Below, piece by piece: positions 1 to 59,500 of a stretch of 59,500 bases of DNA. How positions within the stretch are numbered: the stretch's first letter is position 1; every line of letters begins with the position of its first letter. The DNA is from a virus (lineage: Duplodnaviria; Caudoviricetes). The notes beneath the pieces were generated by a model that worked only from the letters and a program-made list of their open reading frames with translations, was not told the origin of the DNA and made no database searches. The translations under genes and the position numbers were made by a program. The DNA is taken from positions 1 to 59,500 of the IMG/VR virus record IMGVR_UViG_3300010052_000132; one strand, written 5' to 3'.

Positions 1-1233
1 TCAGCCATTCTTTCCTCCTTCGACGACACGAAGTGCAATGTTCTGCGCGGTAACCGCGCGGTAAGCCCCCGGCGCCAGCTTCTCGATCTCATCGATCACA
101 GCTTCGGTTGCCGCGAGCGCGAGCCCAAGATTCGCAGGGTCGGGGATCGCGTAGATGTCGGAAATGCTGGCCTTCACATGGCCCAGCATCATCTCGCCCT
201 GGCGCCACCGCTCTTCGCCGATCCGCCGTCGGACAATGGTCGACATCGATCGGCGGATCAGCTTGGGCCCTGCCTCGCGCGCACCGGGCAGCCCGAGTTC
301 CTCGCGCATCCCTTCCCAGCTCGAGCGGATCGTCTCGACAGCCATGTAGCGGTCGCCCATCGCGTCGAGGAAGGGCACGAACTGGCGGGCGACAGGTATC
401 CGCCCACGATATTTGCGTGTCTGCCGGCGTCCCGGCGGGTTGAGGTCGAGAACGCCGGCGGTCGGTATCCACTGCGCCTTGCTGAGGTCGAATATCTCCT
501 CCGGCCGGGCCCAGGTGGCAACCGCGGCACGCAGATAGGCGAGCAGGTTCGCTCGGTAGCCGATATAGACCTCGCGCTCCTTCGCGCTGCGAATATGGCT
601 TCCCGTCGGATCCAGGCAGAATCGGAACATGCGCGCGATCGTCGCTACATCGGCGCGATAGGTCGGTGATGCCGCGACGCTCTTCGGCTGCTCATTGGTG
701 AATTGCGCCTTCTGGCCAGGCGTCGCGTTGATCGCGGCGGCCAACTGCAGCACACATCCCTCGATCGAGCCCAGCGAGCGCGGGCGCGACGTGGTTCCTT
801 GCACGACGGGCTTAGCGGCCAACCAGCTGCGGAAGCCATCGACCCAGCGTTGATCGATCTGAGCGCAGGTGACCGTCGGGTTGGTAGCGATCGCGTAGTC
901 GACAGCGTGGGCAAGGCGACCTTTCGTTGCCTTGTAGCCAGCCTTCTCCTCGCTCAGAAGCAGGTAATCGCCGATCGCGGCAACGAGCAGTGGGCTCGTA
1001 TCACCATCGAATGGTCGACCGCAGGTCTCGCAGAACTGCTGGCCGTGCGCCTTCAGATACAGACGATCGAGCTCTAGTTTGGCCGCCCCAAGATCGACTG
1101 TACCCGCTGTAGTGCTTCGCTCGCGTCCTGCTTGGGCGTCGTACCAGACGATTTCGTGGTTGCGACCAGGCCGGGGGTAGAGCTTGAAGTCACCGCGCTG
1201 GTAGAGCGGCTTCTGGCGTTTCGTGCGCGGCAT
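1..1233 (-). CDS. int: Tyrosine recombinase / phage integrase
   Basis: Catalytic-type motifs TWARPEE (R), KLIRR (in place of HxxR), MLGH and DIY near the C-terminus; 410 aa. Confidence 0.88.
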   Translation of the reverse strand: MPRTKRQKPLYQRGDFKLYPRPGRNHEIVWYDAQAGRERSTTAGTVDLGAAKLELDRLYLKAHGQQFCETCGRPFDGDTSPLLVAAIGDYLLLSEEKAGYKATKGRLAHAVDYAIATNPTVTCAQIDQRWVDGFRSWLAAKPVVQGTTSRPRSLGSIEGCVLQLAAAINATPGQKAQFTNEQPKSVAASPTYRADVATIARMFRFCLDPTGSHIRSAKEREVYIGYRANLLAYLRAAVATWARPEEIFDLSKAQWIPTAGVLDLNPPGRRQTRKYRGRIPVARQFVPFLDAMGDRYMAVETIRSSWEGMREELGLPGAREAGPKLIRRSMSTIVRRRIGEERWRQGEMMLGHVKASISDIYAIPDPANLGLALAATEAVIDEIEKLAPGAYRAVTAQNIALRVVEGGKNG

Positions 1234-1385
1234 TGGTCCCTCTGATATTCTGTGGCTCGTTCGGTGAGGACGGCGTAGGCGCCGCTTTCCACGAGCAGGT
1301 CGATGTCCTCGGCCGAGAGCTGGATGCCGCGCCGGCCGTCGATCTTGCGGCTGATCCGCCGAACAAGGTCGGGAAGCGAGGTCAT
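1074..1385 (-). CDS. Hypothetical protein at xis position, overlapping int 5' end
   Basis: ATG at 1385 coupled (ATGA) to upstream stop with RBS GAGGGGAGG; MTSLPDLVRRISRK... Confidence 0.5.
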   Translation of the reverse strand: MTSLPDLVRRISRKIDGRRGIQLSAEDIDLLVESGAYAVLTERATEYQRDQCRARNARSRSTSAVTSSSTPGLVATTKSSGTTPKQDASEALQRVQSILGRPN

Positions 1386-1588
1386 GATCCCCTCCCCTCG
1401 TAGATCACGACAGCCGGCTCGCCGCCGTTGGCAGCCATCGCCTGGTCGAAAGCCTCGCCCAGGCTGGGCGCGCTGTGGCGGATACCGGTTGCGCCCAACG
1501 AGAAGGTCGCGCCGTCGGCAACCGCGCGGATGTGGATCCGCCGGCGCGCGTCGGCATTCTTCCAATCGAGAAGCGGGTTCTTGCTCAT
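1382..1588 (-). CDS. Hypothetical phage protein
   Basis: ATGA coupling to both neighbours; MSKNPLLDW... Confidence 0.65.
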   Translation of the reverse strand: MSKNPLLDWKNADARRRIHIRAVADGATFSLGATGIRHSAPSLGEAFDQAMAANGGEPAVVIYEGRGS

Positions 1589-2061
1589 CGCATTGGCCTT
1601 TCGCAGTGGAAGCAGTTGTTGGGCCCGCTCTCCATGGACGTGTCCACCTGGTGCCGGCCCGATGGCGATAGGTCGCACTCCCGAGCCAGGGCGAGGCCCT
1701 GCAGGTTGTAGCGGATGGCTTCCGAGAGCAGGATCACGCACCAGGCATCTTCATCGTTGGCATGCACAGCCTCAGCGTCACAGCGCCGAGCGTAACGGGT
1801 CGCATCCAGCGGTTTTTCGGTCCACGCCGGAAAACCGTCGCGCCAACTCCGCCATTGGTTCCGCTCGGCGTTGCCCATGATCCAACCGTCGTCGTCCGCT
1901 GCGGCCAGAGCGGGTGCCGGTATGGCAGCAAGGTTTGCCCTCAGGCACTCCCATAAGTCGACGCGATATCCGACGTGCATCATTCGAGCGTCGCGCGCCT
2001 CCAAGAGGTTACGCGCTGCTTCTGCAAGGCCGACCACGTCAGCGGTTTCCTTGTCGCTCAC
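1585..2061 (-). CDS. Hypothetical phage protein (C-terminal Cys/His cluster)
   Basis: GTG start overlapping upstream stop; ends CDLSPSGRH...CFHC. Confidence 0.65.
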   Translation of the reverse strand: MSDKETADVVGLAEAARNLLEARDARMMHVGYRVDLWECLRANLAAIPAPALAAADDDGWIMGNAERNQWRSWRDGFPAWTEKPLDATRYARRCDAEAVHANDEDAWCVILLSEAIRYNLQGLALARECDLSPSGRHQVDTSMESGPNNCFHCERPMR

Positions 2062-2372
2062 TGGCCTTTCCCCTTGGCTGAAGGACGGCCGCGCCCGCCA
2101 GAAACCCGATGCGGGACGGGCGCGGCCGACCCGGTGGCGGCTCCACCGGATTCGACGATCTTTCCATCGGACCATGTCCGGCGGCTGGGATATTGAGGGA
2201 CCGCCACCCCGGTCAGCACGCACTCGGCGTGTGCCTCGAGCAGGGCGAGGGCTACCGCATCGACCGTCGCGATCTGGAAGCAGCGGCCATCGCGAACGAT
2301 CTGCGTCATGCCGGGATGCTGAACGCTGGGCAGAACCGTCCGGTCGACCGAGGCCTGGACCTTGTCGGTCAT
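2058..2372 (-). CDS. Hypothetical phage protein
   Basis: Coupled ORF with RBS GGAG. Confidence 0.55.
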   Translation of the reverse strand: MTDKVQASVDRTVLPSVQHPGMTQIVRDGRCFQIATVDAVALALLEAHAECVLTGVAVPQYPSRRTWSDGKIVESGGAATGSAAPVPHRVSGGRGRPSAKGKGQ

Positions 2373-2959
2373 GTTGCATCTCCGATGCGGTCAATGTTCT
2401 CGCGCACGACGCGAAAGGTCAGCGCAACGATCTCGGGATTGTCTCTCCAGGTCTCGCCGGGTTTCGTGTGGAGGCTGTCCCAAAGCCGCTCAAAGCCGAG
2501 CAAATACGAAAACGTGCCGGCAAGGTCGATCCGATGCGCGTGCGAAAGGCGTTCATCTGTCTGTCGGTCCGCCTTCTCAGCTCCTTCGGCCGCAGCATCC
2601 GTTACCAGGATCTCCTGCAGTCGCTGAAACCGCACCTCCTCGACGATCAGCGTCAGGCGCGAGGCCCAGCGCGGCATGTGCATGCCGGGACGTCGCTTTC
2701 CGAATGGTGCACCGATCCAACCACGATGATTATGCCAAGCGGAATCGCCGCGCGTGTAGATCATGCTGCAGCGCTTCAGATCGCGCGGCGCGATGCCGTC
2801 GAAGGCCGGGTGCGTCGACCACTCCTCCCGCACATAGAGCCGATCGCCCGGCTTTGCCTTCGCAAGCGGCGACGACGCCAGCCTGCGCGTCTGCGTCTTG
2901 CGCCCGTCGAGCAGCGCCCGGACCATAGGACCGGAGAAGATGATGGGCCGGTCGGTCAT
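2369..2959 (-). CDS. ASCH/PUA-like phage protein
   Basis: Signature PIIFSGPMVRALLDGRKTQTRR...GDRLYVRE...HMPRWASRLTL...NP. Confidence 0.8.
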   Translation of the reverse strand: MTDRPIIFSGPMVRALLDGRKTQTRRLASSPLAKAKPGDRLYVREEWSTHPAFDGIAPRDLKRCSMIYTRGDSAWHNHRGWIGAPFGKRRPGMHMPRWASRLTLIVEEVRFQRLQEILVTDAAAEGAEKADRQTDERLSHAHRIDLAGTFSYLLGFERLWDSLHTKPGETWRDNPEIVALTFRVVRENIDRIGDAT

Positions 2960-3282
2960 GCCACGAGCCTCAAACCATTTCGCCGCAACATGGCTTCCAC
3001 AGCTGAATGCAGCCGCGAAGTTGCGTCCCTGATCCGATCGAGATCGTGCTCAGGATCATGAGCGTCCGAAAATGGGAGATCGGGAACGAGCTTCCTCGGG
3101 CGCCCCGTAGCGCGCGCAGCGCCAGGACGCAGTTCCTTCCATTTTTCTCGGACTGCAAAGGCCGACCGTCCGTCAAACTGAGCGGCGATATCTGACCAGC
3201 GCATCTGAGGCTGAACAGCGCACAGCCTGCGAAGAAGGGCGACCTCTGCGCAAGACCAGCGTTTGCGGTGCGCGTTGCTCAT
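2956..3282 (-). CDS. Myb/SANT-like HTH protein
   Basis: RWSxxEVALL...WSDIAAQFDGRSAFAVREKW tryptophan spacing. Confidence 0.6.
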   Translation of the reverse strand: MSNAHRKRWSCAEVALLRRLCAVQPQMRWSDIAAQFDGRSAFAVREKWKELRPGAARATGRPRKLVPDLPFSDAHDPEHDLDRIRDATSRLHSAVEAMLRRNGLRLVA

Positions 3283-4031
3283 TTGTGGACGAACTCCCGG
3301 ATCATCAGATTCTCTGGAATCGGCCGGCGACCGGCCGCCTGCTTGAAGAAGAACTTGCGATCGGCCGCGGCCGTCTGGCTGGCGAGGTCGTACGCCCATT
3401 CAAGCGGCAAATCGCGCCAGCCCGGGCCGCTCTCGCCGCCGACGATGATCCAGTCGGGGATCGAAGTCCCTCGCAGGATGACCCGCTCGAGCAGAGGCTC
3501 CATCGACGCGAAGGTCTTGATCGGAGCCTTGGGGTCGCTGAGGTCGTAGGCAGTAGCCTCAAGCTTGGGGATGTCTCGATCCCATTCTTGCTGATTGACG
3601 ACCGTCGCGCCGAGCATGACGTTGCCGGGCAGCCAGTGGCGATTGAGTTGCTCCTGGACGATCTTCCGCGCATTGCCGATCCGCTTGGACAGCAGCAGCC
3701 AGATCAGGTTCGGCGTGTGCTCGATCGTCGTAAAGACCTCGCGCCGCGTATAAGCGTCGACCTCGTTGTCCCAGATATCACCCAAGCTCAGGCAGAACAC
3801 GGTTGCCGGCGTACCGGCCTTTGCCGCCTTGCGGTCCCAACGGAATGGAAGATCCCAGTTGGCCGGAGCCGTGCGGACACGCTCCTGACCGGGGCCCCAG
3901 ACAGCCCGCTTGTGCCGGTCCTGCATCAGCACCCGCGCATAGCAATGGTCGCATGCGGGCGAGACTTCGGTGCACCCGATCCACGGATTCCAGGTGTGGT
4001 CGGCCCATTCGATTTTCGTGTTCTCAGCCAC
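3279..4031 (-). CDS. DUF5131 (phage Gp37/Gp68) family three-Cys radical-SAM-like protein
   Basis: TKIEWADHTWNPWIGCTEVSPACDHCYA...EPLL...WIIVGGESGP...FFFKQ. Confidence 0.9.
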   Translation of the reverse strand: MAENTKIEWADHTWNPWIGCTEVSPACDHCYARVLMQDRHKRAVWGPGQERVRTAPANWDLPFRWDRKAAKAGTPATVFCLSLGDIWDNEVDAYTRREVFTTIEHTPNLIWLLLSKRIGNARKIVQEQLNRHWLPGNVMLGATVVNQQEWDRDIPKLEATAYDLSDPKAPIKTFASMEPLLERVILRGTSIPDWIIVGGESGPGWRDLPLEWAYDLASQTAAADRKFFFKQAAGRRPIPENLMIREFVHK

Positions 4032-4170
4032 GGGGGAACTCCATTGTCCGATAGCGTGCAGCCGCGACGATCAAGCGGGCAGACCAAATGCGGAGCCGGA
4101 TGGTGTAGCCGTCGATCCTGCGGCGAGGATCCGGCGCAACCACCCATGCGGGGGGAGCGGCACTATGCAT
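4024..4170 (-). CDS. Small hypothetical protein (48 aa)
   Basis: Fills the gap and overlaps both neighbours; MHSAAPPAW... Confidence 0.35.
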   Translation of the reverse strand: MHSAAPPAWVVAPDPRRRIDGYTIRLRIWSARLIVAAARYRTMEFPRG

Positions 4171-4366
4171 GCTTCCCACCGAAGATCTGCGCGAGGACGT
4201 AAGCCTGCTCGTCGGAGAGCTCGATCCGGGCGGTGTCGTCGCGCTGGTTGGCCTCGAGCCGGATCATGATCCACTGGCGGTTCTCACGGAACAGCTTCAC
4301 CGGCTGGCCGTGCATGTTCTTGCCCAGGTCGTATTCGATGCGGCTGGGCGTGACAGACGCTGCCAT
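4163..4366 (-). CDS. Hypothetical protein
   Basis: TGATG coupling, RBS GGAGG. Confidence 0.65.
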   Translation of the reverse strand: MAASVTPSRIEYDLGKNMHGQPVKLFRENRQWIMIRLEANQRDDTARIELSDEQAYVLAQIFGGKHA

Positions 4367-4569
4367 CAGCAGTCCCTCCAGTTCACGGGTTGAACGATTT
4401 CACCGATCTCGCCTCCGCCCATCGAGCGGACCCAATGGTCGCGCCACCGGCACATGAAGACCTCGGTGCCGTCGACCAGGATGCCGACGACCTCTCGATC
4501 GAGCGGCGCCGTCGCCATCGGCTGGGGCGGATAGCGGAGGTCGAAGTCATCATCGTCGATGTCAGCCAC
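4366..4569 (-). CDS. Small phage protein (QPMxTAPxD motif, DUF551-like)
   Basis: QPMATAPLD...QPVNW pattern common in phage accessory proteins. Confidence 0.6.
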   Translation of the reverse strand: MADIDDDDFDLRYPPQPMATAPLDREVVGILVDGTEVFMCRWRDHWVRSMGGGEIGEIVQPVNWRDC

Positions 4570-5011
4570 GGGCGGGGCCCTCCAGCATCTGCAGGTTGGG
4601 CTTCCCGGTCTGGTACTCGAGGGCGATCGGCTGCTTGACGCGCTCGTAGAGCGTGGTGCCGTCCGCCATGACGACGTTGGCGAGGAAGGCCTCTTCGAAG
4701 GTCTCGACGTCGCTCTCGACGCTCTCGAGCTTCGCCTTGATCACGAGAAGGAGCGCACGGCCGCGCTGACGCCGCCATTGCTCCGCAACGCGGGCAGGAT
4801 CCTGCCGGGGGCCGCACAGCTTCTGGATTGCCGCAGCATCGGGGAAGAGCACCCGAAAGCGCACCAGGCGGTCCGCCATGGTGAACATGAGATCGAACCC
4901 CTGCCGCGTGTCGATCTGGGCGATCTGATCGGCTCCAGCCTTCTTGAGCAGGCCGATGATCTCCGAGACGCTCCGCGCGAACGGGACTTCGGTGTTGGCG
5001 CCATATGCCAT
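4562..5011 (-). CDS. Conserved phage hypothetical protein
   Basis: MAYGANTEVP...RALLLVIKAKLESVE...FEEAFLA family motif; TGATG coupling. Confidence 0.75.
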   Translation of the reverse strand: MAYGANTEVPFARSVSEIIGLLKKAGADQIAQIDTRQGFDLMFTMADRLVRFRVLFPDAAAIQKLCGPRQDPARVAEQWRRQRGRALLLVIKAKLESVESDVETFEEAFLANVVMADGTTLYERVKQPIALEYQTGKPNLQMLEGPARG

Positions 5012-6231
5012 CACTGGCCTCCGCTTCTGGACGGCGACAGGTCGGCGATCCGCTCGAAGAAGGCGTCGTTCACTTCTTCCGACAGCGGCGCCGGGCAGGC
5101 GTCGATGAAGCGGGCCTGCTCCCGGCGGAAGCTGTTCACATCCGCGACGATCTCCTTGCCGAGGAGCGTCGTCTTGACGCGGTCGGCCCACTGCTCCCAT
5201 TCCGCCGGCGTCTGCGGCATCGGCTGCTCTTCGGACAGCCCTTCCTGCCGCGGCGGCTCAGCCTGTCGCTCCTGACGGGCGGCTGGGGCGCCGTTGGGGG
5301 ACTGGCCCAGGTTGCGGATCGCCTCCTCTTCGTCGTCCATCTCGCGCTCGCTGAGACCGCCGCCGAAGTCGTTGATCGACATGTCCGGCTGATAGGCCAA
5401 CTGCTCGTAGTCCGAGCGCTGTGGGCGCGCAGGAATGGATATCGGTTCCTGTGCCGGGGCGAACTGCGGGAACATATCGACGGCTTCGGAATCGCGGATG
5501 TCGTTCGCACCGGGCAACGCCTTGCGGTGACGCCGCAGCACTGTCTTGCGCCACATCTCCTTGTCGTACGCCGATTTCCAGACATCGCCGCTCTGGCTGC
5601 TGTCCCGGACGCTGAGGATCTGGGCCTCGGTCATATATTCGACGCTGACGCGGCCGTTGGCCAGCCAGGCCACCGAATAGGCACCGACCGGCTTGCCGCG
5701 ATCGTCATCGATGACGATCGGCTCGTGATGGATCGATGGGGTAGAACCCCGAACCAGCTTGAAACAGCCGGTGCTGACCTCGTTGGCGTAAACGATCTCG
5801 GTCTGCAGATCGTCGACCTTGCCGCCCTTGAGGATCTGGCGACGCATGCCGGCGACCATCGCCTGGTAGCGGGCCTCGAGCACGTTCCGCTTCCTGTTGT
5901 GCGACGGGATGATTGCGGCAAGCCGGCCATCCGGTGGCGTGTCATCCCACGCCGCTTTCATGACCGCCGTCACCAGCGACTGCTGCTCGCACTCTAGGAG
6001 CCTCGGGTTGGTGCGAACGGCGATCATCAGGCACGCACGGAACTCGGCAAATGGAACGCCTCGAAGCACGGCCGTGATCTCAGCCTTGAGCCTCTCCACC
6101 TTCTGGAAGAGCTCAGCGAACGCAGCCTTCTGCCGAGCGGCATCGCTGATCTGCTGGTTTTCGGTACGCTGCGCGGGTGCGCGCCGTTGATAGTCGCCTC
6201 GGTTCTGCTGCTGGCGCGGTTGCTGGGCCAC
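5011..6231 (-). CDS. recT: RecT-family single-strand annealing protein
   Basis: NPRLLEC..SL...GAYSVAWL...MWRKTVLRRHRKALP motifs; acidic C-terminal tail. Confidence 0.85.
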   Translation of the reverse strand: MAQQPRQQQNRGDYQRRAPAQRTENQQISDAARQKAAFAELFQKVERLKAEITAVLRGVPFAEFRACLMIAVRTNPRLLECEQQSLVTAVMKAAWDDTPPDGRLAAIIPSHNRKRNVLEARYQAMVAGMRRQILKGGKVDDLQTEIVYANEVSTGCFKLVRGSTPSIHHEPIVIDDDRGKPVGAYSVAWLANGRVSVEYMTEAQILSVRDSSQSGDVWKSAYDKEMWRKTVLRRHRKALPGANDIRDSEAVDMFPQFAPAQEPISIPARPQRSDYEQLAYQPDMSINDFGGGLSEREMDDEEEAIRNLGQSPNGAPAARQERQAEPPRQEGLSEEQPMPQTPAEWEQWADRVKTTLLGKEIVADVNSFRREQARFIDACPAPLSEEVNDAFFERIADLSPSRSGGQ

Positions 6232-6241
6232 GGTCTGTCTC

Positions 6242-6958
6242 CTAGTTGACGCTGCCGCGCGTTCCGCGGCGGATGACGGCCCCAGGGACCTCGAGCCTGC
6301 TGTTGGCGCGGGCGAGTTGGACGATCGCCTTGGCAATCGCGTCGCGCACAGCATCCGTGTTCAGAATGTCGGAGGGGATCCGCGCGACGTCGGTCACCTC
6401 CACCTCCACATGCTGGCGACGCGTGAAGCGCTTGCCGTAATCACCGCGGATCGGCGCCGCCTTCGGCGCCGGGACCGGCGACGTCACGGCGTCCGCTGCC
6501 GGGGCGGAATAATTGATCTCCGGGCGAGGTCCCGCCGGCGCAGCTGTGCCGCGCAACGCGGCCTCGGCCTCTTCCTGCTCGCGCCGCTGAGCCGCCGCCC
6601 GGTCCGCCTCGAGCTTGTCGAACTGCTCGAGCAGATCCTCGGCCTCGGCAATCTTCTCTTCGATCGACAGGCAGAAATTGCGCTCGGTCGCGATCGCCGC
6701 CGTGACCGCCTCGTCATAGGGACGGGTGATCGCTAGACGCTGCTGCTCGATCTCGCGGCGAATGTCTTTGGCCATGCCGACCAGGTCGGTCGCCTTGCTG
6801 GCCTCGGTCCGGTTGCGGACCTTCACCAGCGCGAACGCCTTGAGCATCGCCTCCACGCGCGCCTCGTACTGGCGCAGCATGTCGCGCACTGAAGCGACGG
6901 CATCTTCCGACGGCCGAGGGCGATTGTCGCCCATCAAGGGGGACAGGTCTTCGATCAT
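6242..6958 (-). CDS. Coiled-coil phage recombination-module protein (Gp157/Gam-like)
   Basis: Coiled coil, RLAITRP motif, C-terminal EVPGAVI; adjacent to recT. Confidence 0.5.
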   Translation of the reverse strand: MIEDLSPLMGDNRPRPSEDAVASVRDMLRQYEARVEAMLKAFALVKVRNRTEASKATDLVGMAKDIRREIEQQRLAITRPYDEAVTAAIATERNFCLSIEEKIAEAEDLLEQFDKLEADRAAAQRREQEEAEAALRGTAAPAGPRPEINYSAPAADAVTSPVPAPKAAPIRGDYGKRFTRRQHVEVEVTDVARIPSDILNTDAVRDAIAKAIVQLARANSRLEVPGAVIRRGTRGSVN

Positions 6959-7248
6959 GCGTCGACCCACTCACGAAAGCCTGCCGGCGTGATCACCAGC
7001 ACGCGCGGCTTGCGGCGGGCGCGCTGGACGATCGGGCAGATGAAGCTGCGCTTGGCAGGCGGCTCGTTGAAGGCAACGAACACGTTGAAATTGACGGTGT
7101 GGGCCTCGGCGAGCTCGGGCTTCATGTAGAGCCGGGCCATCGCGGCCTTCTGCTCGCGGGTCCAAGGCTCGCCTTCAATCGGCGTGCCGTCCCAGATGTC
7201 GATGTTGGAAGGCGTCACCCGACGCATGCCCGAGATGTCGTTGACCAT
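6955..7248 (-). CDS. Hypothetical protein
   Basis: Coupled ORF in the early operon. Confidence 0.6.
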   Translation of the reverse strand: MVNDISGMRRVTPSNIDIWDGTPIEGEPWTREQKAAMARLYMKPELAEAHTVNFNVFVAFNEPPAKRSFICPIVQRARRKPRVLVITPAGFREWVDA

Positions 7249-7249
7249 G

Positions 7250-7660
7250 TCAGCAGTCCAGGAAAGGCAGCGGCGCCGTCATCGGATCGACGCGACCGGC
7301 ATGTGCGAAGGGATCATCCGGATCGTGCTGCTGGGCGAAGCGAGCGCGGTCGACCCGGTACTGGTAGTCGGCCATGTCCGTCGGATTGCGCCGGCACTCA
7401 GGCCAGATGCCGACCAGACTGTCCACGATGCGGCCGTCGACATGCGCCGGCTGGTCGGGATCGCCCGCGAGAACGCCGTTCACCTCAACCATCCAGCGCG
7501 GACTGCGCTCGAGCAGCTCGTTCGTCTCAGGATCCAGAGGCCATCCGAACCAGATCCGGATCGGCACATCGACCTTCCCTTCGCGGCGCAGGAGGTAATA
7601 GCCCTCCTGCACCGCATCGACGCCCGGCTGCTGCCGCGAGTAGGGAAACTCGAACAGCAT
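7250..7660 (-). CDS. Hypothetical protein
   Basis: Coupled ORF in the early operon. Confidence 0.7.
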   Translation of the reverse strand: MLFEFPYSRQQPGVDAVQEGYYLLRREGKVDVPIRIWFGWPLDPETNELLERSPRWMVEVNGVLAGDPDQPAHVDGRIVDSLVGIWPECRRNPTDMADYQYRVDRARFAQQHDPDDPFAHAGRVDPMTAPLPFLDC

Positions 7661-7893
7661 CAGTCCTGATCGTCCTCGCCGATCGGCTTGCGCTCGACCG
7701 GCTGATCTTCGTTCGGCGAGGTGACGCCTCCCTGTGCCTGGTAGAAGGCCATCACCTCGCCAGCCTTCGCGACGCGCACGCCTTTGACGTGCGGCGCGAC
7801 GACAAGAGCTATCGCCTGTTCCCGGCTGACGGCATCGATGAGCACGTCCTGGCCTTGGAAGTTGACGAAATACGGGCGCGTTGCAGAAGCCAT
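7660..7893 (-). CDS. Hypothetical protein
   Basis: RBS GAAAGGA before ATG; MASATRPYFVNF... Confidence 0.65.
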   Translation of the reverse strand: MASATRPYFVNFQGQDVLIDAVSREQAIALVVAPHVKGVRVAKAGEVMAFYQAQGGVTSPNEDQPVERKPIGEDDQD

Positions 7894-7903
7894 GGGGGTC
7901 CTT

Positions 7904-8227
7904 TCAGCCAATGATGTGGAGGGGGTTCTCGCGGAGGGCGCGGGCTTCCATCCCCAGCCGCAGGGCGCGCTCGAAGCCGGCGCCGACGGCATGGGGCTGC
8001 CGCGAAACGATCTGAGCACCGATCGCCCTGCCCTCCTCCGCGCTGGGCGCGACGGAGACCGCCACCGCCACCGCATGGAAGGTCAGCGTGCAGGCGATGC
8101 GCTCGTAGATGTCGACGACTTCGCCCGCCGTTAGATCGCCGAGATGGCTGAGAACGTGGGTCACCAGCGCGTTGTCGATCGCGGTCGCCACGTCGAGGAA
8201 GCACTGATCGGCGAACTTCCAGATCAT
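7904..8227 (-). CDS. Hypothetical protein
   Basis: ATGA coupling; MIWKFADQ... Confidence 0.6.
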   Translation of the reverse strand: MIWKFADQCFLDVATAIDNALVTHVLSHLGDLTAGEVVDIYERIACTLTFHAVAVAVSVAPSAEEGRAIGAQIVSRQPHAVGAGFERALRLGMEARALRENPLHIIG

Positions 8228-8457
8228 GCCCAAGCTCCTGCGATCATGAGCATCACGAAGCATGCCGCGACGAGCAGGAGCATCACCGGCATCAGCCGAT
8301 CAGCGACGGGGTTGTCGAAGCCGCGGCGGTAGGCGCCATAGCCGGCGCTGATCGTGCGACCTGCGCGGCGGACGGCTCTGCGGATGATGCTGCCGTCCGC
8401 ACGTTCGGCGGCGGCACAAGATGTCAGCTGACTGGTGCTGGCGTCTGCCATGCTCAT
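8224..8457 (-). CDS. Small membrane protein, first gene of the PL operon
   Basis: C-terminal hydrophobic helix LMPVMLLLVAACFVMLMIAGAWA. Confidence 0.55.
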   Translation of the reverse strand: MSMADASTSQLTSCAAAERADGSIIRRAVRRAGRTISAGYGAYRRGFDNPVADRLMPVMLLLVAACFVMLMIAGAWA

Positions 8458-8467
8458 CTCCGGGTAT

Positions 8468-8533
8468 GGCCCGACGCTCGAGGGGGCGGTGAGCGTCGGG
8501 CCGGTTCGCACCGCCAGGGGGATTAGGCGGCGC
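8468..8533 (-). promoter_or_regulatory. Twin hairpins in the PL leader (put/nut-like candidate)
   Basis: 8-bp stem (8508-8533) then 12-bp perfect stem (8468-8502); both loops contain CCCCCU. Confidence 0.45.
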
Positions 8534-8540
8534 TGGAGAT

Positions 8541-8569
8541 TAATTAGGCATCATTGCCTATTCAGTCAA
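8541..8569 (-). promoter_or_regulatory. PL-like sigma70 promoter overlapped by an operator
   Basis: TTGACT-17 bp-TAATTA on the minus strand. Confidence 0.6.
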
Positions 8570-8593
8570 GCTCATTCTAGGCATTCTTGCACA
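8545..8593. promoter_or_regulatory. OL-like repressor operators, TAGGCA-N4-TGCCTA
   Basis: Perfect palindrome TAGGCATCATTGCCTA at 8545-8560; variant TAGGCATTCTTGCACA at 8578-8593. Confidence 0.75.
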
Positions 8594-8647
8594 ATTGCCA
8601 AAACGGCGTTTTGACACGTACATTCCGCATAACAGGGGGAGATAAGT

Positions 8648-8944
8648 GTGTCAGAGGAAGGCGCAGCGATCGTCGAGCAGTGGGAACGCCCCACTGGACA
8701 GACCCCAATGATCCTGGGCTACACGCTGCTGTCCATAGGGGTCATTGCCGCTCTCATTTGGGGGCTTACCGACACCACGAGCTATTCTGGTTATGTCGAT
8801 TCCGACAAACTGCGAACAGTCTACTTCGCTGGCCTCATAGCGAGCGCCTGCGGCGCAATTGCGCTGCCATTGATCCTCGCAGGCTATATCGTGAGGGCGC
8901 TTTATTTTCTCCCCGGGGAAGAGAAGAAGCGGGCACGCAGCTAA
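8648..8944 (+). CDS. Two-TM membrane protein (immunity-region moron)
   Basis: Two hydrophobic helices; RBS GGGGAG; TTGACA at 8611. Confidence 0.65.
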   Translation: MSEEGAAIVEQWERPTGQTPMILGYTLLSIGVIAALIWGLTDTTSYSGYVDSDKLRTVYFAGLIASACGAIALPLILAGYIVRALYFLPGEEKKRARS

Positions 8945-8979
8945 GTCATGTTCCAGGACGTGATGCTAGGAGGGTGGCG

Positions 8980-9267
8980 ATGATGGTATTCGTTATATTC
9001 TGGATCATATGCGGTGCAGTGGCCGCGACGATCGCGAGCAGCAAGGGCGGAAGCGCACTAATTGGCTTCATTGTGGGAGTTTTGCTCGGCCCGCTCGGTA
9101 TCATTATCGCATTCTTCCTGGGCAACGAGAAAGCCGCCGCTCAATCACAGATTCAGTCTGGCGAACGCAAGAAATGCCCACGTTGCGCCGAACTCGTGCA
9201 ACCTGATGCGTTGGTCTGCAAGCATTGCGGGCATGAGTTCGCTACACCCCCCATCCCTACAGCATAG
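8980..9267 (+). CDS. Membrane protein with C-terminal zinc ribbon
   Basis: TM segments then KKCPRCAE...CKHCGHEF. Confidence 0.75.
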   Translation: MMVFVIFWIICGAVAATIASSKGGSALIGFIVGVLLGPLGIIIAFFLGNEKAAAQSQIQSGERKKCPRCAELVQPDALVCKHCGHEFATPPIPTA

Positions 9268-9279
9268 CCCTGCGGAGGC

Positions 9280-9909
9280 TCAGAGCCGGCGAGCGAACCA
9301 TACCGGGCGGCCGAGTATCGTCGCCTCGTGCTCCTCGACCTCATAAGGCGAATAGCGTTCGTTTGCAGAAAACACGCGGTACCAACCCCGCCTTCCGGGC
9401 ATCCTCTCGACCAACTTCACCACATAGCCGTCTCCATCCCATAGCGCGAACGGGCCTGGCTGACGCGGATCACGATCTCGCCGGTCGATCAGGATCTGGT
9501 CACCATGAAGGAAATCCGGCGCCATCGAGTCGCCACGCACATCGATAAGCTCAAAATCCTGCGGCTGGCCGCGCAGTTCGTCCCTGATCAGCCTTATGGG
9601 CAGCTTCGCTGTCTGGATGTCTCCGCTTCCGGTCCCACCACCGCCCATGCCCGCATAAGACGGCAGAACATTGACGGAAACGTAATCGAGTTCCGCGAGT
9701 TCCTCGCCAGCCCATCGGGGAAAGCGAGGGTATGCAGCTTTGAGCTTGTCGATGATCGGCTGACTCAGGCGCGTTGTCGCGGACCCGTTGTAATGGCGGT
9801 TCAGGGTTGTGTTCGCCATGCCAGCATTGGCCGCAATCCGGGCGACCTTGTGCCCGCTCCATCTGACGAGCTCTGCTACGAGAGAGCGATCTTCATCCAA
9901 ACCATCCAT
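9280..9909 (-). CDS. cI: CI-like repressor (HTH + S24 peptidase)
   Basis: N-terminal HTH, AGMG cleavage site, VRGDSMAP (Ser) and VVKL (Lys); divergent from a Cro-like gene. Confidence 0.9.
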   Translation of the reverse strand: MDGLDEDRSLVAELVRWSGHKVARIAANAGMANTTLNRHYNGSATTRLSQPIIDKLKAAYPRFPRWAGEELAELDYVSVNVLPSYAGMGGGGTGSGDIQTAKLPIRLIRDELRGQPQDFELIDVRGDSMAPDFLHGDQILIDRRDRDPRQPGPFALWDGDGYVVKLVERMPGRRGWYRVFSANERYSPYEVEEHEATILGRPVWFARRL

Positions 9910-9919
9910 TATGGAAGGA

Positions 9920-9989
9920 ATAGCAAAATCGCCTATCGCGTTCTCTAGGCAACATTGCGGTTGCATCTAAGCAATCATGCCTATATTTT
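9920..9989. promoter_or_regulatory. OR-like operators and PR promoter
   Basis: ATAGCAAAATCGCCTA 9920-9935, TAGGCAACATTGCGGT 9946-9961, TAAGCAATCATGCCTA 9968-9983; TTGCAT-17-TATTTT ending at 9989. Confidence 0.7.
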
Positions 9990-9997
9990 GCCTAAAT

Positions 9998-10243
9998 ATG
10001 GAACAGGCAGACCCCGTAGCGCAGCTGTACAAGCGCGCCCAAGAGAATGGCATTCCGCTTGCTTCGATCTGTCGGCGAGCCGGTGTCGCGGAAACAACCC
10101 CCAGCCGATGGCGGAACGATCGGAATGGGCCAACCTTCGCAACACTGAAGAAGCTAAACGACGCGCTCGACGATCTGATATCAAATGCACCTGCGCCGAA
10201 CATCGGCGAAGCGCCGAATGCCGCCGTCGGCCCCGCCGCCTGA
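9998..10243 (+). CDS. cro: Cro-like HTH protein
   Basis: LASICRRAGVAETTPSRWR HTH; divergent from cI. Confidence 0.8.
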   Translation: MEQADPVAQLYKRAQENGIPLASICRRAGVAETTPSRWRNDRNGPTFATLKKLNDALDDLISNAPAPNIGEAPNAAVGPAA

Positions 10244-10446
10244 TGGCCGCTCGCAACAACTTCTCGTCGGTCGAAGACCGCCGCCATGTGCGCGGCGACG
10301 ACGTCCGCAAGAGCTTCACCCCGGTTGATCGCTTCACCTGCATGACCTGTGGCGCCCGCTGTGAGCCGGATGCCGGCATCGGCTGCAAGCATCAGGTCCG
10401 CCGGATCTCGTCGCGCCTCTATCATTCCGGAGGGATTACCCGGTGA
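10243..10446 (+). CDS. Small Cys-rich hypothetical protein
   Basis: TGATG coupling; CMTCGARC...GCKH. Confidence 0.6.
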   Translation: MAARNNFSSVEDRRHVRGDDVRKSFTPVDRFTCMTCGARCEPDAGIGCKHQVRRISSRLYHSGGITR

Positions 10447-10913
10447 TCAAGCCGATGATCCACAGCCCCATGCCGCACGTTTCCGCCTCAAAGCTGCTCG
10501 AGAAGCTGGGTACGACGCTGGAGGATATCCGCGTCGACCACGACCTGTCCTATATCGACCTGGGCCGCGAGCTTGCGAAGCACAGCGACCAGGCCGGCAA
10601 ATATTGCCGCGCCACGGCCGAGATGCCCAGCTCGACACTGCTGAGGGTCTGTAATCTGTGGCGCGGCCGGCTGAACCCCGTTTTCGCGCTGATCGGCCTG
10701 CGTCTGACCGAAGTCGATGGCAGCACGACCTGCGACCGCCGCGCCCTCACGATCGTCAGCCGGGCCCAAGCCGAAATGGCCGAGAACCTCGAGGACGACA
10801 ACCAGATCAGCGATAGCGAGCTGCTTGAAGACCGCGCGTGGATCGAGGCCGCCGGATCCATCTTCGACGGCTGGCGCCAGCGCCTGAGCGAGATCGACAA
10901 AAACCGTCCCTGA
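10443..10913 (+). CDS. CII-like regulatory protein
   Basis: Position after cro; HTH-like N-terminus; helical C-terminus LEDDNQISDSE. Confidence 0.55.
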   Translation: MIKPMIHSPMPHVSASKLLEKLGTTLEDIRVDHDLSYIDLGRELAKHSDQAGKYCRATAEMPSSTLLRVCNLWRGRLNPVFALIGLRLTEVDGSTTCDRRALTIVSRAQAEMAENLEDDNQISDSELLEDRAWIEAAGSIFDGWRQRLSEIDKNRP

Positions 10914-11028
10914 CATGCTGCTGGATCCGGGCTGAGGCTCGTCGATCCGCGCATCGACCGAACATGGGCGCCCCGCCCCTGTCGCTGCGGCCAAGCCGTG
11001 GCGTTCCCTGGCCAGCCGAGGAGTTTCC

Positions 11029-11517
11029 ATGGCCGATACCGCAAGCAGGGAGAAGGTCGCTTCGGACCTCCGCCCCCCCAACTTCCGCGGCGCGATCGCA
11101 CTGATCCGCGCGACGCTCGACAAGAAGAAAGAGAAGATCGCCAGCGTGAACGGCGAAATCGCCGACATGTGGGCGAAGATCGTTGGCTACAAGGTCAACA
11201 AGAAGGCAGCGAAGGTCTTCTTCGATCTCGACAAGATGGAATCGGCCGACCGCGAAGACTTCATGCGGAGCTTCAACGGCCTCGCTCAGAATGCTGACTG
11301 GCCGGATGTCGTGGTCGACCTAGTCGACAGCGCCGAAGGCAAGGTTCTCCAGATGCGCCTCGGTCCCGACGCCCGCAAGGTCTCTGGCACCGATGAAGAT
11401 GAAGATGATGCGCCTGCGGGCGGCGACGAGAAGGCTGCTGCGGCACAAGCCACCAAGGTGATCGATCGCGCGCGTGGGCATCTGCGCGGCGGTGACGGCG
11501 AGGCGCGGCTGAACTGA
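11029..11517 (+). CDS. GapR/DUF2312-like DNA-binding protein (divergent)
   Basis: Pattern KKEKIASVNGEIADMWAK..GYKVNKKAAK...KMESADRE resembles the GapR family. Confidence 0.45.
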   Translation: MADTASREKVASDLRPPNFRGAIALIRATLDKKKEKIASVNGEIADMWAKIVGYKVNKKAAKVFFDLDKMESADREDFMRSFNGLAQNADWPDVVVDLVDSAEGKVLQMRLGPDARKVSGTDEDEDDAPAGGDEKAAAAQATKVIDRARGHLRGGDGEARLN

Positions 11518-12053
11518 TGACCAAGGCCGTCGTCCTCGCCCTCGATATCGCGACGACGCTGGGATGGGCGCTCCATCGAGCTGAGATGGAGCGCCCGTTC
11601 TTCGGCTCGCTGCGCCTGCCCGGCGGACCGGGCGACATTGGCTGGCGTGCCCACAAGCTGCGCGAGTTCCTGCGCGACCAGCACAAGATGCACGGCCTCA
11701 CCCATATCGTGTTCGAGGCGCAGCACGTCTCGTCGAAGATCGACATGAAGGTGATCCAGATGCTGCTGGGCCTCGCCGGCGTGGCGGAGCTGTTCGCCCA
11801 CGACAAGGGGATCAGGATCTACAAGGCGCACATCTCGGAATGGCGCAAACATTTCCTCGGTCGAGGATCCGGCTTCGGCAAGGATAATCCCAAGGAACTG
11901 GCGCTGCGCGCTTGCGAATCGCTCGGCTGGTACACGGACAGCCACGACGCGGCCGATGCCTGCGGTATCCTCGATTATTTCCTCACCATGGTCCCCGGCC
12001 ACCCCCGGCCCTGGCGCGATCGCGGCTTCATGGGGGCAAACCTCAATGGCTGA
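11517..12053 (+). CDS. RuvC-like Holliday junction resolvase
   Basis: VLALDIATTLGW...IVFE...WRKHFLGRG...K...HDAADACGI. Confidence 0.8.
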   Translation: MTKAVVLALDIATTLGWALHRAEMERPFFGSLRLPGGPGDIGWRAHKLREFLRDQHKMHGLTHIVFEAQHVSSKIDMKVIQMLLGLAGVAELFAHDKGIRIYKAHISEWRKHFLGRGSGFGKDNPKELALRACESLGWYTDSHDAADACGILDYFLTMVPGHPRPWRDRGFMGANLNG

Positions 12054-12735
12054 TCTGGTGATCGAGCGGTTCGGAGCCGCGACGCTCTACCTGGGCGATG
12101 CCTATGAGATCCGGCCCACACTTGGCTGGTTCGATAGCGACATAATGGACCCGCCCTACGAGTTCGACAACTCGGGCGGAGGAGCCTTTCGGAAAGCCCG
12201 CGGTGCGAGCGACCAGATCGTCGCCGAGGGGCTCGACCAAGGGTTCGACCAGCGGATCATCAACCCACTCCTCTGCGGTTCCGTCGTGGTGTTCTGCCAC
12301 AATGATCAGCTGCCGAAATTGCTGACCTATATCGACGGCAACTTCCACCGGTTCGTCGTGAACTTCTGGGTTAAGCCGAACCCGGCACCCCATCGCAACA
12401 AGCATTATCTGGCCGATACCGAGCCCTATATCCATGCCTGGCAGCGAGGCCACGCGCCCGTGGGCAAGCATCACGACATGCATCGGTTCGTACTCGCTGA
12501 GTCCCAGCCGTCGAAAGTCTATGGCCACCCGACCGTCAAGCCGGATGCGGTCATGTCCAAGGTCGTCCGCAATGTGGCTGCACGGACGATCTGCGATCCG
12601 TTCATGGGCACGGGCTCCACGGGTGTAGCGGCCATCCGCGCCGGCAAGGTCTTCAGCGGCATCGAACGCAATCCGATCCATTTCGACACCGCATGCCGCC
12701 GTATCGAGGCCGCATGCCGAGAGGTTACCGCATGA
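12046..12735 (+). CDS. N6-adenine/N4-cytosine DNA methyltransferase (beta class)
   Basis: DPPY, HPTVKP and DPFMGTGST motifs in beta-class order. Confidence 0.9.
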   Translation: MADLVIERFGAATLYLGDAYEIRPTLGWFDSDIMDPPYEFDNSGGGAFRKARGASDQIVAEGLDQGFDQRIINPLLCGSVVVFCHNDQLPKLLTYIDGNFHRFVVNFWVKPNPAPHRNKHYLADTEPYIHAWQRGHAPVGKHHDMHRFVLAESQPSKVYGHPTVKPDAVMSKVVRNVAARTICDPFMGTGSTGVAAIRAGKVFSGIERNPIHFDTACRRIEAACREVTA

Positions 12736-14243
12736 ACGCCCATCTTCATGTCGTCGGCAGCGATATGCCGGTCGCCCTCGCTAATGAGGAAGCGGAAAGC
12801 CTGCTTCTCGGGGCGCTGATGGTCGACAACCAGCTGATCCCCGGCGTTACCGACCGGGTGGCGGTCGACGACTTCTATTTCGGCATCAACCAGAAGATCT
12901 ACGGCGTGATCCTGAAGCTTCACGAGCGCGGCCGGGTCGTTTCCCCTGTTACGCTGCGTCCGCTGCTCGAGTTCGACCCGGACGTCGCCGAGATGCTGCC
13001 GACCATGTCGGTCGGCCACTATCTCGCCGTGTGCACGGGGTCGGGGGTTGCCGTGATCGCCGCCATGGAACTCGCCGACCAGGTGGCCGACCTCGCCGCC
13101 GCGCGCAAAATCGACGCGGTGCTGGGCAAGTACAAGACGCTGTTGCCCACCATCGGGCACGAACCGATCGAGGACATCGTCGACCAGATCGAAGGCGACA
13201 TCTCTGCCGCCTTGCCGAGCATCGCCATCGGCACGAGCAAGAACCTGTCAGGCATGTGCCGTAAGGTGCTCGAGCGCAATGAGCGCATCGCGCTCGATCT
13301 CGGCAAAGCGGGCATCCGCAACAAGCTGGTGCCGGAGGTCGACAAGCTGATCGGTCCGTCGGAAGGCAGCCTCTACACGATCATCGGCGCGAGGACCGGC
13401 CAGGGCAAGTCGACGACGGCTCGCTCACTGGCGCTCGGCTACGCTCTCTCAGGGGCCCCGGCCTACTACTTTTACACCGAGATGAGCGAGGAGCAGATGG
13501 CGATCGCCACCGTCTCGGACGCCCTGCTCTATCTCGGCACTCCGATCGAGATGAACGTCCTGCGTCAGGGCAACCTGACCTCTGCCCAGATCGCGGCGGT
13601 CGAGCGCGCCGAGCAGATGCTCGCGAGCCTTCCGATCAGTTTCGAAAAGGTCGGCCGGTGCGATGTTCGTCGCATCGAATCCCGCGCCACCCGCGCGGCG
13701 GCTCGCTGGGCGAAGAAGGGCCAGCGGCTCGGGATGGTCTTCGTCGACTATCTCCAGCACCTGCAGGCGACCCGCAATGGGCGCCAGATCCACGATCCGA
13801 CCGAGCGCGTCGCAACGGTTTCGGGCCGGCTGCTCGACCTCGCACACCGTCTCGATACGCACGTCTTCGCGCTCTGCCAGCTAAACCGCGGCGTCGAGGA
13901 TGCAAAGGATCCTCGTCCCGGAATCCACCATCTGAAGCAGGCCGGCGAGCTCGAGCAGGACGCCGACTCCATTCTGCTGCTGTTCCGCGAGGAGGAGTAT
14001 CTCAAGCTGCAGCAGCCCAAGGGCAGCGGCCCAGAGTTCGAGCGCAAATATGAGCAGTGGCGGATCGATTTCGAAGCTGTCCGCGACAAGATCGAGCTGA
14101 TCGCCGGCAAGAACCGCCACGGGGAGAAGTCGACCCGGGTGGTCAAGTTCCTGGCCAAGCACGGCGGGATCCGCGGCAGCGACTTCAACGAATATGCCGT
14201 CGCACAGGACCTCGGCTTCGATTTCAATGGGGAGGGACGATGA
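12732..14243 (+). CDS. dnaB: Replicative DNA helicase (DnaB family)
   Basis: EAESLLLGAL, GARTGQGKST, EMS, VDYLQ, QLNR, LEQDAD, KNRHG. Confidence 0.95.
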   Translation: MNAHLHVVGSDMPVALANEEAESLLLGALMVDNQLIPGVTDRVAVDDFYFGINQKIYGVILKLHERGRVVSPVTLRPLLEFDPDVAEMLPTMSVGHYLAVCTGSGVAVIAAMELADQVADLAAARKIDAVLGKYKTLLPTIGHEPIEDIVDQIEGDISAALPSIAIGTSKNLSGMCRKVLERNERIALDLGKAGIRNKLVPEVDKLIGPSEGSLYTIIGARTGQGKSTTARSLALGYALSGAPAYYFYTEMSEEQMAIATVSDALLYLGTPIEMNVLRQGNLTSAQIAAVERAEQMLASLPISFEKVGRCDVRRIESRATRAAARWAKKGQRLGMVFVDYLQHLQATRNGRQIHDPTERVATVSGRLLDLAHRLDTHVFALCQLNRGVEDAKDPRPGIHHLKQAGELEQDADSILLLFREEEYLKLQQPKGSGPEFERKYEQWRIDFEAVRDKIELIAGKNRHGEKSTRVVKFLAKHGGIRGSDFNEYAVAQDLGFDFNGEGR

Positions 14244-14716
14244 GCCAATCCTGGAACAGTGCATGGGCTGCTGAGGCGAGAGCGGCAAATCTGCGCCATT
14301 TCGGCCAGCCGGCCCAATGCAAGGCCTGCGGGCGCAATGATGATGCAGCGAGCTGCGAGATCGCAGATATGGCGATGGTAGCGGTTTCGTTCGGCCGCAA
14401 GCCGATGATGATCTGTGCTGAATGCGCCGATCAGATCGCCAATGTGTTCAGCTATAAGCATTCGGGCGAATTGCTCACGCCGGGCATTCGCGGCTGGCCG
14501 GAAGCTCCGGAGCGACCTGGGCAGAAGCGGCGAAAGATGTCGCTTCGGCGGGCTATGCGGATATTCGAGCGCGATGGCTATAGCTGCAAGCGCTGCGGCT
14601 CTCAGACCGACCTTCAGGTCGACCACATCGTGGCGCTCGCCAATGGCGGTACCGAAGACGACGGCAATCTCCAGACCCTGTGCGGCCCCTGCAACCGCAG
14701 GAAGGGCGCCCGATGA
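14240..14716 (+). CDS. HNH endonuclease
   Basis: IFERDGYSCKRCG...VDHIVALANGG...NLQTLCGPCNRRKG. Confidence 0.9.
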   Translation: MSQSWNSAWAAEARAANLRHFGQPAQCKACGRNDDAASCEIADMAMVAVSFGRKPMMICAECADQIANVFSYKHSGELLTPGIRGWPEAPERPGQKRRKMSLRRAMRIFERDGYSCKRCGSQTDLQVDHIVALANGGTEDDGNLQTLCGPCNRRKGAR

Positions 14717-15732
14717 GCATGACCCTGATGGCTTGGCTCGGCCATGTCGAGCCGGAGATGGGGCACAGCGAGTTCCGCGTGCTGTTTCGCCTGTGCTGGC
14801 ACCTCAACGAGGGCGACCTGCTGTGCTGCCCCTCGATTGAGGATCTGGCGGGCAAGACGGGCATGTCGGAGCGTACCGTCTATCGCGCCATCGATAAGCT
14901 GGAGAGCGACGGCTACATCGCCGTGCACCGGGAGCGGTGGCCCAACGGCACCCAGAAAAACAACCGATATGCGATCCTTGCCGACGTCAGTTTCAAGATG
15001 CCGGGCGGCAACAATGTCCGGATCAAGCTATCGAAAGAGGACAGCAAAAGCCGGGTGACACTGGTGTCAGGCGGCGTCGATCAGCCGGGTGACACTGGTG
15101 TCACTGGCCGGGTGACACCCATGTCACCCAATGAACAAGGAAGATATAACAAGGAAGTAATACCCCCCTCTCCTAACGGAGAGGGCACCCCCACAGAAAA
15201 TTCCGATCTGTTCGGCGAGGTCGCCGCCGAGCCCGAACCGCCATTGGCCGAACGTGTCGTCGCCGCGTGGAAGCAGCTGGCGAGCGAGGTTCCGGCGATC
15301 AGCAACATCCGACTGGTCGACGATGCCCGAGCGAAGAAGATCGTTGCCCGGGCCGCTGCGGCGGCGCGGCAGCTGGGGATCACGCCGTGGGAGGTCTGGC
15401 AACAGGTGCTCGCCGCCATCCCGCGATCAAGCTTCCTCTGCGGTCGCGCTCCGCCCGGCAAGGGCTACGTCAAGCCCATGACCCTCACCATCGATTACGT
15501 GCTCCGCCCGGCGGAGTTCCAGAAGATCCTCGAAGGAGCCTATGATGACCGACCTGGCAGCGGCCCGAGCAGTTACGATCCTTCCACCGGCCGACGCTAT
15601 GGCCCGAGCGAGCAGGCTGGCCGTTCGGTCCTCGAACGCCGCCGCGCTCGTCGAGCTCAATCCCAACAACCAGGGGATATTCCAGGAAGTCCGGGAAACC
15701 CTCACGCCGCAATTCCTTACCACCCTGGCTGA
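14713..15732 (+). CDS. Replication initiator (wHTH, lambda O-like)
   Basis: CPSIEDLAGKTGMSERTVYRAIDKLE wHTH; internal iterons; C-terminal DYVLRP..F.KILEG.YD. Confidence 0.85.
   Translation: MSMTLMAWLGHVEPEMGHSEFRVLFRLCWHLNEGDLLCCPSIEDLAGKTGMSERTVYRAIDKLESDGYIAVHRERWPNGTQKNNRYAILADVSFKMPGGNNVRIKLSKEDSKSRVTLVSGGVDQPGDTGVTGRVTPMSPNEQGRYNKEVIPPSPNGEGTPTENSDLFGEVAAEPEPPLAERVVAAWKQLASEVPAISNIRLVDDARAKKIVARAAAAARQLGITPWEVWQQVLAAIPRSSFLCGRAPPGKGYVKPMTLTIDYVLRPAEFQKILEGAYDDRPGSGPSSYDPSTGRRYGPSEQAGRSVLERRRARRAQSQQPGDIPGSPGNPHAAIPYHPG
15050..15160. repeat. Replication origin: three palindromic iterons plus A-rich tract
   Basis: GCCGGGTGACAC(TGG/CCA)TGTCA at 15050, 15084 and 15107, followed by A-rich 15130-15160. 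Confidence 0.8.
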
Positions 15733-16057
15733 GGCACACGCGGGCGTCCTGGCTCAACTGGCACTTCCCGCCGATCGGCAGGCCGACATGCTGGTCGTCG
15801 AGCTCACCCAGGTGATCAAGATCATCGGGCTGGGCATGACGGCGGAGCACCGTGACGAGTGGGTCGACGCTGTCGCAACGGAGCTCGAGCAGTTCCCCTG
15901 GGCGCTCGTCCAGCCGGCGATCGCGCGGAAACGGCGGGTGATCACCCGGCACAACGAGTTCCTCGCAGCCGTGATCGCCGACGTCGTCGAGGATCAGCAG
16001 CGCCTGACGGCCGAGCGCCGCGTGATTGAGCAACTTATCCAGATTGCGGAGGATTGA
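15542..16057 (+). CDS. Hypothetical protein (helicase-loader position)
   Basis: RBS GAAGGAG before ATG; helical; follows the initiator with a ~190 nt overlap. Confidence 0.55.
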   Translation: MMTDLAAARAVTILPPADAMARASRLAVRSSNAAALVELNPNNQGIFQEVRETLTPQFLTTLAEAHAGVLAQLALPADRQADMLVVELTQVIKIIGLGMTAEHRDEWVDAVATELEQFPWALVQPAIARKRRVITRHNEFLAAVIADVVEDQQRLTAERRVIEQLIQIAED

Positions 16058-16881
16058 CCGTGTCGGGGGGAAAGCTTCCAGGAGTGCGGCGCATGTGGAT
16101 TGACGGCGTTCTCGTCGTCGGGGGCGACGACGCGTCCACCGTGGCGAAAGCGCGCGCGGCACGGATCGCCGAAGCACGCGAACGCCTTGCGCAGACCGAA
16201 CGTCAGTGGCCCGGCCTGGTGGTCGATTATCAAGCGCGCCAAGCCAGACTGTCTGCGGCTGCGCGTCGAGAGCGGCGCCGGTTCGAGCTTCTCGTTCTTG
16301 GACACGAATTGGAAGACGCGGACGATCAGGCAGAAATTGCTCCTGATGTGCTGCGCGCCGCTCTCTTACGCGCAAAATGGCGCAAGAATGCAAAGATATC
16401 CGGCTCGCCGGAGACACACGAGCACGTCAGCAGGACACATGATGGGCCGCTCGCCGCGCTCTACTCGAACGGCTCAATCAGCGTTGAGCAGCTCGCGTCG
16501 GCGGTCGAGATCGCCGAAACGGCGAACATGATCGAAGCTGACGTAGCAATGCGGACCCAGGATCTCGATCGCCCCCCCGTCGACATAACTCGTGCGCCGC
16601 CCGATCTCATCGAAGGTCTCCGGAGGGTTCGAATGTATCGTGCCTATGACCATTGGCGACGCCAGATCCCTGCCCCGCGACGGGCTGTTCTCGACATGAT
16701 AATTGGAGATCCCATCGGCTTCACGGTCGCTGCTCGCCGTTACCGGATGCACAATCGCCGTGCGAAACGGATGTTGCTTGCTGCGCTTGACCTTTGGCCG
16801 GGGTGCGTCGAGTTGGCTGAAGCAGAGATAAGCCGCGAAGATCTGAATGATGCCCATGCGGAGCTGAGCCGGAATGGGTGA
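16054..16881 (+). CDS. Putative late-transcription regulator (Q position)
   Basis: Last gene before the terminator and terS; C-terminal HTH-like region. Confidence 0.45.
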   Translation: MTVSGGKLPGVRRMWIDGVLVVGGDDASTVAKARAARIAEARERLAQTERQWPGLVVDYQARQARLSAAARRERRRFELLVLGHELEDADDQAEIAPDVLRAALLRAKWRKNAKISGSPETHEHVSRTHDGPLAALYSNGSISVEQLASAVEIAETANMIEADVAMRTQDLDRPPVDITRAPPDLIEGLRRVRMYRAYDHWRRQIPAPRRAVLDMIIGDPIGFTVAARRYRMHNRRAKRMLLAALDLWPGCVELAEAEISREDLNDAHAELSRNG

Positions 16882-16963
16882 GCTTAAAATTCTCTTGCAA
16901 GTGGCCACGAAATGCGAGAAAAAGCCAGCGACACAATTGCGCCCGCAGCAGATCGGGCGCTTG

Positions 16964-16991
16964 AAAAACCCGCCAATTTCGGCGGGTTTTT
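16964..16991 (+). terminator. Intrinsic terminator (bidirectional shape) upstream of terS
   Basis: AAAAACCCGCC-AATTTC-GGCGGGTTTTT; preceded by hairpin GCGCCCG...CGGGCGC at 16939-16960. Confidence 0.8.
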
Positions 16992-17003
16992 GCGTTTCGG
17001 GGG

Positions 17004-17681
17004 GTGGCCGTGGCCCGGAAGTCGGCTGATCCTACCGCGAGGCTGAAAATTTATTTGGCGGCACGCGAGATTGTCCGTCGTGACGACGTCGCCAACGCTG
17101 AAGAAATGGCGAAAATCCTTAGGATGACTTGGCGCAACCTGCGTCTGATCATCGACGCAGACCCCAGCTTTCCGGTTCAGTCACGCGGCGCAGAAGGGAT
17201 CGCGTGGGAGTTCCGCGTCGCGAAAGTGTTGGATCATCTGAGCAAACGCTGTCGGGCAGAGATCGAAGAAAACGCAACTCGCTCGCGCCGACTTGCCGAG
17301 CTCGCCGGTGTAACCGTGCCAGAAGATGGGGTTGGCCTCAGCCTGAGCGAACTGCGCGAGATCAACCGGCTGCAGATGGATACACAGCGCCGCAAGATTG
17401 AGCAGCGCGAACTGGTGCCAGCCGCCGAGGTGAGGTCGATGATGACCGAGTTCTTCACAATGGTGCAGAGCGTCACGCTCGCCACCGTCACCGAGCTAGA
17501 CCCCGCCGGCCAATGGCCAGCCAAGACCCGAGCCGATGTCTCGGACCACCTCCGCACGATGTTGGTGCGGGTCCACGACAAATTCGCGAGCTATATAACG
17601 GATGACATTCGAGACCGTCGCCCTGCTCGAAAGAGAGCTGGGCGAACTCGGCAGGCTGGAGCATTGCGTCAAGGCGCGTGA
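17004..17681 (+). CDS. Terminase small subunit (Nu1-like)
   Basis: wHTH N-terminus (FPV.SRG..G..WEF), coiled coil, ELVPAAEV; precedes terL. Confidence 0.8.
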   Translation: MAVARKSADPTARLKIYLAAREIVRRDDVANAEEMAKILRMTWRNLRLIIDADPSFPVQSRGAEGIAWEFRVAKVLDHLSKRCRAEIEENATRSRRLAELAGVTVPEDGVGLSLSELREINRLQMDTQRRKIEQRELVPAAEVRSMMTEFFTMVQSVTLATVTELDPAGQWPAKTRADVSDHLRTMLVRVHDKFASYITDDIRDRRPARKRAGRTRQAGALRQGA

Positions 17682-19722
17682 CGTCGCCGCCGATCTGATA
17701 TCCCTTACCCTCCCCCCGGAGGATTTATCGACCACAGAGTGCGCGGAGCGTTATCGCTTCATGCGCGCCCGCGAGGGCAGCGGCAAGCGCCGGTGGCTGC
17801 GAAAGCTGACCCCCTATGTGGTCGGGATCCAGGATGCGCTCGACAGCCCGCTCTACCGGTTCGTCGTCTGCATAGGCCCAGGCCGCACGGGTAAGTCGGT
17901 CGCCGGCGAGAATAAGCTGTTCAAGACCCTGCGGGTCGGCCCTGCGGTCGACGCGATCGTATACCTGCAGGCCGACGGAGACGTCGACAGCTATGCCGAC
18001 AAGGAGTTCGCCGACTTCTTCTCCGAGCGGCTGCATCCCGAGATCGCCGCCAAGGTCGGCAAGCGCCCGCAGGATAACAAGCGGGAGTTCAAATATGTTG
18101 CCGGCCGATCGGTGCAGTTGCTCCCCGCCAACGAAGGCAACGTCCGCCAGAAGGAAGCAACCTACATCTGGGCCAGTGAGATCGACGGCTATCGCCCCAA
18201 GGTCCGGGATGGCTTCAAGGACAATATCGGCGTCCGCATGCAGGCCTCGGGCAACCAGGCCAAGGCATACATCGAAAGCCACCCGGACCTTGGGGAAGCG
18301 GGACCGATCGTGACGATCTACAAGGATTCGACGCGGGGCCTGTGGTACTGGCCCTGCCCGCACTGTGATGCATGGGCGAGCCCTCACCCGCGGGCGCCGA
18401 AGGGCATGTACATGGCCCTCGTCTATGATCGCGATAACGATCTCGACGATGACGATCTGCTCGACCAGGTCGAGCGCACCGCCGGCCTGGGATGCCCGCA
18501 TTGCGGTACCGTGATCCGCGACGAGCACAAGGAGGCGATGAACGAGCGCGGCGTCTGGGTGCATGCCGGCCAGGAGATCACGGCCGCCGGCGTCGTAACC
18601 GGCCAGCCGCGCAAGAGCGATACGGCCGGCTTCTGGCTGCACGGGACAATGTCTCCCTTCATCTCGTTCGGCGAGATGGCACGTAAGGACGTCGCTGCGC
18701 TGATCCATTATGAGCGGACCCGCCGGCCGCGTCGGCTGAAAGAGGTCAGGGTCAAGACCTTTGGTGAAACCTATGAAGGGTCGGCCGCCAGCGCGAAAAC
18801 GCTGCGAGACCGCGCGGAGGCTGCTGCCCAAATGGCCCTGCGCTTGGTAGGGGTCGTGCCCGACGAGGTGGTCTTCATCACCTCCGCGGTCGACGTCGGC
18901 GGGTCGAAGTTCGACGTGATGATCATCGGCTGGGACCTTGAGGGCCGTAGTTGGGTGATCGAGCGCTTCACCTTGAAGCAGCGGCAGACGCCGCGCGGCA
19001 TGATCGACCTCCGCACCGCCGAGCGGATCGAGGATTGGATGATCCTCGAACAGGAGGTCCTCAACCGGGTTCTTCCGCTCGAGCGCGACCCGAAGCTGCG
19101 CATGCCGATCGCCGGAATGGCGATCGACACCGGCGACGGGCATGTCACCGAGAAGGCCCGCGAGTTCGCCCGCCGGATGGCGCGCAACGGGCAATATTGG
19201 GGAAAGGCGGACAATCCCTGGCAGAAGGTTCGACTGATCAAGGGCGCCAAGCTGGCGACTGCCCCGGAGCTTCCGAACAAGCCGCGTCCGGTGAGCGTTG
19301 ATGAGCACGGCCAGCCGGTATCGCCGACGGTTCTCGAATATGATCTGGGCGTCTTCAAGTTGAAGGAGCAGACGGTCGAGCGGCTCGCTCTCAAGGAGGA
19401 TGGCCCGGGGTATGTCCGGTTCGCCGCCGACCTGCCGTCCTCGATGTACGACGAGTTCGCCGGTGAGCACCTGGCCGATGGCAAGTGGGAGCGAACAGGC
19501 CCCAACGAGAGCCTCGATCTGTTCGGCTACAACGAAGCCGTCAGGCTGATGCTCAAGCCTGATCGAGCGGCGATCAGGTGGGATGTGGCACCGCCGGTCT
19601 GGGCTCGTCCGATCCCGATCGTCGCGCCCGCCCACAAGCACCAGCAGGAGGGTTCGGCGTCTCCTGAAACCAAGAAACCGAAGTCAGCCATCGATCGGCT
19701 GGCGGCTCTCAATCGCAAATAG
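17602..19722 (+). CDS. Terminase large subunit (lambda GpA family)
   Basis: GRTGKS Walker A, SEID, YWPCPHC/CPHCG, nuclease VDV...IDTG...NESLD. Confidence 0.95.
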   Translation: MTFETVALLERELGELGRLEHCVKARDVAADLISLTLPPEDLSTTECAERYRFMRAREGSGKRRWLRKLTPYVVGIQDALDSPLYRFVVCIGPGRTGKSVAGENKLFKTLRVGPAVDAIVYLQADGDVDSYADKEFADFFSERLHPEIAAKVGKRPQDNKREFKYVAGRSVQLLPANEGNVRQKEATYIWASEIDGYRPKVRDGFKDNIGVRMQASGNQAKAYIESHPDLGEAGPIVTIYKDSTRGLWYWPCPHCDAWASPHPRAPKGMYMALVYDRDNDLDDDDLLDQVERTAGLGCPHCGTVIRDEHKEAMNERGVWVHAGQEITAAGVVTGQPRKSDTAGFWLHGTMSPFISFGEMARKDVAALIHYERTRRPRRLKEVRVKTFGETYEGSAASAKTLRDRAEAAAQMALRLVGVVPDEVVFITSAVDVGGSKFDVMIIGWDLEGRSWVIERFTLKQRQTPRGMIDLRTAERIEDWMILEQEVLNRVLPLERDPKLRMPIAGMAIDTGDGHVTEKAREFARRMARNGQYWGKADNPWQKVRLIKGAKLATAPELPNKPRPVSVDEHGQPVSPTVLEYDLGVFKLKEQTVERLALKEDGPGYVRFAADLPSSMYDEFAGEHLADGKWERTGPNESLDLFGYNEAVRLMLKPDRAAIRWDVAPPVWARPIPIVAPAHKHQQEGSASPETKKPKSAIDRLAALNRK

Positions 19723-19734
19723 CGGAGATCTAGT

Positions 19735-19974
19735 GTGGTAACACGAGAAGAGCTCGAGGCTGACATCCTCGCGCTTCGCAATGCGCGCACATCGCTGCTT
19801 CGCGGCAGCACCGTAAAGCAGGTGGAGCGCAACGGGCGGAAGCTGGTAATGGAGATGCCCAAACTCTCCGACCTCAACAACGCGATCGCCGACCTCGTGC
19901 GCCAGCTCGGCGAGCTTGATCAGGCCGGGGATCCGACGCTCCGTAGGCGCCGAGCCCTGTCGGTGGGCCTGTGA
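19735..19974 (+). CDS. gpW-like head-tail joining protein
   Basis: Small ORF between terL and portal; LLRGxxVxxVxxNGR pattern. Confidence 0.75.
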   Translation: MVTREELEADILALRNARTSLLRGSTVKQVERNGRKLVMEMPKLSDLNNAIADLVRQLGELDQAGDPTLRRRRALSVGL

Positions 19975-21641
19975 GCATCGTTGCGGGAGGCCTGCCCGCC
20001 GGAACCGTTAATGCCTCGATCAAGACCGCGATGGCGAAGCCGCGCGCCTTTGCGTTCGGTCCAGGCGGATATGGCTATTTCGCTGGCAGCACCGGGAGCA
20101 AAGAGCTTGGCGGCTGGCACCCGCTCAATCGGACGCCCGATAGCGAGGTACTCCAGTCGAAGGAGAAGGTCACCGCCCGCGCGCGAGATCTGGATCGGAA
20201 CAACGGTTGGGCGATCGGCGGCCTCGACAAGCGGGCTGATGCAGTCATCGGCGCCAATATCCGGCTCCGCGCGAAGCCCGATTGGCAGGCGCTCGGTCTT
20301 ACCCCCGAATGGGCGGACGACTTCGCACGCCAGGCGGAATCGATCTTCCGGACATGGGGCAACGACGACCGCTTCCTAAACGATGTCGAGCGGCACCAGT
20401 CGTTTGGTGCGCAAACCCGCCTCGCATATATGCACTTCGTGCGGGATGGCGCGGCATGCGCCCCGCTTTACTGGATTACCGACCGTGGTGGCCTTTTCGC
20501 CACAGCCGCCCTGCTGCTGGATCCCCTAAGACTGTCGAACCCTGATGGCCGCCCCGATGGCCTCGGGATGGACGGGGTCGATATCCGGGGCGGCGTGGAA
20601 CTCGATGCTTACGGTGCCGCTCGCGCGTACCATGTGCGGGATGCCCACCCCTATGAAAGCGGCTGGGCCCAAAGCCACAAATGGACGCGGATCCCTCGGG
20701 AAACCCCTACCGGTCGGCCGCTGTTCGTCCATGCGATCAACAAGCGCTTTGCGCATCAGCATCATTCACTGAGCCGGCTGGCAGCCGCCATGCCGTCCCT
20801 GCGGACCCTCGATGTCTATCAGCGCAGCGAGGTCGCCGCGCAGATCGTCAACGCGGTCTTCGGAATGTATATTTCCAGCCCGTTCGACAGCGACTTCGTC
20901 CGGGAGGCCATGGCGCCCGTCGGTGACGGCGACGGCGATCTGCTGGGCTCCTATCAGGACCAGCGCATGGCCTATCACGAGAAGGCCGACATCACGATGG
21001 ACGGGGTGCGCCTTGCGCACCTCTTCCCCAACGAGAAGATCGAGACGATCAGCGGTGCGCGATCGGCGACAAACTATGAGGCATTCACCCGCGCCGAACT
21101 TCGGAAGATAGCATCGGTCTATGGCCTGTCGGGCGAGCAGTTGTCCAACGACTGGAAGGGCATCAACTATTCGAACGCCCGGACCCTGCTCAACGAGGTG
21201 CAGCGCGGCTTTCTGACCGATCGCCACATCTTCACCCAGAGCTACTGCTCGCCGATCTACGGCGCCGTGATCGAGGAAGCCGTCGCGCGCGACCTTCTTG
21301 AGGTGCCCGGCGGCAAGCAGAACTTCTACCGGATCCGCACCGCCCTCACGGCAGCCGATTGGATCGGACCTGGCCGCGGCTGGATTGATCCGAAGAAAGA
21401 AGCTGAGGCAGCGGCGCTGCGCATCAGCATGGGCATCAGCTCACAGACCGACGAAGCCGCCGAACAGGGAAAGGATGCCGACGAGGTCCGCTGGCAGCGC
21501 AAGCGCGACCTCGAGCAGGACCGGAAATACGGCCTCACGCCCATTGACCCCAACGCTGGCGCCGAAGCCGGCGGAAACAACGACGACCCTGACCAGACCG
21601 ACCGCGACGATGAGCGCGAAGCCGCCGGAGACGACGAATGA
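19971..21641 (+). CDS. Portal protein (lambda family)
   Basis: RARDLDRNN, GGVELDAYG, NYSNAR, WIDPKKE. Confidence 0.95.
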   Translation: MSIVAGGLPAGTVNASIKTAMAKPRAFAFGPGGYGYFAGSTGSKELGGWHPLNRTPDSEVLQSKEKVTARARDLDRNNGWAIGGLDKRADAVIGANIRLRAKPDWQALGLTPEWADDFARQAESIFRTWGNDDRFLNDVERHQSFGAQTRLAYMHFVRDGAACAPLYWITDRGGLFATAALLLDPLRLSNPDGRPDGLGMDGVDIRGGVELDAYGAARAYHVRDAHPYESGWAQSHKWTRIPRETPTGRPLFVHAINKRFAHQHHSLSRLAAAMPSLRTLDVYQRSEVAAQIVNAVFGMYISSPFDSDFVREAMAPVGDGDGDLLGSYQDQRMAYHEKADITMDGVRLAHLFPNEKIETISGARSATNYEAFTRAELRKIASVYGLSGEQLSNDWKGINYSNARTLLNEVQRGFLTDRHIFTQSYCSPIYGAVIEEAVARDLLEVPGGKQNFYRIRTALTAADWIGPGRGWIDPKKEAEAAALRISMGISSQTDEAAEQGKDADEVRWQRKRDLEQDRKYGLTPIDPNAGAEAGGNNDDPDQTDRDDEREAAGDDE

Positions 21642-22534
21642 CCCATTTCGCCAATGTGATGCAGCGCATGTTCAATACGCCGGTGATGATTCGCCAGGAA
21701 AAGGCGGAGATGATCGTTGCCGCCCTGGCTGACCGTCTCGGCATCGCCAGCCTGCAGCGCATGGATGGCTCGGCGATGACGTCCGTCGAGATGAACGCCA
21801 TGGCCGCGGTTGGCCGCCGCGAGCGGCGCGTCGAGAGCCGCATGTTCGACGTCGTCGACAACGTTGCGTGGATCCCGATCAGCGGCACGCTGGTACACAA
21901 GCTGGGCAGCCTGGACCCTTATTCCGGCATGACCGGCTACGACGGCATCATGACGAAGGTGCGCTCAGCGATGGCGGACGAAGATGTCCGCGCCATCTGG
22001 CTCGACATCGACAGCCCCGGAGGCGAGGTGTCGGGGTGCTTCGATACAGCGCGAGAGATCGCTGCATATAGCAAGCGATCGGGCGGAAAGCCGATCTGGG
22101 CGATGTGCAACGAGACGGCATGCAGCGCGGCGTATGCGATCGCCAGCGCGGCCGATAAGGTCTTCGCGCCCGAAACCTCCGTGGTGGGCTCGATCGGAGT
22201 TTACATCCTGTTCGTCGACTGGACCAAGGCGCTCGATAAGGATGGGATAGCTGTCCAGTTCATCCGGTCCGGTACGAAGAAAGCGCGCGGTTCGGGCTAC
22301 GAGGCGATCGACGCTGACACCATCGCCAAACTGCAGGCCTCGGTCGACGAGACCCGTGAGATGTTCGTTCGGCTGGTCGCCAGCAACCGACGCCTCACCC
22401 AGCAGAAGGTCCGTGACACCGAGGCGGACTGGTACGGCGGCAATGCCGCTCTCAATCTCGGTCTGATCGACGGCGTCATGTCCGAGGTCGAAGCCTTCTC
22501 GAAGCTTCAACAGTCGCTCGCGCGCGCGGGCTGA
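21638..22534 (+). CDS. S49 prohead protease
   Basis: LDIDSPGG, ACSAAYAIAS, VGSIGV. Confidence 0.93.
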   Translation: MTHFANVMQRMFNTPVMIRQEKAEMIVAALADRLGIASLQRMDGSAMTSVEMNAMAAVGRRERRVESRMFDVVDNVAWIPISGTLVHKLGSLDPYSGMTGYDGIMTKVRSAMADEDVRAIWLDIDSPGGEVSGCFDTAREIAAYSKRSGGKPIWAMCNETACSAAYAIASAADKVFAPETSVVGSIGVYILFVDWTKALDKDGIAVQFIRSGTKKARGSGYEAIDADTIAKLQASVDETREMFVRLVASNRRLTQQKVRDTEADWYGGNAALNLGLIDGVMSEVEAFSKLQQSLARAG

Positions 22535-22558
22535 CACCCACCACGAAAGGAAATCATC

Positions 22559-23173
22559 ATGAAGTTCCGCCTTCTCGGGCGGGGCGGTGGACTCGCGTCT
22601 GCTGCCGCCGCGCTGATGCATGCTGAAACCGATCCGAAGGATCTCGCCGACGCGGGAAATGCGCTGGGCGAGCTCGGCGCAGGTCGCGCCGAGGCCGAAC
22701 GCGAAGATCGCGGCCACGTTGCCGTCGATCCGCCGGCTGGTGTTGCCAGTGAGCCCGCCCCTGCTGCGGGCGCTGACGGGGCGGCGGCCGGATCCGACAC
22801 CGACAAGGATAAGGACAAGGAAAAGAAGGACGGTGAAGACGACGACCAGGCAGCCGCGACTGCGCGGGCCGAGGGTCATCGCGCTGGCGCTTCCGCTCAG
22901 CTCGAGCGCTGCCTTACCGTGATGCGGTCGGAGCACTTTGCTGGACGCGAGCCGCTCGCGACCGAACTTCTGGCGGGCGACATGCCAGCCGACAAAATCG
23001 TCGCCGCACTGGCCGTCACCTCGAAGGCGGACGGCAACCCGATGCTTGGCAACCTCAGCACCCAGATCAACCCCGCCCTCGGCGCGGGCAAGCCCGCCGG
23101 TGGCGGGCAGGTCGATGCCAAGGCCAGCTGGGATCGGACCATGGCGCGGCTCGGCTTCGCGAAGAAGGACTGA
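22559..23173 (+). CDS. Capsid scaffolding protein
   Basis: Low-complexity Ala/acidic protein between protease and decoration genes. Confidence 0.6.
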   Translation: MKFRLLGRGGGLASAAAALMHAETDPKDLADAGNALGELGAGRAEAEREDRGHVAVDPPAGVASEPAPAAGADGAAAGSDTDKDKDKEKKDGEDDDQAAATARAEGHRAGASAQLERCLTVMRSEHFAGREPLATELLAGDMPADKIVAALAVTSKADGNPMLGNLSTQINPALGAGKPAGGGQVDAKASWDRTMARLGFAKKD

Positions 23174-23205
23174 CGGGCTCCGGCCCATTTCAAAAGGAGT
23201 GAAAC

Positions 23206-23892
23206 ATGGCTGTTCTGACCAGCAACAATCAGCGCGCCGGCTGCTATCTCGGCGAATCCGCGGCGCTCAACATCGTCAACGAGGAGATCAAGGTCCCCTC
23301 GGGCGTCGCGAAAATGCTCCCGGGAACAATCCTGGCGCTCGTCGCCAGCGGCACCACGGTGGTGACGCCGGGCGCCGTCGTGAGCGGTAGCGGCGGCGTC
23401 CCGGGCAACGGCTCGATCGGCGTCGTCACGGCCGATGTTGGCGCACCTGAGGGTACCTACCAGGTCGTCATCCTCAACCCGGGGGCCAATGCCGGCGCCT
23501 TCGAGGTCCGCAAGCCTGATGGCAGCATCGATGGCAACGGGACGGTGGGCGTCGCCTACAACGGCACGATCAACTTCACCCTCGCGGACGGCTCGACCGA
23601 CTTCGTCGAGGATGATCGCATCCCGGTCGTCGTCAGCCGGCCGAACGGCGAGAGCTACTATCCGCATGATCCGGCCGCCGGCGATGGCCGCCAAAACGCG
23701 GTTGGCATCCTCTACGACACGGTCGACGCCAGTGCCGGTGCCAAGAAGGCGGTCGCGACCGTCAACGGCCCCGCCTCGATCTTCGGCAACCGCGTGATCT
23801 GGAAGGCCGGCATCACCGCCGATCAGAAGGCCGACGCGATCAAGGCGCTCGCCGCCAAGGGCCTCAAGTTCCTGCCCCAGCACGCGTCGTAA
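23206..23892 (+). CDS. Head decoration protein with inserted beta domain
   Basis: PGTILA...DGRQNAVGILY...ALAAKG; insertion INFTLADGSTDFVEDD. Confidence 0.8.
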   Translation: MAVLTSNNQRAGCYLGESAALNIVNEEIKVPSGVAKMLPGTILALVASGTTVVTPGAVVSGSGGVPGNGSIGVVTADVGAPEGTYQVVILNPGANAGAFEVRKPDGSIDGNGTVGVAYNGTINFTLADGSTDFVEDDRIPVVVSRPNGESYYPHDPAAGDGRQNAVGILYDTVDASAGAKKAVATVNGPASIFGNRVIWKAGITADQKADAIKALAAKGLKFLPQHAS

Positions 23893-23924
23893 GCGGCTGG
23901 GCAACCTCGGAAAGGGAAACCACA

Positions 23925-24941
23925 ATGATCACCCTCGACGTTTTCAACAACGACGCATTCAGCGTCACCACGATGCTGGATCCGGTTAATCTGATGCCGA
24001 CGGTCCCGGCTTTTCTCGGCTCGCTCGGCATTTTCAACGATGAGCCGGTCGCCACCGACACGATCGGCATCGGCCGCAAGGAGACCGACCTCAACCTGAT
24101 CCAGACGACGCAGCGCGGCGCGCCGATCGAAATCCTCGACCCCGAGGACAAGAACTACCGGCCGTTCAAGATCCCGCGCATCGCGAAGGGCAGCAAGATC
24201 CGGGCGTCCGAGCTGGCCAATGTCATCCCCGGACCGGACAGCAACGAGGTCGAGACTGCTATGGCGCGTCTCGCTCGCGACCAGCAGCGGCTTAAGCAGG
24301 ACGTCGTCTATACCGACGAGTTCCACATGCTTGGCGCCATACAAGGCGTGCTCCTCGACGCCGACGGGGCGGTGCTGGTCGACTATTACGATGAGTGGGA
24401 CATTGCGGTTCCCGACGACATCGAGGTCGATTTCACGCTGGACGGCGGCGAACTCGCCGAACTGTTCCGCAACCAGATCGAGCGCCCGCTGATCCGCACC
24501 GCCAAGACTGGCCAGGGCGTGAGCCGCGTCGTCGCCCTGACCGGTGACGAGTATTGGGATAAGCTGCTGCGAAACCCCGAGGTTCGCGAGACCTACCTTC
24601 ACTGGCAGGCGGCCGCCGATCTCCGCAATCAGTCGGCCTTCCAGACCTTCCGGTATGGCAACGTCGAATGGATCAACTATCGGGGCTCAGACGACAATTC
24701 GACGATCGCTGTCGACGTCGACGAGGCGGTGATCTTCCCGACTGGCGTCCCCGGCATGTTCCGCAAGGTGCTTGGGCCAGGCGAGACGATCGAAACCGTC
24801 AACCGGATGGGCCGCGACGTCTATCCGCTGATCGTCTGGGATAAGGACCGCAATATGTGGATCCAGCCCGAGATCTACGCCTATCACCTCCACCTCAACA
24901 CCCGCCCGGACCTCGTCCTGCGCGCGACGATCGCAGGCTGA
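23925..24941 (+). CDS. Major capsid protein (gpE family)
   Basis: DVFNNDAFS...LGIF...RGAP...GAIQG..LDADG...TRP. Confidence 0.92.
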   Translation: MITLDVFNNDAFSVTTMLDPVNLMPTVPAFLGSLGIFNDEPVATDTIGIGRKETDLNLIQTTQRGAPIEILDPEDKNYRPFKIPRIAKGSKIRASELANVIPGPDSNEVETAMARLARDQQRLKQDVVYTDEFHMLGAIQGVLLDADGAVLVDYYDEWDIAVPDDIEVDFTLDGGELAELFRNQIERPLIRTAKTGQGVSRVVALTGDEYWDKLLRNPEVRETYLHWQAAADLRNQSAFQTFRYGNVEWINYRGSDDNSTIAVDVDEAVIFPTGVPGMFRKVLGPGETIETVNRMGRDVYPLIVWDKDRNMWIQPEIYAYHLHLNTRPDLVLRATIAG

Positions 24942-24943
24942 TC

Positions 24944-25336
24944 ATGAAGCGCTGGTATAGGGGCCTTAAGGGCCAGACGATCGTCACGCCGGAGGGCCTG
25001 GTGGTCGTAAATAAGGGGTCGGTGAAGCTGATCGATGAGGTGATCGTCGAGAAGCATCGCTACATCGAGCGCGAGATCCTGGAGGAGATCGATCGGGCGG
25101 CGGCAGAGCATGCTGTCACCGACGATCTTCATGGTGATATCGCTGAAGAACGTGTGAACCAGATGTCGGCCGCCAAGGCTGCGCGACACCGCGCCCGGCA
25201 GCGTCACGCGCTCAAGCTCGGCGTTGATGCGCGTATCAAGAGTCCGACCAAGGCGCGCTCTGAGCGGAACAAGGCTCGGAAAGCCCGCAACAACGTTGGC
25301 GAAGGTGCACCTGCCAGCGCTCCCCCGGTCGAATAA
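24944..25336 (+). CDS. Hypothetical head-associated protein
   Basis: ORF directly after the capsid gene; basic C-terminus. Confidence 0.6.
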   Translation: MKRWYRGLKGQTIVTPEGLVVVNKGSVKLIDEVIVEKHRYIEREILEEIDRAAAEHAVTDDLHGDIAEERVNQMSAAKAARHRARQRHALKLGVDARIKSPTKARSERNKARKARNNVGEGAPASAPPVE

Positions 25337-25338
25337 AC

Positions 25339-25665
25339 ATGGCATCGCTGTCTGACTTCGACAGCAGACTCGACGCAAAGACGCTCGAGCATCTGGGGGA
25401 CCCCATCCTCTACACGGCAGAAGGTGGGGTCCCGACAGCCATGAAGGCCTTCGTCGATTTCGGCGAGGGCTCCGATAGCTATGGCGGCAGCGGGGTCCAG
25501 GTGGGCCAGCGCACCGCCGAGCTGCTCATTTCCCTCGTGCCCGAGCGGCCCACCTCAGCGTGCACGATCCGGCTCGAAAAGCTGGGGCAGGACTTTTCCC
25601 CCTTCGACGTGAAGACGGACGAGTCCGGCAACTGGTGGGTCTGCAAGCTCAAGCCGAGGCGCTGA
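25339..25665 (+). CDS. Head-tail joining protein (FII-like)
   Basis: Size, position and beta-rich pattern. Confidence 0.6.
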   Translation: MASLSDFDSRLDAKTLEHLGDPILYTAEGGVPTAMKAFVDFGEGSDSYGGSGVQVGQRTAELLISLVPERPTSACTIRLEKLGQDFSPFDVKTDESGNWWVCKLKPRR

Positions 25666-26183
25666 TGACCGACTATCCGACTTCCGTCACCGGCCTGCCC
25701 TCAGGCCGGAAGATCCTCGTGCGCCTTCGCGACGTGCTCGAGCTCGCCGCCGAAGCGCTCCCCGTCGACCATCCAGTTCACGGGACAGCCTTCGTGATCG
25801 ATCGATCCTACGAAGATCCGTTCACGGAAACCGAGACGCTGGCCGGCGCGGTTGCGATCCGCCTCGTCGACACCAGCCGGTCCTCCTGGGACCACAGCAC
25901 CCTGCTTCACCAGGGCGAGATGAAGCTGGACATTGGCACGGCCGAAAGCGGCGTCAACTCGATCGGCGAGCGCGCGGCGTTCATCGATGCCTGGGTCGTC
26001 AACGTCCTTCACGGCGACATAACCCTCGGCGGCCTCGCCAAGGACCTCGAGTCCAAGTCGCTGACCGCCGATGAGCAACAGGGCGCGGAAGCGGGGATCG
26101 CGCTGTCGGCGTTCGCCGTCTCCTGGCTCACCCCTCGCACCGACCTGTTCACCATCATCGGGCCGTTCGGGCCCATTTCCTGA
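25665..26183 (+). CDS. Tail terminator-like protein
   Basis: D.TLGGL motif; precedes the tail tube gene. Confidence 0.6.
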   Translation: MTDYPTSVTGLPSGRKILVRLRDVLELAAEALPVDHPVHGTAFVIDRSYEDPFTETETLAGAVAIRLVDTSRSSWDHSTLLHQGEMKLDIGTAESGVNSIGERAAFIDAWVVNVLHGDITLGGLAKDLESKSLTADEQQGAEAGIALSAFAVSWLTPRTDLFTIIGPFGPIS

Positions 26184-26194
26184 CGGAGATTGCC

Positions 26195-26443
26195 ATGACG
26201 AAGAAGACCCCCGCGGCGGTTGCGCCGCGGCTGCCGGCGACGAGCGTCGATTTCAATGCGCTCGACGCCGCCTGCAAGGCGGGCGACGACGCTGCGCGCG
26301 CGTTCGGCGAGACCGTCGCCGCCGCCCATCGCAACCGCCTCCAGCCCCGCGACCTCGCAGCTGGCGAGATGCTCGAAGACGCCAGCGACGCCGCGGCGAT
26401 CAAGGGCGTTCCCACGGCCGCGCCCGAAGCGCCGGCTGCCTGA
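26195..26443 (+). CDS. Hypothetical protein
   Basis: RBS GGAG; Ala-rich. Confidence 0.55.
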   Translation: MTKKTPAAVAPRLPATSVDFNALDAACKAGDDAARAFGETVAAAHRNRLQPRDLAAGEMLEDASDAAAIKGVPTAAPEAPAA

Positions 26444-26474
26444 CCCCTCCCCCTTCCACAAAGGATAAGCGAAC

Positions 26475-27686
26475 ATGGAACCACCCATCGTCCAGGATCT
26501 CGTCAGTTCGACGACCCTCGCCTTCAAGCTGCAGGCCGACCAGGACACTTACGCCGCGCCGACGACGGCCGACACCCTTTCGGTGGCCAACGTCCAGCTC
26601 CGGCCGAACGACATCACCCTCGAGAACCCGGAATATCGCGGCTCGATCCATCGCCCCGGCCCGTTCCTGATCGGCACGACCTGGGATATCACCTTCGAGG
26701 TGTTCCTGCGGGGACCCGGCGGCGCTGCTCCGCCACTCGCCGACGCCTTCATTCTCGGTCGGATTCTGCGGACGCTCGGCTTCACGGAGAACGTCGTCAG
26801 CGCTGCGATCCCGGCTGCCCTTGAGGATCTGGGCGTCGGCTCGACCACCACAGCAGCGAAGCTCGGTGCCGGCGCAACCGGAACCGCCGACCTCTACAAG
26901 GGTCTCGCCTTGGCGCTGCCGGGCGCCAATCCCGTTACCGGCCGCTCGCTGTCGATGATCGCCGCCTATTCGGCCGCGAAGCTCGCAACGATCGCGGAAG
27001 AGATGGATGATCCACCGGCCGGCAAGTACCAGATCGTCAAGCAGTTGGCCTATCTGCTGTCTCCGTCGGACACGCCACCCGTCGCCTCGGCGGCGATCTG
27101 GCTCGGCGGCTTCCGCTACAACCTGCAGGGCCTCGCTCCGTCGTCGGCCACGCTCACTTTCCCCACCGCGTCGCGCGATGGCGGCTCGGATCTGCCGAAG
27201 CTCGCCGTCACCTTCTCCGGTGACATGCACAGCTATGACGAAGAGGACTGCCCGCCGATCGACGTCTCCCTGCCGGTGCCGCCGTTCAAGGGCGGCAAGA
27301 TGATGATCGCGGACAAGCCCATGGGCGGCTCGACACTGTCGCTCGATCTGAGCCCGCGCGTCGCCTATCGGCCGAACCCGAACAAGGCGACTGGGTCCGA
27401 GGGCGCAACGCTGGTCGAGACGCGTCGCTCGCTCGCGATGACGCTCAACAAGACGGCGCTGTCCTATCTCGACCTGCTGGCGCTCTCCGCCGCACAGGCC
27501 GAGCACAATATCCAGGCGCTCTACGGCTATGGCAGCGGCAACTTCGTCGGCTTCGGTGCGTTCGGCGCGCGCTTCAGCACGCCGGAGCCGCAGGCAGGCG
27601 GTGATTTCTACGCCGATCAGCTGACCGCCTATGTCGATGACCCCGATCGGACCGTCGCGCTGACGTTCCCGTACTGGGGCGCCTGA
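26475..27686 (+). CDS. Major tail tube protein
   Basis: Position before chaperones and tape measure; ITFEVFLRG...GRILRTLGF pattern. Confidence 0.7.
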   Translation: MEPPIVQDLVSSTTLAFKLQADQDTYAAPTTADTLSVANVQLRPNDITLENPEYRGSIHRPGPFLIGTTWDITFEVFLRGPGGAAPPLADAFILGRILRTLGFTENVVSAAIPAALEDLGVGSTTTAAKLGAGATGTADLYKGLALALPGANPVTGRSLSMIAAYSAAKLATIAEEMDDPPAGKYQIVKQLAYLLSPSDTPPVASAAIWLGGFRYNLQGLAPSSATLTFPTASRDGGSDLPKLAVTFSGDMHSYDEEDCPPIDVSLPVPPFKGGKMMIADKPMGGSTLSLDLSPRVAYRPNPNKATGSEGATLVETRRSLAMTLNKTALSYLDLLALSAAQAEHNIQALYGYGSGNFVGFGAFGARFSTPEPQAGGDFYADQLTAYVDDPDRTVALTFPYWGA

Positions 27687-27688
27687 CC

Positions 27689-28492
27689 ATGACAGCGACG
27701 TCTCATAGCGATCTGGCGGACTTCACGCCGGACTCGCTCAAGGACGTAGCGGGGGCCCCGGTCTTCTGGCTCAAGCCGATGACCGGGCGCACCCTTCCCC
27801 GCTACAAGCACGCTCTCAGGGCCGCCGGGCTGAAGTTCCATCAGGTCGATGACGTCCGGGCCGAGACCTTGAAGGCGCTGCAGACGCTGTGGTCGCCAGA
27901 GCTCTATGGCGAGCACGCCGCCCGTCTCGAAGCCTATTGGAAGGCGAGCGACACCTATGATCGGCTCGTCCGCGACTGGCAGGCCGCCGGAGCGGCTGGC
28001 GAGGCACCCGATCTCAAGACGCTGATCGACCAGGCCGAGGTCGACAGCATCCGGGATCTCCAGAATCGCCTTGGCGATGCCTGGCCGCCGCTGGCGATGA
28101 TGGCGGCAGACAATGCGCTGTGGCTCGAGGAGATGCCGCGTGTCGCGCTGTCGATGGTGCTGGCCGGCTGGAGCGGGATCGACCTGCCCTTCCGCATGGA
28201 GGAAGGTCGCGTACCGCTTGCGGTGATCGACCAGATTGAGAAGGCGCTCAGCAAGGCGGAGGACGCGGCGATCGCGCGCAACGTCTCGATCGGGGCAAAG
28301 GGCCTCGCATTCCAGATGCTGCTCGCGCGTGGGCTCCAGGAGCTCAACCTCGGTGGAGTAGAGGAAAAAAACTCGCCATCGCCGTCGCCTGCAGCCTCAA
28401 GCCCGAATGGTTCGATGACGAGCACATCGAGCAAAACGGAGGGTGCAGGATCGACGGCGTCGGAACCTTCAAGTCCAACCCAGCCCGCCTGA
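27689..28492 (+). CDS. Tail assembly chaperone (gpG-like)
   Basis: Ends EEKN plus Ser/Thr-rich tail; carries a slippery site. Confidence 0.75.
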   Translation: MTATSHSDLADFTPDSLKDVAGAPVFWLKPMTGRTLPRYKHALRAAGLKFHQVDDVRAETLKALQTLWSPELYGEHAARLEAYWKASDTYDRLVRDWQAAGAAGEAPDLKTLIDQAEVDSIRDLQNRLGDAWPPLAMMAADNALWLEEMPRVALSMVLAGWSGIDLPFRMEEGRVPLAVIDQIEKALSKAEDAAIARNVSIGAKGLAFQMLLARGLQELNLGGVEEKNSPSPSPAASSPNGSMTSTSSKTEGAGSTASEPSSPTQPA

Positions 28493-28662
28493 TCGGCGAC
28501 CGCGAGCGCCACCTGGTGCAGCTCTATTTCCAGTGCACCAACGAATGGGGGGCGATCTCCCGCTATCCGGATGGTGAGCCGGTGCTCGACCAGCCGATCA
28601 AGCTCACCCGCGCCTTCGCCGTGATCGGTCGGGAAGTCGCCCGCTATCGGAAATCCAAATGA
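28366..28662 (+). CDS. gpT-like -1 frameshift extension of the tail chaperone
   Basis: Slippery A AAA AAC at 28366-28372; -1 frame open KLAIAVACS...YPDGEPVLDQPIKL...RKSK to TGA at 28662, coupled to the next ATG. Confidence 0.85.
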   Translation, partial: KKLAIAVACSLKPEWFDDEHIEQNGGCRIDGVGTFKSNPARLIGDRERHLVQLYFQCTNEWGAISRYPDGEPVLDQPIKLTRAFAVIGREVARYRKSK

Positions 28663-29369
28663 ACCAGATCTTCCGCTCCACGGTACGCACGCCGGCCCGT
28701 GGCACCGCTCGCGCGCAGCTGCGCCTCGAAAACCAGCTGGCGCGTGCAATGGCGCGCTCGACCGACAAGGGCGCTACGGAGGGCAAGAACCTGATCCGAG
28801 CGGACATGGTGGAGGCGGGCCTTGGCCGGCTCGCCTTTGCGATCGGGTCGGGCTCGGATCTGAAGCGCCAGAGGATCTACCGCACTGCCGAAGGCTTCAA
28901 GGTCTCGGGTGACATACATATCCGCGGGCGATCCGAGCGGACGCGCGGCGCCATCCAGATCTACACCCAAGGCGGCGACATCACCCCGACCAAGGGATGG
29001 CTGTGGATCGCCACCGACGAGATCCCGGCTCGGGTGAACCGACGGAAGATGACCCCGGCGATCTACAACCGAAGCGGGCTGGTCGATCGGATCGGCCCGC
29101 TGATCTTCCGGCCCGGCCGGCATTCCGGCGAGGCGGTCCTGATCGTGCGCAATGTCACGGTCGACCGCTTCGGCCGTGGGCGGCGCGCGCGCAGGCTTCC
29201 GAAACGGGGGGCTATCGGTGCCACGCGCGAACGCCGCGAGTTCATCGTCGCCTTCGTGGGCATCAAGCGCACGTCGCGCAGCCAGCGCATCGAGCCGCGT
29301 CGGATCGCCGGCCAGGCGGCCGCTCGCCAGCCGCGCATTCTTGAAACCGAACTGAGGAACGTCCGATAA
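28659..29369 (+). CDS. Arg-rich virion morphogenesis (neck/tail completion-like) protein
   Basis: Basic; GGDITPTKGWLWI motif; coupled to the tape measure gene. Confidence 0.5.
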   Translation: MNQIFRSTVRTPARGTARAQLRLENQLARAMARSTDKGATEGKNLIRADMVEAGLGRLAFAIGSGSDLKRQRIYRTAEGFKVSGDIHIRGRSERTRGAIQIYTQGGDITPTKGWLWIATDEIPARVNRRKMTPAIYNRSGLVDRIGPLIFRPGRHSGEAVLIVRNVTVDRFGRGRRARRLPKRGAIGATRERREFIVAFVGIKRTSRSQRIEPRRIAGQAAARQPRILETELRNVR

Positions 29370-32300
29370 TGACCACCGGCAGCGCCTTCCCGATGTTCAT
29401 CACCGCCGAATATCGGCGTGATGCGGCAGGCTTCCCTGCGTTCGAGCGCGATGCTGCCGAGGGCGCCCGCGCCGCGCGACGGGCTATCGACAGTGCCTTT
29501 GCCGGATCTGGCGAAAGCGTGCGTCAGCAGTTCCAGGTGGCGTTCAACGACGTGGGGCGGTTCGCGAAGGAAGCGCTCCAGCGGTCGCTCAACGACAATG
29601 GCAGGCTGGACCTCAACCTCCCGGGTTTTCAGCAGGCGGCGCGCGAAGCACGGGCCTATCAGCAGGCCGTGCAGGAGCTGTTCGATGCGGCCCGCACATT
29701 GGCGCGGCAGACCGGCGACACGTCTTCGGAGACCCGGCAGTTCCTGGCCGCTCTTGAAGCACAAGTGGTGGAATCGCGCTCCGCGGTGGCTGCGGCCGAC
29801 GCACAGACGGCGTCCTATGCCAAGCTGCAGGAGCAGCTCGACCGAACCGCCAGCCGCACCTCCTCGCTCGCGACGGCTATGCGCGACCTGTATCAGCAGC
29901 AGGCTGCAGCGGCCCGCGCCGAGGTCCTCCAGGGCGAAGCCCGCAACGCTTTCGATACCACGCTCGCGCGTCAGGGGGTTGGCGCCTCCAGCGGCAAGTC
30001 GGCCGCCGCCGCCGCCGAGATCTTCCGTGAGGCCGCCGCGCTCGAGGATCTGGCGAATGCCGAGCGCAATGCCGCGCGCTCAGCAGACCTGCTCGCCCAG
30101 ATCAACCGGGTCGTCGGTGTTACCGCCACAGAAGCAGCGCGAAGCGCCTCGGAATCGGCCAACGTATTCGAACAGGCTTTCCGGGCGCAGGAGCGCGCTG
30201 CGCAGGAGGCCGAACAGGCCTGGCTCGACCTCGCACGCGCCCAGGAAGTCGCCGAGCGGCAGGCGATCGCCTACCGCAGAACGCTGGAGAGCCAGAGCGC
30301 GTTCGCGCCGACGTCCGAGATCGAGCGCTTTCGTCAGCAGGTCGAGACGATCCAGCAGCTCACGGCTGGTGCCCTGTCGATGCCGCGCAACGATCTGGGC
30401 TCATTGGCGATCGATCTCGATGCTTACAAGCGCGGGGCCGAGAACGCCCGGGCACAGGCGATCGCGCTGCGCGAAGTCGCGACCGCGGCCGACCGGGCGG
30501 CCAAGGAAGCGGGCGATCTCTCCGAAGCGACCCGACGCCTGATCGTAGCGGCTGGCGCGGCGGCGCGCGAGGCCGAGGATCTGGCGAACGCAGCCGAGGA
30601 AGAGGCGCGCGCCTTCACCTTGCTGCAGGGCGCGCTGAACCAGACCTCGTCGAGTACGCAGGCTGTGATCCGCAACAACAACAAGCTCAACGAGTCCCTC
30701 TATGGTGGCGTCGATGGGCTGCGCGCCCAGCGGTTCGCCCTCGTCCAGACCGGCCAGCAGCTTCAGGACTTCACGGTCAGCCTGAGCTCCGGCCAGAAGC
30801 TGAGCACCGTGCTGATCCAGCAGCTGCCCCAGCTTGCTTTCGCCATGACAGGTTTCGGGGGCAAAGTCGGACAGGTCGCCGAAAAGCTCGCCGGACTTCA
30901 GGGCTTCCTCATCATCACCGCGATCGCACTGGCGGCCGAGTTCACTCCTGCTCTGTTCGGCGCCAGCGAGGCGTCGGATGACCTGGCGAAGCGCCAGGAC
31001 CTCCTCGCCGACTATCTTGATAAGGCGACAGGCAAGATCAAAGAGCAGGTCACCTGGCTCGACATCCTGCAGGGGAAGCGAGACCTTGAGGCCGCGCGCG
31101 AGAAGCAGCAGAGGACCTTCGATCGCGCGCGGCGCAGCGTTCTAACGACGCTGACCGAGTCTGGCAGCCGGCTCGATCCAACTGCGCGCGTTGCCAATCC
31201 GAATCCGGTCTCGGCAGAGGGTCTCAAGCTCCTTCGTCAGACATATCGCGACCTCGAGAGCGGCGCGATCGATGCAGCCAAAGCCGTGCAGTTGATCAGC
31301 GCAGCAGCGGCAAAGGACAAGTCGCTCGCCGGCGCGGCGAAGGATGTTGAGAAGGTCGCCTTCGCCTATAATGATGCGAAGAAAGAGCTCGACGCCACCA
31401 ACCTCCAGATTGCCCGCCTAGCCGTTTCTCAAGGCACCGCAACCGCAGCGCAGAAAAAGCTGGTCGAAGCGAACCGGGAGAGCAACACCAACACCGCCCG
31501 CGCGATCGAGCTGGCCAGCCAGGAAGCGACCGCTACCACCGACGTCGAGCGCGCCCGTGCCCGGCTGGAGCAGGTCAAGCTGCGCGGCGCCGATATCGAC
31601 AAGAAAGGGGAAGCTGCCCAGCGGCAGTACCGCAAGGATCTCGACGCAGCCAACACCGCGCTGAACCAGGCCGAGGCGGCGGCGGACGCGGCGCGGCGCG
31701 CCAAGACCGATCTGAACCGCGAGACGCGCGAGGCCACCAAGCTAGCGAAGGAGCAGTCGGCGGCCGAGGAACGGATCAAGCGGATCAGCGGCCAGTTCGA
31801 TGCCCAGCCGCGCTTCGCCGACCAGCAGGAAGCCGCGCTGCGCTATCTCGACCAGCAGATCGAGCGCTATCAGAGGCTGAACGACGAGAAGTCGAAGCAG
31901 ATCGTCATTGAGGCGCGCGCGGCCAAGGCCACCGTCATCTCCGGTCGCGACACGCGGTTCGAGCAGTTCGTCGAGGATCAGCAGCAGGGGCTGGAGATCC
32001 AGACGCTCCGGAATGCGGGGTACCTCGCCGAGGCCGACGCGCTCCAGAATATCTACCAGCTGCAGCGCCAGATCGGCTCGCTCCTGCCAGAGCAGAAGGA
32101 TCAGGTCATCGCGATCGCGCGCGCTTATGAAGCGCAGCGCCGCGAGGCCGAGGAAACCCGCAAGGTCGTCGAGGCCTATGCCGGGATGGTCACCGACGTG
32201 CAGAGCGCCATCGAGCGGCTGGCTGGACGCACCTTGGCCGGCAAGAACCCGCTGAAGTCGCTGAGCAGCTTCGGCTCGGACCTCGTCAACAGCTATGTCC

Positions 32301-34177
32301 AGACGCAGATCCGCGTGGCATCCGAGCAGCTGTTCAAGGGCGTCGACCAGCAGCTGCGCGACTTCGTCAATCCGCAGCAAAAGCTCGACACCGCGACAAC
32401 GAAAGCAGCCGACGCGGTCGAGGTGTTCGCCCGCGCGCTGACCAACGCGACAGCCCAGCTGACAGGGGCCGGACAGGTCAAGTTGCTCGGCGATAGCGGG
32501 TTCGGCGGCACAGCGGCACTCGCCAACCTGACCCTGCCTTCCGCCCAGAATCTCGCCGGAGACTTGCGAGCCGCAGCTGCCGACGCCCTCGCCGATGCGC
32601 GAGATGCTCTCGGCATAGATGGAGGCCGCACCGACGGCGAGATCATCGTCAGCGCCCAGAAGGAAGTGGTCACCGCCATTCGTAAAGGGACCGGCGACCT
32701 TCTCTCGAAGGGCTTTCCGTCGGTCAAGGATGCTCTGAACCAGCTGGGCGGCGCGCTGGGCGACAACCTCGCCCGGAGCGGAGAACGCCAGGGCGGCCTC
32801 ATCGGCAAGGCGTCGCGCAGCCTTCAATCGGTCAGCCAGAACCTCGGCACGATCATTCAAGGCGGCGCGCTGGGCGCGGCGATCGGCGGCAGCTTTGGCG
32901 GGTCCGGCCGGAATATCGGCGGTGGCGTAGGCGCCTTGTCGTCGCTCATCTTCGGGAGCAGCGCCAATAGCGTGATGGGCCCGCTGGCGATCGCGAGCGT
33001 GGCGAACCAGGCCATCGGCGACATCTTCGGGTTCAAGGGTGGCCCGCTGGGCGTACTGACGGGGCTGTTCTCACGCACCAAGAAGGGCTCCGCCACCCTC
33101 GGCTACGACTCGACGACCGGCATCTTCTCCAACGCCGTCTCCGGAAACAGCCAGTCATATCGAGATGCAGCGAACAATCTGGGCAACAGTGTCACAGGCA
33201 CGTTGCAGAAGATCGCGGACTCGCTCGGCGCCGACCTCGGCGACTTCTCGGTTTCGATCGGTGCTCGGAAGAAGAACTACGTCGTCGATAGCACGGGGAG
33301 CGGTCGGACCAAGGGCGCTGGCACCCAGAGCTTCAAGGAAGAAGCCGACGCCATCCGAGCGGCTGTTATCGACGCTATCCGCGACGGGGCAATCAGCGCC
33401 AGGGCGGGTACGCAGCGCCTCCTTAGTCAGGGCACAGACCTCGATGCGGCGCTAAACCGCGCGGCCAAATTTGAAGGCGTGTTCAAGTCGCTCAAGCAGA
33501 CGCTGGATCCGGTCGGCTATGCGGTCGACGAACTGGACCGGCAATTCGAAGACCTCAAGCGGGTATTCGCGGCGGCTGGTGCGAGTTCGGAAGAATATGC
33601 CCAGCTCGAGCAGCTCTATTCGCTCCAGCGCGCCGACACGATCAAGCAGGCGGCCTCGGCGATGCGCTCGTCGCTGCAGGGGCTGCTCGACGATCTGAAG
33701 GTCGGGGAATCGGGCGGGCTGTCGCTGCGCGACCGGCTCAACAATGCGCTGGCGACCTATAACCCGCTGGCGGCGCAGGTACGGTCGGGCGCCACGAACG
33801 TCGATTATGACGCCTTCACCGAGGCGGCCCGCACGGTGCAGGAGCTCGCGCGCGAGCTCTACGGGAGCCAGGACGGCTTCTTCTCGATCATCGACGACAT
33901 CCGCTCGCTGACCGAAAAGGCGCTGGGCGACCAGCAGGCGATGATCGACATGGCGACGGGCAAGACCACGCCCTTCGACGCCTCGACGCCCTCCACGACG
34001 TCACCGTCGAACGACAACACGCCGATCGTCAACGGCCTGACCTCGGTCGAGCAGGCGATCGCGCAGGGCTTCGCCTCCATGGGTCTCAACCTGAACTCGA
34101 TCCTGACGGCCATTCGCGCCCAGGGCACGACCGCGCTGATCAACCCGAACAGCATCGCGCCTAGGAGCGGCTTCTGA
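29369..34177 (+). CDS. Tail tape measure protein
   Basis: 1602 aa Ala-rich helical protein; QLQDFTVSL.SGQ...LIQQLPQL motif. Confidence 0.92.
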   Translation: MTTGSAFPMFITAEYRRDAAGFPAFERDAAEGARAARRAIDSAFAGSGESVRQQFQVAFNDVGRFAKEALQRSLNDNGRLDLNLPGFQQAAREARAYQQAVQELFDAARTLARQTGDTSSETRQFLAALEAQVVESRSAVAAADAQTASYAKLQEQLDRTASRTSSLATAMRDLYQQQAAAARAEVLQGEARNAFDTTLARQGVGASSGKSAAAAAEIFREAAALEDLANAERNAARSADLLAQINRVVGVTATEAARSASESANVFEQAFRAQERAAQEAEQAWLDLARAQEVAERQAIAYRRTLESQSAFAPTSEIERFRQQVETIQQLTAGALSMPRNDLGSLAIDLDAYKRGAENARAQAIALREVATAADRAAKEAGDLSEATRRLIVAAGAAAREAEDLANAAEEEARAFTLLQGALNQTSSSTQAVIRNNNKLNESLYGGVDGLRAQRFALVQTGQQLQDFTVSLSSGQKLSTVLIQQLPQLAFAMTGFGGKVGQVAEKLAGLQGFLIITAIALAAEFTPALFGASEASDDLAKRQDLLADYLDKATGKIKEQVTWLDILQGKRDLEAAREKQQRTFDRARRSVLTTLTESGSRLDPTARVANPNPVSAEGLKLLRQTYRDLESGAIDAAKAVQLISAAAAKDKSLAGAAKDVEKVAFAYNDAKKELDATNLQIARLAVSQGTATAAQKKLVEANRESNTNTARAIELASQEATATTDVERARARLEQVKLRGADIDKKGEAAQRQYRKDLDAANTALNQAEAAADAARRAKTDLNRETREATKLAKEQSAAEERIKRISGQFDAQPRFADQQEAALRYLDQQIERYQRLNDEKSKQIVIEARAAKATVISGRDTRFEQFVEDQQQGLEIQTLRNAGYLAEADALQNIYQLQRQIGSLLPEQKDQVIAIARAYEAQRREAEETRKVVEAYAGMVTDVQSAIERLAGRTLAGKNPLKSLSSFGSDLVNSYVQTQIRVASEQLFKGVDQQLRDFVNPQQKLDTATTKAADAVEVFARALTNATAQLTGAGQVKLLGDSGFGGTAALANLTLPSAQNLAGDLRAAAADALADARDALGIDGGRTDGEIIVSAQKEVVTAIRKGTGDLLSKGFPSVKDALNQLGGALGDNLARSGERQGGLIGKASRSLQSVSQNLGTIIQGGALGAAIGGSFGGSGRNIGGGVGALSSLIFGSSANSVMGPLAIASVANQAIGDIFGFKGGPLGVLTGLFSRTKKGSATLGYDSTTGIFSNAVSGNSQSYRDAANNLGNSVTGTLQKIADSLGADLGDFSVSIGARKKNYVVDSTGSGRTKGAGTQSFKEEADAIRAAVIDAIRDGAISARAGTQRLLSQGTDLDAALNRAAKFEGVFKSLKQTLDPVGYAVDELDRQFEDLKRVFAAAGASSEEYAQLEQLYSLQRADTIKQAASAMRSSLQGLLDDLKVGESGGLSLRDRLNNALATYNPLAAQVRSGATNVDYDAFTEAARTVQELARELYGSQDGFFSIIDDIRSLTEKALGDQQAMIDMATGKTTPFDASTPSTTSPSNDNTPIVNGLTSVEQAIAQGFASMGLNLNSILTAIRAQGTTALINPNSIAPRSGF

Positions 34178-36468
34178 TGCAGCATGTTCTGGCAACGCTC
34201 GAGCCGCTCGATCCGGCCACGGGCGAGCGCGTGATGCTGCGCGCTGCGTCCGCCGATCTGCGCGATCTGACGGGCATGGGCGAGGAGCGGTGGTGGCCGG
34301 CGATCTCGGAACTGCCGACGCGGTCGATCGGCCTGTTCGATGGCGACTTCTCCGGCGCGCCCTCGTTGGGCACCGCAAGCCTGACCGTCCAGTTGGACCG
34401 GCTTGCGAAGCTCTATGGCGACGCGCGCCGCCTATTCTGGCCGTCGGCCAAGGTGAAGATCTACCGGGGCTCGACCGATGATGGCTGGCCATGGGGCGTC
34501 TGGTTTCCTGGCATCGTCGACAAGTGGGACATCACCGCCAACCGCTTGCGCCTTACGCTCAGGATCGACACGGCAGCGTTCGACGCGAAGGTCCTGACGC
34601 GCAGCTATGCCGGCACCGGCGGCGCCGAAGGGCCCGAGAGCCTGAAGGGCACGCTGAAGCCGCTGATCTGCGGCCGGGCACGCAACGTCGAGCCGATCCT
34701 GGTCGACGAGGTCAACTCGGTGTTTCAGTTCTCCGGCTATGGCACGATCAGCGCCGTCAACGCACTGTTCGAGCGCGCCTCGAGCTTCGGCGCCCCGGTG
34801 GCAGACCATCCGAACTACGCCGCGCTGGTCGCCGCCACGATTCCGCGCGGGCGCTGGGCGACCTGCCTCGCCGAGGGCATGGTGCGGCTGGGCGCGCCGC
34901 CGGCCGGGCTCATCACCGGCGATATCGACGGCCACCGTGTCGGCGCCGGCTGGCCGCGACGCACCGGCGCGATCATCGCCGCAGCGGCCGATATCGCCGA
35001 CGTCGATCCCGTCCTGATCGACATGGCCTCGCTCGAGGCGCTCGATGCTGCGGTCGACCGCCCGATCAACATCGTCCTGACCGACCAGGCGTCCGTCATC
35101 GAGCTGGCGCAGCGGCTGGCGCGCCCGTGCAATGCGCAGGCTGCCATCGGCTGGGATGGTCGGCTCTTCGTCAACAAGCTGGCCTTCTCGGCGCCGATCG
35201 CGACGCTGGACGCGCAGGGGCGGCAGCTGCCGAAGGTGATCAAGAATGTCGAGGCAGACGTCTCGGCCCCCTATGCCCGGATCGCCATGGGCGCCGACCG
35301 ATGCTGGCGCGTTCACACCCTGGACGAGATTGCGAGCCCCTACACGCTCGTCCTCACCGGGCCCTATGATCCGACGCGCAAATATCGGCAGGGCAACATC
35401 GTCGATTACGCCGGCAGGCGGTGGGAATGGATCAACGAGAGCGCGCTGGCCGGTCATGAGCCGATGGAAGGCGCATATTGGACGGAGCTTCCGGAGAGCC
35501 TGTCCGGCGTGCTTATGGTCTATCCGGACGGCACGCCCGTCCCCGTGCTGCAGCCGGACGAGCCGAACGCCGACAACACGGGCAACCAGTTCGAATCCGT
35601 GTTCACCGACAAGCTCGGCCGCGCGCCGGCGGACGTCGTCGGCGATCTCGACATCAGCCTCGAGTCCGTTGCCGCCGCGATCATGCGCGGCGGGCTGTTC
35701 AAGGACATCCTCGATCGAGAGACCACGCTTGCCGATGGCACCCGGGTCAAGACGTGGGCCCAGACCATCGGCGTGTCGATCGGCGATACGGTCGCCTTCG
35801 TCACCGACCTGCGCGAGGTCAGCAGCGACGGGGTCGTCAAGGCGCTGCTCTCGCTCAACTCGAACGGCCATGTGACCGGCTGGACCGCTACGAACGACGG
35901 GGAACGGGGCAACTTCTATATCGTCGCCGACGAGTGGGGCTTCGTAGATCCGGCCGACGCCGACAACCCCGATGCCGTCCCGACCAAGCCCTTCTACTAT
36001 TATGACGGCATCCTCTATGCCGACAATATGCGGGTCCGGATGCTCGCGGCCGACACGGTGCAGACCGCCAATCTGGTCAGCGGCGCGCTGGGCAAGAGCG
36101 AGACGGCGAAGACCGGGATGCAGTATGACGGCAGCGGCCCGGCGCCCGGCGCGGTCTGGCAAACCGTGATCAACTACACGCTCGAGCTCCCCGCGCGCGC
36201 GAACGTCACCTTCACCATCTCGGGCCGCCATGCCTACATCGAAGCTGCGGGCGATTTCGAAGCGCTGCTCTTGGTAAATGGCGCCGACAAGGACGTCCGG
36301 GCCTTCGGCGGTGCCGGTGCCTATGTCCCGACGTGGAGCGACGTCGATACGTTCGAATACCCCAAGAGCAGCCTCAATATCCAACTGCTCTGGCGCGGCA
36401 GTTTCGGGATCCACCTGGAGAAAGCCCGGGTGGTGATGAACGTCACCTACATCGGAGGATCAGAATAA
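34177..36468 (+). CDS. Tail tip/hub protein
   Basis: YAGTGGAEG...KPLICGRARNVEPILVD motif; J-like C-terminal F.I.AD region. Confidence 0.75.
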   Translation: MQHVLATLEPLDPATGERVMLRAASADLRDLTGMGEERWWPAISELPTRSIGLFDGDFSGAPSLGTASLTVQLDRLAKLYGDARRLFWPSAKVKIYRGSTDDGWPWGVWFPGIVDKWDITANRLRLTLRIDTAAFDAKVLTRSYAGTGGAEGPESLKGTLKPLICGRARNVEPILVDEVNSVFQFSGYGTISAVNALFERASSFGAPVADHPNYAALVAATIPRGRWATCLAEGMVRLGAPPAGLITGDIDGHRVGAGWPRRTGAIIAAAADIADVDPVLIDMASLEALDAAVDRPINIVLTDQASVIELAQRLARPCNAQAAIGWDGRLFVNKLAFSAPIATLDAQGRQLPKVIKNVEADVSAPYARIAMGADRCWRVHTLDEIASPYTLVLTGPYDPTRKYRQGNIVDYAGRRWEWINESALAGHEPMEGAYWTELPESLSGVLMVYPDGTPVPVLQPDEPNADNTGNQFESVFTDKLGRAPADVVGDLDISLESVAAAIMRGGLFKDILDRETTLADGTRVKTWAQTIGVSIGDTVAFVTDLREVSSDGVVKALLSLNSNGHVTGWTATNDGERGNFYIVADEWGFVDPADADNPDAVPTKPFYYYDGILYADNMRVRMLAADTVQTANLVSGALGKSETAKTGMQYDGSGPAPGAVWQTVINYTLELPARANVTFTISGRHAYIEAAGDFEALLLVNGADKDVRAFGGAGAYVPTWSDVDTFEYPKSSLNIQLLWRGSFGIHLEKARVVMNVTYIGGSE

Positions 36469-36653
36469 TGGATGTTCCTTGGTACCATGTCGGCAAGCCG
36501 GGCCACCAGTCGCGGCTCATCTGCAACAGCGCCAGTGGCGCGCGAGCCAGCGCAGGGCGGGACGAAGTTGTCGCCGAAGCCTTTCACGACGGCCCCAGCA
36601 CGATCTCGGCCGAAGAGCCTTATGTTGTCACCCCCATCAAGGACGAGGCCTGA
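36468..36653 (+). CDS. Small tail-associated hypothetical protein
   Basis: TAATG and TGATG coupling, RBS GGAGG. Confidence 0.55.
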   Translation: MDVPWYHVGKPGHQSRLICNSASGARASAGRDEVVAEAFHDGPSTISAEEPYVVTPIKDEA

Positions 36654-37234
36654 TGCCCACGGAGGCTGAAACGACCGCCTTCAGCACGCTGGTCGACCAG
36701 TTCAAGGACCTGGTCGAGCGGCGCGAGACGGGCGACGATCTCTGGTTCGACTGGCAGACGGGCGTCGTCGGCGGTGGGCCCGACGGCGATGGCCGCTATC
36801 CCCTCCGCAATCGCGCCGGGGAGGATGTCCTGGTGCTGTGCCCCGCCGCGATGGCAGCGCAGGTGCTCAACATGGGCTATCAGGCGCAGGTGGGCTTCGA
36901 TGCCGCGCTGACGACGTCCGAGCGCTTCGCCACGCTGATGATGCCGGCGAATGTCCGCTTCACCGATAATTTCAGCAACAATATGGGCATGCTGCTCGGT
37001 ACCGCGCCAGAGGCCAACCTCGTCATCAACATCCGGCGCTTCGCGGCGGACGGCAGCGGCGGCGCCATCATCGGCACCGTCACCGTGACGCCGGCGCGGG
37101 CAATCAGCTGGAACACGGTCGCCACCGGCTTCCTCGACCTGAACGCGGGCGAGGTGCTGGCGCTCGAGGGCCCAGCCGCCGCGCTCGCGGCAACGCAGCT
37201 GATCCTGCTGTTTAAGGCGAATTACCGCACATGA
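36653..37234 (+). CDS. Tail fibre-associated protein
   Basis: Coupled ORF; N-terminal GGPDGDGRYPL adaptor-like motif; beta-rich C-terminus. Confidence 0.55.
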   Translation: MPTEAETTAFSTLVDQFKDLVERRETGDDLWFDWQTGVVGGGPDGDGRYPLRNRAGEDVLVLCPAAMAAQVLNMGYQAQVGFDAALTTSERFATLMMPANVRFTDNFSNNMGMLLGTAPEANLVINIRRFAADGSGGAIIGTVTVTPARAISWNTVATGFLDLNAGEVLALEGPAAALAATQLILLFKANYRT

Positions 37235-40200
37235 CGATCTTCTTCACGCTCGACGCCCGAACGATGGTCGACGGGGTCACCATGGCCTCCCTCGGCCTCG
37301 AGGAATATCCGGCGATCAAGCCCGACGGGACGGATTTCGGAGACCCCGCCTTCACGACGAGCGGCGGCAGGATCGTCAACGCGAACTTCTTTGACGTGAC
37401 CTGCCCGCCCCGGCTGGTGCGCCGCCTTGCCGGCCCGATCGTGCGGGGCGAGGCCCGGTTCAAGCTGGGCCAGTCGGCGGTGCTCCTGTTCAGCCCGGAT
37501 GCACGGCAGGGGCTCTTTCTCGAACGCTACTTCTACGGGACCACGCACGCGCTCGCGGTCGATCATTTCATCGACTATCAGTTCCAGCGCACCGCCGGCT
37601 TCCAATATGCCGCCGAGTACAATGGCATCAGCACCGCCAACCAGTATCTTACGCTGCCGTCCGAGGTGGACGTCAGCTGGGTCGTCGCCAGCGGGCAGCT
37701 GACGATCCTCGTCAACGGCGTACCACAGCGGCTGCGCGACTTCGGTAATGGCGGGTTCGTGGATAGCGTGCCGATCCCCGCTGCGCTGCTGGGGAGCGAC
37801 GGCGCAGGTTTCGTCCCCTTCTTCCACAACAACTATGCGTTCCCGCTAGTGCTCCGGGACAATGCCGACCTCATCTACTGCACCGACGTGATCCCCGAGC
37901 GATTCGACGACGACACTGCGCGGCTGGTGATCGATGGGGTATGCTCCAAGGGTGCGTCGAGCCAGGTCAGCGTGGCCGTGAGGAGCAGCTCGAACACACT
38001 GCTGCACTCGGCCACGGTACCGATCTCCAGCGGGCGATGGCAGGTGCGAACCGGGCAGATCGCAAAGACCTACGAGCCCTCGCGCTTCGTGTGCGATCTC
38101 GACGACGGTTCTCTCGATCTCACCGTGACGGATGTCCGGTCCGGTCAGATCAGGACCGGCCAGGTGCTGTTTGGCACGGGCATCGCAGCGAACGCCACAA
38201 TCCAGAGCCAGCTGTCGGGCACGGCGGGCGGTGCCGGCACGTACAGGATGTCGGCCGCCGCGACGCAGACCGTTCGGGGTCAGATCTCAACGGGCACGAG
38301 CGAGCTGCGCGTCACCGCGTCGAATGTCGGTGGCGCGGTCGAACAGCGCGTGGTGCTGGCGGGCTTCCCGCGGACGCTGACGAAGCAGGAGGTGCGGCTG
38401 GGCAACAACCTCGACCTGCTCGACTATTACACCGGCTGGTGGCCCTTCCACGATCTCGGCCGTGCGATCCAGTGGCGCGTCGCGAGCCAGTACATCGTGC
38501 CGGCGTGGGTCAACGAGTCCGACTTCGCGGCCAGCGGCATGTTCGCCTCCCACCTGCCCGCCTCGGTCATGAACGCGGCACCGAACGGCAGCCCGCGCAA
38601 GTTTCCCGACGACACGGCGCTGCAGCTGCAGGCGCAGCTGCCCTGGTTCCCGGAGCCGGGCGACTATGTGATGGACATGACGGACGCGCCAAACCTGCTC
38701 TGGTCGTTCTCGAACACGGCCGGCAAGGTGACGGTGACGCTCGACCATTATGGGCCGAAGCTGCACCGCGTCTCGATCAGCGAAAAATACATCCCGACGT
38801 CGACCGGCGACGGCTGGCGGATCAACCTCATCCGGGACTCGAGCAAGCCCAACCTCGGCATGCCGACAACCGAGTGGACACTGACAATGCGCAAGGCGGG
38901 CTCGCCCGGCGACGTCGAGTGGAACGAGAGCTTCCTCGACTGGGTCCGTCAGGGCGGGATGAGCCACCTTCGCTGGATGTCCGGCATGATGGCGGCCGAA
39001 GAGCCCAAAATGCCGAGGAACATCACCACCGCGGCGAAGCGCGCCAAGCTGACCGACCAGACATGGTCCTGCCAGTTCAACGCCCGGCCGCAGATCCCGT
39101 TCGAGCTGATCGTCGACCTGCACAACCGCACCGGCAAACATCTGTGGCTGAACCTGCCCCGCAGCGCCGACGAGAGCTATATTCGGGAGATCGTGGGCAT
39201 CGTCCGCGACCAGCTCGACCCCGAACTGCTCTTCTACTGGACCATGTCCAACGAGGTCTGGAACTTCGCACAGCGGCAGATCTTCAGCTACCGCGACGAC
39301 GGGCTGAAGCGCGGCCTGGGCAAGGGCCGCAGCTGTCGCGCCGCGATCACCTCTGCCAGCGACATCGTCGAGATCCAGACCGCCGAGTTCGGGCCGGTCG
39401 AAGTCGGCCAGCGCATCGTGGGGCCCGGTATCCCCGCCGACAGCTTCATCACCGAGATGCTGGGCGGCTCAGGCCGCGCCGGTACCTATCGCATGTCGAA
39501 CGCAGCGACTGCCACCGCCACGATCACCGCGACCTATGACGCGGCGACCTTCGGCGGCGACGCGGACTATGATTATTCGGCCGTGCCGAACTGGACGGCG
39601 GGCATAGCGGTCACGGCTGGCGACCTCGTGCAGTCGTTCAACATCTATCGTGCCCGCACGACGCACACGAGCGTCGCCGATCCGATCAGCAATACCGACT
39701 GGACGAAGTGGGATTTGGTGCAGAGCGGCGACGCTGCCGCGCGACGGGCCCATATCGAGCAGATCCTCGCTGTCCGTGCGATCGTGGAAGACGAGATGGG
39801 CGGAGCGACGCCCTACGGCGCGCGCTGCCGGCTGCTCGCCGAGACATGGGAAGCGGTCTTCGAGACCTGGCTGCCAACCTATCTCGACTGGGGCAATCTG
39901 CGCGCCCATCTTACGGCGATCTGCGGGGCAACCTATTTCGGGAATGAGTCGCCGATCTTCCGCTGGGAGACAGCGAGCACAGCGGTTCGCCAGGCGGTGC
40001 TGACGAAGACCGGCGCAGACCGGATCGCAGTCTGGGTCGATGCCGCGAAGACGGAAGCGATCAACGTCGCGAAGCGGCACGCGAAGAACGCCCTGGCGCT
40101 GGCAAACGCTCTTGAGGACAGGGACATGGCCGAAGGCGAGATCGGCTACTGGACCTATGAAGGCGGCCCTGAATATGGCTTCGCTCTGGCCAATGAGGAT

Positions 40201-40551
40201 CTGGCGGCCACGGGCGCCGGACCGATCGACCAGACGGCGCTGCGCACCGACATCCTCGCCTTCCATGCGGCCTATCACGAGGACATCGTCCGGACCTTCT
40301 ACGAGGCGATCTTCAACGTCTGCGGCGGGGTGAAGACCCATTTCGACAGCTTCACGCCGACCTATTACGCCTATCGGGCGAACGGCACCGGCTACCTGTT
40401 CTGGGGCATCAGCCGCGACATGTACGACCGGGCAGAAACGTCCAGCAAGTACCGAGCCCTGCGCGATCTCTCGATCGAGTATGGAGGGGGTGAGGTCGTC
40501 GACCCGCCCACCGCGTCCCGCCGGCGACGGCAGACACTGATCATCAGCTGA
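37231..40551 (+). CDS. Large tail fibre/spike with glycoside-hydrolase-like TIM barrel
   Basis: LRWM...IPFELIVDLHN...WLNLP..ADESY...MSNEVWN...YEGG pattern; repeated beta inserts. Confidence 0.65.
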   Translation: MTIFFTLDARTMVDGVTMASLGLEEYPAIKPDGTDFGDPAFTTSGGRIVNANFFDVTCPPRLVRRLAGPIVRGEARFKLGQSAVLLFSPDARQGLFLERYFYGTTHALAVDHFIDYQFQRTAGFQYAAEYNGISTANQYLTLPSEVDVSWVVASGQLTILVNGVPQRLRDFGNGGFVDSVPIPAALLGSDGAGFVPFFHNNYAFPLVLRDNADLIYCTDVIPERFDDDTARLVIDGVCSKGASSQVSVAVRSSSNTLLHSATVPISSGRWQVRTGQIAKTYEPSRFVCDLDDGSLDLTVTDVRSGQIRTGQVLFGTGIAANATIQSQLSGTAGGAGTYRMSAAATQTVRGQISTGTSELRVTASNVGGAVEQRVVLAGFPRTLTKQEVRLGNNLDLLDYYTGWWPFHDLGRAIQWRVASQYIVPAWVNESDFAASGMFASHLPASVMNAAPNGSPRKFPDDTALQLQAQLPWFPEPGDYVMDMTDAPNLLWSFSNTAGKVTVTLDHYGPKLHRVSISEKYIPTSTGDGWRINLIRDSSKPNLGMPTTEWTLTMRKAGSPGDVEWNESFLDWVRQGGMSHLRWMSGMMAAEEPKMPRNITTAAKRAKLTDQTWSCQFNARPQIPFELIVDLHNRTGKHLWLNLPRSADESYIREIVGIVRDQLDPELLFYWTMSNEVWNFAQRQIFSYRDDGLKRGLGKGRSCRAAITSASDIVEIQTAEFGPVEVGQRIVGPGIPADSFITEMLGGSGRAGTYRMSNAATATATITATYDAATFGGDADYDYSAVPNWTAGIAVTAGDLVQSFNIYRARTTHTSVADPISNTDWTKWDLVQSGDAAARRAHIEQILAVRAIVEDEMGGATPYGARCRLLAETWEAVFETWLPTYLDWGNLRAHLTAICGATYFGNESPIFRWETASTAVRQAVLTKTGADRIAVWVDAAKTEAINVAKRHAKNALALANALEDRDMAEGEIGYWTYEGGPEYGFALANEDLAATGAGPIDQTALRTDILAFHAAYHEDIVRTFYEAIFNVCGGVKTHFDSFTPTYYAYRANGTGYLFWGISRDMYDRAETSSKYRALRDLSIEYGGGEVVDPPTASRRRRQTLIIS

Positions 40552-40561
40552 CCAACCTCAC

Positions 40562-40584
40562 GGCCCGCCTCGAGCGGGCCTTTT
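40562..40584 (+). terminator. Intrinsic terminator
   Basis: GGCCCGC-CTCGA-GCGGGCC-TTTT. Confidence 0.75.
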
Positions 40585-40601
40585 CATGTCTGGAGAAGAT
40601 A

Positions 40602-41060
40602 ATGTCCGATTCTGGGGGCGTGTCTGCCGAGCATGCCGGCGGGCTCATTGCCGGCGCTGTCGCGGTGCTGACCATGCTGGGTGGCGGCATCAAATGGATG
40701 TTCCGGCGCGCCGACCACGCGAGCGTCTCGCGCGAGAAGAAGCTCGACGCATGGCATCTGGAGCTCAGCGAGAAGGAGGCGAAGCTCGACCAGGGCCGCA
40801 CCGCCTACATCGAAAGGCTCGAGGCGCGGCTCGAACTGATCGAAACCAATGAACGGGCCAGGGACACCCAGCTGAGCGCGCTCCGTGTCGCATTCGAGCT
40901 CGTGTCCAAGGCGCTGAGGCATATCGACCCGGCGAATACCGCTTTGCACCTCGCAGAAGACATCCTGCGCAACGCCTTCCCCGTCAATCCAGAGACCCCG
41001 CGCAACATGGTCGACCAGCTCGTCGCGATCGAGGCGCGGACAACCCCCTCCCCCAACTGA
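40602..41060 (+). CDS. Membrane-anchored coiled-coil protein (lysis cassette)
   Basis: N-terminal TM helix and coiled coil; precedes the endolysin. Confidence 0.6.
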   Translation: MSDSGGVSAEHAGGLIAGAVAVLTMLGGGIKWMFRRADHASVSREKKLDAWHLELSEKEAKLDQGRTAYIERLEARLELIETNERARDTQLSALRVAFELVSKALRHIDPANTALHLAEDILRNAFPVNPETPRNMVDQLVAIEARTTPSPN

Positions 41061-41075
41061 CCGAAAGGAAATGAC

Positions 41076-41810
41076 GTGATCGACTGGACGTCCGCTCAGC
41101 GGCGGCTGGCGGAGCGCGGCTATTACGCGCTCGACATCGACGGCCGACCGGGCCGGGGTACCTATGCCGGCGTGTTCGGCTTCGCAGCAGGCCGCAGGCC
41201 CGATGCGACGCTGCTTGCGATCGGCGCCGCCGCGACCAAGCACCTCCCCCCGCACAAGATTGACCAGACGGCCGAGCGCCTGGGCGAGTTCGTGGCGCAG
41301 ACCTGCAATGAGACCGGCGGCTTCCGGGTCTTCGAGGAGAACCTGAAGTACAGCGTGCGCGCTATCCGGTCCGCCTGGCCGAAGCGCTTCCCGTCCGACG
41401 CGGCGGCTCAGCCTTTCGCATGGGACCCCCGCGACGCCGATCGCGAGGACATGGTGCTGGCCGCGCGCGTCTATGGGCAGCGCATGGGCAACCTGCCCGC
41501 GCACCTCGACGACGACGACGAAGAGGACGGCTGGCAATATCGCGGCCGCGGCATGCTGCAGCTGACCGGGCGGGCGAACTACGCCGAGTACGGCCGGCTC
41601 TCTGGCCTTCCCCTCGTACAGCATCCCGAACTGGCGGCCGATCCCGCTGACAGCCTCCAGATCGCTGCGATCTTCTGGACCCGCGGCAGGGTGAATGCCG
41701 CCATCGATCGCGGCGATTTCCGCGAAGCCCGCAGGATCACCAACGGCGGAGCGATCGGCCTCGAGCATGTCGCTGAGCTCCGCGCCCGTGTCCTGACCAT
41801 CCTGAAATGA
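41076..41810 (+). CDS. GH19-family endolysin with peptidoglycan-binding N-terminus
   Basis: IDGRPGRGT; AQ...ETGGF..FEENL; DGWQYRGRGMLQLTGRANY; ITNGG. Confidence 0.92.
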   Translation: MIDWTSAQRRLAERGYYALDIDGRPGRGTYAGVFGFAAGRRPDATLLAIGAAATKHLPPHKIDQTAERLGEFVAQTCNETGGFRVFEENLKYSVRAIRSAWPKRFPSDAAAQPFAWDPRDADREDMVLAARVYGQRMGNLPAHLDDDDEEDGWQYRGRGMLQLTGRANYAEYGRLSGLPLVQHPELAADPADSLQIAAIFWTRGRVNAAIDRGDFREARRITNGGAIGLEHVAELRARVLTILK

Positions 41811-41821
41811 AAGGGACGACC

Positions 41822-42529
41822 ATGACTGACGACCTGAAGCCTCCTGCCCAGATCAAGGTCCAGCCCGGACCGCTCTTCCCGCTGCTGGCCAATTTCTGCC
41901 GGCAGCTGGCCATCCTCATCGGCGGGGGCGTGACGCTCCTCTCCCTGCTCGGCCGCGGCGATGTCAACGAGATCATCAGCTATCTTTCGGGCGACGAGAT
42001 CATCCCCGTGCTCGCAGCCGCGAGCGTCGTCATCGCCTCGCTGGGTTCCTTCTGGCGCACCATCCACAACGAGGCGGTCAAGCGCCGGCTGGCTGGCGAG
42101 GTCGACGACGACCTGGCGGTGATCGAGCGCCACGGGCTCGGCCGCTGGTTGCTGGCGATCCTGACCGGCGCCACGCTATCCAGCTGCGCGACCGTCACGG
42201 CGGAATCGCCCGCGCAGAAGCTGTTCGCGGCCCGAGGCTACTGGAACATCGCGAAGGCCGCCGGCGTCGATTATGCCGAAAGCCCGACCGCCCGAGGCGA
42301 CGTCGTCCTTACGATCGTCCGCATCCGCGACACAGTCCAGCCCAATGTCGACTATGTCGACGCCTATGTCTCCTGCCGGCTGGAGGGAAAGACTACGGTG
42401 GTGGTATTCGGGACGCTCGATCCCATCCCGTGCGCGTCGTTCAACTTCTCGAATGCGAGCATCAGCAGCGCTGCGCTGGCCCTGCGAACGGCCGCGACGC
42501 AGATCCTGACCAAGACGGGGAGGCAGTAA
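41822..42529 (+). CDS. Holin-like / lipoprotein fusion membrane protein
   Basis: Two N-terminal TM helices, then an internal hydrophobic stretch with lipobox LSSC. Confidence 0.5.
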   Translation: MTDDLKPPAQIKVQPGPLFPLLANFCRQLAILIGGGVTLLSLLGRGDVNEIISYLSGDEIIPVLAAASVVIASLGSFWRTIHNEAVKRRLAGEVDDDLAVIERHGLGRWLLAILTGATLSSCATVTAESPAQKLFAARGYWNIAKAAGVDYAESPTARGDVVLTIVRIRDTVQPNVDYVDAYVSCRLEGKTTVVVFGTLDPIPCASFNFSNASISSAALALRTAATQILTKTGRQ

Positions 42530-42532
42530 GCC

Positions 42533-42742
42533 ATGAACTATGCCGCCCTCCTGCTCCAGGTCCTCGACCTCGCGATCGTCGGCGCCCTCACCTATGAGCG
42601 CGCCAAGGCTCTCCAGAAGCTGATCAAGGCTCTGGTCGAGGAGCAGCGCGACCCCACCGCCGCCGAATGGGCGATGCTTCGGAACGAAGGCATCGATCTT
42701 GACGCGCGGCTGGACGCCGCCAACAGCCGCCTGAACGGCTGA
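42533..42742 (+). CDS. Small lysis-region protein
   Basis: Amphipathic helix; RDPTAAEW motif. Confidence 0.6.
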   Translation: MNYAALLLQVLDLAIVGALTYERAKALQKLIKALVEEQRDPTAAEWAMLRNEGIDLDARLDAANSRLNG

Positions 42743-42768
42743 CCCCCACCTCTCAATCGGAGAACCCC

Positions 42769-43581
42769 ATGAAGAAGACCTATTGGGCAGCCATTGCGCT
42801 GCTCTCCCTGGGCGTGTGCGTCGCCAGCGCAGCGCCCGTCCGGAACACCGCTCCCTATGTGCCGACCCAGTCGGTGGGCTTCGGCGCTGTCGGCAGTGAG
42901 TTCACGCCGGTCACCAACGCGACGCCCTTGCCGGTCACCGTCAGCGGGACCCAGTCGGTGATCGCCGGGGGCAACGTCGCCCACGACGCGGTCGACACGG
43001 GCAACCCGGTCAAGATCGGCGGCAAGGCCAGCAGCACGCTGCCCATGGTCGTCAGTCCTGGCGATCGCGTGGATGCCTGGTTCGGCGCCAGCGGCCAGCA
43101 GATCATCGGTGTTAGCGGCAGCGCGCTCGGCGACGCGAGTTCGTCAGCTCCCGGTGGATTGCTCGATTCTGGCAATACCAACAGGCCGCTCGCGGTCGTG
43201 CCTTTCAACTATAACGGCACGACCTACAATCTGCCTCGCGGCTCGTCGAACGGCACCTGGGTGGTGAAGAACGATCGAGCGGGCACAGCCAACCGGGTCA
43301 TCACGAAGACAAGCGTCTCGGCCGACACCAGCACCCAGATCTGTCCGACGGCGACCAACCCGGTCTCGACCGAGATCCAGACGTCGATCGGCGGGGTGGG
43401 AATCGGCCTCAACGGCCAGGCCCTCACGGCGACCGCGCTCGGGACGACCACCGCCGACCCCGATGTGGTGATCCCCTTCGCCTACAGCATCTACACGCTG
43501 CCGATCGCCTCGACGAACGCCATCACAGCCCGCGCGACGGCGGCGTTCATCGCGACCTGCATCCAGACCATCCGCCAGTAA
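42769..43581 (+). CDS. Beta-rich protein with signal peptide
   Basis: MKK-hydrophobic-ASA signal; PLPV and GNVAHDAVD.GNPVKIGG motifs. Confidence 0.65.
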   Translation: MKKTYWAAIALLSLGVCVASAAPVRNTAPYVPTQSVGFGAVGSEFTPVTNATPLPVTVSGTQSVIAGGNVAHDAVDTGNPVKIGGKASSTLPMVVSPGDRVDAWFGASGQQIIGVSGSALGDASSSAPGGLLDSGNTNRPLAVVPFNYNGTTYNLPRGSSNGTWVVKNDRAGTANRVITKTSVSADTSTQICPTATNPVSTEIQTSIGGVGIGLNGQALTATALGTTTADPDVVIPFAYSIYTLPIASTNAITARATAAFIATCIQTIRQ

Positions 43582-43593
43582 GGAAACGACGCC

Positions 43594-44685
43594 ATGTCTC
43601 GTATCAAGGCGCTGTCGTCGTTTCTCCTCGCGCTTGTGGCATTGCTGCTGCCGAGCGTGGCGCCGGCCCAGAACCTGTTCCAGCGCGGGTCCAGCCTCAA
43701 CAGCTGGTCGACCGCAACGCTGGATATCGACTTCACCACTGGAACGCTCGATCCGCGCCTTACGTTCACGCGGGCGTCGACTGCTACGAGGTTCAATGCG
43801 CTCGGGCAGATGGAACTCGTCGCCAGCGGCGCCCCGCGCTTCAACTATACAGGGGCTGGCGCTCCGCGCGGCATTCTGCTGGAGGATTTGCGGACAAATC
43901 TGCTGCTGAACTCGCTGCTGGATGGCACGCCGCTGGTGACGCAGAGCATCGCTGTAACGGGCGGAACGCATACGCTGTCCTTCTATGGTACAGGGTCGAT
44001 AACGCTCAGCGGCGCGGCGACTGGCACGCTCACAGGGACCGGCGCTTTCCCCTCGCGCAGCACACTTACATTCAGCCCCTCTACAGGCACCCTTACTCTT
44101 TCAGTGTCGGGCACTGTGCAATATGCGCAGCTGGAAGTGGGTGTCAGCGACTCTTCGTTCATTCCCACGGCAGGTACGGCCGTAACTCGGCAGCCCGACC
44201 TGTTGTTAATGTCGGGCTCAGCCTTTTCGTCCTGGTACAATACAGGGGCCGGTGTCTTTGTCTTTGACCTGGATTATTTGCCGGCAACAACTGCGCAGAC
44301 TAACCTCATCTTCGCGGCGAGCGACGGCTCTATTACCAATCGCGTGCAGGCATCGCTGAACAAAGGCACCGCAGTCGTAACAGCTACGATTACGACCGGA
44401 GGCGCGCTGCAGGCTACATTCAGTCCAGGCTCTGTCACGGGGCCGAATGTCGGGCAGACGCTGGCATTGGGCTATGCGCTGAATGACTATGCCGGCGCGG
44501 TCAACAACTCGTCGCCTGTTACGGCCGCATCAGGCCCCCCACCGACAGCCATTGATCGGATCAACATAGGCTCGAACGCGGTTTCGTTGCCGGGCGCGGG
44601 GCTTCACGTCAAGCGCTTCAGCTACTATCCCACCAAGCCCCTCAATTTCATCGTTCAGGGTCTGTCGTCTCGCACAGCACCCTGA
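43594..44685 (+). CDS. Head spike/fibre-like LamG protein with signal peptide
   Basis: FTRASTATR...PRF...GILLE..RTNLL.NS...AQLE.G...SSFIPT....VTR..D motif. Confidence 0.7.
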   Translation: MSRIKALSSFLLALVALLLPSVAPAQNLFQRGSSLNSWSTATLDIDFTTGTLDPRLTFTRASTATRFNALGQMELVASGAPRFNYTGAGAPRGILLEDLRTNLLLNSLLDGTPLVTQSIAVTGGTHTLSFYGTGSITLSGAATGTLTGTGAFPSRSTLTFSPSTGTLTLSVSGTVQYAQLEVGVSDSSFIPTAGTAVTRQPDLLLMSGSAFSSWYNTGAGVFVFDLDYLPATTAQTNLIFAASDGSITNRVQASLNKGTAVVTATITTGGALQATFSPGSVTGPNVGQTLALGYALNDYAGAVNNSSPVTAASGPPPTAIDRINIGSNAVSLPGAGLHVKRFSYYPTKPLNFIVQGLSSRTAP

Positions 44686-44782
44686 GCAGAACTCCGGGCG
44701 GAGACATAAAATGGACCTGCAAAACCTCGACATTTCCGACGTTTCCGGGCTGTCCGCCCGGATCGCAGAGTAGGAGGAGCAT

Positions 44783-45148
44783 ATGCCCGCAATTCCCGCG
44801 CGCATCGGCTTCGTCCTGCGCGAGCAGCGCATCGTCGAGACGACCAGCGCAACGATGAAGGCGCGCTATGGCGATGCCGCCCGCGACCCGAAGGACGAGC
44901 CCTTCGAGACGTTCTTCGACCTGTCGGCCGATGCGCAGGCGATGGCGTCCGAGCGGCTGGCGCTGCTGGGCACCGAGCGTCGGCGGTTCCAGATCGAGGT
45001 CGCCGGCACACTCGACCTGGATCTGTCGGCCGAAACACCAACGGTCACCGTGATCGACGATGATCGCCAGGCCGACCTGCCGGCCCTGATCGTGTCGGTA
45101 ACCGAAGATGCCGGGCGCGACCGCTCGGTCTATGTCTGCTGGGGGTGA
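44783..45148 (+). CDS. Tail-associated protein
   Basis: RBS AGGAGG; ETFFD..ADAQAMA.ERLALL...RRRF...WG pattern. Confidence 0.55.
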   Translation: MPAIPARIGFVLREQRIVETTSATMKARYGDAARDPKDEPFETFFDLSADAQAMASERLALLGTERRRFQIEVAGTLDLDLSAETPTVTVIDDDRQADLPALIVSVTEDAGRDRSVYVCWG

Positions 45149-45149
45149 G

Positions 45150-45932
45150 ATGAAGAAGCCATTTGCAGTGGTCCCCCTGCCTCTGGGGACGATCGCCACC
45201 GGCAATCAGCGAGCTAACCGCCCGGCCTCCCACCTCGGTGAGTTCGGCGCGATCGGTATGATCTGGCAGTCCAACGGCAACGGCACCCTCTGGGTACGGG
45301 GCGATCTGGGCGCCGCCATGCCGATCGACTTCATCTCGCTGATCTGGGCCAATGCGCAACCGGGCACCACCATCCGGGTGCGGCTGGGCGCAACCCAGGC
45401 AGCAGTCGACGGTGCGGCCGCCTATGACAGCGGGGCCCTGCCGTTCATCAGCCCGGCGATCACACGCCGGGACGGACTGTACTCGAGCCACCTCGAGCTC
45501 GACGGCGTGGTCAACGCGCGCTGGTGGCGGATCGATATCGCCGGTCACGCCGGCGACTTCGCGGCCGCCAAGCTCGTCCTGGGCCAGCGCATCCTGTCCG
45601 CCTCCTACCCGAACCCCGGCTGGACCTTCGGCGTCGAGGATCTGGGCGAGCACGAGATCACCCGCATGGGCGTGATCGACGAGGCGGATGGGATCATCCT
45701 GCGCACGCTCGGGTTCAAGCTCGGCTGGGTCACCACCGCCGATTTCGAGACGAAGTGGCGACCGCTTCTCGAGCGTGGCAAGCGGCAGATCACGCTATGG
45801 TGTTTCGACCCGGAGGCGGGGCCCTATCGACAGGCGAGAACCTATCTGGGGTTCACCGCGCCCAACCCGGCAACGGGCGGTGTGGGCGTCGACAAATATG
45901 AGATGGATTTGGAGGTCCGATCGCTGATCTGA
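45150..45932 (+). CDS. Distal-tail-like virion protein
   Basis: YDSG, ARWWRIDI, LVLG, WCFDP motifs. Confidence 0.55.
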   Translation: MKKPFAVVPLPLGTIATGNQRANRPASHLGEFGAIGMIWQSNGNGTLWVRGDLGAAMPIDFISLIWANAQPGTTIRVRLGATQAAVDGAAAYDSGALPFISPAITRRDGLYSSHLELDGVVNARWWRIDIAGHAGDFAAAKLVLGQRILSASYPNPGWTFGVEDLGEHEITRMGVIDEADGIILRTLGFKLGWVTTADFETKWRPLLERGKRQITLWCFDPEAGPYRQARTYLGFTAPNPATGGVGVDKYEMDLEVRSLI

Positions 45933-45960
45933 TCGGCGACAATTCGACATCGGCTTCGAG

Positions 45961-46004
45961 AGCGCCGGTCGGCTGGGGGAAACCTCAGTCGGCCGGCGCT
46001 TTTT
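45961..46004. terminator. Terminator between the convergent late and accessory operons
   Basis: Long hairpin AGCGCCGGTCGGCTGGGG...CCTCAGTCGGCCGGCGCT followed by TTTT. Confidence 0.75.
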
Positions 46005-46008
46005 CGTT

Positions 46009-46212
46009 TCAGGGCTCGCAACCCCGCCAGCGGCGGTCATACTCTTCTTGCTTAGCTTCGGCCTCTGCTTTCGCAGCAGCATCCTCCAGTTCGTCGATCC
46101 GCTTGCTCATCGTCAGCAGGAGATGGAAAAACGCCGGGCTGCTTTCGCCGAAGTTGGACAGGATAGCTTCAATCTCAGCGGTCGTTCCCGCGCTCGTTTT
46201 CTTGTTGGTCAC
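46009..46212 (-). CDS. Hypothetical protein
   Basis: GTGA coupling, RBS AAGGAG. Confidence 0.55.
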   Translation of the reverse strand: MTNKKTSAGTTAEIEAILSNFGESSPAFFHLLLTMSKRIDELEDAAAKAEAEAKQEEYDRRWRGCEP

Positions 46213-46529
46213 GTCCGCTCCTTCAGCTTAACGGAGCTCCACCGAACACGCGCTCTGAACTCGCCCGGCCGGCGTTCCCGCGCTGCGATCAGCTGGCCCG
46301 TGGCCTTAGCCGCCAGGCGGTACTGCATCTGCTCCGCGTCGCGGATCATCGAGCGAGATAGGGCATCCCTCCGGATGGCCAGTGCTCGCAACCGTCGCTC
46401 TTCGGACCACAACGCTAGCCGGCGGCTGGCCTCGAACGCCGCCTTCAACACCTTGGGATGGCGTACAGCATCCTGCACCCGTTTAAGCTCCCGCATTGCT
46501 CGCGTCATTTGATCGTCTCGGGCGCTCAT
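46209..46529 (-). CDS. Hypothetical Arg-rich protein
   Basis: ATGA coupling to the ligase stop. Confidence 0.55.
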   Translation of the reverse strand: MSARDDQMTRAMRELKRVQDAVRHPKVLKAAFEASRRLALWSEERRLRALAIRRDALSRSMIRDAEQMQYRLAAKATGQLIAARERRPGEFRARVRWSSVKLKERT

Positions 46530-47386
46530 AGCCGTTCATCCCTCAGGCGCACGAACCGCCCTTCGCGCAGCATGCCCGATGCGGTCCTCTCCATGGCCTC
46601 GACCTCGGCCATAAGCCCGATCATGCTGTCGCCCGCCAGCATGAAGTCGAAGCGCTGCCGATCGGTGAACCCGGCCGAGACGCGGATCAGCCGCCCCTCG
46701 ATCTCGACGACCATCGTCGCCATGATGTCGCCGTTGTCCTGCAGGCTGATCAGCTCGCGGATGCGACCGTCATAGGTCTCCGATCGCTTGATCCGCTGCC
46801 AGTTGGTCGACCGCCCGGCCTTGTAGGTCGAGTTGGCATGCTTGAGGATGACCCCCTCCCCGCCGGCGGCAATAACCTCGGCCGCCACGCGCCGCGCGTC
46901 TTCGACCGTTTCCACCCAGCCCCATGGTATAGGCCGGACAGGTCCGCGCTCGCCCAGCGGCTGGCATAGCTCCTCGAGCCGCCGCTTGCGTGCCAGCAGA
47001 CCATGGCCGACATCCTGGCCGCGCCACTGCCGCATGGTCATGACGTCGAACACGTGGGAGATGCCGGCGTTGCCCTGAGACCCCTTGGCAGAGAAGTGCC
47101 GCTTGGTCGCGTCGAAGGTCGCGTCGACCTGCCATTCGCCGTCGACGAACAGCGGCACGCATGCCGCATGCTCCATGCGCCGGATCTCGTGTGCGATGTG
47201 CTCGGCGCCCAAGATGGGAACCCCTTCGCGCGTCACGATCTCGCCATCGATCCAAAGCATGCGGATGCCGTCGATCTTCGGCTCCTCGATGCAGCCTCCG
47301 GCCGGGATCTTGCCATTGAAGTCGGTGACGAGCTGGCAGAGCCCCTGCAGGCGATCGCCACGGGCCAAAGCCGGGTGCGCGTTCAC
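46526..47386 (-). CDS. Minimal ATP-dependent DNA ligase
   Basis: Motif I EPKIDGIR, III VDGEW, IIIa VFDV, IV EGVILK, V WQRIK, OB fold SAGFTD, VI F.RLRD. Confidence 0.92.
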   Translation of the reverse strand: MNAHPALARGDRLQGLCQLVTDFNGKIPAGGCIEEPKIDGIRMLWIDGEIVTREGVPILGAEHIAHEIRRMEHAACVPLFVDGEWQVDATFDATKRHFSAKGSQGNAGISHVFDVMTMRQWRGQDVGHGLLARKRRLEELCQPLGERGPVRPIPWGWVETVEDARRVAAEVIAAGGEGVILKHANSTYKAGRSTNWQRIKRSETYDGRIRELISLQDNGDIMATMVVEIEGRLIRVSAGFTDRQRFDFMLAGDSMIGLMAEVEAMERTASGMLREGRFVRLRDERL

Positions 47387-47988
47387 TGCTCCCCTCCACG
47401 GCTGGCGCGCTCGCGCTGGAAGCCGTCGCGGTCGAACCACCGCAGGATCGACAGAAGCGGCACCTTCACCGGCGTCCCGTTCTTGAGGGCGGCGCGCGTC
47501 GTCGACTCGCCAATCCCGAAATCCTCCTGCAGCAGGCGCGGCCAGGTCTTCGGATCGGCGTCCGGGTAAAGCCAGGCCAGCGCGTCAGCGTCGACCTTCG
47601 GGAGAGCGAACGACCGGGGGAGCCCTGTCACCTCGTCCCGCCCGTTCTCCCGCAGCCAGTCACGCGCCTGCTCAACCGCGATGCGCGCCGGTGACGTGTC
47701 AGCGAAGAGACGGACGACCTTCTCGAAAGAGCCGCCGCTGATCCGCTGCACCTTGTCGACCTGCCCCGGGACCGCGCTCTTGCCGACGAGCTCGGACAGA
47801 AACGGCCGGCGGCGCCAACGCTCGTCGGTCAGGAAATAGACCGCGATCTCGGTCCAGTGGCTCTTGCCCTCCTCGTGCGTTGAGAAGAAGCCGATCCGCT
47901 CTGCGCGGCTGGTGTCGATGTCGTTGGGGTTCATATCCCCATCAGCATGAACCCGCGCGGCTGGCGGCGCAATAGTTGCGTCAGTCAC
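47383..47988 (-). CDS. Hypothetical protein with C-terminal HTH-like motif
   Basis: WPRLLQEDFGIGESTTRAALKNG; RBS GAGGAG. Confidence 0.6.
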   Translation of the reverse strand: MTDATIAPPAARVHADGDMNPNDIDTSRAERIGFFSTHEEGKSHWTEIAVYFLTDERWRRRPFLSELVGKSAVPGQVDKVQRISGGSFEKVVRLFADTSPARIAVEQARDWLRENGRDEVTGLPRSFALPKVDADALAWLYPDADPKTWPRLLQEDFGIGESTTRAALKNGTPVKVPLLSILRWFDRDGFQRERASRGGEQ

Positions 47989-48272
47989 GATTTTGCGCTC
48001 CTCAGATAAACGGCCAGGCCGTTGTCGATCCGGCGTTTCTGCTTGGCGTTGCGGCAGAGAACATTGCCGTCCGCCATGAAGGCGTGGCACCCGTCGCCGA
48101 TCGACAGCATGATGCCGCCCGGCTCCATCATCCGATCGAACAGGGTCCGCACCGATGCGAAGCGCTGCGCATCCTGCGTCGTGCGGATGAACATCCGGAC
48201 GTCGGCCAAGGTGGCGCGCCGATACCACCACCCGTCGTCGTCGCACCGCCAGCCCCGGCTGGCGCCCCTCAC
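47985..48272 (-). CDS. Hypothetical protein
   Basis: GTGA coupling, RBS GGAGG. Confidence 0.55.
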   Translation of the reverse strand: MRGASRGWRCDDDGWWYRRATLADVRMFIRTTQDAQRFASVRTLFDRMMEPGGIMLSIGDGCHAFMADGNVLCRNAKQKRRIDNGLAVYLRSAKS

Positions 48273-49129
48273 GATGCCACCTCCGGCCAGATGATCGCGA
48301 TGTCCATCTTGGACACCTCGTCCTCCCCGTAGGCCCAATGGATGGCTTGGCGCATCTTCTCCATGATCACCTCGCCATCCATGTCGGTGGCGTCGATCGA
48401 GAAGCCGACGCTGGTCATTTCGCCCTGAAAGCAGAAAGACGCGCTCACGCGGGCCATGTCGTCGCCAGTATCGGGCTCGGCATCGTATGCCTCACACCAG
48501 CAGGCGAAAGCCTCTTCCGGCGTGGCGTCCGGATCGCGATACAGAACCTTCCCGTCCAGCTTGAGCGAGATTTCGGCCGGATCGACCACCGAAACGCCGT
48601 CCCACTCCGAAACCGCTGCTGACTTCAGGCCCTTGAGGAGCGTGCCCGCCGCGCTGATACGGGGGATCAGCCACAAGGGTTCGTCGCAATCCTCGGTGTC
48701 ATAGTCGATAAAGGTGACAGCGATCTCTGCGGACGTGACCACGTCATGCACGATGCCATCCTCGACCGTGACGAGAACGCGCGGCGTAGGCAGGGCCAGC
48801 TGCTCGATCCAGACCGAGAAGCCCGACTCACCGTCCAGGTCATCCTGATCGAATGAGTGCTCGATGTTCAACATCCACTCATGATCGTCGGGCGATCCGC
48901 CCTCTTTCCAGATCACGCGCTGCGCTTGCAGCGCCCGAAGCTCCATCAGCAGCGCCTTGTCACGCTCAAGCGCGGGCAGCGGCTGGCCGAAAAGGTCAGC
49001 CAGGTCGTTCCGGATGATGTCGAGCATATCGAACGCCGCCGATACGGCGTCCTCCTGCGTCCAGTGAGCGGAGGAGCGCTCGTTCGGCACGTCGTAATGG
49101 GTGCCGCGCGTGATGTAGATAGCCGTCAT
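48269..49129 (-). CDS. Acidic hypothetical protein
   Basis: 286 aa Asp/Glu-rich; VLVTVEDGIVHDV...FIDYD motif. Confidence 0.7.
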   Translation of the reverse strand: MTAIYITRGTHYDVPNERSSAHWTQEDAVSAAFDMLDIIRNDLADLFGQPLPALERDKALLMELRALQAQRVIWKEGGSPDDHEWMLNIEHSFDQDDLDGESGFSVWIEQLALPTPRVLVTVEDGIVHDVVTSAEIAVTFIDYDTEDCDEPLWLIPRISAAGTLLKGLKSAAVSEWDGVSVVDPAEISLKLDGKVLYRDPDATPEEAFACWCEAYDAEPDTGDDMARVSASFCFQGEMTSVGFSIDATDMDGEVIMEKMRQAIHWAYGEDEVSKMDIAIIWPEVAS

Positions 49130-49563
49130 GCCTGCGCCTCCTCTTCGCCCGCCATCGGCAAGCGCTCGCTATCGCCGACATAGACGCGGCAATAGACCCA
49201 TGCCCCCCCTTCGGCTGGCTCGACCAGCGCGCCCGGTTCGACGTCGATCGCGTCGATCTGCAATTCCACCGCGCCCAGCCGGAAAGCCTCAGCCAGTTCG
49301 GGCCGATAGGAGCCATCACCCTTGGGTGCGGCCGACGGCTGGCTGCACGACGCGGAAAGCACGATTTTCGTTACATCGTTCGCAACCCATTCGCCGCAAG
49401 CGGTGGCGATCGTTTCAACATCGTCAGGACAGCTGCGATCGAACTGGTCCGATTCCAGATTGGCCCAACGGTGGACCGAGTTGATATCATGGCGTTCGAC
49501 ACGCCGAACAACCCGCTCCGCCGTGATTACAATCCGCTCGAATGTCACCTTGTAGAAAGCCAT
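49126..49563 (-). CDS. Hypothetical protein
   Basis: RBS GAAGGA; ATGA coupling downstream. Confidence 0.65.
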   Translation of the reverse strand: MAFYKVTFERIVITAERVVRRVERHDINSVHRWANLESDQFDRSCPDDVETIATACGEWVANDVTKIVLSASCSQPSAAPKGDGSYRPELAEAFRLGAVELQIDAIDVEPGALVEPAEGGAWVYCRVYVGDSERLPMAGEEEAQA

Positions 49564-49626
49564 GTTCGTTCCTTCGTTCCAATGCGGCACAAGCCCGGCG
49601 CCGCGCGGGTATCGGTCGAAAGGGGG

Positions 49627-51486
49627 TTAGGCAGCCAAGCGGAGCGGCCGGCGCTCCGACGGGGCCCAAAGGCGCGGCTCATCGCTGCGAACCGCCTGCA
49701 CAGCCGCCCAGCGCTCGGTCAGCACCGACATGGCAGAGACAGCGGCCCGGGCCTCTTCCCGTGCGTTCAACGCATCCCGCGCTGCTTCATTCCGCCGCGC
49801 CCGCATGCGGAGCAGCGTTTCCCGGACGGCCTGCCGCTTCGCCTTCAGCGTCTCCGCTTCCGCTCGTGCCGAATCGCGCTCGATCTCGGTCTGTCGCAAC
49901 TGTGCAACCGCCGCGCGCTTTGCCGCGCGGTGGCGCCATGCGGCGCGCAAGGCCTGTTCATGGCGCTCCGATCGGCGCGGCTGGCTCTCGACCACGTTCC
50001 CGCCGATCGCGATGCCCATGCGCTGGATAACCGCCTCCAGCGCTTCGATCCGGGCGACGAGGTCGGCGGGCCCAGGCTCCGACGACGTCATTGCAGGATT
50101 ATCATCCATCGTCTCGACATTGTCCTGCAGAATTGGGGCCGCTGCGGGGGCAGCCTGGACCGTCACCGGTTCGGCATCGGGCACGATGACTACGGCGCAT
50201 TCAGACGCCCTATCATCCATCGCGTCGCCCACATCGATCGCGATCGGGCGGCATGCTTCAGCGTATGCTGCCATTTCCGCCGCAGTCATCGAAAGCGCTC
50301 GACTTGGATCGATTTTCGGGGCGGCTGGAAGCTGGCAATCCGCCGGAACGGGCGCGCCTTGGTAATATGCGCCGCGGGGAATATCGACGAAAGTGGAAGG
50401 GTCGATGGGCCCGCACATTGCGCGGACCTGATAGGCGGTTAACTCGATGATACCGCCCTTCGTGCGCAGCGGCCTCGTCAATCCGTTCAGTTCATATGTG
50501 TCACCCTCCGCATGGTAACCTTTGGTCGGCGCGTCCGGATTGTGCATGACGACGCCGGCCCATCGGTCGTTACCGGCGCAGGTTACGAGTGAGGTGTACC
50601 CGTTGCCCTGCCATATCAGCTCATTCTTGCCGTGGGCGCGTTTCATCCGCACGAGCTGCGGAACGGGGATCGAAGGGTCGATTTCGGGAAGCGCGATAGG
50701 CGCGAGATCGTCGAGCCCGTGAAAGATGTTCTCCCATCGGGGAAACGCTTCCACGATCGGACGCGCGACGATCTCCACGGCGCCGACCGTTAGGGCAACC
50801 AAGGCGCGGTCTATCCTTATATCGACCGGCTGGCCACGGTGCAGCTTGATCGCGCCCCGTAGCGCCCCGATGGTAGATTGATCGATGATAACGCCCGGCA
50901 GATCATCGGCGCCATGAGGCAACGGATAGGTTGCTGCGCTCATCCCAAAGCCATCGGTGGCGACCATCGCTAGCCCGCCCGCAAAGCGTTCCAGCGCTAC
51001 GCCATGTAGCCACGGGCGGTTTACATCCTCTTTGGCCGCGAAGGGCGCGACTAGCTCCAGATCGGCCCCGAAACCGTCCGGCAGCGTGAAAGCGTGGCAA
51101 CCGGCCACCTCGGGCGTTGCTGGAAAGCTATTGTGGCATTCCCCGCCGATCGATGAACGGGCTTGCCCGCAAACGAGCGAAACCCGCTGCGCCCCCAATT
51201 TCCACGACATAGTTATAACCGACCCTCGCGGCTGGCGCTTGACGAAGTCCCGCAGGACATGCGCGCCGGCAAGTACGGAGCCTGCCTCCCCTTCGGCGGT
51301 GCCGGGCAGCTGAACCGAAGCCCATACATCGAGCGAGGTAGCACGAATGCGCAGGCCGCCCGCCTCGGGCGTGAGCTCAACCATGCTCAACTGCGGTATA
51401 GTGGTGTGACGCGAGACGATATGGCGCGCGAGATAATCCAGAACCGGCGCAAGCCTGTCGCGTTCGATTTCGATCGAATAAACCAT
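49627..51486 (-). CDS. DNA polymerase III beta-clamp-like domain fused to unknown and coiled-coil regions
   Basis: SRHTTIPQLS.V, RATSLD, RPWLHGV, MVATDG, ARPI...FPRW (DnaN domains 1-2), then unrelated sequence. Confidence 0.75.
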   Translation of the reverse strand: MVYSIEIERDRLAPVLDYLARHIVSRHTTIPQLSMVELTPEAGGLRIRATSLDVWASVQLPGTAEGEAGSVLAGAHVLRDFVKRQPRGSVITMSWKLGAQRVSLVCGQARSSIGGECHNSFPATPEVAGCHAFTLPDGFGADLELVAPFAAKEDVNRPWLHGVALERFAGGLAMVATDGFGMSAATYPLPHGADDLPGVIIDQSTIGALRGAIKLHRGQPVDIRIDRALVALTVGAVEIVARPIVEAFPRWENIFHGLDDLAPIALPEIDPSIPVPQLVRMKRAHGKNELIWQGNGYTSLVTCAGNDRWAGVVMHNPDAPTKGYHAEGDTYELNGLTRPLRTKGGIIELTAYQVRAMCGPIDPSTFVDIPRGAYYQGAPVPADCQLPAAPKIDPSRALSMTAAEMAAYAEACRPIAIDVGDAMDDRASECAVVIVPDAEPVTVQAAPAAAPILQDNVETMDDNPAMTSSEPGPADLVARIEALEAVIQRMGIAIGGNVVESQPRRSERHEQALRAAWRHRAAKRAAVAQLRQTEIERDSARAEAETLKAKRQAVRETLLRMRARRNEAARDALNAREEARAAVSAMSVLTERWAAVQAVRSDEPRLWAPSERRPLRLAA

Positions 51487-51502
51487 GAGATTTCCTTTCA
51501 GT

Positions 51503-51579
51503 GGCCCGCCTCATCAGCACCCGGGCGGCCTGTCCGGGCGGACGCTCCCCATGCGCCAGCCGCATGGGGGCGTTTCGGC
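51503..51579 (-). ncRNA. Type II hammerhead ribozyme HH1
   Basis: GCC-GAAA-stem III-GUC-stem I (CGCCCGG/CCGGGUG)-CUGAUGA-GGC; loop I GGCC can pair with 3' GGCC; cut between 51541 and 51540. Confidence 0.92.
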
Positions 51580-52199
51580 TATTGCAGCGCGGAGATTACC
51601 TCAGAGCGCACCACCGGCTGGCCGTCGGTCCAGTCGAGGGAGGCCAGCCAATTGGGCACAAAATGCCAATCGAAGCACTCGCAATAACCTTCGGTCTCAG
51701 TCTCCCGAACCCATGCGGCGTGACAGGCTGGCGCGAGCTGCAGCATCCAGTCGCGCACCTCGCTGTAGCCAATATTTTCGCATGACAGTTTAGCTGACTC
51801 CTGCCAGCTCCCCGGCTCCTGTAGTTCGCCCGCTACCGCGTCTAGGACAGCTTCCCATAGGCACTGTGCGGCCTCGGCGATGTCATGGCTTGTGATCGGC
51901 CCTCGCAGTGTGTTGCGGCCGCCTAGGCTGTACTCGAGCATAAGCGCTTCGGCGATGCTATCGGCGGCCCGCTCGGACGCGCAATCAGCGACGCATTCCG
52001 CAACGCCTTCGGGATCGACAAGATAGACGCTCCAGAAATGCGGACGGGTGCCGTCGCCGCGAATGTGCGCATGGCAGCCGTCATTGTCCTGAGTGACCGG
52101 ACGGACTTCCACGGCCCTGAACCGCTTGGCGTTGAAGTTGGTACCGACCGGATCGAACAGGCCGCCAGTCATCCACGGCCCGCGATATGCTGCGTTCAT
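51579..52199 (-). CDS. Hypothetical protein
   Basis: RBS AGGA downstream of HH2; FWSVYL...G.AECVAD motif. Confidence 0.7.
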   Translation of the reverse strand: MNAAYRGPWMTGGLFDPVGTNFNAKRFRAVEVRPVTQDNDGCHAHIRGDGTRPHFWSVYLVDPEGVAECVADCASERAADSIAEALMLEYSLGGRNTLRGPITSHDIAEAAQCLWEAVLDAVAGELQEPGSWQESAKLSCENIGYSEVRDWMLQLAPACHAAWVRETETEGYCECFDWHFVPNWLASLDWTDGQPVVRSEVISALQ

Positions 52200-52216
52200 C
52201 ACTTCGTTCCTAAAAT

Positions 52217-52284
52217 GGGCAGGCTCATCAGCGGCTGGATGCCCCCGCCAGCCGGACGCGCGGACGTAGCCCGCGCGTTTCGCC
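52217..52284 (-). ncRNA. Type II hammerhead ribozyme HH2
   Basis: GGC-GAAA-CGCGCGG..CCGCGCG-UC-CGGCUGG..CCAGCCG-CUGAUGA-GCC; pseudoknot GGGCA/UGCCC; cut between 52255 and 52254. Confidence 0.95.
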
Positions 52285-52285
52285 G

Positions 52286-52729
52286 TCAAAGTTCTGGGCA
52301 GTAGTCGCGGGCAAGCTCCCCAGCGTACCATTCCACTGCAAAGCGCAGCCCGGTCAGCGCGCCCTCCGCATAGCGCCCGCTGCGGTGGCCTTGTTGATAC
52401 TCCGCCAGCGTCCAAGGACGCTTGACAAGAAGACCGGTGAGAATCTGGCCTTCATTTATTTCCTCGTCACCATTGCGATAGGTGAACGGTTCGCCGACCT
52501 CTTCGCGATACGCCGCAAGGGCTTCCGCGATCTCGCACCGGTACCGATGCGCCATTTCCAGCATGGGGGCGGTATAGATCAGATCATGCCACCATCCCGT
52601 ATCGGTGCCGCGCATTGCGTCGACGAACGCGGTTCGCGTGCTTTCCGCAGTGCGCCGCCTTCTAGGCCATGCTCCCTCGCGAGCGCTTTCGAGGATCGTG
52701 CGGCGGACATAGGACTTTAGCCGGTTCAT
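52286..52729 (-). CDS. Hypothetical protein
   Basis: 147 aa; GWWHDLIYT...FAVEWYA. Confidence 0.7.
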   Translation of the reverse strand: MNRLKSYVRRTILESAREGAWPRRRRTAESTRTAFVDAMRGTDTGWWHDLIYTAPMLEMAHRYRCEIAEALAAYREEVGEPFTYRNGDEEINEGQILTGLLVKRPWTLAEYQQGHRSGRYAEGALTGLRFAVEWYAGELARDYCPEL

Positions 52730-52732
52730 CGG

Positions 52733-52852
52733 TCAGCCCTCCGCGTGAAAGGCAAGGATCAACAGGGCTGCGGCGCTTTTCATGCGGCGCAGGCTACGAC
52801 GATTCATGCGGCGCAACCTGGCCTCCGCAGTGCGGGTGCGATCGATACGCAT
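52733..52852 (-). CDS. 39-aa basic peptide
   Basis: RBS GAAGGA downstream of HH3; MRIDRTRTAEARLRRMNRRSLRRMKSAAALLILAFHAEG. Confidence 0.6.
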   Translation of the reverse strand: MRIDRTRTAEARLRRMNRRSLRRMKSAAALLILAFHAEG

Positions 52853-52869
52853 AGGTCAATTCCTTCTAG

Positions 52870-52932
52870 GGGCAGGCTCATCAGCGCGCGCTTGCCCTTG
52901 GCGCGCGGACCGGGCCGCAGCCCGGTTTCGCC
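52870..52932 (-). ncRNA. Type II hammerhead ribozyme HH3
   Basis: GGC-GAAA-CCGGGC..GCCCGG-UC-CGCGCGC..GCGCGCG-CUGAUGA-GCC; pseudoknot GGGCA/UGCCC; cut between 52908 and 52907. Confidence 0.95.
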
Positions 52933-52935
52933 TCA

Positions 52936-53196
52936 TCAGCGCCTGTTGCGGCGCTCTTCGCGCAGTTCGCGAGCAAAATGCTTCGTGAACTTGGCATTGA
53001 AAGCCCGGACATCGGCGGCGGCCCGATGATAGGCGCTGTGAGCTTGTAGGTACGGCTGCGAGAACTTGACCCGGTCAGGGGTGAGGCCCATCGGCCCGCT
53101 GCCCACGCCCGGAACGGCATTGAGCTGCGCGCTGGCATCCTTTGCAGCGGCGTAGAGGCGAGCCTGCAGCGCTTTCGCTTCCTGAAACGTCAACAT
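52936..53196 (-). CDS. Hypothetical phage protein
   Basis: GPMGLTPDRVK...RAFN motif; RBS GAAGGGA downstream of HH4. Confidence 0.75.
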   Translation of the reverse strand: MLTFQEAKALQARLYAAAKDASAQLNAVPGVGSGPMGLTPDRVKFSQPYLQAHSAYHRAAADVRAFNAKFTKHFARELREERRNRR

Positions 53197-53212
53197 ATCG
53201 GTTTCCCTTCAA

Positions 53213-53282
53213 GCCCTACCATCGTCAGGCGTCGCTAGGGCAAGCTGCGACGCGACCGACGGGACAAGCCCGCCGGTTTCGG
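53213..53282 (-). ncRNA. Type II hammerhead ribozyme HH4 (bulged short stem II variant)
   Basis: CC-GAAA-CCGGCGGG..CCCGUCGG-UC-GCGUCGC..GCGACGC-CUGACGA-UGG; pseudoknot GCCCUA/UAGGGC; cut between 53254 and 53253. Confidence 0.85.
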
Positions 53283-53283
53283 A

Positions 53284-53511
53284 TCAGTTGAGGGAAACGA
53301 GCACGCCTAGAACGGCCGTGCTGATAGCAAGCGCTGCAGCCATGAACCCAGCCAGCCGGATAACGAGGCGGTCCATCGCCGCATCGAGATCAGCCTTAGT
53401 CACAAGATCAGCGGCAGCGTTGCCCATACCGTGCGCAATAGCATCAGCTTGGCGGCGCTGGAAGCCGGCTCGCTCGAGGGTTTGAGAGAAAGTCAGGGTA
53501 TCGATACCCAT
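53284..53511 (-). CDS. DUF1640/CCDC90-like small membrane-anchored protein
   Basis: DTLTFSQTLERAGF...QADAI...LVTKADL plus C-terminal TM helix. Confidence 0.75.
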   Translation of the reverse strand: MGIDTLTFSQTLERAGFQRRQADAIAHGMGNAAADLVTKADLDAAMDRLVIRLAGFMAAALAISTAVLGVLVSLN

Positions 53512-53592
53512 CGCATTTGTCCTTTCGTTCTTGCCGGCGCCGTCGCATCGCGATCGGTCGGCATGCGGATAAAGACATAAACCGATGCGGCT

Positions 53593-53607
53593 CGCAATAG
53601 TTGCGTC
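53593..53607. promoter_or_regulatory. Palindromic operator candidate CGCAA-TAG-TTGCG
   Basis: 15-bp identical copy at 47968-47982; lies in the AT-richer upstream region of the operon. Confidence 0.5.
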
Positions 53608-53662
53608 GCACTGATCGCAAATAATTTTCGCAGCTCAATCCACAAATGGATGACGTGCGCGC

Positions 53663-53712
53663 GGGTCCTTCCTGGTGCGCGCGCGGGTGTAAGCGGTTAG
53701 GGACCGCATTTT
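53663..53712 (+). other. Putative cos packaging site (cosQ + cosN)
   Basis: GGGTCCT (lambda cosQ sequence) at 53663-53669; 23 bp later the dyad GCGGT-TAGGG-ACCGC, then a T tract; genome encodes a lambda-type terminase. Confidence 0.65.
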
Positions 53713-53931
53713 TCTCGCGAGACCGCCAAGAATACTTGTCGGATTGTATCAATTTCGAGAGTGCGGTAGGAAAACGGCGTGAGGTACAGTGCTGCGACCG
53801 AGGCCGATCGTAGATTCTTGCAGCCGGACTGGCAGACGACAGCGGAATAGGCAGGAGGCACGCATCGAAGGGGCCGCCCGGAGATCGAATGCCAGGCCAG
53901 CCGAGTCCCGCGCCGCGCAACGACAGAAGCG

Positions 53932-54267
53932 CTAGGGCCGCCACGGCTCCCGGGCGCCCAACAGCCGCTCATCAATCCAGAGCAGCTGCGCGAGCTTCAG
54001 GCGCTCCTCCTCTGGCAGCCGGCGCGGCGTTCCCCGCTTGATGAACTGCTGAAGGTAGGCCTCGTTCTTCCCCAGCTTGATCGACAGGCCCAGCAGGCTC
54101 TCGCCGCGCTCGGCCGCCACGCGCAGGATCGTGGCGCGGATCTCTTCACCTGATCGCTCTGCCATCGCCTCGACGATCCTCTCGACACCCGGCGACGCCG
54201 GCCGCTTCGCCGCGGCGCGCTGTCGGTGAAAGAAGGTCGTGACGAGTCGCTCTTGTTCGGATGCCAT
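53932..54267 (-). CDS. HTH DNA-binding protein
   Basis: LSIKLGKNEAYLQQFIKRGTPRRLPE. Confidence 0.75.
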   Translation of the reverse strand: MASEQERLVTTFFHRQRAAAKRPASPGVERIVEAMAERSGEEIRATILRVAAERGESLLGLSIKLGKNEAYLQQFIKRGTPRRLPEEERLKLAQLLWIDERLLGAREPWRP

Positions 54268-54291
54268 GGGCTCTTGATCGACAGCGAAGTC

Positions 54292-54474
54292 CTACAGCGC
54301 AAGAGCCGCCGCGACGATATCGAAATCCCACCCGCGATGCGACCAGTCGTAGAGGCCGGCGCGCCTCGGCTCGGTGCTGACCTGACCGCAGCGGAAGCGG
54401 AGCCAGACCATCGCGTTCGGATCCTTGGGGCGGGCCGTGGTGCCGGGGTTCGGGCGCCAGTGGAGGTCGGTCAA
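54292..54474 (-). CDS. Small hypothetical protein
   Basis: TTGA coupling; VWLRFRCG...DWSH...FDIVA. Confidence 0.5.
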   Translation of the reverse strand: MTDLHWRPNPGTTARPKDPNAMVWLRFRCGQVSTEPRRAGLYDWSHRGWDFDIVAAALAL

Positions 54475-54791
54475 GAGCCTAAGATGCGTTGTGACGGGAC
54501 GTAGGCCCGTTGGTGCTTGTCGACGTGGCATCCGGCCCGGCGCCACGCATCGAATGCTGGCCAGAAATCCGAATTGCCGGCGGGCTGTCGCGAGAGCGGA
54601 TCACCCCTGTCATCCACAAGCATTGGTCCGCAGACGCCGTGGAACTCGAAAGCCCGATATCTGCCGTTGACCATCAATCGGAATGGCCCGACTGAGCCGA
54701 GGCTCTGAGACCGACGATTAATGAAAGCCTCGCGTGCTGCTCTACGTTGCTCCTCAACGTCTGGGCGAAGCGGGTAGACGTTGTCGCTCAC
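54471..54791 (-). CDS. Hypothetical protein
   Basis: GTGA coupling, RBS GGAGG; FEFH..CGP....RGDP...FW motif. Confidence 0.65.
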   Translation of the reverse strand: MSDNVYPLRPDVEEQRRAAREAFINRRSQSLGSVGPFRLMVNGRYRAFEFHGVCGPMLVDDRGDPLSRQPAGNSDFWPAFDAWRRAGCHVDKHQRAYVPSQRILGS

Positions 54792-54961
54792 CGCCTCCCC
54801 TCCCGCCGCGCCGCATCGAGCACGAGCTCAAGCGCGTTCACTTCCTGCGCATGCTTCTCGCCTATCTCTTTCGACCTGGCGCCAATGCGATCGACCTTCG
54901 CCAGTTCGACCTTCACGCGCTTCATGCGCTCAACGACGACGATCGCCTCCCAAAGGTTCAT
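54788..54961 (-). CDS. Small helical hypothetical protein (57 aa)
   Basis: Coupled at both ends; MNLWEAIVVVERMK... Confidence 0.55.
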   Translation of the reverse strand: MNLWEAIVVVERMKRVKVELAKVDRIGARSKEIGEKHAQEVNALELVLDAARREGRR

Positions 54962-55599
54962 TCATCCCACCCGAACAGCTGATTGATCTCGGCGACATCG
55001 ATCCGGCCGTTCTCGTGCTGTGAACGGGCGCGATTGATCAGCGCGCGCCAGAAACGGCGAAATCGGCGCTCAAGCGGCCGATCCCAGCCGCCGCGCTTCT
55101 TCGCAAGCTGAAAGAACCGATGATATGCTCGGCGCGTGGGTGATCGCGGCGGGACGAACCGTCGCCAATGTTCGCTGCAGAGGAACTGGTCATTCGCCAG
55201 CCGTCCATCGGCCGCACAGGTCCGACGACATCCCTCAACGGCACAAGGGTTGCGTCCACGATGCTTCTCACAGCGCGCGATCTCTCCCTCGAGGTGCATG
55301 CTGAAATGTCGCTCGCCGCAGCAATTGCAGCCTGGCGCGGGCCGGACCTCGAATTGGTCGGCAACCGCGGCCCAAGAGGCATCGTTCTCGATAAACTTCT
55401 GCCAGTGCGACGCCTCGCTGACCTTCGAGCCATGCAGAGGGGATTCGACCAGCAGGAAAAATAGTGCGCTTGGCTGAGATGGATCGTGGCAACCGCTGTC
55501 CGAGCCATCGACCCGCTTGATCGTCGGGAAATGCGTTCGCCACTGCAAATACCGCCCGCTGGCGTGCCGAATGACGAACCGGTCGCCATGAGAGATCAC
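54958..55599 (-). CDS. Cys-rich zinc-binding hypothetical protein
   Basis: CNCC, CEKH, CAVEGC, CSEHW; GTGA coupling. Confidence 0.65.
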   Translation of the reverse strand: MISHGDRFVIRHASGRYLQWRTHFPTIKRVDGSDSGCHDPSQPSALFFLLVESPLHGSKVSEASHWQKFIENDASWAAVADQFEVRPAPGCNCCGERHFSMHLEGEIARCEKHRGRNPCAVEGCRRTCAADGRLANDQFLCSEHWRRFVPPRSPTRRAYHRFFQLAKKRGGWDRPLERRFRRFWRALINRARSQHENGRIDVAEINQLFGWDE

Positions 55600-55793
55600 C
55601 GCCTCCCCTCCCGCCGCGCCGGCCGATAGGGCAAGAGCGCCAGCTGAAATCCCTCGGTCGGGTACCGCGCGTCGAGCACGAGGCACACCGGGCAGCGGCA
55701 GCGCAGGAGGTCGAAGCGATCGGCCTGGATGATTATGGGGGCCGGCTTCATCGGCGACCAGACGATGCGCGGGGTGGGCTGGGAAACGAACAT
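55596..55793 (-). CDS. Small hypothetical protein
   Basis: RBS AGGAG; CRCPVC. Confidence 0.5.
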   Translation of the reverse strand: MFVSQPTPRIVWSPMKPAPIIIQADRFDLLRCRCPVCLVLDARYPTEGFQLALLPYRPARREGRR

Positions 55794-55902
55794 GGCGAAC
55801 TCCTGAGAGGTTGAGCCTCAGAAGATGCGCCAGCCGCGAAGATCGCAGGGGGCCGTTTGAGTGGCGTCGGCCTATGGCCACCGAAACAGGCTTGTGGAGG
55901 CA

Positions 55903-56760
55903 TCATGCTGCCACCTCGAAAAGAGGGCCGTGCCCCCGCGCCTCTACCGCCGCTGGATTGATCCAGAGTACCTCTGTGCGAGGCGCAGCGCCGTCGGCCA
56001 GCGCAGCCATCTCGACGCGCTTCCAGCCGCGCAGTTCCTGGTCGTAGATCTCCGACGGATACCCGCAGAGGATGACCATACCGTTCAGCTCGCGCAGCGC
56101 TTCCAGAAGTTCCTGGTGCTGCTCGACCGTCATCTCGTGGCGGTAAGTCCCGCCGCCGTCGCGCCTGCGGTTTACGCGCGATCGCAGGTGAAGCATGTAA
56201 GGCGGGTCGACGAAGTGCAGCGTGCCGGCGCCGTCGTGACGCTTCATGAGGCTGATGGCGTCTTCACATTCGATGACGACGCCGCGCAGGCGCTCGATGA
56301 TGGCGGTCAATGCATCAGGATAGTTTCGCCAATCGGCTGCCGGCGTGGATCCCGATCGCATGGAGCTCGAGCGAAATCCGGTCCGGTATTCGCCGGTCGC
56401 TCCATCCGACCCGAACCCCATGAAGCTGCGCACGACGAGACGTCGGGCCCGTTCGATCTCGTCATCGGCTGGTTCATAGGCGGCGAGAAACTCGGCTCGT
56501 GAATAAGGGGTGAGCTCGAGCGCAGCGCGTAGGTGCTCTGCCTTCTCCGCATCGCGCAGGCACCGGAAAAGGTTCACGACCTCATTGTCGAGGTCTCCGT
56601 AGATCTCAGCATACGACCTGGGCTTCCGCAGCAGGACCGAGGCCGCGCCGCCGAAGCACTCGGTATAGACGCGATGCCGAGGGAAATAGGGGATGATCCG
56701 CGGCGCGAGGAGCCATTTGCCGCCGTGCCAGCGGAGAACCGGACGGGTCGGCGAGTTCAT
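55903..56760 (-). CDS. Dam-like (D12 class) DNA adenine methyltransferase
   Basis: LRWHGGKW, ECFGGAASV, VDPPY, RTEVLWIN. Confidence 0.93.
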   Translation of the reverse strand: MNSPTRPVLRWHGGKWLLAPRIIPYFPRHRVYTECFGGAASVLLRKPRSYAEIYGDLDNEVVNLFRCLRDAEKAEHLRAALELTPYSRAEFLAAYEPADDEIERARRLVVRSFMGFGSDGATGEYRTGFRSSSMRSGSTPAADWRNYPDALTAIIERLRGVVIECEDAISLMKRHDGAGTLHFVDPPYMLHLRSRVNRRRDGGGTYRHEMTVEQHQELLEALRELNGMVILCGYPSEIYDQELRGWKRVEMAALADGAAPRTEVLWINPAAVEARGHGPLFEVAA

Positions 56761-57593
56761 GCTGCCACCTCCCCGACCGGGTATGGCAGGCCGTCGCGAT
56801 GCCAGTCACGAACTGCCGCTTCGAACACGTCGATGCCAGCACCGAAGCCAAGATCGCGTAAAACATCATTCGTCAGCAGGTCGAGGGCTCGATGCGCGGG
56901 ATGCCCCGGCATGGTGGCGACGATTTCACGGCATCGGCGTGCAAAGCCGGCTGGGGTTCGTTCGCTCGGCCGGTCGCGCCACTTTGTCGCGAGATCGACA
57001 TGGTTGCGCGCCTGGTCGAGCATCGGCAGGGTATCCGCGAACTGCGTAACACTGGTCCCGTCGAAGGAGTCTGCCTCCTCGGCCGCGCACAGGAAGATCC
57101 GCCGCGCGCTGTTGACGCGGCCGATGTGAAGGTAGCAGCCGGCCTCCCGGGCCAGCGCGCCCCAGAGCGGAAGGGTCTGCTCTTTCCAATCATCGGTTCC
57201 GCCAACGAATATCCCCACGCGCGGACCGAGGAAGGGGGCGACCATCGCCGGCGTCATACCGTCCTGAACGACGATCAGCAGGATCGAAGGGTGGCCGCGC
57301 ATTTCCGGCAGCCACTGCAACGTAAGGTCTAGGCTTTCGAGGCCGCGGAAGGGGACATCGGGCAGCGCGAGCCAGAGCGCCCGATCTCCAAGCCAATCAA
57401 CGAAACGGAGGAAGCGATCGCGCTTGAATGGCAGAGGGTCTTCACGCTCAGACCATTGGCCATTGTCGGCGCCGATCAGCTCAAAGCCCTCGTCGCGCCA
57501 GACGCCGCTGGCCGATACAAGTATCCCCCAGCCGGCGGCGCGCGCGGCGTCGAGGTTTCGCCTTGTTCCGGTGCGAGAGAAGAACGGGGTCAC
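56757..57593 (-). CDS. DpdA/TGT-like base-exchange transglycosylase (putative)
   Basis: ADNG, LPDV, VQDG, FVGGT..WK, HIGRVNS.RR, DSFDGT motif series. Confidence 0.6.
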   Translation of the reverse strand: MTPFFSRTGTRRNLDAARAAGWGILVSASGVWRDEGFELIGADNGQWSEREDPLPFKRDRFLRFVDWLGDRALWLALPDVPFRGLESLDLTLQWLPEMRGHPSILLIVVQDGMTPAMVAPFLGPRVGIFVGGTDDWKEQTLPLWGALAREAGCYLHIGRVNSARRIFLCAAEEADSFDGTSVTQFADTLPMLDQARNHVDLATKWRDRPSERTPAGFARRCREIVATMPGHPAHRALDLLTNDVLRDLGFGAGIDVFEAAVRDWHRDGLPYPVGEVAA

Positions 57594-58090
57594 TCGCCTC
57601 CCTCCCGCCGCTTCTCGTGCGCGTTCACGTGCTCGATCAGGGGGCCGCCGAGTGTGTCGTCCTTTTCGTTATCGTACCAAGCGGGGCTGGCACGAAGGAG
57701 GCGCTGGTCGAGCCTCTCATCTTCCTGGCGCATGCGCTGGGCGCGCTCAGGTGTGTGGAGATGGCCATATCGCACGTTCGCCGCGTCGAACGGCCTCCCG
57801 ATCAGCCCTGCGATCAGTCCGGTGAGATGGTCGACCGTCTCGATGTGCCGGATGTGGATGAACCGATGATATCGGCCGGACGTGTCGGCCCGCAGCCAGC
57901 AGAACCACTGGCCATCGTTGCCCGGAGCGACCTCCACGCCGAGATCTTCGTAGCTCGTAAACATTCCGCCGTTGATTGCGTCGCCCAGCCACAAGAGCCA
58001 GTGCTTGTCCGGCTGGCGCTCGAACTGATGCCATTTGAAGCCGTTGGCCTTGAGCCACTCTTCGCTGAGCAAGGTGAAGGGAGCGTTCAT
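57590..58090 (-). CDS. Hypothetical protein
   Basis: Trp-rich coupled ORF inside the modification cluster. Confidence 0.7.
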   Translation of the reverse strand: MNAPFTLLSEEWLKANGFKWHQFERQPDKHWLLWLGDAINGGMFTSYEDLGVEVAPGNDGQWFCWLRADTSGRYHRFIHIRHIETVDHLTGLIAGLIGRPFDAANVRYGHLHTPERAQRMRQEDERLDQRLLRASPAWYDNEKDDTLGGPLIEHVNAHEKRREGGE

Positions 58091-58599
58091 GCTGCCACCT
58101 CAAGGAAGCTTGGCGCTGAGAACGCCAGCGGTGCCGGTGACGGCATGTCCTGAGGCGCAAGATGCAGCACCCACAGCCTGTCTTCCGGCTTCCTGGCAGG
58201 AATGCAGGCAATCGCTCGAAAACCGGCCTTCGTGAAGCACCGGCCCGGATCCCGTTTGCGCCTCACGCGGCTGGGGTTGACGAAGGTGATCATGCCAGCC
58301 GCTGGTGGCGCGCCATAATGGGCGAGCGTCGCCGCCACAGCGTCCCGGATCAAGGCAGAGGAGACCCCTGCCCCCTCGTTTCGAAACAGGGCGCACTCCC
58401 ATGCCCCCGGCCAGGCATGCTTTACGTAGCGCTGTCGGACGGTAACCCACAGCGCGCGGCCGGTGCGCGTCTCAGCGTAGAAGACCGCGCAGCTGCCCGC
58501 CTTGACGAACTGATCTGTCCCCGGCTTCTGGCGACTGTAATGCCGGTCGGCCAGTTCAAGCGCGCGCGGATCTCGGCGATGCGAGCGAGTCCAGATCAT
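58087..58599 (-). CDS. Mom-like GNAT-fold DNA modification protein (putative)
   Basis: ADRHYSRQ...FRNEG...SSALI...MITFV...PGRCFTKAGF. Confidence 0.55.
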   Translation of the reverse strand: MIWTRSHRRDPRALELADRHYSRQKPGTDQFVKAGSCAVFYAETRTGRALWVTVRQRYVKHAWPGAWECALFRNEGAGVSSALIRDAVAATLAHYGAPPAAGMITFVNPSRVRRKRDPGRCFTKAGFRAIACIPARKPEDRLWVLHLAPQDMPSPAPLAFSAPSFLEVAA

Positions 58600-59297
58600 G
58601 CTGCCACCGCCTCGGCTTCGGCCGGAGCGCAGTTGGCGGCGGCGAGCACCTGATCGCCCCACTGCTCCGCCATTGCATCCGCGATGCCGGGGAAGAAGCG
58701 AGAGCGCTCCTGAGCGCGGTTCGGCCCGGGCGGCATCCGATGCACCCGGTTCCATCGCTTCCACGCTGCCGTGCCGCGCTCGGGTACGTCGAGGCGCCTT
58801 GTCGGGGTCAGCGGGCGCAGCTTGCGCAGGTAGAGGCCCGTCGCTTTGAACTGCGGATCGCCGAATTGATGTGGCTGTACGATCTGGGCCGGCGGCTCAT
58901 AGCCCTTGATGAGCTTGCGGGCATGCTGGTGCATGATCGGGTTTTCCACGGCCACGTGCTCGATCGGCGCGTTCCAGCAATCGGAGAAAAGCGCGGCCCC
59001 TTCCTCAAGCTCCGCCCACATTTCATCGCGAGAGCGCCCGGGCGGCGGGACGTGCAGCCACCGGACACCGCTGTTGCAAAGGCGAGTGCATGGTGGATGC
59101 GCGACGATCAGCAGATCCCAGCCATCGCCGAGGATTTCGCGGATGTCGCACCGGATATGGCGGTTGCTGCCACGCTCGTCAGCCTCAAGGTCGCACGACC
59201 AAGCGTCGAAGCCACGACGCAGGAAAGCATCGCGCACGATGCCGGAACGCTCGCAGCCGATCAGCACCTGCGGAGGGCGGAACAGGTCGAGGTGCAT
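58596..59297 (-). CDS. Compact C5-cytosine DNA methyltransferase-like protein
   Basis: CERSG.VRDAF, SCDL, AHPPCT (catalytic PC), VENP, QFG...K.T.L. Confidence 0.75.
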   Translation of the reverse strand: MHLDLFRPPQVLIGCERSGIVRDAFLRRGFDAWSCDLEADERGSNRHIRCDIREILGDGWDLLIVAHPPCTRLCNSGVRWLHVPPPGRSRDEMWAELEEGAALFSDCWNAPIEHVAVENPIMHQHARKLIKGYEPPAQIVQPHQFGDPQFKATGLYLRKLRPLTPTRRLDVPERGTAAWKRWNRVHRMPPGPNRAQERSRFFPGIADAMAEQWGDQVLAAANCAPAEAEAVAA

Positions 59298-59500
59298 CAG
59301 CCGGCCGCTTGCCGCTCGAGCATCGCAATCCGGTCATCACCGGCGCCTTTGCCCAGCCCCTCCTGGTACACGGCGAGCAGCGCCGCCAGAAAGCCGCGCT
59401 GATATTCCGACGTGGCCCGGTCGATCATGAACCCGTGCAGGGCCTGCTCGATGTAGCGCGATGCCTTCTCTGCGTCGAAGGAGACGATCTCGCCGGTCAT
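59297..59500 (-). CDS. Hypothetical protein
   Basis: TGATG coupling; starts at the window edge. Confidence 0.6.
   Translation of the reverse strand: MTGEIVSFDAEKASRYIEQALHGFMIDRATSEYQRGFLAALLAVYQEGLGKGAGDDRIAMLERQAAG

What the first reader, a model, noticed from the sequence alone, without database searches (positions are those of the whole stretch)
51486..53511. Operon punctuated by four tandem type II hammerhead ribozymes
Seen: four successive intergenic spaces on the sense strand each hold stem II-GAAA-stem III-GUC-stem I-CUGA(U/C)GA-stem II plus a loop I/3' pseudoknot. The helix sequences differ between copies while pairing and core are kept, which indicates selection on structure. Predicted cuts are at 53254/3, 52908/7, 52255/4 and 51541/0, releasing 346, 653 and 714 nt units. 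Known: hammerheads self-cleave to 5'-OH and 2',3'-cyclic phosphate and have been reported near phage genes. Inference: a protein-free system that cuts a polycistronic mRNA into gene-sized units, analogous to RNase III processing of T7 early RNA.
Basis: partly seen in the sequence, partly recalled or inferred. Interest (0 to 1): 0.95.

Follow-up and report, generated by a model that had tools for sequence, protein, structure and literature searches.

The report
Four hammerhead ribozymes between phage genes
Four small self-cutting RNA motifs (type II hammerhead ribozymes) fill the gaps between small genes of an integrated phage and probably chop one long message into gene-sized pieces, but this layout has been known in phages since 2011, so it is a clean new example and not a new system.

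Summary
Rfam's type II hammerhead model (RF02276, cut-off 37 bits) hits all four sites on the minus strand and nothing else in the window: 38.8, 38.1, 36.9 and 22.8 bits. A motif scan of my own finds the same four, against 0.03 per shuffled window. The weak copy (53210-53284) has a U between A9 and G10.1 and a stem II of only 2 bp. This variant recurs in other phage hammerheads (29 of 251) and has a clear homologue with different stems (L105). The window is a provirus record, and the array lies in a minus-strand replication and methylase operon.

Perreault et al. 2011 (PMC3088659) described clustered hammerheads flanking genes in prophages, showed in vitro cleavage of three tandem hammerhead arrangements (one of them a triple), and proposed processing into single-gene mRNAs. 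Other IMG/VR contigs carry up to 10 copies above the cut-off on one strand. This scan found the same layout on other DNA. No RNA data were available, so cleavage is untested here. Verdict: a new member of a known kind, of low interest.

The parts
53210..53284 (-). Hammerhead 1 (type II, variant). The core is CUGACGA, with a U between A9 and G10.1. Stem II is 2 bp, stem III 9 bp, stem I 7 bp, and the pseudoknot 6 bp. C17 is at 53254, so the cut is 53254|53253. The first base is the last base of the upstream stop codon.
   Evidence: RF02276 at 22.8 bits; descriptor hit; anatomy; homologue L105:8825-8879(-) with the same loops and tail but different stems
52867..52933 (-). Hammerhead 2 (type II). 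Stem II is 3-4 bp, stem III 7 bp, stem I 7 bp, and the pseudoknot 5 bp. C17 is at 52908, so the cut is 52908|52907.
   Evidence: RF02276 at 38.1 bits, above the cut-off. Within the ribozyme's bounds the minimum-energy fold equals the hammerhead fold. An orthologous ribozyme with different stems lies upstream of a p39 orthologue in L084.
52214..52285 (-). Hammerhead 3 (type II). Stem II is 3 bp, stem III 10 bp, stem I 7 bp, and the pseudoknot 5 bp. C17 is at 52255, so the cut is 52255|52254.
   Evidence: RF02276 at 38.8 bits, above the cut-off; anatomy
51500..51580 (-). Hammerhead 4 (type II). Stem II is 3 bp, stem III 13 bp with one bulged A, stem I 7 bp, and the pseudoknot 4 bp. C17 is at 51541, so the cut is 51541|51540.
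   Evidence: RF02276 at 36.9 bits, 0.1 below the cut-off. The minimum-energy fold has all three hammerhead helices.
53284..53511 (-). 75-aa ORF upstream of hammerhead 1. It has a hydrophobic C-terminus.
   Evidence: ORF list; weak PF07798 match below its cut-off; phrog_17872 at 1.8e-5
52936..53196 (-). 86-aa ORF, the single gene of the 346-nt unit
   Evidence: ORF list; phrog_7560 at 9.3e-9, function unknown
52733..52852 (-). 39-aa ORF, the first gene of the 653-nt unit
   Evidence: ORF list. An orthologue (60% identity over 35 aa) lies directly after a hammerhead in L084.
52286..52729 (-). 147-aa ORF, the second gene of the 653-nt unit, 3 nt after the 39-aa ORF
   Evidence: ORF list; no Pfam or PHROG family
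51579..52199 (-). 206-aa ORF, the single gene of the 714-nt unit
   Evidence: phrog_23974 at 1.4e-5; homologues of 78, 77 and 44% identity
49627..51486 (-). 619-aa sliding-clamp-like gene, the first gene after the last cut
   Evidence: PF00712 and PF02767 above their cut-offs; phrog_947 at 2e-24
53512..53931 (-). 420-nt gap upstream of the array with no convincing ORF and lower G+C (0.55-0.58). It may hold the promoter. This is inferred only.
   Evidence: ORF lists; composition; no sigma-70-like site was found there

Best explanation
Four type II hammerhead ribozymes lie in the four successive intergenic gaps of a minus-strand operon of a provirus. This part is shown.

The rest is inferred. 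As RNA polymerase transcribes each gap, hairpin III and hairpin I form, the CUGANGA strand closes the short stem II, and the loop I/3'-tail pseudoknot locks stems I and II side by side. The RNA then cuts itself after C17. This releases units of 346 nt (86-aa gene), 653 nt (39- and 147-aa genes) and 714 nt (206-aa gene). Separate upstream (75-aa gene) and downstream (sliding clamp onward) RNAs are also left.

In the type II topology the cut falls between two closed hairpins. Each upstream product therefore ends in hairpin III with a 2',3'-cyclic phosphate. Each downstream product begins with a 5'-OH inside hairpin I, followed by the pseudoknot strand and, 2-4 nt later, the ribosome-binding site. 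Only the 2-4 bp stem II holds the two products together, so they should part at once.

The likely benefit is that each small gene's message gets its own stability and translation rate. RNase III cuts do this for T7 early RNA (recalled knowledge).
For: Sequence and structure:
- Rfam RF02276 hits all four sites and nothing else in the window.
- My descriptor gives 4 hits against 0.03 expected.
- The core residues are complete in all four.
- Stem I covaries over the four copies plus five relatives: 54 of 54 cells are paired, 5 of 6 pairs change on both sides, and the score is 0.958 against 0.205 in shuffles, reached by 0 of 500.

Placement:
- The gaps of 87, 83, 86 and 92 nt are filled by ribozyme plus Shine-Dalgarno site.
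- The upstream stop codon ends 3, 6, 4 and 2 nt before G12. The next start codon lies 25, 25, 22 and 24 nt after A9.
- The same layout holds in 203 of 251 type II descriptor hits in 120 other viral loci, with medians of 7 and 28 nt.
- All genes from 59297 down to 46526 are on the minus strand, and no terminator-like site lies within the array.

Context: terminase, portal, major head protein, DnaB, RecT, methyltransferases, clamp and ligase show a phage, and the record is a provirus.

Precedent: in vitro transcripts of three tandem hammerhead arrangements from prophage regions gave the expected fragments, the Agrobacterium triple also cleaved in E. coli, and processing into single-gene mRNAs was proposed (PMC3088659, passages; review PMC6765202, passages).
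Against: - There is no RNA evidence for this locus, so neither co-transcription nor cleavage is shown.
- Hammerhead 1 scores 22.8 bits, has no pair next to the core unless a U is read as inserted, and then has only 2 bp in stem II. Its two homologues (L105, L136) have 3 bp.
- Plain energy folding of the ribozymes with flanks does not single out the hammerhead fold. The z-scores are -0.8 to -2.1. In the folds, stem I of hammerhead 3 and stem II of hammerhead 1 lose to alternatives.
- The ribozyme is not obligatory for these genes. Of the 9 loci holding distant homologues of the 206-aa gene, 3 in genomes and 6 in viral contigs, only 2 (L127, L133) have a type II hammerhead.
- The benefit to the phage is unknown. 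The authors of the 2011 paper themselves left other outcomes open.
Confidence: 0.65

Rival explanations
1. The ribozymes are real and active, but the excised units are then joined, either by the reverse hammerhead reaction or by a host RtcB-type ligase acting on the 5'-OH and 2',3'-cyclic phosphate ends. This would give circular or spliced mRNAs, and circularity rather than mere separation would be the point.
For: Cleavage leaves exactly the ends such ligation needs (established hammerhead chemistry). The 2011 paper names this possibility (PMC3088659). Unit 2 could rebuild a hammerhead across its ends, because hammerheads 2 and 3 share the stem II strands GCC/GGC.
Against: Only 1 of 3 units has compatible stem II strands across its ends. 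In unit 1 (U)GG faces GGC, and in unit 3 GCC faces GCC (read). Perreault et al. looked for circular or spliced products and report none, with data not shown.
Confidence: 0.05
2. The ribozymes are mainly boundaries of mobile gene cassettes. On this view a hammerhead plus its downstream gene travels as a module between phages, and cleavage is a side effect, or serves only to insulate the newcomer's expression.
For: Hammerhead 2 plus the 39-aa gene recurs in L084 while the genes on both sides differ. The hammerhead 1 type recurs in L105 and L136 in front of unrelated genes. The 2011 paper states that gene identities next to clustered hammerheads are not constant.
Against: The support rests on one or two loci each. 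The stems differ between homologous ribozymes, which points to long vertical divergence under selection for folding rather than recent transfer. This reading does not exclude processing as the function.
Confidence: 0.2
3. Some or all copies are inactive relics or chance look-alikes, and the operon is expressed as an ordinary polycistronic mRNA.
For: Hammerhead 1 is far below the Rfam cut-off and has a minimal stem II. Folding z-scores are weak.
Against: Four complete cores on one strand, each in an intergenic gap, stand against 0.03 expected. Stem I shows compensatory changes at 5 of 6 pairs. The U-after-A9 form is common, and 12 of the 15 such hits in the loci scanned exceed the Rfam cut-off. 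An extra residue at this spot is tolerated in the CChMVd hammerhead, where U raised the rate 3-4 fold (PMC3705267 passage).
Confidence: 0.07

Closest known systems
Clustered hammerhead ribozymes flanking genes in prophages (Perreault et al. 2011, PMC3088659): tandem arrangements in Agrobacterium tumefaciens (a triple), Azorhizobium caulinodans and Clostridium scindens
   Same: Several hammerheads lie on one strand, each in an intergenic gap of a phage operon, bracketing single genes or short blocks. They are type II with a loop I/3'-tail pseudoknot. The proposed role is the same: cutting a long phage transcript into gene-length mRNAs.
   Different: There are four copies here, and the flanked genes are different (small unknown genes ahead of a sliding clamp, not ardA). 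Cleavage is untested here. I saw only passages of the main text. The supplementary figures and lists were closed, so I cannot say whether arrays of four or more, or this provirus, are listed there.
Rfam family RF02276, Hammerhead_II
   Same: Full-length matches (model positions 1-66) at all four sites, with the consensus core and the helix order II-III-I-II.
   Different: Only 2 of 4 reach the curated score. Hammerhead 1 belongs to a sub-type that the model scores poorly: its homologue L105:8825-8879 was not listed at E up to 1.
Larger type II hammerhead arrays in other IMG/VR viral contigs
   Same: The motif is the same, and so is the stop-codon, ribozyme, Shine-Dalgarno, start-codon packing.
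   Different: These arrays are much longer. L058 has 10 matches above the cut-off in 7.6 kb, L008, L087 and L124 have 8 each, and L019, L048 and L073 have 7 each. They are not related to this phage by the proteins tested.
RNase III processing of phage T7 early mRNA (recalled textbook knowledge, no call)
   Same: A polycistronic early phage transcript is cut in the intergenic spaces into gene-sized mRNAs that keep terminal hairpins.
   Different: That system needs a host protein enzyme and leaves 5'-phosphate and 3'-OH ends. Here the RNA cuts itself and leaves 5'-OH and 2',3'-cyclic phosphate.
CChMVd (+) hammerhead with an extra residue between A9 and G10.1 (De la Pena and Flores 2001, as summarised in PMC3705267)
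   Same: Hammerhead 1 has one extra residue at the same spot in the core.
   Different: That one is a viroid type III ribozyme whose natural extra residue is A. The benefit of U was measured in a trans-cleaving format, not in a phage type II ribozyme.

Membership tests
Hammerhead ribozyme, type II (RF02276) | Conserved core: C3 U4 G5 A6 N7 G8 A9, G12 A13 A14, A15.1-U16.1, H17 | tested here: met
   All four copies carry CUGA(U/C)GA, GAAA, an A-U closing pair of stem III, and C17.
Hammerhead ribozyme, type II (RF02276) | Three helices around the core with the open end in stem II (order II-III-I-II) | tested here: met
   Stems III are 9, 7, 10 and 13 bp. Stems I are 7 bp each. Both are closed hairpins. 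Stem II is formed by the two ends.
Hammerhead ribozyme, type II (RF02276) | A base pair directly next to the core in stem II (10.1-11.1) | tested here: inconclusive
   It is met (G-C) in hammerheads 2, 3 and 4. In hammerhead 1 the residue after A9 is U opposite C, and G-C follows only if that U is an insertion. That form occurs in 29 of 251 other hits.
Hammerhead ribozyme, type II (RF02276) | Score at or above Rfam's gathering cut-off (37 bits) | tested here: inconclusive
   The scores are 38.8 and 38.1 (met), 36.9 (0.1 short) and 22.8 (not met).
Hammerhead ribozyme, type II (RF02276) | Pseudoknot of four or more pairs between loop I and the bases just after stem II (stated for most type II members in PMC3088659) | tested here: met
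   The pseudoknots are 6, 5, 5 and 4 bp at the same position, and their sequences differ among the nine aligned ribozymes (read). Singly they are not beyond shuffles.
Hammerhead ribozyme, type II (RF02276) | Self-cleavage after H17 | not testable with these tools
   No RNA run holds the stretch. This needs in vitro transcription or end-mapping.
Clustered prophage hammerheads (Perreault 2011) | Several hammerheads close together on one strand, flanking single genes or short gene blocks in a phage or prophage | tested here: met
   There are four in 1.8 kb, all on the minus strand, bracketing 1, 2 and 1 ORFs. The phage genes are shown, and the record is a provirus.
Clustered prophage hammerheads (Perreault 2011) | One transcript spans the cluster and is cut into the expected fragments | not testable with these tools
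   This is inferred from gene orientation, the 83-92 nt gaps with no room for promoters, and the lack of terminator-like sites inside the array.

The most novel reading that the evidence does not exclude
After self-cleavage, each gene unit carries a 5'-OH and a 2',3'-cyclic phosphate. A host RtcB-type ligase seals these ends into a circular, translatable mRNA. On this reading the array is a factory for exonuclease-proof circular messages of small early genes. My evidence does not exclude protein-mediated sealing. It only shows that the hammerhead itself could re-form across the ends in 1 of 3 units.
Probability: 0.04. Interest if true: 0.75.

Novelty: new member of a known kind. Interest (0 to 1): 0.2.

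Why it matters
It adds a well-defined four-ribozyme array, with exact predicted cut sites and unit sizes, to a class of phage elements whose biological purpose is still open 15 years after discovery. A 2019 review says additional work is needed to define their purpose (PMC6765202).

- The packing is very regular: stop codon 2-8 nt before the core, start codon about 22-30 nt after it. It holds across 203 of 251 other phage copies.
- The type II topology leaves each message capped by a hairpin at both ends.

Nothing here changes what is known about the family.

Tried and rejected
RNA evidence: the look-up of sequencing runs listed no RNA holder, only one DNA run kept as contigs (share 0.45). I did not lay it, because contigs cannot show RNA ends.

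Close relatives of the phage:
- The clamp and the 206-aa protein gave no relative in viral contigs as single queries.
- The clamp's first 270 residues gave only 2 weak hits.
- tblastn against cultured phages gave 1 weak hit for the 86-aa protein and none for the 206-aa protein.
- blastn of 49600-54300 against phages gave only two matches of about 50-90 nt.
- The 206-aa protein has a 78% identical homologue whose source names it a Rhizorhabdus wittichii hypothetical protein. The genome-contig scan returned only homologues of about 30% identity. A sample of 401 genomes of the class of G001 had no match.
- So orthologous copies of hammerheads 3 and 4 were not compared.

Energy folding: the ribozymes with flanks gave weak z-scores and partly alternative folds. 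I take this as uninformative for G+C-rich pseudoknotted RNAs, not as evidence against.

Pattern search for more hammerhead 1 relatives: of 46 sites, counting the window's own, only 3 (window, L105, L136) are type II hammerheads. From their flanks, the other 43 look like chance or coding matches.

Other ribozyme or RNA families: none appeared in the window at E up to 5, apart from a Leu-leader look-alike far below its cut-off.

Promoter scan: no sigma-70-like site lies upstream of the array, so the transcript start is unknown.

Literature: searches turned up no paper on arrays of eight or more phage hammerheads. Those three searches are the only basis for that statement.

Full report
**What is there**

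The stretch 51486-53511 was read on the minus strand. It holds five ORFs with good Shine-Dalgarno sites:
- 53284-53511, 75 aa
- 52936-53196, 86 aa
- 52733-52852, 39 aa
- 52286-52729, 147 aa
- 51579-52199, 206 aa

A 619-aa sliding-clamp-like gene follows at 49627-51486. Four gaps of 87, 83, 86 and 92 nt separate them. The 39- and 147-aa ORFs are only 3 nt apart and have no gap.

**Check of the observation**

Rfam's type II hammerhead model (RF02276, gathering score 37) matches full length in each of the four gaps, on the minus strand:
- 52214-52285 at 38.8 bits and 52867-52933 at 38.1 bits, at the curated threshold.
- 51500-51580 at 36.9 bits and 53210-53284 at 22.8 bits, in E-value mode.

No other hammerhead or other ribozyme family appears anywhere in the 59.5 kb at E up to 5.

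An independent descriptor of my own finds exactly these four sites on both strands. It asks for GAAA, a stem III of at least 4 bp closed by A-U, a non-G at position 17, a stem I of at least 4 bp, and CUGANGA. 200 dinucleotide shuffles of the window give 0.03 hits on average, and none with a stem II.

C17 falls at 53254, 52908, 52255 and 51541.

**Anatomy**

| Feature | HH1 | HH2 | HH3 | HH4 |
|---|---|---|---|---|
| Stem I (bp) | 7 | 7 | 7 | 7 |
| Stem III (bp) | 9 | 7 | 10 | 13, one bulged A |
| Stem II (bp) | see below | 3-4 | 3 | 3 |
| Loop I/tail pseudoknot (bp) | 6 | 5 | 5 | 4 |

The stem sequences differ from copy to copy. In an alignment of the stem I halves of the four copies and five ribozymes from related loci:
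- All 54 cells of 6 pairs are paired.
- 5 of 6 pairs change on both sides.
- The covariation score is 0.958, against 0.205 in shuffles (0 of 500 reach it).
- Pairing collapses to 33-65% when the partner strand is slid by 1-3 columns.

Taken one at a time, the pseudoknots are not beyond composition-preserving shuffles (433, 59, 1039 and 431 of 2000). What supports them is their fixed place and their different sequences across the nine aligned ribozymes (read). The published statement that most type II members have such a pseudoknot also supports them (PMC3088659).

**The weak copy**

In hammerhead 1 the residue after A9 is U and faces C11.1. By the strict 2011 rule (no mispair next to the core) it would be rejected.

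Read with that U as an inserted residue, the next two bases give G10.1-C11.1 and G10.2-C11.2, and the 6-bp pseudoknot follows directly. This form is not rare:
- 29 of the 251 descriptor hits in 120 other viral loci have C11.1 with U after A9, mostly as GCC...CUGAUGA-U-GGC.
- 12 of the 15 such hits that lie in the loci scanned score above Rfam's cut-off.

L105:8825-8879(-) is a plain homologue of hammerhead 1. It has the same loop III, the same loop I start and the same tail, but different stems I and III. L136 is a third member of the sub-type. Both have a 3-bp stem II where the window copy has 2.

An extra residue at this very spot is tolerated in the CChMVd (+) hammerhead, and changing it to U raised the trans-cleavage rate 3-4 fold (PMC3705267 passage). 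I therefore take hammerhead 1 as a real family member whose activity is probable but less sure than that of the other three.

**Context**

The record is a provirus, 94% complete by the collection's estimate. It has:
- terminase, portal and major head genes on the plus strand
- DnaB and RecT genes
- a minus-strand block from 59297 to 46526 with two DNA methyltransferases, the ribozyme-punctuated small genes, the clamp and an ATP-dependent ligase

No terminator-like site lies inside the array and no sigma-70-like site lies in the gaps. A 420-nt lower-G+C gap (53512-53931) lies upstream.

A 78% identical homologue of the 206-aa protein is named by its source as a Rhizorhabdus wittichii protein. 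This hints at a sphingomonad host and no more than that.

**Packing**

The upstream stop codon ends 3, 6, 4 and 2 nt before G12, and in two cases it overlaps stem II. The next start codon lies 25, 25, 22 and 24 nt after A9, with the Shine-Dalgarno site 2-4 nt after the pseudoknot strand.

The same layout holds for 203 of 251 descriptor hits in other viral loci, with medians of 7 and 28 nt. So the window's array is typical.

**How it most likely works**

The sequence elements and their selection for pairing are shown. Co-transcriptional folding and cutting after C17 are inferred.

In the type II topology the cut lies between two closed hairpins:
- Each upstream RNA ends in hairpin III with a cyclic phosphate.
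- Each downstream RNA starts with a 5'-OH inside hairpin I, keeps its pseudoknot partner, and has its ribosome-binding site just beyond.
- Only the 2-4 bp stem II links the products, so they should separate at once.

Each message could then have its own decay and translation rate. The ribozyme is not tied to these genes. Of the 9 loci holding distant homologues of the 206-aa gene, 3 in genomes and 6 in viral contigs, only 2 have a type II hammerhead: L127 with two copies at 41.2 and 31.7 bits, and L133.

**Comparison with what is known**

Perreault et al. 2011 (PMC3088659, passages read) reported the following:
- In vitro transcripts of about 2 kb carrying the tandem hammerhead arrangements of Clostridium scindens, Azorhizobium caulinodans and Agrobacterium tumefaciens (a triple) gave cleavage products of the sizes expected if all the ribozymes cut.
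- The Agrobacterium ribozymes also self-cleaved in E. coli.
- Long phage transcripts may thus be processed into operon-length or single-gene mRNAs. Circular or spliced products were considered but not detected.

A 2019 review repeats the idea and says additional work is needed to define the purpose of these ribozymes (PMC6765202).

Four copies is also not unusual:
Of these, 17 have four or more same-strand descriptor hits.
- Rfam at its curated threshold finds 69 matches in the 11 loci with the longest arrays: 10 in L058 within 7.6 kb, 8 each in L008, L087 and L124, 7 each in L019, L048 and L073, 6 in L009, 5 in L108, 3 in L080 and 0 in L040. In each locus all matches are on one strand.

Earlier notes of this scan describe the same layout on other DNA and reach the same verdict.

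**Rivals**

- **Circular or re-joined units.** Only unit 2 has stem II strands that could rebuild a hammerhead across its ends (1 of 3, read). Ligase-mediated sealing is not excluded, but nothing supports it.
- **Cassette boundaries.** Hammerhead 2 with the 39-aa gene recurs in L084 between unrelated neighbours. The hammerhead 1 type stands before unrelated genes in L105 and L136. This is suggestive but rests on very few loci, and it is compatible with processing.
- **Relics or chance.** This is excluded for three copies and unlikely for the fourth.

**Verdict**

The finding is a new member of a known kind.

Noticed in passing
L058:6402-14004 (-); also L008, L087, L124, L019, L048, L073: Other IMG/VR viral contigs carry very long same-strand arrays of type II hammerheads. 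L058 has 10 Rfam matches above the cut-off within 7.6 kb, and six other loci have 7-8 each. Three literature searches showed no paper on arrays of this size. The supplements of the 2011 paper were closed.
   Followed up: partly
120 IMG/VR loci L005-L124: A sub-type with one extra U between A9 and G10.1 (GCC...CUGAUGA-U-GGC) makes up 29 of 251 type II descriptor hits. Two further hits (of the 251) have an A there. Most of the sub-type hits score well on the Rfam model.
   Followed up: partly
L084:1127-1353 (+) against window 52733-52933 (-): A hammerhead plus a 39/46-aa Arg-rich small ORF is conserved as a pair (60% identity over 35 aa), while the genes on both sides differ. The ribozyme and its downstream gene may move as one module.
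   Followed up: partly
window 53512-53931: A 420-nt gap with lower G+C (0.55-0.58) and no convincing ORF lies upstream of the array. It contains a weak terminator-like hairpin at 53593-53579 (-). It may be the regulatory region or promoter of the ribozyme-punctuated block.
   Followed up: no
window 49627-51486 (-): The clamp-like protein has only the N-terminal and central beta-clamp domains in its first 260 or so residues (PF00712, PF02767). A tail of about 360 aa rich in Ala and Arg follows, with no family match. This is an unusual fusion for a phage processivity factor.
   Followed up: no
window 51579-52199 (-): The 206-aa protein ends about 65-70 residues earlier than its 77-78% identical homologues of 270-273 aa. 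Its C-terminus may have been truncated or replaced just before hammerhead 4.
   Followed up: no
L138:888-903 (-) and flanks: The hammerhead 1 tail pattern also occurs in a short contig next to a GAAAC-containing stretch that my type II descriptor does not accept. It may be a hammerhead of another topology.
   Followed up: no
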